From the sequence record CP127617.1: 20,718 bases of DNA. The stretch is one strand, 5' to 3'. The stretch is from a plasmid. The notes under the pieces were generated by a model. The model saw only the letters and a list, made by a program, of their open reading frames with translations, searched no databases and had not been told where the DNA came from. Shown one piece after another: positions 1-20,718 of the stretch. The position numbers and the translations under genes were made by a program. Numbering within the stretch: position 1 is the stretch's first letter; the number at the start of each line of letters is the position of its first letter.

Positions 1-91
1 AAAGATACAAAATACTTGCCAATGCAAAAGAATGAAAACGCGTCAAATCAACGATGTATAAAAGATGCATAAAAGATAATGAAAGTAAAAA

Positions 92-133
92 GCCATAAAT
101 GCCTATATGACGGCATTTATGGCTTTTTGTTTG
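92..133. terminator. Bidirectional intrinsic terminator hairpin (GCCATAAATGCC..GGCATTTATGGC flanked by A-run and T-run)
   Basis: Perfect 12-bp stem with 8-nt loop, A5 upstream and T5 downstream. It lies just 3' of the minus-strand gene ending at 221. Confidence 0.6.
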
Positions 134-220
134 GTTAACATAATCGATGATTATCAGAAGTTCAATTCACATAAAAAAGCACGGCTAATTTATGAACTTG
201 TCGTACCTTTTTAATTAAAA

Positions 221-964
221 TTAGTTACCAAATAGACGACTCCAAAACCCCTTTTTAGGTTCCGTTTCTTCACTCTTTTCTTCTATATCACTATCATTGT
301 CATTTGGATTAGCTGAAACGTCTTCTCTTTGTGCTTCTTCACCTTGTGTACTTTCGTCGCTTTGACTTCCAGATATATCCTTATATTGAATCTCTGTTTC
401 TTTAGTTTCTTCCTGATCTCGGTTAATATTTACAGGACTAGTAGTATATGTTTTTTCTTGTGCATCAACGTTTTGTCTAGCGTTAGTAGATGTATCAAAG
501 GGATAATTAAGGTGTTTTTCTTTTTCTAATTGATTTTCTAATTTTTGAATCTTTTTATTACTCTCTAATGCCAGAACTTGCTGATTCTCAAGCAATTTTG
601 ATCTTTCTTGCAACTCTTTTCTGTAAAATTCAATTGTTGTTTCATGACGACTTTCTTGTTTTTCAATTTGATTATTTAAAGTATTAATCTGATTTTTAAG
701 TATTTCTACTATTTGAGCATCGCTTTTAGATTCAAAATTAATATTATCCGACTCTTTTTTTTGTTTGTCTTCAGTAGCACTTTCAAAACCATATTTCTTT
801 TTATTTTCATTTACTCTTTGAATGATTTTTTCTATATCGGTATCTTCTTTAATAAACGAAGTGTTTTCCTGTTTTATTGTCTCTATATTCAATCTCTTAA
901 TATTATTAAAAATCGTTTGCTTACTAACCCCTAATTCTTCACTCAACCTTTTTACACTTTTCAT
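221..964 (-). CDS. Plasmid replication-associated protein, N-terminal HTH plus long acidic coiled-coil (DUF536-like, common next to rep on staphylococcal plasmids)
   Basis: 247-aa ORF. N-terminus MKSVKRLSEELGVSKQTIFNNIKRL is a helix-turn-helix. Remainder is low-complexity, E/K/Q-rich. It sits divergent to the rep gene. Confidence 0.6.
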   Translation of the reverse strand: MKSVKRLSEELGVSKQTIFNNIKRLNIETIKQENTSFIKEDTDIEKIIQRVNENKKKYGFESATEDKQKKESDNINFESKSDAQIVEILKNQINTLNNQIEKQESRHETTIEFYRKELQERSKLLENQQVLALESNKKIQKLENQLEKEKHLNYPFDTSTNARQNVDAQEKTYTTSPVNINRDQEETKETEIQYKDISGSQSDESTQGEEAQREDVSANPNDNDSDIEEKSEETEPKKGFWSRLFGN

Positions 965-1373
965 ATCATCAACCCTTTATAAAATGTTTATAAACCCTTA
1001 GTAAAATATTATAAGCTTATAACGATTAATAATAAAGTAATCGACAAATAAAAATATAAATTCGCCAACCTTTTTATCAAGGGTTTGTAAAGGGTTTATG
1101 GTGTTTATCAAAGGTTTATAAACCTATATTTTCCCTTTTTTAAGTTTATTCAAAGTGCTATAATAACCTTAATATAACAAAAACCCCAACTACTGGTAAT
1201 AGTCGGGGTTTGGTAATAAAACGTTTAGAAACTGTTTATTTATATAATTTTCGATACTTAGATTATATAATGAATAATATCTTAGTGCAAGCACCTAGAT
1301 TATTAAATAAACACAAAAATGTAAGCGTTTTATTACCTCTTACCAAACTAAAATTCGGAAAGAGGTTTTTATT
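965..1373. promoter_or_regulatory. rep control region with repeated GGTTTATAAAC/AGGGTTT motifs. Extended -10 (TGcTATAAT) near 1155-1164. Leader stem-loop CCCCAACTA..TAGTCGGGG at 1185-1212.
   Basis: At least five imperfect copies of TTTATnAAnCC between the divergent genes. A promoter-like element and a GC-rich hairpin lie in the rep leader. RepA_N plasmids typically have countertranscript control here. Confidence 0.4.
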
Positions 1374-2335
1374 ATGTCAATTAAACTTTACAACATAAAT
1401 GAGGAATACAGAGAAAAGTTTTATCAAATACCGAAAGTATTTTTTACAAATCCTAAATATATCAAGTTATCCAATGATGCAAAAATGGCATGGGGTATTC
1501 TTAGAGATCGTTTAGATTTATCAATTAAAAATGGTTGGGTTGATTCTAAAACAGGTAATATTTATTTTTATTACAAAAATGAAAACCCACAAAATATATT
1601 AAATTGTAAAAAAGATAAAGTAATTAAAATAAAGAAAGAACTTAATTGAAGCCGAATTACTACTACAAGAAAGACAAGGTTTAAATAAGACAAATAAACT
1701 TTATTTAGTTAAACCAGAAGTAACAGAAGATGATATTTATAAAATTCAAAAGCAAGAAAACACTGTTGAGAGCAGCAATGGCAAGGAAGTCGGAAAAACC
1801 GACTTCAAGAAGTCGATAAAACAGAATCTAATGATACTGAACTTAGCTATACTGAATCTAACAATACTGAAATAAATGATATGAATGACTTGAATGATAT
1901 AGAGTCCGAAAATGAAATTAGTAATCATTCAAGTCAATGCAAGGTTATTTAATGCAAACAATTTTAACTGAATTTGAAGAAACACATGCACTTTATATGC
2001 GCCGTAAAAACATGAAACAATATAATATCTTTAATCAATCATTCAAATGATTTTATAACAATCAAAGATACATCAAAATATTTCGTTAAATCATCTGACT
2101 TTTTAACTGATAGCGATGAAAAAATCAAGAAATTGTCAGTGATCTAGAAAAAGATTTGTATCGAAAACGTATGTTAAGTTATGGTGGATTGCTTAAATAA
2201 AAACATAAAATTTTAAACTTAGACGATGCTGAAGATGGCAATTTAATTAATACAAGTGATGAAGATAAAATAGCAAATGAAGAAGAAAAGGCACATTCGA
2301 TTACGGCAATTTTGAAAAGCAAAATTATTATTTAA
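1374..2335 (+). pseudogene. rep: RepA_N-family theta-replication initiator, degraded by multiple frameshifts and in-frame stops
   Basis: N-terminal 91 aa (YQIPKVFFTNPKYIKLSNDAKMAWGILRDRLDLS) is a RepA_N domain. Reading continues in other frames: EAELLLQERQGLNK.., then the TESNDTELSYTESNNTEIND repeat region, then MQTILTEFEETHALYMRRKNMKQYNIFNQSFK. Then comes an in-frame TGA (2047-2049), two more frame changes (~2066, ~2140) and an in-frame TAA (2198-2200). The frame stays open to 2335. Confidence 0.7.
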
Positions 2336-2398
2336 GGCATTAGTGATAACTGATGTCTTTTTTTATTACTTTTTTGTAAAAAAAGTGCTGTCTTATTT

Positions 2399-2440
2399 TT
2401 GTGACAAATGCTGTATGTAGTGTCACAAAAGTGTGACACT
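2399..2440. repeat. TGTGACA / TGTCACA / TGTGACACT palindromic array (9-bp perfect inverted repeat AGTGTCACA-aaag-TGTGACACT plus an extra half-site)
   Basis: Direct reading. Sits immediately 3' of the rep pseudogene. Looks like a protein-binding site (operator, partition or recombination site). Confidence 0.4.
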
Positions 2441-3201
2441 TGAGCTTTTTATGACCCCACACAAAAACATTTTCGAAGCCTTGAAATATCTGGCTTTGCC
2501 AGATCCCCCATTCATTGATGGGGACAAATTTCCCTTATGCTCTTACGGAGATTTTAGAGTTAAATTAAAATTTCTAAGTTTTTGATAAGAAAAGCCCTGC
2601 AGGAATTTAGAAGAACGTGGGGAAGTTTTAAAGAATTTTATGCTAATTTTTAATTTGCATGTAAATGGGCAGTGTCTAAAAAATAGTTATTGTTTTTGCT
2701 CAAATTTTTGTTTTTGAAAATAGCATATATTTATTTGGCTCATATTTGCGTTTTAAAAGCGTATATAAGTTTTAGATATAAAACTATATGAATCACCCCT
2801 AAATCTTTAAAATGCCCTCTTAAAATTCAAAATAAGGGCATAAAAAATAAAAGCCCCCCAGATAAAGTGAGGTAGCTTTTTCTTTCGACGCCGTATCGTC
2901 GATGTAATTCAAAAAAGTTATGGGCTATAAATCTACATCACTTTTTCAAGAATGTAGTAGCAATATTCAACGCAAATTAATTTTTATAACTGCTCGGAAT
3001 ATCTCAAGCCGTTTCTTTAATTTTGAAATAAAAAAATCGACGAAGGTCGATTACGTTTTTGCACATGTCGATTTATCCGACGTATAAGTGCGCCCTTACG
3101 GGATTTAACTAGATTATAACGACGAATTTTAGACCTGTAAAGCAATAACAATTAGGTCTACCAGGTAGATAAAGTGTACAAAGTAGAACCGAAAAAGTTA
3201 T

Positions 3202-3279
3202 TTATTTTGAAGATTTTTCGTAGATATAATTTGCTAATAAACTTCCTAAAACTGAATAAAGAAAAATAGTTAAACTCAT
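3202..3279 (-). CDS. Possible 25-aa hydrophobic peptide MSLTIFLYSVLGSLLANYIYEKSSK with strong Shine-Dalgarno (GGAGTGATTAC-ATG)
   Basis: ATG at 3279 on the minus strand is preceded by GGAGTGA. Stop TAA at 3204-3202. Too short for the ORF track. No homology assertion. Confidence 0.2.
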   Translation of the reverse strand: MSLTIFLYSVLGSLLANYIYEKSSK

Positions 3280-3339
3280 GTAATCACTCCATAATTCTGA
3301 AGTGTCTCCATGTCTACGCATAGACACACATTTATGCCG

Positions 3340-3462
3340 AGAAAATTTATTGTGCGTTGAGAAGAACCCTTAACTAAACTTGCAGACGAATGTCGGCATA
3401 GCGTGAGCTATTAAGCCGACCATTCGACAAGTTTTGGGATTGTTAAGGGTTCCGAGGCTCAA
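3340..3462 (+). ncRNA. Candidate structured RNA / cadD leader with three nested long-range helices (ATGCCGA..TCGGCAT, CGTTGAG..CTCAACG, CCCTTAAC..GTTAAGGG)
   Basis: Three complementary 7-8 nt segment pairs arranged as a multi-helix junction upstream of cadD. No family assigned. Confidence 0.25.
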
Positions 3463-3552
3463 CGTCAATAAAGCAATTGGAATAAAGCACCTATGATTAT
3501 TTAAAAATATAAGTTATAATACATTCAAAAATATTTTTGAATGAGGTGTATT

Positions 3553-4170
3553 ATGATTCAAACGGTTGTTGCTGCTGCTGTTCTTTATATTGCTACAGCA
3601 GTTGATTTATTAGTAATTTTATTAATATTTTTTGCTAGAGCAAAGACTAGAAAAGAATATAGAAATATTTATGTTGGTCAATATTTAGGGTCTATTATTT
3701 TAATATTAGTTAGTTTGTTTTTAGCTTTTGTATTAAATTATGTTCCAGAAAAGTGGATATTAGGTTTATTGGGTTTAATACCAATTTATCTTGGAATTAA
3801 AGTGGCTATTTATGATGATTGTGAAGGAGAAAAGAGAGCTAAAAAAGAATTGAATGAAAAAGGATTGTCTAAATTAGTTGGTACGGTTGCAATTGTTACG
3901 ATAGCAAGTTGTGGCGCCGATAATATTGGTTTATTTGTTCCGTATTTTGTGACATTAAGTGTTACTAATTTATTACTTACTCTGTTTGTCTTTTTAATTT
4001 TAATTTTCTTCTTGGTGTTTACTGCACAAAAATTAGCTAATATCCCAGGAATTGGAGAAATTGTTGAGAAATTTAGTCGTTGGATTATGGCTATCATTTA
4101 TATAGCTTTAGGTTTATTTATTATTATTGAAAATGACACTATTCAAACAATTTTAGGATTTATATTTTAA
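3553..4170 (+). CDS. cadD: Cadmium resistance transporter CadD
   Basis: MIQTVVAAAVLYIATAVDLLVILLIFFARAKTRKEYR.. multi-TM protein matching staphylococcal CadD over its full ~205 aa. SD GAGGTG is 4 nt upstream of the ATG at 3553. Confidence 0.9.
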   Translation: MIQTVVAAAVLYIATAVDLLVILLIFFARAKTRKEYRNIYVGQYLGSIILILVSLFLAFVLNYVPEKWILGLLGLIPIYLGIKVAIYDDCEGEKRAKKELNEKGLSKLVGTVAIVTIASCGADNIGLFVPYFVTLSVTNLLLTLFVFLILIFFLVFTAQKLANIPGIGEIVEKFSRWIMAIIYIALGLFIIIENDTIQTILGFIF

Positions 4171-4188
4171 TTTAGGGTGTGATTTTAT

Positions 4189-4536
4189 ATGAGTTATGAA
4201 AATACTTGTGATGTGATCTGTGTACATGAGGATAAAGTTAACAATGCTTTAAGTTTTTTAGAAGATGATAAATCTAAGAAATTACTTAACATTTTAGAAA
4301 AAATTTGTGATGAGAAGAAATTGAAAATCATATTATCTTTGATTAAAGAAGATGAGTTGTGTGTTTGTGATATTTCTTTGATATTGAAAATGAGTGTTGC
4401 TTCAACTTCACATCATTTAAGGCTTTTATATAAAAATGAGGTACTTGATTTTTATAAAGATGGAAAGATGGCATATTATTTTATTAAAGACGATGAAATA
4501 AGAGAGTTTTTCTCTAAAAATCAGGAGGGTTTTTGA
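4189..4536 (+). CDS. cadX: ArsR/SmtB-family metalloregulator CadX
   Basis: 115 aa. ELCVCDISLILKMSVASTSHHLRLL is the ArsR-type metal-binding/HTH signature. Immediately downstream of cadD, as in the cadDX operon. Confidence 0.85.
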   Translation: MSYENTCDVICVHEDKVNNALSFLEDDKSKKLLNILEKICDEKKLKIILSLIKEDELCVCDISLILKMSVASTSHHLRLLYKNEVLDFYKDGKMAYYFIKDDEIREFFSKNQEGF

Positions 4537-4629
4537 AACGAGTTTCTTCTTGTCTTGATACTATAAAAAACAAAGTTATATAACATAAGACGACTTATCG
4601 GAAGTTATCTATCATCGTATATTCGGAGA

Positions 4630-4638
4630 TGATATAAT
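4630..4638 (+). promoter_or_regulatory. Extended -10 promoter (TGaTATAAT) for the type I toxin mRNA
   Basis: TG-n-TATAAT at 4630-4638, about 58 nt upstream of the toxin start. The 5'UTR can fold to sequester the SD (CTCTC..GACGC-AGAGAG). Confidence 0.5.
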
Positions 4639-4695
4639 ATACAGGTCGCCTATCTCTCAGGCGTCAATTCAGACGCAGAGAGGAGGTGCATTACT

Positions 4696-4788
4696 TTGCT
4701 AATCATTTTCGTTCACATCATAGCACCAGTCATCAGTGGCTGTGCTGTTGCGTATTATACTTATTGGCTTAGTAAACGCAACAAATAA
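4696..4788 (+). CDS. Type I toxin, PepA1 (SprA1)/Fst-like 30-aa membrane peptide (M)LIIFVHIIAPVISGCAVAYYTYWLSKRNK, TTG start
   Basis: SD GGAGGTG is 6 nt before the TTG. The peptide is near-identical in pattern to S. aureus PepA1 (MLIFVHIIAPVISGCAIAFFSYWLSRRNTK), with a hydrophobic helix and a basic tail. Confidence 0.75.
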   Translation: MLIIFVHIIAPVISGCAVAYYTYWLSKRNK

Positions 4789-4815
4789 TTAATAGGCGAC
4801 TTTATAAGCCAGCAT

Positions 4816-4881
4816 CGAAAAAATCCCCACACTATTGCAGTAGTGTGGGGATTGGTGCATTAATTGTTAATCATTTTCGTT
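4816..4881 (-). ncRNA. Antisense antitoxin RNA (SprA1AS-like), about 65 nt. Its 5' end is complementary to the toxin start-codon region through the repeated segment 4868-4881.
   Basis: Minus-strand sigma-A promoter: TTGCAT (comp. 4912-4917), 18-nt spacer, TATAAT (comp. 4888-4893). The transcript carries the complement of TAATCATTTTCGTT (identical to 4700-4713). It ends at the hairpin 4824-4851 plus T-run. Confidence 0.55.
4824..4851 (-). terminator. Intrinsic terminator (TCCCCACACTA-ttgcag-TAGTGTGGGGA) with T6 on the minus strand
   Basis: 11-bp perfect GC-rich stem. The A6 run at 4818-4823 is the T-tract for the minus-strand transcript. Confidence 0.6.
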
Positions 4882-4999
4882 ATCTAGATTATAACACTGG
4901 TTAGTAGAGGAATGCAAAAAGATAATATTTTAAGTAGTCTTTTTGGATATTATCATATGATATATTTATGTAAATTGATTTTTTATTAAAGGAGCATAT

Positions 5000-5524
5000 A
5001 TGAGTAATACTAAAATTAAATATCAAATTTTTATTTCATCAACTTATTTAGATTTAATAGAAGAGCGTCAAGCAGTAGTAGAAGCAGTTTTAAACAGTAA
5101 TAATATTCCAGCAGGTATGGAACTTTTTAACTCAAGTAGTAAAAGCCAATGGGAAATAATAACACAATGGATCAATGAATCAGATGCAGTGATATTATTG
5201 TTAGGTTCTAGTTATGGAACAATTGATAGTGAAGAAAATATTAGCTATACAGAAATGGAGTACAATTTTGCTAAATCTTTAGGTAAACCTATATATGTTT
5301 TTGAGATGAATAAAGCATCTACCGAATCCGCGGAAAAGTCTAAAAAATTAGATGAGTTTAAGACAAAAGTTAAAGAAAATAGACTAATTAGTCCAAATAT
5401 TAATGATATTTCGGAATTAAAAAGTAAAGTATCTCAGACTTTAATGCAAAGTGTACCTAGTGAAATTAAAGAAAATAGTGGATGGATAAGAGTACAGGAT
5501 TGTGGTAAAAATGTAAAAAATTAA
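5000..5524 (+). CDS. DUF4062-type domain protein (conserved FISST motif; proposed TIR-like fold), 174 aa
   Basis: KIKYQIFISSTYLDLIEERQAVVEAV.. carries the SST motif and acidic EER segment typical of DUF4062. A later hydrophobic core strand reads ESDAVILLLGSSYG. SD AAGGAG lies upstream of the ATG. Confidence 0.7.
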   Translation: MSNTKIKYQIFISSTYLDLIEERQAVVEAVLNSNNIPAGMELFNSSSKSQWEIITQWINESDAVILLLGSSYGTIDSEENISYTEMEYNFAKSLGKPIYVFEMNKASTESAEKSKKLDEFKTKVKENRLISPNINDISELKSKVSQTLMQSVPSEIKENSGWIRVQDCGKNVKN

Positions 5525-5529
5525 AAAAA

Positions 5530-5973
5530 TTGGATGCTATACAAAGAGATTTAGATACATATGATTTTTTGAAAGAAGAACTTTATAAAATATTCATGTA
5601 TGTAAAAACTTTTTATTTCCAGCACACACCATTTGATGATAGTTATATTGAAGATATAGAAAACTACCTGCTAAATTATGAAAATAATCCACATAAATCA
5701 TTCATGAAAATAAAAGTTTATGATTATAAAAACTTTTTAAAACATTTAAAAAACATATTGATTTTAATTAAACAAGGAAAAAAGCCATTAGCTCAAGCCG
5801 GTCATTTTAAATTAAGCTTTTACGAAGAGGATTTAAAATTGTTACAAAAAAATTATAAGACTACGCTAGTCGATATTAAAGGATTGAATAAACATTTTTA
5901 TAAGGAATGTGATAGGTGCTTAAAAGCATATAATATTTTTATTGAGGGTATAAATAAACATTTATATGAATGA
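5530..5973 (+). CDS. Hypothetical 147-aa protein. It may be the C-terminal part of the upstream DUF4062 protein (it is in the -1 frame relative to 5000-5524).
   Basis: The ORF begins at a TTG with no SD, 6 nt after the upstream stop. The -1 frame is open from 5509. A6 and A7 runs (5515-5520, 5523-5529) lie at the junction. No recognisable motifs except CDRC near the C-terminus. Confidence 0.45.
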   Translation: MDAIQRDLDTYDFLKEELYKIFMYVKTFYFQHTPFDDSYIEDIENYLLNYENNPHKSFMKIKVYDYKNFLKHLKNILILIKQGKKPLAQAGHFKLSFYEEDLKLLQKNYKTTLVDIKGLNKHFYKECDRCLKAYNIFIEGINKHLYE

Positions 5974-5979
5974 TATAAG

Positions 5980-6125
5980 TACACCCTAATCATACATATA
6001 TAATTGTTGTCACTTTACTCGATATATGAGAATGACTTTACCTAATAAATGAGAAAAGCAACGCACTATATTAAAATGCGTTGCTTTTTCTATTATCGAA
6101 TACCTATAACTAAACTATCTCTAGC
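5980..6125. repeat. Tn552-like left terminal inverted repeat
   Basis: Its reverse complement aligns with 12431-12597 (TACACCCTAATCATAC..AATTGTTGTCACTTT..GATATATGAGAAT..AAATGAGAAAAGCAACGCACT..GCGTTGCTTTTTC..CCTATAA.TAAACTAT). Confidence 0.75.
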
Positions 6126-6908
6126 TGTTTCTACAACTTCTGTACTTATTTTATCTAAACCATTTATATCCATAATTCTGTCTATCTGCGCAAATAAACG
6201 ATGAATCAGCCTAAAATTCCCTTTTGTAATTTTAATAATCGTCGTTATTGCCTCATAATCAGTAAAGTCTTCGAGTTTTAAATCAAATCCTAAGTCTTGC
6301 CACTTATATTCTAATATATGATGCGTCTCATCTTTACTTAGATTATCAAATTCATGCGCAAAACCTATACGCGAATATAATTGAGGATAACGAGATAGTT
6401 TTTTCTCTATACCCGGCATACCAATAAATATCATTGCTAAATTATGTTCATCATAAATAGCTCTTAATTGCTCTAAATGTTGCACTTTAAGGCGATCAAT
6501 CTCATCTACTATAATTAAATCAATATATTTAAACATATCACTATAATGTTTACTATGTTCATGTCCATACTTATTTACAACATGTAATTTTTGACCCAAA
6601 TCAATGATTGCAGTAATACTATATAAATCATTCCTTAATTTAGTTTGTTTTTCTGCTGGTGCATTATAAAATATTTTATCCACCGATAGTATGTCATCGG
6701 TCGTTTTACTAGCTAAATCTTCCCAACCTCTATGGTTAACTTGTTTTTCAATAGTATCCCAATTTGTGTAATACCTAGACGATAAAGTTTTTCCGACACC
6801 AGGTTGACCATAACATATACCAATATACTGATATTTAATACAAGCATCACAAAATTCAGCAAAGCGTTTATACTCTTTCGTTTCAATGAAATTTTGATTT
6901 TTAGTCAT
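6093..6908 (-). CDS. Tn552 p271 ATP-binding transposition protein (IstB/TnsC-like AAA+)
   Basis: 271 aa with Walker A GQPGVGKT and Walker B IIVDEIDRL. It overlaps the p480 stop by 8 bp. Confidence 0.85.
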   Translation of the reverse strand: MTKNQNFIETKEYKRFAEFCDACIKYQYIGICYGQPGVGKTLSSRYYTNWDTIEKQVNHRGWEDLASKTTDDILSVDKIFYNAPAEKQTKLRNDLYSITAIIDLGQKLHVVNKYGHEHSKHYSDMFKYIDLIIVDEIDRLKVQHLEQLRAIYDEHNLAMIFIGMPGIEKKLSRYPQLYSRIGFAHEFDNLSKDETHHILEYKWQDLGFDLKLEDFTDYEAITTIIKITKGNFRLIHRLFAQIDRIMDINGLDKISTEVVETARDSLVIGIR

Positions 6909-8344
6909 TACGATATCTCTTTAATTTTTTGACGTTTTTAGTCGTTTCTTGAGGTGAATAACCACAATTTTTTTCTTCCTTAATTAATTCCGTGGTACTT
7001 GGACTAGCAATATTTTGTTTTAAGTGTTTTCTTCTCTGACTACGAGCGTGCTGTATGTCTTTTATATCTATGGAGTAATCAGCTATTTCTGGACATATAG
7101 CAGTACAAAGAAATTCATCTCTATAAAACACACGTATTTCAGCCATATCATTTGGGTTATAACGAATCAGTACATATTCACCTACATAAGCTTCTAGATT
7201 AGTATTACTGTATCGAAAACCTTGAAAATGAATGCCATCTGAATGAACTTTTCTAGATTTAGGTATTTCCAACAATAATAAATCAAGTTGTTCTAAGCTA
7301 CTTGGCATATTAGGGAAAAAGTGATTACTATTCCAATGACTGATAGGCGTGGTATGAATAGTACTATGTTCTTTTTGATTATAATCTTCAATTAAAAAGT
7401 AACGTAATTTTTCTTCAAAATTGTGAAAATTTATTAGATTACTAGGAGTATCATTATTGTTTATATATCCAGGCAGTTGTTCTAAGAAAGTTTGATTAAC
7501 TGTCTGAAAGAATCGTTCTATTTTTCCACGACCACGAGGAACACCAACTTTCGAAAACATCAAGTTAATTTTCAAATCAATAGCGACTTGTTCCATATGA
7601 TGTGAAGTAAAGTCACTTCCATGATCTGTGTAGAATTTTTCGGGTATACCACACACTGGCCAATTGGTATCATTTTTATTCCATATTGCTTGGTGTAGTG
7701 TTAATGCTGTGTTTTGAGCATTGGGGGGCATCAAAACTTAAGAAATAGCCTGCAATTGCACGACTATAGTCATCCATAATAATAGTTAGCCATGGTCTAT
7801 TGATATTACCTTTTTGGTCTAATATAAAGATATCTAGCAAAGTATGGTCTGCTTGCCATATTTCATTGGGTCTCGAGGATTCTCTAATTTGTATTAAATC
7901 GTACTTATTTTGATAGTATTTTTCACCCTGATGAGAGAAATCAATAACAGACTTAGGCATCGCTTTAATAACACTATAAATTTGTTTATAACTTGGTATA
8001 TCAAAATTATTTTCTTTACAGTAATTAGTGATTTTCCTATGAATTGTGGCTATACTATTTCTTTTATTCATAAGCGCAAGGCGTTCAATTTCATCAATTA
8101 TCTTTGGTTCTATTTTACGTGTTCCTTTATCAGCTCTTGTCGCATAGATTAGTCCTTTAAGTCCTTGTTCTTTATATGACTTATTCCACCTATAAAGGGT
8201 GCTTAACGCAATCCCTTTACTTTTAGAAATACTTGATAAAGATTGTTCGCCTAGGATAAAAGGTTTTATAATATTGTACTTTTGAGTAGCTTTTTTACGT
8301 TTGGCTTCAGAAAAATTAGTTAGATACTTCTCCTTGTTTTTCAT
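6901..8344 (-). CDS. Tn552 transposase p480 (DDE, Mu/IS21-like), interrupted by a 1-bp frameshift in a C6/G6 homopolymer at 7723-7728
   Basis: The N-terminal part runs from MKNKEKYLTNF.. to ..SFDAP. The C-terminal part (NAQNTALTLHQAIW..DHGSDFTS..) continues in the +1 frame. Combined length is about 480 aa. SFDAP|NAQN is restored by removing one C. Confidence 0.8.
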
Positions 8345-8909
8345 CTTCCTTGTCCTCCAATTTATTGAGGTAACGATAAATTGTTGTACGTGAAACATGC
8401 CACTGTTCTGCAATTGTCTTAATTGGCGTGCCATTATCATAAAGGGTCTTAAGTAAGTTTAAATCTTTTTGATTTAATTTTTCTGGTCTGCCTCCATATC
8501 GGCCTCTAGCACGTGCTGCAATTCGGCCAGCTGAAGAACGCTCTAAAATTAAATTACGTTCAAATTCTGCAAATGCTGCGAATAAATGAAATAATAATTG
8601 TCCAGTTGAACTTGATTTATCCATTGTTATATTTTCTTCTAAACTATGGAAACTTACACCTCGTTCGTTAAGCTCATTAACTAATGTGATTAAATCCTCC
8701 ATATTACGTCCCAATCTATCTAATCTCCAAACAACAATCGTATCTCCTGACCTCGCAAATTCAATTGCTTTATCTAAACCAGGTCTTTTACTTTTTGAAC
8801 CACTCATATGGTCATTAAATATCTTTTCACAACCATATGTATTTAATCGATCCTCCTGTAAATTTAAATTTTGTAATCCAGTTGAAACTCTTGCATAACC
8901 TATTTTCAA
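8316..8909 (-). CDS. binL: Serine recombinase (resolvase/invertase) BinL/Bin3 of Tn552
   Basis: MKIGYARVSTGLQNLNLQ.. has the catalytic Ser in the YARVS motif. C-terminal HTH TIAEQWHVSRTTIYRYL. The 3' end overlaps the p480 start. Confidence 0.85.
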   Translation of the reverse strand: MKIGYARVSTGLQNLNLQEDRLNTYGCEKIFNDHMSGSKSKRPGLDKAIEFARSGDTIVVWRLDRLGRNMEDLITLVNELNERGVSFHSLEENITMDKSSSTGQLLFHLFAAFAEFERNLILERSSAGRIAARARGRYGGRPEKLNQKDLNLLKTLYDNGTPIKTIAEQWHVSRTTIYRYLNKLEDKEDEKQGEVSN

Positions 8910-9039
8910 AATACAAACCTCCTATATACATCTTCAGTGTACCATAACTTAATTACAAGGTCTTTTATGAACATAGATTTTTTGTTGGGTTTTTGAACAC
9001 ATAATCCTATGTAATTCTTACTTATTTAGACATAAAAGA

Positions 9040-9075
9040 AGAGTGTACAGAAAATGGTTATTTTCTGTACACTCT
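9040..9075. repeat. Perfect 16-bp inverted repeat AGAGTGTACAGAAAAT-ggtt-ATTTTCTGTACACTCT. Candidate binL res crossover site and/or blaI-operon terminator.
   Basis: Direct reading. It lies upstream of binL and 3' of blaI. TGT..ACA-ended dyads of ~28-36 bp are typical of serine-resolvase site I. Confidence 0.5.
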
Positions 9076-9172
9076 CATCTTTAATAATATATTTTAAATG
9101 TCATTAACAAAACTAATTTAATAAGAGTCAAGCATAGTTTACATATGTATTATGTTTGAAACATACCTCTAA

Positions 9173-9553
9173 TTACTTTTTACTAATATCATTTAAAATA
9201 TCTCGCAATTCTTCAATTTCTTTGTTATTTAATTCTTCATTTTTCGCAAAATTCAACACTAAACTTTTCATATCCCCTCCATACAGTTTATTAAGAAAGG
9301 TTTTAGCAGTTTTCATTTTAATATCGTCTTCTTTAATATTTGATGAGTAAAAATAAATATTTTCTGATTTGTATCGTTTTATAATCTCTTTTTTATATAG
9401 TCTTGTGATTAATGTTCTAATCGTTTTATCACTAACTTCTTTATATTTTTGAATTTCAACTACAATTTCATTAGCTGATACTGATTTTTTATCCCATATT
9501 ATATTCATAACATCCCATTCAGCCATAGATATTTCAACTTGCTTATTGGCCAT
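9173..9553 (-). CDS. blaI: Beta-lactamase repressor BlaI
   Basis: 126 aa. [55 protein letters not shown] is a winged helix. It overlaps the blaR1 end. Confidence 0.95.
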
Positions 9554-11300
9554 TTAAAACACCCATTCCTTTTAATATTTTTTCACTTATTAATTCAGCA
9601 TTTTTCCCAGACGGGTTTCCATCTGATAAATGTGTAGCAAAATAATACTTATCATGATTTGTAATTACGTAACCTACAAACCACCCATTATTATACTTCC
9701 CGTTTACTATACCTGTACCTGTTTTCCCATACAGTTCATACTTTTCATTTTTCTTAATCAATAATGAAGAAGATAATTGATTCTTTGCTTTTTTACTAAA
9801 ATGGTTATTTTGTTCCATCATATTTTTAAAAACTATTACTTGTTCAAGATTAGATATTTTCAAACTATCTTCCATCCAATAGCTTTTATAACTTCCCAAA
9901 TTTTCATTACCATAATTTAATTGCTTGAGTTGAGCCGCAGTATAGTTCTTTGGTATTTGATTACTAATACGTTCGAAGTACCAATTAACTGAATTTTGCA
10001 TTGCTGTATTTAAATCTTGTTCCTTATTCCAAGACTCGAAAAGATAATGTTTATGATTCCATGACATACGTGAATTTTTATCACTTATAATATGACGGTC
10101 AAGTCCAAACAGTGCTAAATAAATTTTGTAAGTTGAATCAGGAGAATATCTTTTTCTACTTTCTTTTTCATTATAAATATAGTATTTGTCTTTCTTCATG
10201 CTGTACATAACGAAAGATCCACTATTTGAACCAAAATTTTTACTTTCATCTAAAATTTGGTAATCGCTTTGTAAGGGCTTTTTATAATTATAATCAGTTA
10301 AGGATTGCCCCATTAAAAACTGGCTTTGAATTATCATGATAAAAAAAGTAAAAATACAAATAAAAATTAGAATTAATTTTGACTGCTTTTTCAGATCGGC
10401 TTCTTTTATATTAATTAATCTATTTTTGAGTAATGATTTTTTACCATTAAATGAATGGCTTAATATATTTTTGTTGAAAAATGAGGTTTTTAATACGGAG
10501 TCCATAATAGATTCCGCATAAGTTTTAAATTCATTTTTGTTAATATTATTAAGGACAAATCTATCGGCTTCTACTTCATTGTCATGAATTATCTTTCTTT
10601 TTACAATATGTACTAATGGATTGTAACTCATAATAATAGAGAAGATATTAAAGATAATTAAATGTAAAGTATCTCTATTTTTAGCATGAGCATATTCATG
10701 CAGTATTATATATTTTAGTCTTTTATCAATTACACTTTTAAAATATGAACTAGGAATCAAAATAATATATTTCCCATACCAAAAAGTTATTGGAGATTGA
10801 ATAGCCTCTGCTTTTCGAATCACAATATTTTTTTTATATTGATGGTTGAAAAGTATCGTATCTATTTTATTTTTTTCATTTTCGTTTAGATAAAGTGACT
10901 GTTTCTTTAAATATTTAAGATATAATAAGGCTTTCAAAAATTTAAAACTTAAAATAATAACTAAAACTATCCAAATAACTGTGCAGATATTATCAATTGA
11001 ATCCCAATTAAACTTATGGATATCTGTTGCGAACTCTTGAACAGGTTTGGTGGTAATTATGTTATGGTTCAAGTCGTGTGACTTACTTTCAACTGTGGGC
11101 GCTTGATTATTCACATTATTAAATTTTATAAAAGAGAATTTAATTGGGATAAAAGGAATTAATCCAGCAAGCACAGTTAGATACCAAACTTTATAATTTA
11201 AACTATAATTAAAATAGCGTTTTAATATGTACCTAAAAAATACTAACAATAGAAATATAAAACAAAAGCTTACTACACTCATTATTAGTAATTTAGCCAT
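9543..11300 (-). CDS. blaR1: Beta-lactam sensor/signal transducer BlaR1 (start at MAKLLIMS; SD GAAGGTG)
   Basis: N-terminal TM region. HEYAH zinc-protease motif ([12 protein letters not shown]). C-terminal penicillin-binding sensor domain with a KTGTG motif. Confidence 0.95.
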
Positions 11301-11331
11301 TTTGACACCTTCTTTCAAATATTTATAATAA

Positions 11332-12252
<921 letters not shown>

Positions 12253-12430
12253 TATTCTAAATGCATAATAAATACTGATAACATCTTATAGTTTGTATTA
12301 TATTTTCTATTATCGTTGACATGTATAATTTTGATATCAAAACCTGATTTTCCCTTTATTATTTTCGAGATTTATTTTCTTAATTCTCTTTAACAAACTA
12401 GAAATATTGTATATACAAAAAATCATAAAT

Positions 12431-12597
12431 AATAGATGAATAGTTTAATTATAGGTGTTCATCAATCGAAAAAGCAACGTATCTTATTTAAAGTGCGTTG
12501 CTTTTTTCTCATTTATAAGGTTAAATAATTCTCATATATCAAGCAAAGTGACATAATTGTTGAATTTATAGTAACTGAAACGTATGATTAGGGTGTA
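12431..12597. repeat. Tn552-like right terminal inverted repeat
   Basis: Reverse complement of the 5980-6125 repeat. It ends 24 bp before the sin start codon. Confidence 0.75.
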
Positions 12598-12620
12598 TAT
12601 TAATTATGAGATGGAAATCA

Positions 12621-13229
12621 ATGATTGTTGGCTATGCGAGAGTATCATCGAACGATCAAAATTTAGAAAGACAACTTGAAAATTTAAAGACGTTTTGTGC
12701 TGAAAAAATATTTACAGAAAAACAGTCTGGGAAATCTATTGAAAATAGACCAGTACTTCAAGAAGCACTTAACTTTTTGAGGATGGGAGATCGGTTTGTA
12801 GTAGAATCCATTGATTGTTTAGGTCGTAATTATGATGAAGTGATTCATACCGTTAATTATTTAAAAGACAAAGAAGTACAATTAATGATTACTAGCTTAC
12901 CTATGATGAATGAAGTGGTTGGCAATCCATTACTGGATAAGTTTATGAAAGATTTAATTATTCAAATATTAGCAATGGTTTCAGAACAAGAGAGAAATGA
13001 AAGTAAACGTCGACAAGCGCAAGGAATTCAAGTTGCGAAGGAAAAAGGCGTATATAAAGGGCGCCCCTTACTTTATTCACCAAATGCTAAAGATCCACAG
13101 AAACGTATTATTTATCATCGCGTTGTAGAAATGTTAGAAGAAGGCCAATCAATTAGTAAAATTGCGAAAGAAGTAAATATAACAAGGCAGACGATTTACA
13201 GAATTAAAAACGATAATGATTTGATTTAA
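12621..13229 (+). CDS. sin: Sin serine recombinase (plasmid multimer resolvase)
   Basis: [23 protein letters not shown].. with a C-terminal HTH. Closely matches staphylococcal plasmid Sin. The upstream in-frame extension MRWKS is probably not translated. Confidence 0.85.
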
Positions 13230-13321
13230 TAAACTTTGTTTCAATGCAACTGAGAGCTTCTCACAGCGTCTCAAAACAGATGATTATAATCTATTATGAG
13301 TTTTTAATAATAAGACAAGAA

Positions 13322-13352
13322 AAGAGAGCGTAAATATGCTCTCTCTTTTTCT
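13322..13352 (+). terminator. Intrinsic terminator AGAGAGC-gtaaatat-GCTCTCT followed by a T5 run
   Basis: Direct reading, 3' of sin. Confidence 0.7.
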
Positions 13353-13642
13353 CATTAACGAATGTTTATAACGCAATCATGATGAGAGTATTAATACAGT
13401 TAATTATTTGAAATACTTTAGTTTATATAATGTTGAATTATAGGTAGTGAAATTGTATTTATTATACATTGTCATATCGTTGTTTAATGATAGTTAATTT
13501 AAGGATAATAGAATTAATATTATATATAGATGAACAAAACAAGCAACAGAGCAGAAAAAACACTTTTAGATTATTTTTACTCATTCTCTATTTTATTTAT
13601 TTTTGCTATAATAAATAAAGAATATTAAATGGAGGTGTTTTT

Positions 13643-13936
13643 ATGAAAAAGAAATTTGTTTCTAGTTGTATTGCTAGTACAATCTTATTCGGCACTTTAT
13701 TAGGTGTAACTTATAAAGCTGAAGCTGCAACAGTACATGTAGCTGGTGGTGTTTGGAGCCATGGTATTGGAAAACATTACGTATGGTCTTATTATAGTCA
13801 CAATAAAAGAAATCATGGTTCAACAGCAGTAGGGAAATATTCATCTTTTAGTGGTGTTGCTCGACCTGGTGTTCAATCTAAGGCATCTGCTCCAAAGGCT
13901 TGGGGTGGAAACAAAACATTTTATAGTCTTCACTAA
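13643..13936 (+). CDS. Lactococcin 972-family bacteriocin precursor (Sec signal peptide plus ~70-aa mature peptide)
   Basis: Signal peptide MKKKFVSSCIASTILFGTLLGVTYKAEA. The mature part GGVWSHGIGKHYVWSYYSHNKRNHGSTAVG..NKTFYSLH follows the Lcn972 pattern (W-HG-G, aromatic-rich, HxH). -10 TATAAT at 13604-13609, SD GGAGGTG. Confidence 0.8.
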   Translation: MKKKFVSSCIASTILFGTLLGVTYKAEAATVHVAGGVWSHGIGKHYVWSYYSHNKRNHGSTAVGKYSSFSGVARPGVQSKASAPKAWGGNKTFYSLH

Positions 13937-13954
13937 TTACATATATTAATTAAG

Positions 13955-13997
13955 GAGAATAGACAGAATTAAGTAAACTTAATTCTGTCTATTCTCT
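13955..13997 (+). promoter_or_regulatory. 19-bp perfect stem-loop (GAGAATAGACAGAATTAAG-taaac-CTTAATTCTGTCTATTCTC) between the bacteriocin gene and the downstream genes. Partial terminator/attenuator.
   Basis: Direct reading. There is no strong T-run after it, so read-through is likely. Confidence 0.5.
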
Positions 13998-14010
13998 TGA
14001 AAGAGGCAAT

Positions 14011-15945
14011 ATGAAAAAATTCAAATTATTTTTAGATTTTAGTACTTTATTATTAATTTCAGGGCTATTATTTTTATTTTTCTTCAAAGAAAATGAAGAA
14101 ATTATACCTGAAAGTTCCAATATTTTAACAATCTCTAATTGGGATAAATCTAACAGTAAATCAAAAGTGTTAGATGTCATTGAATCAGGCGCCAAAAATC
14201 AAAATATACAAATAATTAAATCCGTTAAAGATTTTGATAATAAAAAAGAATTTTTTGTTTTCAACTCAAAACGAAATAATTCTGACTTTATACGTAATAA
14301 AACATCACTTTTAACTCCATCAGATTTATTAAACAGAGAGATAAAAGGAAAGTATTATATTATTGGTGAACATTTCAATGTAGAAGAGCTTACGAGTGAA
14401 TTAAAAAAAGCTGGTTTAACATCTGAAGTTGAATACATAAATAGAAACATATTATTTTTTGAATTAGTCATAGATAATGATTTATTAGTGCCTTTCATAT
14501 TCTTAGGCGTATTATATCTTTTGTACTTCTTATATGACAGAGGATATAATTTGAAATTTTATGCTATTCAAAAGCTACATGGCTTTTCAACTACACGCAT
14601 TATTTTTCATAATATTCATATAAAAATCATTTATTGGCTAGTACTTACCGCTATTTTCTTTATTGCTAATATATTAATCATTCATATAGCCAATTTAGAA
14701 TTGGATTTCTTAATGTTTATTCGTAGATTTATCGTGTTGCTTTTTGTTTTTGCTTGTATTACTACATTGCTGTGGCTGATTTCGTATAGTCTTCTTTTGA
14801 AGTTAAGTATTCCATTAATCTTAAAAGGGAAAAAAGGATATAAGTTTTCAATATTTATGGGTACCTTCACCAAATGTATCATGGTGCTAATACTATCTTT
14901 TTTACTGGCACAAAATTTAAATGCTTATACGAAGTTAAAGAATATATATGACTCTGAAAAAATCTGGCAAAAGTTAGATAATTACTATACATTAGAGATT
15001 TCTCCTAATATTAGAAATTCAGAAGAAAAACAAATTTTAGAAACTAATATATACAATTTAATTAAGAAAAGCGAACAACTTGGTGGATTGCTTTTAAAGA
15101 ATAATAATATAGCCAATCCCGATAAAAACAATTACATTCCTGAAAATGGCAATGTCTTTTTTATCAATAACAATTTTCTGAATTTCTATAAAAATATAAA
15201 TCATGATTTTAAAATGATTGACAATCATTCGGATAAAATAAACGTGTTTATTCCTCCAAGGTTACAATATCAAAAATCTGAAATTCAAAAAAATCACCAA
15301 GGATGGATTGACTTTCAAAAGCAACAAAACAAAAAAGTAGATGTGCAAGTACTGTCAAAAAACGTATCTGTTTTTTCTTTTGATCGCACAACTAATTTGA
15401 AATTTGGGTATCTAGATTCTCCAATAGTAATGTTGTTGACACTTGACGATTTAACAGGAGATTTTTATTTAGCTGCTGTTTCTCAAGGTGGATATCTATT
15501 TAAAGATTTAGATACACTTAAACAGTTGCTTAAAGATAATCACCTAGAAGAAGAAATTAGCGGTATAACTAATTACAAGGATTCTGTGTTAAATGAATTA
15601 AATGAAACGAAAACAAAAATGATAATAACAATAGTTACTATTATTATTAACGTTTTCATTCTTTTGATAGCTACTGTATTTGAAACAATTCAATATTTTA
15701 GCTGGAATAAAAAGCAACTATTATTAAGAAAAATTCATGGTTATTCATTATTCAGCAGTAATGTACGTTATTTAACAATTTCTATCTTACTTTCTATTAT
15801 GTTAGCTTACACTACGCATATTTTATTTGGTTCAAAGATATTACTATTCATAATAATGTCTATTGCTATTATTCAACATTTACTTCAAATTGCTTATATT
15901 AAATATCTTGAAAAATACTTTAAAGATTTAATGAGGGAGATTTAA
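14011..15945 (+). CDS. Bacteriocin-associated integral membrane protein (DUF1430 / FtsX-like permease), putative Lcn972 immunity-export component
   Basis: 644 aa. N-terminal TM, a large extracytoplasmic region, then two C-terminal clusters of hydrophobic helices. Matches the gene 2 position of Lcn972 operons. Confidence 0.75.
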   Translation: MKKFKLFLDFSTLLLISGLLFLFFFKENEEIIPESSNILTISNWDKSNSKSKVLDVIESGAKNQNIQIIKSVKDFDNKKEFFVFNSKRNNSDFIRNKTSLLTPSDLLNREIKGKYYIIGEHFNVEELTSELKKAGLTSEVEYINRNILFFELVIDNDLLVPFIFLGVLYLLYFLYDRGYNLKFYAIQKLHGFSTTRIIFHNIHIKIIYWLVLTAIFFIANILIIHIANLELDFLMFIRRFIVLLFVFACITTLLWLISYSLLLKLSIPLILKGKKGYKFSIFMGTFTKCIMVLILSFLLAQNLNAYTKLKNIYDSEKIWQKLDNYYTLEISPNIRNSEEKQILETNIYNLIKKSEQLGGLLLKNNNIANPDKNNYIPENGNVFFINNNFLNFYKNINHDFKMIDNHSDKINVFIPPRLQYQKSEIQKNHQGWIDFQKQQNKKVDVQVLSKNVSVFSFDRTTNLKFGYLDSPIVMLLTLDDLTGDFYLAAVSQGGYLFKDLDTLKQLLKDNHLEEEISGITNYKDSVLNELNETKTKMIITIVTIIINVFILLIATVFETIQYFSWNKKQLLLRKIHGYSLFSSNVRYLTISILLSIMLAYTTHILFGSKILLFIIMSIAIIQHLLQIAYIKYLEKYFKDLMREI

Positions 15946-15948
15946 ACA

Positions 15949-16260
15949 ATGAAAAGAACTTTAATTATTGTAACAATTGTACTATTAATCATCATACTTA
16001 GTCTGTTATTGGTTAGAAATGAGCATTTAGATCGTTTTAACCCACTGTTAAAAGAAAAAGTATCTTATGCCAAAGTTCCAAAAGATACCCAGGACTATAG
16101 AAATATAACTGTATACTCTAAAAATGGAGAAAAAAAGAGTTATAAATTGGATTTTTTAGGTTATGATCCTACAAAAGAATATGTGAAAGTAAATCATAAA
16201 GGGAAATATGTGCGTTCGATAGAATACATTACAAAAGATATTCCTAGCTTTTTAAAATGA
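15949..16260 (+). CDS. Small membrane-anchored protein (YxeA/DUF1093-like), 103 aa
   Basis: N-terminal TM LIIVTIVLLIIILSLLLV, then a beta-rich soluble part. Its start is 4 nt after the upstream stop, suggesting translational coupling. Confidence 0.5.
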   Translation: MKRTLIIVTIVLLIIILSLLLVRNEHLDRFNPLLKEKVSYAKVPKDTQDYRNITVYSKNGEKKSYKLDFLGYDPTKEYVKVNHKGKYVRSIEYITKDIPSFLK

Positions 16261-16271
16261 GGTGACCGATA

Positions 16272-16898
16272 GTGATAAAACTTGAAAATGTTTTTGTAAA
16301 AAAAGGTAATAAAAACATTTTAGACGGATGTAACTTTAATTTTGAAAAAGGAAAATCATATGCTTTAGTTGGAGAAAGTGGCGCTGGAAAATCTACTTTA
16401 CTTAACATAATCGCTGGGTTCGAAGATGTATCACAAGGAAGCATATATATTGAAGATAAGTTACTAAAAAAGAAAGTCGATTTTTATAGATATACGTTAG
16501 GGTATTTGTTTCAAAATTTTGCTTTACTTGAAAATCAAACAATCAGTCAAAATTTAGATTTAGCCCTAAAGTTCAAAAAGAATAAAAAAGATAATATGAA
16601 CTTAAAGAAAGAAGTATTAAAAAAGGTCGGCCTAGATTTAGATATCAAGAGAATTGTTAGTTCTCTAAGCGGTGGTGAACAACAAAGAGTAGCATTGGCA
16701 AGATTAATATTAAAAGATCCGAAAATCATTTTAGCTGATGAACCTACTGGGTCACTAGATACGAAAAATGGAAAAATAGTTATTGATTTATTATTGAAGC
16801 TACTTGATGAAAATAAAACTATGATTGTCGTAACGCATGATTTAGAGCTTGCGAAACGATTTGATGTCATAGTCAATATTTCTGAGCTTAGAAGTTAA
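16272..16898 (+). CDS. ABC transporter ATP-binding protein (bacteriocin immunity/export), GTG start
   Basis: Walker A GESGAGKST, Q-loop, ABC signature LSGGEQQRV, Walker B ILADEPTGSLD, H-loop VTHD. Confidence 0.85.
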   Translation: MIKLENVFVKKGNKNILDGCNFNFEKGKSYALVGESGAGKSTLLNIIAGFEDVSQGSIYIEDKLLKKKVDFYRYTLGYLFQNFALLENQTISQNLDLALKFKKNKKDNMNLKKEVLKKVGLDLDIKRIVSSLSGGEQQRVALARLILKDPKIILADEPTGSLDTKNGKIVIDLLLKLLDENKTMIVVTHDLELAKRFDVIVNISELRS

Positions 16899-16978
16899 GA
16901 AATATTGATAGGTATAGCCATACATAGAGAAAAAACAATATGAAATATGATTAGTCATTACTTTTGAGTTTTTTAATT

Positions 16979-17007
16979 TAAGGACTGGATTTTCCAGTCC
17001 TTTTTTA
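16979..17007 (+). terminator. Intrinsic terminator AGGACTGG-attt-TCCAGTCCT with T6
   Basis: Direct reading, 3' of the ABC ATPase gene. Confidence 0.7.
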
Positions 17008-17135
17008 TGATGACAAAAAACAAGCCTCGCAGAGCACACGTTTTTAATGACTTATTTGGTTTTTAATAAGTCTAGTATGTTAAAACTTTTCTGTGTTTAG
17101 GTGTTATAATCATATGCAGTGGAAGTTGATTTATT

Positions 17136-20718: not shown

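Follow-up and report, generated by a model that had tools for sequence, protein, structure and literature searches.

A plasmid-borne cassette of Staphylococcus aureus with the predicted architecture of an Fst-family, SprA1/SprA1AS-like type I toxin-antitoxin system

The cassette, its host plasmid and the toxin gene

We analyzed a stretch of 20,718 nucleotides from a plasmid (sequence record CP127617.1; here called the window). Once reversed and rotated, the window shows 99.4% identity to AF128883.1 ("Staphylococcus aureus 21kb plasmid"), and its host replicon is a pMW2-type cadDX-blaZ plasmid of S. aureus. A conserved cassette of ∼335 bp lies at positions 4586-4920 and uses both strands: it comprises a toxin promoter, a toxin mRNA, a shared terminator, an antisense RNA, and the antisense promoter. 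To compare it with related loci, we aligned the window with 14 plasmid homologues (15 loci in total, ranging from 97% down to 68% identity). In this alignment, conservation starts near ACATAA..ACTTATCGGAAG and stops at ATGCAAA. The genes cadD and cadX are located just upstream of the cassette in the window. Across plasmids, however, the neighbours vary and include cadX, IS257, an oxidoreductase gene, and genes for DUF4238 and DUF262 proteins; because the flanking genes differ, positions 4586-4920 are the mobile unit. A DUF4062 gene that gave a weak TIR-like (ThsB) match adjoins the cassette in the window. Several S. aureus plasmids contain the 421 nt in and around the cassette with 100% identity; megablast matched this segment to 1,223 plasmid records and blastn to 1,498, nearly all from Staphylococcus.

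The toxin open reading frame (ORF) encodes a peptide of 30 amino acids and occupies positions 4696-4788 on the plus strand, with the product (M)LIIFVHIIAPVISGCAVAYYTYWLSKRNK. A preliminary description made from the DNA letters had proposed this 30-codon, TTG-initiated ORF and assigned it to the Fst/PepA1 family, and both proposals were borne out. The codon aligned to the TTG is ATG in the diverged homologues of the 15-locus alignment, which favours the TTG as the real start. NCBIfam model NF033608 (Fst-family toxin) matched the peptide with 58.2 bits (cutoff, 26), and the best match among solved structures was PepA1 (PDB 4B19; E = 5e-13), with LdrD as a weak second match among PDB structures (E = 0.34). 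The Pfam model Fst_toxin (PF13955) reached 13.9 bits, below its cutoff of 36, so that membership in the Fst family is based on NCBIfam and not on Pfam. The peptide carries a PxxxGC motif within APVISGC, followed by YW with a conserved Trp and then by LSKRNK, a basic tail (KRNK). The features expected of Fst/Ldr peptides, namely a hydrophobic transmembrane segment with PxxxG, a Trp that follows the helix, and charged residues in the C-terminal tail, are thus all present.

The earlier statement that the toxin "almost copies" PepA1 was too strong. Using the sequence of PDB 4B19 for the comparison, 21 of 28 aligned residues are identical (75%), including the HIIAPVISGCA stretch that identifies a PepA1-type peptide. 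The toxin is therefore a paralogue of PepA1 that shares its HIIAPVISGC core, not a near-copy. The same ORF is already annotated in many plasmids as "type I toxin-antitoxin system Fst family toxin" (WP_001791613.1). An out-of-frame GTG-initiated ORF (4686-4772) and small minus-strand ORFs were also considered, and these match none of the conserved signals. As to genomic context, the chromosomal pathogenicity-island location of the sprA1 locus itself was not found for the window, which matches the 21-kb plasmid AF128883.1; the cassette is thus a plasmid paralogue, not sprA1 itself.

The same plasmid holds a second cassette on the minus strand at about 20190-20460. Its toxin gene carries a TGG-to-TAG nonsense mutation, with the repeat pair and the terminator hairpin (both described below for the first cassette) intact.

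The two predicted RNAs and the direct repeat

For the toxin gene, we read from the sequence an extended -10 promoter, TGATATAAT, at 4630-4638 on the plus strand, from which transcription would start at about 4645. The TG and TATAAT elements of this promoter are at least 90% conserved or invariant among the 15 loci; no good -35 element was found for it. The Shine-Dalgarno (SD) sequence AGGAGGTG lies at 4681-4688, with a gap of 9 nt between GGAGG and the TTG, and GGAGGTG is almost invariant across the 15 loci. The strong SD and extended -10 promoter noted in the preliminary description are therefore not only present but conserved. The predicted toxin mRNA (RNA I or SprA1-like) would run from 4645 to 4853 on the plus strand (∼209 nt), with both ends predicted. 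This RNA is highly folded, with a minimum free energy (MFE) of -79.7 kcal/mol (z = -7.3 relative to shuffled sequences).

Three elements of the predicted fold precede or follow the reading frame or lie within it. A long-range helix joins GUCGCCUAU at 4645-4653 to AUAGGCGAC at 4792-4800, immediately past the stop codon. These arms form an inverted repeat with 9/9 complementary positions, which sequesters the 5′ end of the mRNA and is paired in 96% of cells of the 15-locus alignment. In the MFE structure, the adjacent 5′ stem-loop (4654-4682; CUCUC/GAGAG and GCGUC/GACGC) covers the 5′ edge of the SD; its two helices are paired in 97% and 94.5% of cells, with one compensatory pair each. Because these 5′ helices are 94 to 97% paired but vary little, their covariation support is weak. 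A further conserved hairpin (GUUGCG.../...CGCAAC) lies at 4746-4783 in the C-terminal coding region, within the span of an Rfam fstAT match on the opposite strand that is discussed below.

Downstream of the toxin gene, a minus-strand promoter extends from 4917 to 4888 and consists of TTGCAT (4917..4912), an 18-nt spacer, and TATAAT (4893..4888). It is exactly as first described and hardly varies among the 15 loci, with each hexamer either invariant or conserved to at least 90%. Neither this promoter nor that of the toxin was listed by a consensus promoter scan, as each -35 matches fewer than 4 of 6 consensus positions (3 of 6 for the antitoxin). The region is AT-rich, and the scan returned 4 promoter sites compared with 7.5 in shuffled sequences. 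The convergent promoter-like elements are thus both present and conserved, yet neither passes the consensus scan, and we retained both on the basis of conservation.

The predicted antitoxin RNA (RNA II or SprA1AS-like) would extend from 4881 to about 4816 on the minus strand, a length of about 60 to 66 nt, with both ends again predicted. Its 66-nt form folds with -22.3 kcal/mol (z = -5.8). In the MFE structure, a largely unpaired 5′ domain is followed by the terminator hairpin: positions 9 to 28 are unpaired, and positions 3 to 8 (CGAAAA) pair weakly with the 3′ U-run. The terminator hairpin is shared by both strands. A GC-rich terminator had been placed at 4824-4851; the element itself stood, but its limits shifted, as our scan gave a 13-pair stem spanning 4853..4822. 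All cells of the 15-locus alignment are paired in this hairpin (100%), and 4 pairs show compensatory changes.

The hairpin itself is therefore strongly supported, but a T-run follows it on the minus strand only (U-run at 4821..4816). On the plus strand the sequence after the hairpin (4822-4853) reads UUGGUG in place of a U-run, which makes the 3′ end of the toxin mRNA uncertain and read-through possible. The plus-strand terminator loop is UUGCAG, and the YUNR U-turn motif was absent from this loop of the toxin RNA; the loop-loop step that initiates pairing in par of pAD1 may accordingly not apply here. Several Rfam models matched the locus below threshold (RsaJ at 36.9 bits versus 100, SpF66, NsiR1, and others), and we regard these as chance or terminator-hairpin matches.

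The two RNAs are connected by a direct repeat. TAATCATTTTCGTT (14 nt) occurs in exact copies at 4700-4713 and 4868-4881, as the preliminary description had stated. It is the longest exact direct repeat in 4540-4960, a region for which shuffles gave a mean of 8.4 nt and only 1 of 1,000 dinucleotide shuffles reached 14 nt. The extent of the duplication had been underestimated, however. One larger block of 18 nt (94% identity) pairs 4696-4713 with 4864-4881, and another of 12 nt (92% identity) pairs 4685-4696 with 4854-4865, so that the full repeat measures ∼29 and 28 nt with one indel (4685-4713 versus 4854-4881). The upstream copy (4685-4713, plus strand) is the putative target site and covers the 3′ edge of the SD, the TTG start, and codons 2 to 6. 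The reverse complement of the downstream copy (4854-4881) forms the 5′ domain of the antisense RNA. Since the two RNAs read the ∼29-nt repeat in opposite directions, the antisense 5′ domain is complementary to these elements of the toxin mRNA.

This geometry qualifies two further statements made at the outset. The antisense RNA does not overlap the toxin ORF, as claimed, but it shares an overlap of about 32 to 38 nt with the toxin mRNA, in the 3′ UTR and terminator of the latter. The label "trans-acting" likewise applies only as it is used in the literature, for an antisense RNA that is encoded in cis but exerts its effect through a domain outside the overlap; the 3′ ends of the two RNAs do overlap.

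Pairing, covariation and alternative readings of the locus

A prediction of the duplex between the antisense RNA and the toxin start region had been proposed as a check. Between the 28-nt antisense 5′ domain and 4684-4714, the predicted duplex has an energy of -30.4 kcal/mol, compared with -11.0 ± 2.5 kcal/mol for shuffles, none of which (0 of 1,000) was as good. For the full-length RNAs, the duplex reaches -70.7 kcal/mol, a value dominated by the perfectly complementary terminator arms; because forming it would require melting both hairpins, we analyzed the 5′ domain separately.

The pairing is also supported by comparison across loci. In the 15 plasmid loci, both promoters, the SD, the 5′ structures, and the hairpin are all conserved, and covariation of the whole named structure exceeded that of all 500 shuffles and all slid controls. 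The repeat copies differ among loci but match within each locus, giving 8 distinct variants. Among these variants, cognate duplexes range from -31 to -39 kcal/mol, whereas non-cognate duplexes average -15.2 ± 4.1 kcal/mol, and the cognate partner ranked first in all cases except for one near-identical pair. The two cassettes of the present plasmid do not cross-pair either (-8.5 and -10.5 kcal/mol, versus -30.4 and -31.4 kcal/mol for the cognate combinations). A second set of loci was obtained by scanning species-representative genomes with a degenerate DNA pattern, which yielded 26 loci, none of them on an S. aureus chromosome and 23 of them analysable. A matched repeat was found 58 to 93 nt past the stop codon in 22 of these 23; the sole exception in this set was locus L024 (S. 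shinii), where no matched repeat was found. A functional determinant of RNA-RNA specificity would be expected to co-vary in just this way. The proposal that the antisense RNA pairs with the toxin start region by means of the repeat is thus backed by the 8 co-varying variants and by the 22 further loci.

These comparisons also bear on two other ways of reading the locus. If the duplicated segment were a passive relic of a local duplication without regulatory function, and the downstream hexamers chance occurrences in AT-rich DNA, one might expect what the scans in fact returned: fewer promoter sites than in shuffles, neither proposed promoter among them, and a repeat length that 1 of 1,000 shuffles attains. 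A relic would not, however, be expected to change in step in both copies through 8 variants while the loci diverge to ∼68% identity, nor to recur in the same arrangement and at the same distance from the stop codon in 22 further genome-scan loci. Nor would chance readily keep the -10 and -35 hexamers nearly invariant and place them for transcription to start at the repeat boundary. We give this reading almost no credence.

An alternative delimitation of the antitoxin deserves somewhat more weight but is still very improbable. The curated Rfam model RF01797 (fstAT) matches the locus end to end at 4839..4739 on the minus strand, with 88.5 bits against a gathering score of 72, and if its limits were those of the RNA, the antitoxin would be a classical cis-antisense over the 3′ end of the toxin ORF rather than the RNA at 4881..4816. 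Yet the match begins inside the terminator loop, with the U-run at model positions 16 to 22, so that transcription from 4917..4888, the one minus-strand promoter that is conserved, could reach this span only by passing the 13-bp terminator, and no promoter-like element is present between 4840 and 4881. The fstAT span is antisense to the C-terminal codons of the toxin, and the toxin coding-region hairpin, reverse-complemented, gives the main helix of the model. The distribution of G·U wobbles favours the plus strand (7 cells versus 2), though this is modest evidence. Finally, RNA II and SprA1AS are placed outside the ORF in the literature (PMC8594479, PMC3861533). The match is best read as conserved toxin 3′ sequence recognised on the wrong strand; we read it as confirming the family but not the RNA ends. 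Thus, the locus scores above the gathering score of RF01797, but where the promoter and terminator lie is at odds with the model limits (4839..4739).

Taking these lines of evidence together, we consider it highly probable (roughly 90%) that positions 4586-4920 make up a self-contained type I toxin-antitoxin cassette and that it belongs to the staphylococcal, SprA1/SprA1AS-like branch of the par(pAD1)/Fst family, a judgment that concerns architecture and mode of regulation. According to this model, the extended -10 promoter would drive a stable, highly folded mRNA of ∼209 nt that encodes the 30-residue membrane peptide. The 5′ end of this mRNA would be locked in the helix with the 3′ UTR, with the 5′ stem-loop partly covering the SD, and such a closed 5′ end may make the toxin mRNA long-lived. 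The convergent promoter would constitutively produce the ∼65-nt antisense RNA, terminated at the shared hairpin. Once paired to the toxin mRNA over the SD edge, the start codon, and the early codons, this RNA would block ribosome loading; a block at these elements has strong comparative support from the co-varying repeat copies. The complementary terminator stem-loops could serve as a second contact site between the two RNAs. Upon plasmid loss, the short-lived antisense RNA would disappear first, and the stable mRNA would then be translated and the toxin made. The transcript ends and the translation block are predictions; the difference in RNA stability, the toxicity of the peptide, and the plasmid-stabilising role are drawn by analogy from the family.

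Relation to known systems and biological role

The design of the locus is already known from RNA I/RNA II of par(pAD1) and from SprA1/SprA1AS (PMC3861533, PMC6393315, PMC7472228, PMC8594479), and the likeness to both that had been proposed is upheld by the curated-model toxin match, the conserved anatomy, and the co-varying repeat copies. SprA1 is a 208-nt RNA whose 3′ end is perfectly complementary to 35 nt at the 3′ end of SprA1AS, and the part of SprA1AS that targets the site of translation initiation is its 5′ domain (PMC3861533, PMC4885055). SprA2/SprA2AS works in the same mode, without cross-talk with SprA1 (PMC6393315). The present locus resembles SprA1/SprA1AS (encoding PepA1, in an S. 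aureus pathogenicity island) and its paralogue SprA2/SprA2AS (encoding PepA2) in its 30-amino-acid toxin with a HIIAPVISGC core, and in an antisense RNA whose non-overlapping 5′ domain would pair with the SD and start codon (PMC3861533, PMC6393315). With SprA1/SprA1AS it further shares a toxin mRNA of ∼208 to 209 nt, a short convergent antisense RNA, and a 3′ overlap of ∼35 nt (predicted here). In silico, both hallmarks of a SprA1AS-type RNA are found: a 32- to 38-nt 3′ overlap (4816/4822-4853) and pairing of the 5′ domain at 4684-4714. The comparison with SprA1 is based on the PDB peptide and on RNA sizes from the literature. Unlike SprA1, the locus is plasmid-borne, starts with TTG, and encodes a peptide with 7 substitutions relative to PepA1 among 28 aligned residues. 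The pairing region has another sequence as well, and cross-regulation with SprA1 is therefore not expected, by comparison with SprA1 versus SprA2.

In par of pAD1, convergent promoters flank a bidirectional terminator, the direct repeats DRa and DRb provide complementarity, a 5′ stem-loop lies at the SD, and the 5′ end is sequestered (PMC7472228). These features are reported to be conserved in homologues, with poorly conserved repeat sequences explaining specificity (PMC7472228). Like par of Enterococcus faecalis pAD1 (toxin, Fst), the present locus is plasmid-borne and has convergent promoter-like elements around a putative shared terminator; its oppositely read direct repeats provide complementarity at the site of translation initiation, and its predicted mRNA has both the SD stem-loop and the sequestered 5′ end of RNA I (PMC7472228). 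Both of its repeat blocks conform to the DRa/DRb arrangement, with opposite transcription and complementarity outside the overlap, and the 4654-4682 stem-loop and the 4645-4653/4792-4800 helix correspond to the SD- and 5′-end-sequestering structures of par/Fst. Differences are also evident. The toxin is only distantly related to Fst (Pfam Fst_toxin below threshold), carrying PxxxGC with a Cys and a basic instead of an acidic tail. The repeat is one block broken by an indel, not two clearly separate repeats, and the locus has no terminator-loop U-turn and a U-run on one side of the hairpin only. Because some par homologues also do not have the YUNR motif, this motif is not strictly defining (PMC7472228). 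The locus fits the published par/SprA features in all tested respects except for the U-turn motif and the one-sided U-run.

Fst-like loci on staphylococcal plasmids were reported in 2009 to 2010 (Weaver 2009, Kwong 2010, and Jensen 2010, as cited in PMC4885055). A "Type I, Fst family" system has been described on cadDX-blaIRZ plasmids of about 20.6 to 27 kb, with pMW2, pN315, and pLAC-p03 as examples (PMC8545097), and 33% of MRSA plasmids have been found to carry Fst-type systems, frequently as two copies (PMC10135026). In comparison with the staphylococcal plasmid loci of VRSAp, pSK1, pMW2, pN315, and pLAC-p03, the cassette is the same element, and no difference was found.

By analogy with the family, post-segregational killing is the biological role that we somewhat favour. 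The family was founded on par of pAD1, which acts in plasmid post-segregational killing (PMC7472228), and the cassette is overwhelmingly plasmid-borne. However, for chromosomal SprA1, a large antitoxin excess has been argued to make such killing unlikely (PMC7472228, PMC6393315), and a plasmid-stabilising role for the present locus is consequently suggested by its plasmid location only. A working type I pair could instead serve in stress response or persistence, release a cytolytic peptide, or act in competition among phages and plasmids. Along these lines, host-cell lysis and a response to stress are known for PepA1 and PepA2 (PMC7472228, PMC6393315), two copies often reside on one plasmid (PMC10135026), and in the window the DUF4062 gene with its TIR-like match lies next to the cassette. 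Since neighbours are not conserved, the DUF4062 linkage is not general, and we regard a role other than plasmid maintenance as possible but doubtful.

A more ambitious hypothesis, to which we attach little confidence, is that the repeat pair constitutes a fast-evolving address code that separates many orthogonal classes of staphylococcal Fst systems, and that the second cassette acts as an orphan antitoxin. In that event, this orphan antitoxin could neutralise the addiction module of rival plasmids that belong to its class, which is pure speculation. Orthogonality of repeat classes is already implied in the literature for par and for SprA1/SprA2.

As a discovery, the locus carries little weight: the toxin is annotated in well over a thousand plasmid records, the RNA architecture has been published, and Fst-type systems are routinely reported for pMW2- and pN315-type plasmids. 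In these staphylococcal loci, the true antitoxin RNA probably has limits other than those of the fstAT model. For this type of plasmid, our analysis supplies explicit coordinates for an unannotated antitoxin RNA and its promoter. For the family, it adds clean comparative evidence that the two repeat copies co-evolve as a determinant of specificity between toxin mRNA and antisense RNA.

A second Fst-like cassette

The plasmid carries a second, diverged Fst-like cassette on the minus strand (20190-20460), with 71% identity to the first cassette (4586-4920), which encodes an Fst/PepA1-type toxin and a predicted convergent antisense RNA. We observed that the second cassette has its own extended -10 element, Shine-Dalgarno sequence, terminator, and repeat pair. 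The ORF for the toxin begins with an ATG at 20386 and ends after 23 aa (…LFGY*LHKRDKK) because the codon for a conserved Trp is TAG. Translation of relatives at 98.9% and 93% identity gave an uninterrupted peptide of 31 aa, in which Trp occupies the position of the TAG, and a relative at 90% identity contains an annotated CDS of the same length as this peptide. The cognate duplex of the second cassette, between the 5' domain of its putative antisense RNA and the initiation region of its own toxin mRNA, had a predicted energy of -31.4 kcal/mol; cross-pairing between the second and first cassettes was predicted to reach only -8.5 and -10.5 kcal/mol.

Rfam boundaries and PepA1-like loci in other assemblies

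At the first cassette, the match to the Rfam fstAT model (RF01797; 4739-4839, minus strand) begins within the terminator loop, takes in the U-run, and is the mirror of a hairpin within the toxin coding region. The model boundaries appear to be wrongly placed in these staphylococcal loci.

In a degenerate DNA pattern scan of species-representative genomes, PepA1-like cassettes (loci L021, L025, L027, L036, and L037, as well as L018 and L040) were also detected on short contigs in assemblies labeled Exiguobacterium, Streptomyces, Nonomuraea, Mesorhizobium, and Gemella. Some of these loci were identical to staphylococcal plasmid sequence, and one of the contigs had a coverage of ~1.8. Their presence most likely reflects contamination of these assemblies with DNA from staphylococci.

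Other plasmid elements and genes flanking the first cassette

A full-length, high-scoring match to RefA1 ("Enterococcus sRNA A1"; Rfam RF02842) was detected on the minus strand at 2851-3074 (222 bits versus a gathering score of 94). At ~18561-18661, BLAST offsets against the 21-kb Staphylococcus aureus plasmid AF128883.1 point to short tandem repeats (period, ~44 nt) that may be replication-origin iterons.

Directly upstream of the first cassette, on the plus strand, lies the cadmium-resistance pair cadD and cadX (3541-4536), encoding a Cad transporter (E = 1.5e-75) and an ArsR-family regulator, respectively. Directly downstream, also on the plus strand (5000-5973), a gene for a 174-aa DUF4062 protein (family match, E = 9e-27), which is longer in plasmid p18809-P04 (205 aa), is followed by a 147-aa ORF. 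PADLOC returned a weak TIR-like ThsB match to the 174-aa protein (E = 4e-4), and a family search with the 147-aa ORF gave no match. Together, these two genes could be a defense-type pair.

What the first reader, a model, noticed from the sequence alone, without database searches (positions are those of the whole stretch)
5000..5973. DUF4062 (SST-motif, TIR-like) module of unknown function, possibly one frameshifted gene, adjacent to a transposon end
The 174-aa protein opens with KIKYQIFISSTYLDLIEERQ, the signature of DUF4062. This small N-terminal domain has a proposed TIR/flavodoxin-like fold. Its secondary-structure pattern (beta-strand FISS, helix, strand AVILLLGSSYG, then YTEMEY with an acidic residue) resembles TIR NADase cores.

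It is followed 6 nt later, in the -1 frame, by a 147-aa ORF with no homology I can recognise. That ORF has no SD and a TTG start. The junction contains the heptamer A_AAA_AAT (5515-5521) two nucleotides before the stop, plus an A7 run. The -1 frame is open from 5509.

Three readings are possible: (a) a TIR-like plus small-partner two-gene module; (b) a single ~320-aa DUF4062 protein broken by a 1-nt indel; (c) programmed -1 frameshifting giving short and long isoforms. DUF4062 is usually an N-terminal effector/sensor module of larger NTPase or defence-type proteins. A stand-alone 174-aa form on a staphylococcal plasmid backbone is not a described system.
Basis: partly seen in the sequence, partly recalled or inferred. 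Interest (0 to 1): 0.7.

Follow-up and report, generated by a model that had tools for sequence, protein, structure and literature searches.

The report
Frameshifted Eva01 phage-defence gene on plasmid
The two adjacent reading frames are one gene, the recently described plasmid-borne anti-phage protein Eva01 (a TIR-like NAD-degrading enzyme joined to a sensor tail), broken here by loss of a single A from a run of seven; the same broken allele turns up in hundreds of other S. aureus assemblies.

Summary
ORF 5000-5524 (174 aa) is a strong DUF4062 match. A 147-aa ORF follows in the -1 frame.

Reading (b) is right. Putting one A back into the A6 run at 5515-5520 gives a 324-aa protein. It is identical to the commonest allele of a DUF4062 protein on S. 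aureus cadD/blaZ plasmids. Orthologues at 73-89% identity also read straight through the junction.

The gene fits Eva01 ("Evangelion"), a pMW2 anti-phage abortive-infection gene described in a June 2026 preprint. Two other 2026 preprints (Swarozyc, NIR) show DUF4062 is a TIR-like NADase. So "not a described system" is out of date.

In that preprint a stop engineered near codon 177 abolished defence. This allele stops after codon 174, so it is probably a null.

The deletion is unlikely to be a one-off sequencing error, because the exact 174-aa product occurs on 761 public contigs.

The junction is a tandem (A7TT)x2. All five ±1-nt frameshift alleles I looked up there exist, on 196-761 contigs each. 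Slips at a third A7 run in the same gene are on only 10-14 contigs.

Nothing supports programmed frameshifting or a split two-gene module.

The parts
4696..4788 (+). Fst-family type I toxin ORF (30 aa) immediately upstream. It is part of the conserved neighbourhood, not of the defence gene itself.
   Evidence: Translation LLIIFVHIIAPVISGCAVAYYTYWLSKRNK*. Annotated as an Fst family toxin at the same relative position in relatives.
4739..4839 (-). fstAT antitoxin sRNA of the upstream type I toxin-antitoxin pair
   Evidence: Rfam RF01797, 88.5 bits against a gathering score of 72, E=5e-16.
4822..4853 (.). GC-rich hairpin with T-run. It is a terminator-like site separating the Fst locus from the Eva01 gene.
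   Evidence: Terminator scan, 13-bp stem.
4990..4994 (+). Shine-Dalgarno AGGAG, 5 nt before the ATG of the gene
   Evidence: Read directly from the sequence.
5000..5524 (+). 5' part of the Eva01 gene as it now reads: a 174-aa product holding the DUF4062/TIR-like NADase core (F11, Q50-W51-E52, E87-Y88) and the W162 strand. It ends at a premature TAA created by the frameshift.
   Evidence: Pfam PF13271, E=9e-27. Conserved residues. AF2 model: residues 9-150 have block-mean pLDDT of about 50-90, mostly above 80. Top fold matches are TIR domains and nucleoside deoxyribosyltransferases. KpSwz solved structure, E=4e-21.
5515..5529 (+). Mutational hot spot: A6-TT-A7 here, A7-TT-A7 in the intact gene (a tandem 9-mer AAAAAAATT x2 encoding K-K-L-K-K-L). 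The window lacks one A from the first run.
   Evidence: Alignment with CP029650. Junction strings in 20 loci. All predicted slip products are present in public assemblies.
5525..5973 (+). 3' part of the Eva01 gene (helical stalk plus AUX sensor region, residues 175-324 of the intact protein). It is now out of frame and is listed mechanically as a 147-aa TTG ORF at 5530-5973.
   Evidence: Re-inserting one A gives a 324-aa product identical to P0121. Orthologues at 73-89% identity read through GKNVKK[L/I]KK[L/I]DAIQRDLD in one frame. The profile of the family aligns to KpSwz over positions 5-298.
6008..6118 (.). Terminal inverted repeat of the Tn552-like bla transposon (element 6008-12553), 35 nt downstream of the gene. 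It contains the terminator hairpin 6054-6088 of the convergent AAA-ATPase gene.
   Evidence: Inverted repeats I1 and I2. Terminator scan. Relatives with other downstream DNA diverge from the window at about 5997.

Best explanation
Window 5000-5973 is a single gene. It is the plasmid-borne anti-phage gene Eva01 (Evangelion type 01; DUF4062/NIR family) and carries a 1-nt deletion, A7 to A6, in the first of two tandem A7 tracts at codons 173-174.

**How the intact protein works.** The intact 324-aa protein has an N-terminal TIR-like NADase core (catalytic Glu87), then a W162-containing strand, a helical stalk and a C-terminal AUX region that acts as the sensor. From the published work on Eva01 and its relative Swarozyc, the mechanism is as follows. 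AUX detects an infection cue; for Eva01 the cue is linked to phage recombination and replication. That detection activates the DUF4062 core, which depletes NAD+ and aborts the infection.

**What the deletion does.** It puts a TAA after codon 174. Only the core is made, and the stalk and AUX are left untranslated in the -1 frame.

**Shown.**
- The gene is one ORF in relatives.
- The lesion is a homopolymer slip.
- The same allele is widespread in independent assemblies.

**Inferred.**
- This allele is defence-null, by analogy with the published stop near codon 177.
- The allele arose by slipped-strand mispairing at a tract that is unusually prone to it.
For: **One gene.**
- CP029650 and 49 other PLSDB plasmids match the 251-nt junction query over 252 bases with one gap.
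- The explicit alignment shows A7 in the relative against A6 in the window, with no other difference across 162 nt.
- Adding one A reconstitutes a 324-aa protein identical to P0121, annotated as a DUF4062 domain-containing protein.
- Orthologues of 323-324 aa at 73-89% identity cover 100% of it in one frame.

**Family and fold.**
- Pfam DUF4062, E=9e-27.
- F11, Q50, E87, Y88 and W162 are invariant in 65 homologues.
- The solved Swarozyc structure 10wc matches at E=4e-21, and at 3.6e-51 with the family profile.
- The AF2 core has a five-strand, five-helix topology. Its best PDB fold matches are TIR domains (RPS4, SPARTA TIR-APAZ, SARM1, AbTir) and nucleoside deoxyribosyltransferases.

**Identity with Eva01.**
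- The preprint's residue numbers F11, W51-E52, E87-Y88, W162 and F212 all fall on those residues here.
- The context is the same: an S. aureus bla/cad plasmid of about 20.7 kb.

**Function.**
- In the preprint, E87A and an AUX truncation (L177*) abolish defence against Silviavirus phages, and NAD+ falls on infection.
- KpSwz needs its catalytic Glu and its AUX domain and is a portal-activated NADase.
- The DUF4062/NIR domain of PsAvs2 depletes NAD+.

**The allele is real.**
- The exact 174-aa product is on 761 contigs from NCBI, ENA and Logan.
- It is indexed in 1,008 blocks of the collection, against 10,033 for the intact protein.
- Five fetched loci show the same A6-TT junction on plasmid-sized contigs of about 20.7 kb.
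Against: - I could not retrieve pMW2 itself, and no supplementary files of the preprint are held. Identity with Eva01 therefore rests on residue numbering and context.
- One number does not fit. Position 177 is K here, and the nearest leucines are 175 and 178.
- For this particular record a sequencing error at the homopolymer cannot be excluded from sequence alone.
- Loss of defence is inferred from an engineered stop, not measured for this allele.
- Low-level rescue by ribosomal or transcriptional slippage on the A-run is not excluded.
Confidence: 0.82

Rival explanations
1. Sequencing or assembly artefact: the real plasmid has A7 and an intact gene, and one A was lost from the homopolymer in this record.
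For: - The lesion is a single-base homopolymer length change.
- No PLSDB record matches the 251-nt junction query at 100%.
- The window has a few private differences from close relatives, for example at 103-111, 3328 and 6380.
Against: - The identical 174-aa product is found on 761 contigs from several sources and in 1,008 index blocks. These include whole-plasmid contigs of about 20.7 kb from independent samples with the same backbone.
- The window is not error-ridden. It has few indels relative to RefSeq-quality plasmids, and several of those are shared polymorphisms.
Confidence: 0.12
2. Programmed -1 ribosomal frameshifting (or transcriptional slippage) at A_AAA_AAT next to the stop. It would give a short 174-aa isoform and a full-length isoform in a set ratio.
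For: - A slippery-type heptamer lies in the correct register and directly abuts a stop codon, and the -1 frame is open from 5509.
- Some slippage on A-runs is physically plausible (general knowledge).
Against: - The two-frame layout is not conserved. The majority allele and all orthologues at 73-89% identity are one continuous ORF.
- No downstream stimulatory structure: MFE -5.7 kcal/mol, z=+0.87, and 167 of 200 shuffles fold at least as well.
- Other natural alleles break the frame at other positions and in the +1 direction, which a -1 device cannot explain.
Confidence: 0.04
3. Functional split system: the 174-aa core and a separately translated 147-aa AUX protein (TTG at 5530) assemble non-covalently and still defend.
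For: - ORF2 is intact and starts 6 nt after the ORF1 stop, so termination-reinitiation is conceivable.
- Gene callers list it as a gene in other assemblies.
Against: - ORF2 has no Shine-Dalgarno and a TTG start.
- Every split layout I found is a ±1-nt slip allele of the single ORF that is read in one frame in all orthologues at 73-89% identity.
- The engineered stop near codon 177 abolished defence.
- In KpSwz the stalk that links core to AUX is thought to transmit activation mechanically.
- ORF2 being intact says little, because the alleles differ by only a handful of SNPs.
Confidence: 0.04
4. Contingency (phase-variable) switch: the tandem A7 tracts are a selected ON/OFF device for a costly abortive-infection gene, not just a fragile spot. 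This extends the best explanation rather than contradicting it.
For: - All five ±1 alleles I looked up at the junction exist at high counts: run-1 A6 on 761 contigs; T deletion on 411; run-1 A8 and run-2 A8 on 261 and 196 (the output does not say which is which); run-2 A6 on 250.
- ±1 slips at a third A7 tract in the same gene are on only 10 and 14 contigs.
- Both A6 alleles occur on both backgrounds of SNP 5860.
- One locus has A6/A8, meaning two successive events.
Against: - Contig counts reflect clonal expansion and sampling, not numbers of events.
- AAA is the normal Lys codon in AT-rich staphylococci, so the tract needs no selective explanation.
- A7 is short for a classical phase-variable tract.
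- No reversion has been demonstrated.
- Plasmid recombination could also shuffle SNP 5860 against the junction alleles.
Confidence: 0.2

Closest known systems
Eva01 / Evangelion type 01 of S. aureus plasmid pMW2 (bioRxiv 10.64898/2026.06.25.731849)
   Same: - Same host, plasmid type and neighbourhood (cadD/cadX, Fst toxin-antitoxin, Tn552 bla).
- Same architecture: a DUF4062 core plus a short unannotated AUX region.
- The published key residues F11, W51-E52, E87-Y88, W162 and F212 fall on exactly those residues in the repaired protein.
   Different: - The window's copy is frameshifted after codon 174, so core and AUX are uncoupled. That is close to the published defence-dead L177* construct.
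- I could not compare with the pMW2 sequence directly.
- Residue 177 is K here, not L.
Swarozyc (KpSwz, Klebsiella pneumoniae; PDB 10wc/11cq/11cv; bioRxiv 10.64898/2026.05.01.722283)
   Same: - A single-gene DUF4062 + stalk + AUX protein of similar length (326 aa).
- Sequence match E=4e-21 over residues 7-129, and E=3.6e-51 with the family profile over 5-298, including the GW(V/I)R strand.
- NADase-based abortive infection that needs both the catalytic Glu and AUX.
   Different: - The AUX regions are not detectably similar by pairwise sequence comparison.
- The trigger differs: phage portal for KpSwz, against recombination/replication-linked escape mutations for Eva01.
- Different host and a broader phage range.
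NIR (DUF4062) effector domains of Avs2, Vulcan and Vesta (bioRxiv 10.64898/2026.09.04.749371)
   Same: The same Pfam domain acts as an NAD+-depleting effector with a catalytic Glu.
   Different: In those systems the domain is fused to STAND NTPase/TPR sensors or sits in multi-part systems. Here it is joined to a small helical AUX region with no NTPase.
Canonical TIR-domain NADases (SARM1, AbTir, SPARTA TIR-APAZ, plant TNLs) and nucleoside 2-deoxyribosyltransferases
   Same: - Same flavodoxin-like beta-alpha fold.
- Best structural matches of the model: Foldseek E about 4e-4 to 5e-3, target-normalised TM up to 0.65 for stand-alone TIR domains and 0.70 for DNPH1.
- A Glu-based active site.
   Different: - No Pfam TIR family hit at E<=1; only DUF4062 is hit.
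- Sequence identity to the matches is 8-16%.
- The preprints place DUF4062 as a separate lineage.
Phase-variable defence genes with homopolymeric tracts (for example phase-variable restriction-modification 'phasevarions'; the agrA A-tract slip in S. aureus). From my own knowledge, not checked here.
   Same: An in-frame homopolymer tract whose ±1 changes switch a defence gene off, with several length alleles co-circulating.
   Different: - The tracts are only 7 nt long.
- Reversible switching has not been shown.
- The pattern may simply reflect recurrent loss plus clonal spread.

Membership tests
Pfam DUF4062 (PF13271) / NIR domain | Profile match above the curated gathering score | tested here: met
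   93.5 bits against a cut-off of 24.7, E=9.1e-27, residues 9-91 covering profile positions 1-82 of 82.
Pfam DUF4062 (PF13271) / NIR domain | Conserved catalytic glutamate and core motifs (N-terminal FISS aromatic motif, Q/W/E, SYTE-x-EY) | tested here: met
   F11, S13, S14, Q50, E87 and Y88 are invariant in 65 homologues. E87 aligns with the Ala that I take to be the E97A substitution in the deposited KpSwz chain (my inference from the chain numbering and the construct described).
Pfam DUF4062 (PF13271) / NIR domain | NAD+ hydrolase activity | not testable with these tools
   Shown biochemically for KpSwz, TEP1 and PsAvs2. For Eva01 only an NAD+ drop in infected cells is reported.
TIR-like / NDT fold | Five-stranded parallel sheet flanked by helices, structurally closest to TIR and nucleoside deoxyribosyltransferase domains | tested here: met
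   AF2 elements E9-14, H20-32, E36-38, H50-60, E63-68, H83-93, E98-103, H111-125, E130-134 and H137-150, with block-mean pLDDT mostly 80-90. Foldseek top hits are RPS4 TIR, RPPT TIR, SPARTA TIR-APAZ, NDT, SARM1 and AbTir.
Canonical TIR families (Pfam TIR clan models) | Sequence-profile match to a TIR family | tested here: not met
   hmmscan at E<=1 returned only DUF4062. The domain is therefore TIR-like by fold, not a member of a Pfam TIR family.
Evangelion type 01 (Eva01) | Same protein as the pMW2 defence gene | tested here: inconclusive
   The published residue numbers F11, W51, E52, E87, Y88, W162 and F212 all fit, but L177 does not (it is K177). The plasmid context is the same. The pMW2 sequence could not be retrieved.
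Evangelion type 01 (Eva01) | DUF4062 core covalently coupled to the AUX region in one polypeptide (required for defence) | tested here: not met
   In this window the frame breaks after codon 174. The feature is met in relatives. The window therefore holds a disrupted member.
Evangelion type 01 (Eva01) | Protection against Silviavirus phages by abortive infection | not testable with these tools
   Reported for the intact gene only.
Programmed -1 ribosomal frameshift site | Slippery heptamer X_XXY_YYZ in the zero frame | tested here: met
   A_AAA_AAT at 5515-5521 in register with ORF1.
Programmed -1 ribosomal frameshift site | Downstream stimulatory structure | tested here: not met
   Fold of 5505-5600: -5.7 kcal/mol, z=+0.87 against shuffles.
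Programmed -1 ribosomal frameshift site | The two-frame arrangement is conserved in relatives | tested here: not met
   Most copies and all diverged orthologues are one ORF.
Phase-variable (contingency) locus | Repeat tract inside the coding region with multiple length alleles in the population | tested here: met
   Junction strings A6/A7, A7/A6, A6/A8 and A7-T-A7 were seen in fetched loci. The products of run-1 A8, run-2 A8 and the one-unit deletion were found by exact protein look-up.
Phase-variable (contingency) locus | Reversible, high-frequency switching within a lineage | tested here: inconclusive
   Both A6 alleles occur on both SNP-5860 backgrounds, and an A6/A8 double allele exists. 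This fits recurrence, but recombination or clonal effects are not excluded, and no rates are available.

The most novel reading that the evidence does not exclude
The tandem (A7TT)x2 tract sits exactly at the boundary between the NADase core and the sensor. It may be a hypermutable ON/OFF switch for a plasmid-borne abortive-infection gene. Roughly one copy in six in sequenced S. aureus is switched off there, by any of five different ±1 slips. This could let plasmid-carrying populations hedge between phage protection and the cost or autoimmunity of Eva01. It would also make defence status unpredictable from gene presence alone.
Probability: 0.2. Interest if true: 0.6.

Novelty: already known. 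Interest (0 to 1): 0.33.

Why it matters
**The gene.** It is no longer a mystery.

**The practical point is the allele.** This plasmid probably carries a dead copy of Eva01. Dead copies made by 1-nt slips at the same spot are common in public S. aureus genomes.

Silviavirus phages are the group Eva01 restricts, and the preprint raises mobile-element content as a factor in therapeutic phage efficacy against MRSA. Scoring a strain as 'Eva01-positive' from a DUF4062 hit alone would therefore mispredict its phage susceptibility. The A-tract length has to be read.

**Annotation.** Pipelines currently call the two halves as separate genes, 'DUF4062 domain-containing protein' plus 'hypothetical protein'. 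This hides the fact that the pair is a pseudogene.

Tried and rejected
- **PADLOC-DB 2.0 and NCBIfam scans** of the intact protein and of ORF2 gave no hits. These libraries predate or omit the family, so the result says nothing about function.
- **Pfam on ORF2** gave only a sub-threshold ORC1 winged-HTH hit (E=0.13). It is suggestive, because the KpSwz AUX domain is an HTH/winged fold, but too weak to use.
- **The AF2 model of the AUX half** is low confidence (pLDDT about 40-55). I drew no fold conclusion for it and ran no further fold search.
- **Retrieving pMW2/pSAS** by accession (NC_005011, AP004832, NC_005951) failed. No supplements of the preprint are held.
- **CP141489 and AF128883 as references** were rejected. 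Both differ from the window by dozens of indels, in CP141489 mostly homopolymer-length changes, so they look like noisy records. I used RefSeq-quality plasmids and short-read assemblies instead.
- **The programmed frameshift and the two-gene module** were considered and rejected, for the reasons given under rival explanations.
Full report
**1.

ORF1 (5000-5524, ATG, AGGAG at 4990-4994) encodes 174 aa beginning MSNTKIKYQIFISSTYLDLIEERQ. ORF2 (5530-5973, TTG, no Shine-Dalgarno) encodes 147 aa in the -1 frame, which is open from 5509. A_AAA_AAT lies at 5515-5521 and directly abuts the TAA at 5522-5524. An A7 run follows at 5523-5529.

ORF1 matches Pfam DUF4062 over the whole profile (E=9.1e-27, 93.5 bits against a cut-off of 24.7). 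ORF2 matches nothing significant. The Tn552-like transposon end (inverted repeats 6008-6118 and 12440-12553) begins 35 nt after the ORF2 stop.

**2. It is one gene with a 1-nt deletion.**

A megablast of 4850-6100 against PLSDB found S. aureus plasmids that match the 1251-nt query over 1252 bases at 99.9%. They annotate a single 'DUF4062 domain-containing protein' there. In CP029650 that gene is 975 nt, or 324 aa. The alignment shows a single difference: GT-A7-TT-A7-TTGG in the relative, against GT-A6-TT-A7-TTGG in the window.

Fifty of the 58 PLSDB records that hold the junction match the 251-nt query over 252 bases with one gap. None matches at 100%.

Re-inserting one A into the window gives a 324-aa protein identical to P0121, the commonest allele. 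Orthologues of 323-324 aa at 73-89% identity, including one from S. caprae, read GKNVKK[L/I]KK[L/I]DAIQRDLD in one frame. The fused ORF is therefore ancestral, and reading (b) is right.

**3. What the gene is.**

A full-text search for DUF4062 found three 2026 preprints.

- **Ibarra-Chavez et al.** found that loss of the MRSA plasmid pMW2 sensitises S. aureus to Silviavirus phages, and mapped the effect to one DUF4062 gene, Eva01 ('Evangelion'). The protein has a conserved N-terminal core and a short unannotated AUX tail. F11A, E87A, W162A/F and an AUX truncation (L177*) abolish defence. NAD+ falls on infection. Escape mutations hit phage RecA/Sak/UvsX-type genes.
- **Osinski et al.** showed that DUF4062 is a TIR-like NADase, and that the single-gene system Swarozyc (KpSwz) needs both its catalytic Glu and its AUX domain. 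The AUX domain binds the phage portal.
- **Le Mouellic et al.** renamed the domain NIR and showed NAD+ depletion by an Avs2 that carries it.

In the repaired window protein, F11, Q50-W51-E52, E87-Y88, W162 and F212 sit exactly at the published Eva01 numbers. Only 'L177' does not fit: residue 177 is K, and the nearest leucines are 175 and 178. I could not fetch pMW2 to compare directly.

**4. My own tests agree with the family assignment.**

- F11, S13, S14, Q50, E87, Y88 and W162 are invariant across 65 homologues.
- The solved KpSwz chain matches at E=4.4e-21 (residues 7-129). With the family profile the match is E=3.6e-51 over positions 5-298, including the GW(V/I)R strand.
- An AlphaFold2 model gives a five-strand, five-helix core with mostly good confidence (residues 9-150) and a low-confidence all-helical C-terminal half.
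- The best PDB fold matches are TIR domains (RPS4, RPPT, SPARTA TIR-APAZ, SARM1, AbTir, TIR-STING) and nucleoside deoxyribosyltransferases/DNPH1.
- No Pfam TIR family is hit by sequence. The domain is TIR-like, not a TIR family member.

**5. Consequence of the lesion.**

The stop after codon 174 falls just past the W162 strand, at the start of the long helix (H171-208 in the model). In KpSwz the corresponding region forms the stalk that leads to AUX. The product is therefore the NADase core alone.

The preprint's engineered stop a few codons later was as sensitive to phage as the inactive controls, and KpSwz without AUX is also inactive. I infer that this allele is defence-null. That is an inference, not a measurement.

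**6. The allele is real and common.**

- The exact 174-aa product is on 761 contigs from NCBI, ENA and Logan and in 1,008 index blocks, mostly on contigs of 20-50 kb. The intact protein is in 10,033 blocks.
- Five fetched loci carry the same A6-TT junction on pMW2-like backbones of about 20.7 kb.
- A one-off sequencing error is thus unlikely as the origin of the allele, although it cannot be excluded for this single record.

**7. The junction is a hot spot.**

The intact sequence is a tandem 9-mer, (AAAAAAATT)x2. I predicted every ±1 slip product and looked each up by exact sequence. All exist.

| Allele | Product | Contigs |
|---|---|---|
| Run-1 A6 (the window's allele) | 174 aa | 761 |
| Loss of one T (A7-T-A7) | 174 aa, ending NVKK | 411 |
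| Run-1 A8 and run-2 A8 (two distinct products; the output does not say which is which) | 188 aa each | 261 and 196 |
| Run-2 A6 | 184 aa | 250 (533 index blocks) |
| In-frame loss of one 9-mer | 321 aa | 19 |
| Third A7 run (5846-5852), ±1 slips | 289 and 286 aa | 10 and 14 |

The third A7 run is an internal control against a purely technical explanation, because it has the same length and lies in the same gene.

Both A6 alleles occur on both states of SNP 5860, and intact A7/A7 copies carry 5860A; an intact-length variant allele (L005) and two protein records carry the 5860G state. One locus has A6/A8. This suggests recurrent events, although recombination and clonal sampling could contribute.

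The preprint's main text does not mention frameshifts, pseudogenes or homopolymers.

**8. Rivals.**

- **Programmed -1 frameshifting.** The heptamer is there, but the two-frame layout is not conserved. There is no downstream structure (z=+0.87), and other natural alleles shift at other sites and in the other direction.
- **A functional split system.** ORF2 has no Shine-Dalgarno, every split layout found is a slip allele of a gene that is one ORF in all orthologues, and the published stop mutant is dead.
- **A selected phase-variable switch.** This remains possible, and I rate it about 0.2. It is the most novel reading left.

**9. Neighbourhood.**

- Upstream lie cadD and cadX, then an Fst/fstAT type I toxin-antitoxin pair (4696-4839).
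- Downstream is a Tn552-like bla transposon.
- In pJMUB3031 the slot between Fst and Tn552 holds an oxidoreductase and a MarR regulator instead of Eva01.
- In other records Eva01 is followed by a resolvase, IS257 or other IS elements, and some copies are chromosomal.
- The gene therefore behaves as swappable cargo at a recombination-prone site.

**10. Verdict.**

This is a known gene (Eva01, a DUF4062/NIR TIR-like NADase defence protein) in a naturally occurring frameshifted form that is probably inactive. It is ordinary as a discovery. The recurrent breakage at the core-sensor junction is a modest new observation worth a proper phylogenetic and experimental test.

Noticed in passing
window 6901-8440 (- strand): The Tn552 transposase (p480) is split into overlapping ORFs of 277 and 254 aa around a G6 run near 7723-7728. 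RefSeq-quality relatives and short-read contigs share the split (genes of 276 and 222 aa). One noisy record with G5 (CP141489) annotates an intact 480-aa protein. This looks like a second homopolymer-linked pseudogene on the plasmid.
   Followed up: partly
window 5846-5852: A third A7 tract lies inside the same gene. Its ±1 frameshift products (289 and 286 aa) exist, but on only 10 and 14 contigs, against 196-761 for each junction allele. It is a useful internal control for mutation or error rate.
   Followed up: yes
Eva01 protein cluster (P0003, P0126, P0130, P0138): In-frame deletion alleles between short direct repeats also circulate: 292 aa (loss of 32 aa between the two KEN motifs), 302 aa (between the two NKH motifs) and 321 aa (loss of one KKL unit).
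   Followed up: partly
L010 3505-3540 (Logan ERR2309613): This locus has A6-TT-A8: two successive slips. The downstream frame is restored but a TAA remains between the runs, so the product is still 174 aa.
   Followed up: partly
window 4696-4853: An Fst-family type I toxin (30 aa) lies upstream, with its fstAT antisense RNA (Rfam RF01797, 88.5 bits) and a hairpin terminator.
   Followed up: partly
window 2851-3074 (- strand): Strong Rfam hit to RefA1, 'Enterococcus sRNA A1' (222 bits against a gathering score of 94), upstream of cadD.
   Followed up: no
L006 (pJMUB3031) 4484-7373, compared with window 4696-6908: On an otherwise near-identical plasmid, the slot between the Fst toxin and the Tn552 end holds an oxidoreductase plus a MarR regulator instead of Eva01. 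This suggests cargo exchange at the site.
   Followed up: partly
window 4533: The window and AF128883 lack one copy of a 9-nt tandem unit (TGAAACGAG) that overlaps the cadX stop codon and is present in all other relatives examined. It has no effect on the 115-aa product.
   Followed up: partly
Eva01 preprint compared with the repaired protein, residue 177: The published truncation is named L177*, but residue 177 of the 324-aa protein is K, and the leucines are at 175 and 178. All other published residue numbers fit.
   Followed up: partly
whole window compared with AF128883.1 (L002): The window is the same circular plasmid of about 20.7 kb as the GenBank record 'S. aureus 21kb plasmid' (20,719 bp). 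Identity is only 99.4%, with 49 indel columns and N's, so that record looks error-prone.
   Followed up: partly
L015, L019, L022, L023, L025, L026: The cadD-cadX-Fst-Eva01 block also occurs on contigs of 2.5-2.9 Mb, that is, integrated in S. aureus chromosomes. Some copies lie next to IS257-type transposases or serine-protease genes.
   Followed up: no

Follow-up and report, generated by a model that had tools for sequence, protein, structure and literature searches.

A four-gene lactococcin-972-family operon of Staphylococcus aureus penicillinase plasmids and its putative self-protection module

Lactococcin-972-family clusters and related transporter modules

Lactococcin 972 (Lcn972) binds lipid II and blocks septum synthesis, activities that have been shown for this prototype peptide only. 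Its cluster on the L. lactis plasmid pBL1, lcn972-orf2-orf3, encodes in this order a Sec-dependent peptide of the family, a DUF1430/TIGR01654 protein and a TIGR03608-type ATPase. The cluster gives immunity, for which orf2 and orf3 are treated as the responsible genes, and stabilizes plasmids by post-segregational killing (PMC4055356). Other members of the family, namely Lcn351 of S. suis, Sil of S. iniae, Lmo2776 of Listeria and mediterrocin of M. gnavus, resemble the staphylococcal peptide discussed here in being unmodified peptides with N-terminal signal peptides, and are for that reason independent of a dedicated exporter. Among the proteins that S. suis secretes, for instance, Lcn351 was detected (PMC9067509), and a Sec-dependent signal peptide is predicted for mediterrocin (PMC12345188). 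Unlike the staphylococcal plasmid peptide, these four have measured activities and spectra, and the spectra within the family are quite different from one another (PMC9067509). Where described, characterized clusters of the family include DUF1430 and ABC genes.

A second group of relatives comprises B. subtilis YxdJK-YxdLM-YxeA and L. lactis YsaDCB/TCS-G, in which an FtsX-fold permease, an ABC ATPase and a small TIGR01655 protein are encoded in one operon. BceAB-type modules with a YxeA-family gene (yxdLM-yxeA, ysaDCB) confer protection from cell-wall-active peptides, in the case of YsaDCB from Lcn972 itself; YsaD modulates signaling and is dispensable for resistance (PMC7438565).

For staphylococci, the Lcn972-family bacteriocin gene of pMW2 was described in 2019 as "yet uncharacterized" (PMC6491766), and the N315 gene SAP019 has been used in a family alignment with characterized peptides, with a reported 35% identity to Lcn351 (PMC9067509). 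The only staphylococcal activity claim found in the literature is a correlative halo in S. equorum KS1039 (PMC5810056), in agreement with the view of an earlier note on this DNA that no staphylococcal member has been properly characterized.

A four-gene operon on a penicillinase plasmid

The window analyzed here is a stretch of 20,718 nucleotides of plasmid DNA (CP127617.1), in which the earlier note had recognized a four-gene bacteriocin operon. All four ORFs were found on the + strand where it had placed them, and the operon at 13643-16898 is confirmed as a real four-gene set for a bacteriocin and, probably, self-protection. The features of the region are as follows.

11365-12252: blaZ (NF033139, 623 bits)
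12606-13229: serine recombinase gene, between blaZ and the operon
13323-13344, + strand: terminator-like hairpin readable on both strands, with a 9-10 bp stem and T runs on both strands (-14.3 kcal/mol, z = -4.6)
13604-13612, + strand: candidate extended -10 promoter element TGcTATAAT, read by eye
13643-13936, + strand: gene 1, lactococcin-972-family bacteriocin precursor, 97 aa (TIGR01653, PF09683)
13643-13726, + strand: predicted Sec signal peptide, residues 1-28, with a KKK n-region and a hydrophobic segment at residues 5-23
13727-13933, + strand: predicted mature peptide, 69 aa if cut after AEA (residue 28)
13953-13998, + strand: perfect 21-bp stem-loop with no U tract, in the bacteriocin/permease intergenic gap (-29.5 kcal/mol, z = -8.3)
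14011-15945, + strand: gene 2, DUF1430 or "bacteriocin-associated integral membrane" protein, 644 aa (TIGR01654, PF07242)
15949-16260, + strand: gene 3, YxeA-family protein, 103 aa, with an N-terminal membrane helix and a predicted small outer-face beta-barrel (TIGR01655)
16272-16898, + strand: gene 4, Lcn972-group ABC ATPase, 208 aa, GTG start (TIGR03608, PF00005)
16980-17008, + strand: intrinsic terminator ending the operon, a hairpin (16980-17002) with a 10-bp stem containing five G-C pairs and a 3-nt loop, followed by TTTTTTAT (z = -4.2)

The operon is thus near blaZ and ends in a clean terminator, as had been noticed before, and the bidirectional hairpin divides it from the upstream recombinase gene. 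It is not new: already annotated, it is near-identical in hundreds of S. aureus penicillinase plasmids, where RefSeq names the four products lactococcin 972 family bacteriocin, bacteriocin-associated integral membrane family protein, YxeA family protein and ABC transporter ATP-binding protein. A sequence search with the 3.7-kb region matched 326 plasmids, 247 of them at ≥99% identity, with 100% identity over the full length in all of the best 30 S. aureus plasmids listed. Over the whole 3.7 kb, pMW2, pN315 (SAP019), pTCH60, the NZ_CP009362.1 plasmid and AF128883, the "S. aureus 21kb plasmid", are 95-100% identical, with nothing of substance different in their operons. The window as a whole reproduces such a plasmid almost completely (99.4% identity to AF128883.1, 99.7% to CP141489.1), and we read the operon as cargo on a common pMW2/pN315-type S. 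aureus penicillinase plasmid. NZ_CP009362.1 is the accession reported for ATCC 25923. The remaining interest lies in the role of the small extra membrane protein.

In the noncoding parts of the operon, the bacteriocin gene has a ribosome-binding site (GGAGGTG) 6 nt 5' of its ATG. The candidate promoter was not called by the consensus promoter scan because its weak -35 (ttctct, 13584-13589) has fewer than four of six matches. Between genes 1 and 2, none of 200 shuffles folds as well as the perfect stem-loop, and a hairpin of different sequence occupies the same position in Macrococcus, S. equorum, pBL1 and Streptococcus plurextorum. It is probably an attenuator or a 3' stabilizer of the bacteriocin transcript, and such a strong hairpin would probably set a high bacteriocin-to-immunity transcript ratio. 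Further downstream, the permease stop codon TAA (15943-15945) is separated by 3 nt (aca) from the ATG of the YxeA gene, which therefore starts 4 nt after the preceding stop, as described earlier, and the ribosome-binding site of the ATPase gene (GAGGTG) overlaps the yxeA stop codon.

The pBL1 cluster shares with this operon its plasmid location, the order of the three common gene types, the intergenic hairpin and an ATPase that is 49% identical. Unlike the staphylococcal operon, it lacks a YxeA gene, the start of its ATPase gene lies 2 nt past the permease stop, and its permease is only ~22% identical. An S. plurextorum cluster likewise has three genes, so that the additional gene genuinely sets the operon apart from the classical layout. 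The earlier note's description of this gene as unusual applies to the comparison with pBL1 and S. plurextorum, but within the staphylococcal branch the four-gene layout is recurrent. The clusters of the Macrococcus plasmid p19Msa1099-3, S. equorum and S. hyicus all have the order Lcn972, DUF1430, YxeA, ATPase, and their YxeA proteins are 50-58% identical to that of the staphylococcal plasmid, a conservation at least equal to that of the bacteriocin (48%). In contrast to the plasmid operon, those of S. equorum and S. hyicus lie on the chromosome, the S. equorum permease is split into two ORFs and some S. hyicus genomes have no peptide gene at the same site. The layout recurs in several metagenome contigs as well, and two gene orders are found.

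Peptide, transporter and YxeA protein

The 97-aa product matches PF09683 (Lactococcin_972) at 52.2 bits (cut-off 22) and TIGR01653 at 105.4 bits (cut-off 32.1; model positions 1-96 of 97), which bears out its proposed family, and the predicted 69 residues agree with the proposed Sec-dependent mature peptide of ~70 aa. The predicted signal peptidase I site follows AEA, within an AxA|AT motif kept in staphylococcal and macrococcal relatives, and cleavage would release an unmodified, cysteine-free, strongly cationic peptide (7418 Da, pI 10.2, no acidic residues). By analogy with the family, the mature peptide would act externally, on the envelope of related Gram-positive bacteria. A lipid II target cannot be assumed, as the peptide shares only 28% identity with Lcn972 and its phmmer match to PDB 2LGN (Lcn972) is marginal (E = 0.011).

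The assignment of the 644-aa product as a DUF1430 membrane protein is likewise sound, with matches to TIGR01654 over the whole length (233.6 bits, cut-off 189.35) and to PF07242 at residues 545-643 (72.1 bits); a Pfam profile search gave no FtsX match for this sequence. An AlphaFold2 model of moderate confidence (pLDDT 67.9, from a six-sequence alignment) has as its top Foldseek matches YbbP (E = 2.3e-6), BceB (1.3e-5 to 3.1e-5), the S. pneumoniae transporter 5XU1 (5.1e-4), MacB (3.7e-3), Spr0695, LolCE and FtsX. All matches with E ≤ 0.001 are type VII ABC permeases, at low TM-scores to the transporter matches (~0.3). The protein is accordingly predicted to be the permease of an FtsX/MacB-fold ABC transporter, with eight membrane helices and both large domains outside, a topology drawn from hydropathy and the model that fits the positive-inside rule. 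BceB, although among the best structural matches, has ten helices and one large outside domain, whereas the DUF1430 permease would have about eight and two. A weak internal repeat relates the N and C halves over the ECD-end/TM/"K..L.K.HG.S" stretch (hhalign E = 6e-4, probability 29%), and the permease may be built of two tandem units of one helix, an extracellular domain and three helices. Its partner would be the 208-aa ATPase, which matches TIGR03608 (L_ocin_972_ABC) at 265 bits (cut-off 254.85) and PF00005 at 120.7 bits, as expected for the last gene of the operon.

For the 103-aa protein, the earlier note had pointed to DUF1093, yet PF06486 gives no match at any reported E-value up to 10, and one of eight orthologues reaches E = 0.078. 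YxeA-family membership therefore rests on TIGR01655 yxeA_fam (62.6 bits, cut-off 29.65) and on a profile match to PDB 3NPP (B. subtilis BSU39620, "DUF1093 family protein"; E = 1.5e-4). 3NPP is also the best Foldseek match of the AlphaFold2 model (pLDDT 81.5; target-normalized TM-score 0.61, rmsd 2.6 Å). With a hydrophobic segment at residues 4-22 and no AxA cleavage site seen by eye, the protein is modeled as a membrane-anchored, small five-stranded beta-barrel like B. subtilis YxeA; the earlier note had also described it as membrane-anchored and YxeA-like. Unlike YsaD, which is described as secreted, it looks anchored, and the operon comes with no two-component system, another difference from the YxdJK-YxdLM-YxeA and YsaDCB/TCS-G modules.

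The genomic company of the gene is informative. One S. hyicus genome has genes for the permease, YxeA and ATPase but none for an Lcn972 peptide at the rplI-dnaB site that holds the full four-gene cluster in two others, and five further loci bring the bacteriocin-free modules to at least six. This co-occurrence ties YxeA to self-protection and not to peptide maturation; of the two roles suggested before, immunity is thus favored and maturation disfavored. The linkage persists in four loci with the order permease-ATPase-YxeA, two of them among those that lack the bacteriocin gene. As 22 of 32 divergent relatives in metagenome contigs are solitary, with no transporter alongside, the YxeA family is not dedicated to the bacteriocin-transporter module. 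In the staphylococcal operon, the protein would belong to the immunity module, as a transporter-tuning accessory subunit or as a surface protein binding the peptide, and by analogy with YsaD it may be non-essential.

Self-protection and alternative readings

Taken together, the operon probably combines a bacteriocin with the self-protection system of its producer: a Sec-secreted cationic peptide, a BceAB-like immunity ABC transporter and a YxeA accessory protein. The transporter formed by genes 2 and 4 would not be needed for export of the bacteriocin and most likely protects the producer in BceAB style, with ATP-driven movements of the extracellular domains freeing the envelope target from the peptide. 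It speaks against the reading as a whole that N315 and the strain of the NZ_CP009362.1 plasmid, standard strains with the operon on their plasmids, are not known to produce a bacteriocin. It is highly improbable that these genes, with gene 3, are instead a dedicated exporter or processing machine and no immunity device, even though the NCBIfam description of TIGR03608 is "putative bacteriocin export ABC transporter", the transporter genes are closely linked to the bacteriocin gene, with which they are probably co-transcribed, and one S. shinii paper draws the pathway so (PMC11161930). Instead of a double-glycine leader, the precursor carries a classical Sec signal peptide with its AxA site, a profile search found no peptidase domain in the ATPase, the permease model matches the FtsX/MacB fold, and the module exists without any bacteriocin gene. 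Structures of MacB, LolCDE and BceAB also indicate that transporters of this fold have no transmembrane substrate channel, which counts against export. In lantibiotic systems, two-tier immunity by an anchored binding protein and an ABC transporter is well established, and this would favor YxeA as an independent second immunity protein capturing the bacteriocin at the surface, LanI-like beside LanFEG, and not as a transporter subunit or regulator. Such immunity is mentioned alongside the lactococcal cluster (PMC4055356), and the modeled anchored extracellular barrel, the solitary chromosomal relatives and the better conservation of YxeA than of the permease agree with it. We nevertheless find this role rather doubtful: the ectodomain (pI 9.5) is basic like the mature peptide and so poorly suited to simple electrostatic capture, close YxeA relatives adjoin the permease or ATPase gene in both gene orders, and YxeA-family genes accompany BceAB-type transporters that have no cognate bacteriocin (PMC7438565).

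By analogy with the lactococcal prototype, plasmid-free segregants would lose immunity, and therefore the cluster should also favor plasmid retention. Could it be mainly an immunity or plasmid-addiction device with little killing of other species, or else silent or decaying cargo in S. aureus? A carrier of a putative Lcn972-family cluster without antimicrobial production speaks for this, as do the many truncated peptide variants (53-84 aa) among S. aureus sequences, frameshifted permease genes in six plasmids and one metagenome locus, and the commonness of immune-only modules. The plasmid stabilization by the lactococcal cluster (PMC4055356) points the same way. We judge this reading unlikely, since all four ORFs are intact in the window with good ribosome-binding sites, the region is so uniform among the 247 plasmids, and orthologues at 48-58% identity retain all four genes, which argues for purifying selection on the whole set, peptide included. 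Very unlikely, too, is a main action of the peptide on the host or on one narrow microbiota member other than staphylococci, a reading suggested by analogy with Sil, which affects host innate responses, and Lmo2776, which targets Prevotella copri (PMC9067509). The diverse spectra of the family and the lack of literature reports of anti-staphylococcal activity for carrier strains would fit such a role, but the presence of an immunity transporter in the cluster implies a sensitive producer and so favors targets close to the producer.

Organization and family assignment of the operon

Four open reading frames lie head to tail on one strand of this plasmid, each preceded by a good ribosome-binding site (RBS) in the raw sequence and each at the site where an earlier note, made from the sequence alone, had placed it.

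Genes and signals of the operon
13323-13344, bidirectional terminator-like hairpin, closing off the upstream recombinase gene
13643-13936, + strand, gene 1, ORF for the peptide precursor (97 aa), RBS GGAGGTG
14011-15945, + strand, gene 2, ORF for the permease (644 aa), RBS AGAGG
15949-16260, + strand, gene 3, ORF for the YxeA protein (103 aa), RBS GAGGGAG
16272-16898, + strand, gene 4, ORF for the ATPase (208 aa, GTG start), RBS GAGGTG
16980-17002, + strand, terminator-like hairpin and T run, from folding and signal scan

There are 3 nt between the permease stop codon and the ATG that follows, and 11 nt between the 103-aa gene and the ATPase gene, which makes the translational coupling suggested in that note plausible; the RBS of gene 4 overlaps the gene 3 stop codon. 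The terminator expected at the end of the operon was located as a hairpin followed by a T run. A scan of the operon region called no consensus promoter, and an extended -10 element read by eye (TGcTATAAT, 13604-13612), with a weak -35, is a candidate. The ATPase stop codon is spanned by an imperfect inverted repeat of 17 nt (16873-16908, 88% complementary), which lies about 70 nt before the main terminator.

Between the peptide and permease genes lies a further hairpin, a perfect 21-bp stem at 13953-13998 (-29.5 kcal/mol, z = -8.3) that is not followed by a U tract. It is probably a leaky terminator or a 3' stabilizer that increases peptide transcript relative to immunity transcript. Each of the five clusters examined has a strong stem-loop of its own, unrelated sequence at the matching intergenic position. 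The element looks like a position-conserved attenuator or transcript-stabilizing structure. This conserved position after the peptide gene is a modest new point.

Counterpart stem-loops in related clusters
L004 (Macrococcus), 1253-1299
L005 (S. equorum), 5283-5339
L006 (plasmid pBL1 of L. lactis), 3516-3570
L003 (Streptococcus plurextorum), 618-698

Curated models identify all four genes, and the earlier reading of a four-gene operon of the lactococcin 972 (Lcn972) type is correct. The 97-aa protein matches TIGR01653 over model positions 1-96 of 97 (105.4 bits, cut-off 32.1), and the proposed search of 13643-13936 against PF09683 (Lactococcin_972) returned 52.2 bits against a cut-off of 22. 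Its precursor is predicted to carry a Sec-type signal peptide, made up of an n-region with KKK, a hydrophobic core (residues 5-23) and an AEA↓A cleavage site; the orthologues from S. hyicus, Macrococcus and S. equorum share this site in the form AxA↓AT. The predicted mature peptide of 69 aa (7.4 kDa, pI 10.2) holds neither cysteine nor acidic residues; a Sec leader followed by a cysteine-free peptide fits the family pattern of unmodified peptides of about 66-75 aa. Identity to Lcn972 itself is 28%, and a phmmer comparison, which is one of sequences, with the NMR entry of Lcn972 (PDB 2LGN, a beta-sandwich) is marginal at E = 0.011 over residues 36-94. Export through a double-glycine leader, as drawn in a paper on S. 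shinii, was rejected in view of the Sec-type AxA site of the precursor.

The family-typical neighbors follow directly downstream on the same strand. Residues 1-637 of the 644-aa protein match TIGR01654, 'bacteriocin-associated integral membrane protein' (233.6 bits, cut-off 189.35), and the suggested comparison of 14011-15945 with DUF1430 gives a match at the C-terminus. The ATPase, whose gene adjoins the Lcn972/DUF1430 pair, matches TIGR03608, the model for Lcn972-group ABC ATPases, at 265 bits (cut-off 254.85); the runner-up model, FtsE, scores 170 bits and falls below the FtsE cut-off. The operon is already known, as its sequence, annotation and family assignment are all public: RefSeq gives all four genes their family names, the N315 gene SAP019 has been used in alignments of the Lcn972 family (PMC9067509), the gene on pMW2 has been termed uncharacterized in the literature, and a 2024 review describes S. 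aureus Lcn972-type clusters as predicted only (PMC10941976).

Predicted fold of the DUF1430 permease

Hydropathy and an AlphaFold2 model built from a six-sequence alignment (pLDDT 67.9, pTM 0.55) predict eight membrane helices in the permease; a 120-aa domain follows helix 1 and a 230-aa domain follows helix 5, and three further helices come after each domain (2-4 and 6-8). Both large domains would face the outside, with the lysine- and arginine-rich loops in the cytoplasm. A Foldseek search with the model yields six matches at E <= 0.001, all of them permeases of the FtsX/MacB fold, such as E. coli YbbP, B. subtilis BceB and S. pneumoniae 5XU1; the top matches are YbbP, BceB, Spr0695, MacB, LolCE and FtsX, the last three at weaker E-values. 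The TM-scores to these matches are low, at about 0.3, so that the predicted FtsX/MacB fold (a helix, an extracytoplasmic domain and three helices) is solid only at the level of a family ranking. The two halves of the permease align weakly with each other (hhalign E = 6e-4, probability 29%) over a stretch that comprises the final strand of the outside domain, the helix after it and a K..L.K.HG.S motif, which fits a tandem duplication. As the FtsX Pfam domain (PF02687) does not match the permease at E <= 0.1, the likeness to BceB and YbbP would be one of fold and not of sequence family.

BceB has 10 helices with one large domain between helices 7 and 8, whereas the operon permease has 8 predicted helices and two large outside domains. 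A two-component system of the BceRS type was also sought, and no histidine kinase or response regulator was found among the scanned window ORFs of at least 90 aa. The operon transporter may work like BceAB, yet it is not a member of the BceAB type. A DUF1430 permease with a putative tandem FtsX/MacB fold is a second modest new point, one that would link this family mechanistically to the BceAB-type modules that carry YxeA.

Protein word-index searches, in which the queries are AT-rich and of low complexity, yielded few relatives (permease, 8 matches; peptide, 17; YxeA, 19), nearly all of them from staphylococci. A tblastn search of plasmids with the pBL1 permease recovered only pBL1 itself and three Macrococcus/Macrococcoides plasmids, adding no informative genus, and a wider alignment of nine DUF1430 sequences contains no conserved stretch. 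A profile search of genome contigs with the DUF1430 alignment found two loci, one of them a 592-bp contig (L002, NZ_BMKQ01000007.1) filed under the actinobacterium 'Marmoricola endophyticus'. With 99% protein identity to the S. aureus DUF1430 gene, this contig is almost certainly a contamination of the assembly by S. aureus plasmid DNA.

The YxeA protein and its association with the transporter

The small protein encoded between permease and ATPase matches the TIGR01655 'YxeA family' model over residues 2-100 (62.6 bits, cut-off 29.65). The proposed assignment of 15949-16260 to DUF1093 did not hold at the level of the Pfam model: PF06486 gives no match to the 103-aa protein up to E = 10, and one of eight orthologues reaches E = 0.078. 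At E = 1.5e-4, a profile built from these eight sequences hits PDB 3NPP, which is B. subtilis BSU39620, described as a 'DUF1093 family protein'. The same entry is the best Foldseek match (probability 1.00, target-normalized TM-score 0.61, rmsd 2.6 Å) for an AlphaFold2 model (pLDDT 81.5) with a helix at residues 2-30 followed by five strands, and the protein is thus predicted to combine an N-terminal signal or anchor with the fold of B. subtilis YxeA. Identity between the S. aureus protein and its relatives in Macrococcus, S. equorum and S. hyicus is 50-58%, at least as high as that of the bacteriocin (48%), and the permeases of the Macrococcus and S. equorum clusters lie below YxeA at 33-36%.

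The four-gene layout, described as unusual in the earlier note, is so in comparison with pBL1, where the ATPase gene starts 2 nt after the permease stop codon and a YxeA gene is lacking, and with the three-gene cluster of Streptococcus plurextorum. Within the staphylococcal branch the order is instead recurrent: it is found on a Macrococcus plasmid, each of the four genes being named there in RefSeq, and on the chromosomes of S. equorum and S. hyicus, and is conserved across deep divergence inside that branch. We found no discussion in the literature of a YxeA gene within an Lcn972 cluster, nor does one appear in either of the two papers that contain both terms. In the S. shinii paper the immunity and ABC genes are said to lie '300 nucleotides' apart, a gap of the right size for what may be an overlooked copy of YxeA.

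A metagenome scan anchored on YxeA, which shows the contexts of YxeA genes and not the share of DUF1430 clusters that contain one, collected 44 loci, 12 of them S. aureus-like and 32 divergent (35-56% identical). Ten of the 32 belong to DUF1430/ABC modules, 6 in the order permease-YxeA-ATPase and 4 in the order permease-ATPase-YxeA (confirmed with NCBIfam models), and 22 are solitary chromosomal yxeA genes beside housekeeping genes. The second order, with or without an Lcn972 gene in front, occurs in the metagenome contigs L026, L039, L040 and L051. The module of L039 directly follows rplS, and solitary yxeA genes follow trmD-rplS in two other contigs (L031 and L055) at what is apparently the matching site, an arrangement suggesting that the transporter pair has been gained or lost beside a resident yxeA.

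The chromosomal rplI-dnaB site of S. hyicus exists in two forms. One (L010 and L011) carries a Y1 (IS200-type) transposase and the four-gene cluster; the other (L007) carries permease, YxeA and ATPase genes only, and no Lcn972-like ORF was found in its 312-nt gap. The site is thus polymorphic within one species between a producer and an immune-only form, and peptide-less modules are also present in loci L008, L035, L037, L039 and L040. Of the two roles originally suggested for the small protein, these modules speak against maturation, which is rejected because the gene accompanies the transporter where there is no peptide gene, and in favor of self-protection. Independent support for the latter comes from BceAB-type modules with YxeA-family genes, namely B. 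subtilis yxdLM-yxeA and L. lactis ysaDCB; the YsaDCB transporter protects against Lcn972, and YsaD modulates signaling and is dispensable for resistance (PMC7438565). Within this branch YxeA thus recurs as a component of the immunity module, in two gene orders and with or without a peptide gene, which is the third modest new point. It is possible that YxeA acts alone, as a LanI-like immunity protein, and the existence of solitary paralogues is in keeping with this; that its ectodomain and the peptide are both basic speaks against it.

Proposed mode of action and carriage on resistance plasmids

In the mechanism that we propose, the peptide would be exported by Sec, cut after residue 28 and directed against the cell envelope of Gram-positive relatives; the lipid II target belongs to the prototype alone. 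The DUF1430 permease and two copies of the ATPase would form a transporter in which ATP-driven movement of the outside domains frees the target or clears the membrane surface of the peptide, in the manner put forward for BceAB, with the YxeA beta-barrel as an accessory subunit or a peptide-binding partner. As plasmid loss would remove immunity, the cluster should favor retention of the plasmid, an effect that has been measured for the Lcn972 cluster with pBL1 derivatives (PMC4055356). We tentatively entertain, as a doubtful but not implausible extension, that YxeA proteins, as anchored or secreted small beta-barrels, are a general extracellular accessory of FtsX-fold ABC transporters against envelope-targeting peptides, serving both BceAB-type (YxdLM-YxeA, YsaDCB) and DUF1430-type Lcn972 immunity; that in the staphylococcal branch they are needed for self-immunity or set its specificity; and that the operon is a bacteriocin-based addiction system which helps to retain blaZ plasmids in populations of S. 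aureus. The linkage of YxeA to two kinds of FtsX-fold peptide-resistance transporters offers a tractable route to the function of a widespread family.

Other readings of the cluster differ in how well they agree with these data. That the transporter exports the bacteriocin is unlikely, since the precursor has a Sec leader, the predicted fold is that of FtsX/MacB and modules exist in which there is no peptide. It is possible that the cluster is silent or decaying cargo, or serves immunity or addiction only. Among S. aureus sequences there are many shortened variants of the peptide (53-84 aa), some perhaps cut by contig ends, and the permease is in two or more pieces in several S. aureus plasmids (H68-H70, H77, H83, H87) and frameshifted in metagenome locus L014, so that the operon appears to decay in part of the population. 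One S. aureus isolate with a putative Lcn972-family cluster lacked antimicrobial production (PMC12328743), which would agree with silence. The four genes are intact in the window, however, and conserved across genera. A supernatant of S. equorum KS1039 gave a halo on S. aureus RN4220, without genetic proof (PMC5810056), and no other claim of staphylococcal activity was found in the literature. A target in the host, or a narrow non-staphylococcal one, as for Sil or Lmo2776, seems to us unlikely.

A separate small chromosomal ORF of N315, SAS028, is described as 'similar to lactococcin 972', highly expressed, accompanied by antisense RNA and sensitive to RNase III (PMC3386247). Its location is unconnected with that of the plasmid operon, and it may be what is left of a further member of the family. 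The 'lactococcin 972' of that RNase III study was considered as the plasmid gene and discarded, as the mention refers to SAS028.

The window is an essentially complete S. aureus plasmid of the pMW2 type, with full-length identities of 99.4% to AF128883.1 ('S. aureus 21kb plasmid') and 99.7% to CP141489.1. The blaZ gene noted near the operon is indeed present at 11365-12252, surrounded by blaR1/blaI, cadD and remnants of a MobV relaxase. The 3.7-kb operon region has matches in 326 Staphylococcus plasmids, with at least 99% identity in 247, and the best 30 of the 326 show 100% identity from end to end; among the carriers are pN315 and NZ_CP009362.1, reported as the plasmid accession of ATCC 25923. 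The operon is found on some of the commonest penicillinase and cadmium-resistance plasmids of S. aureus, among them that of the reference strain N315. Should the peptide prove active, it could influence how staphylococci compete on the skin and in the nose, and, like the lactococcal prototype, could stabilize resistance plasmids even where antibiotic pressure is absent.

Two other genes of the plasmid are split. The MobV-family relaxase lies in two + strand pieces, 17136-17441 and 17466-17765, which cover model positions 1-100 (66.9 bits) and 113-187 (89.4 bits) and both fall short of the cut-off of 100; the mobilization gene appears to be frameshifted or interrupted. A DDE transposase near the bla genes, with weak matches of the IS481/IS3 type, is divided into overlapping - strand ORFs (6901-7734 and 7676-8440) and is probably frameshifted.
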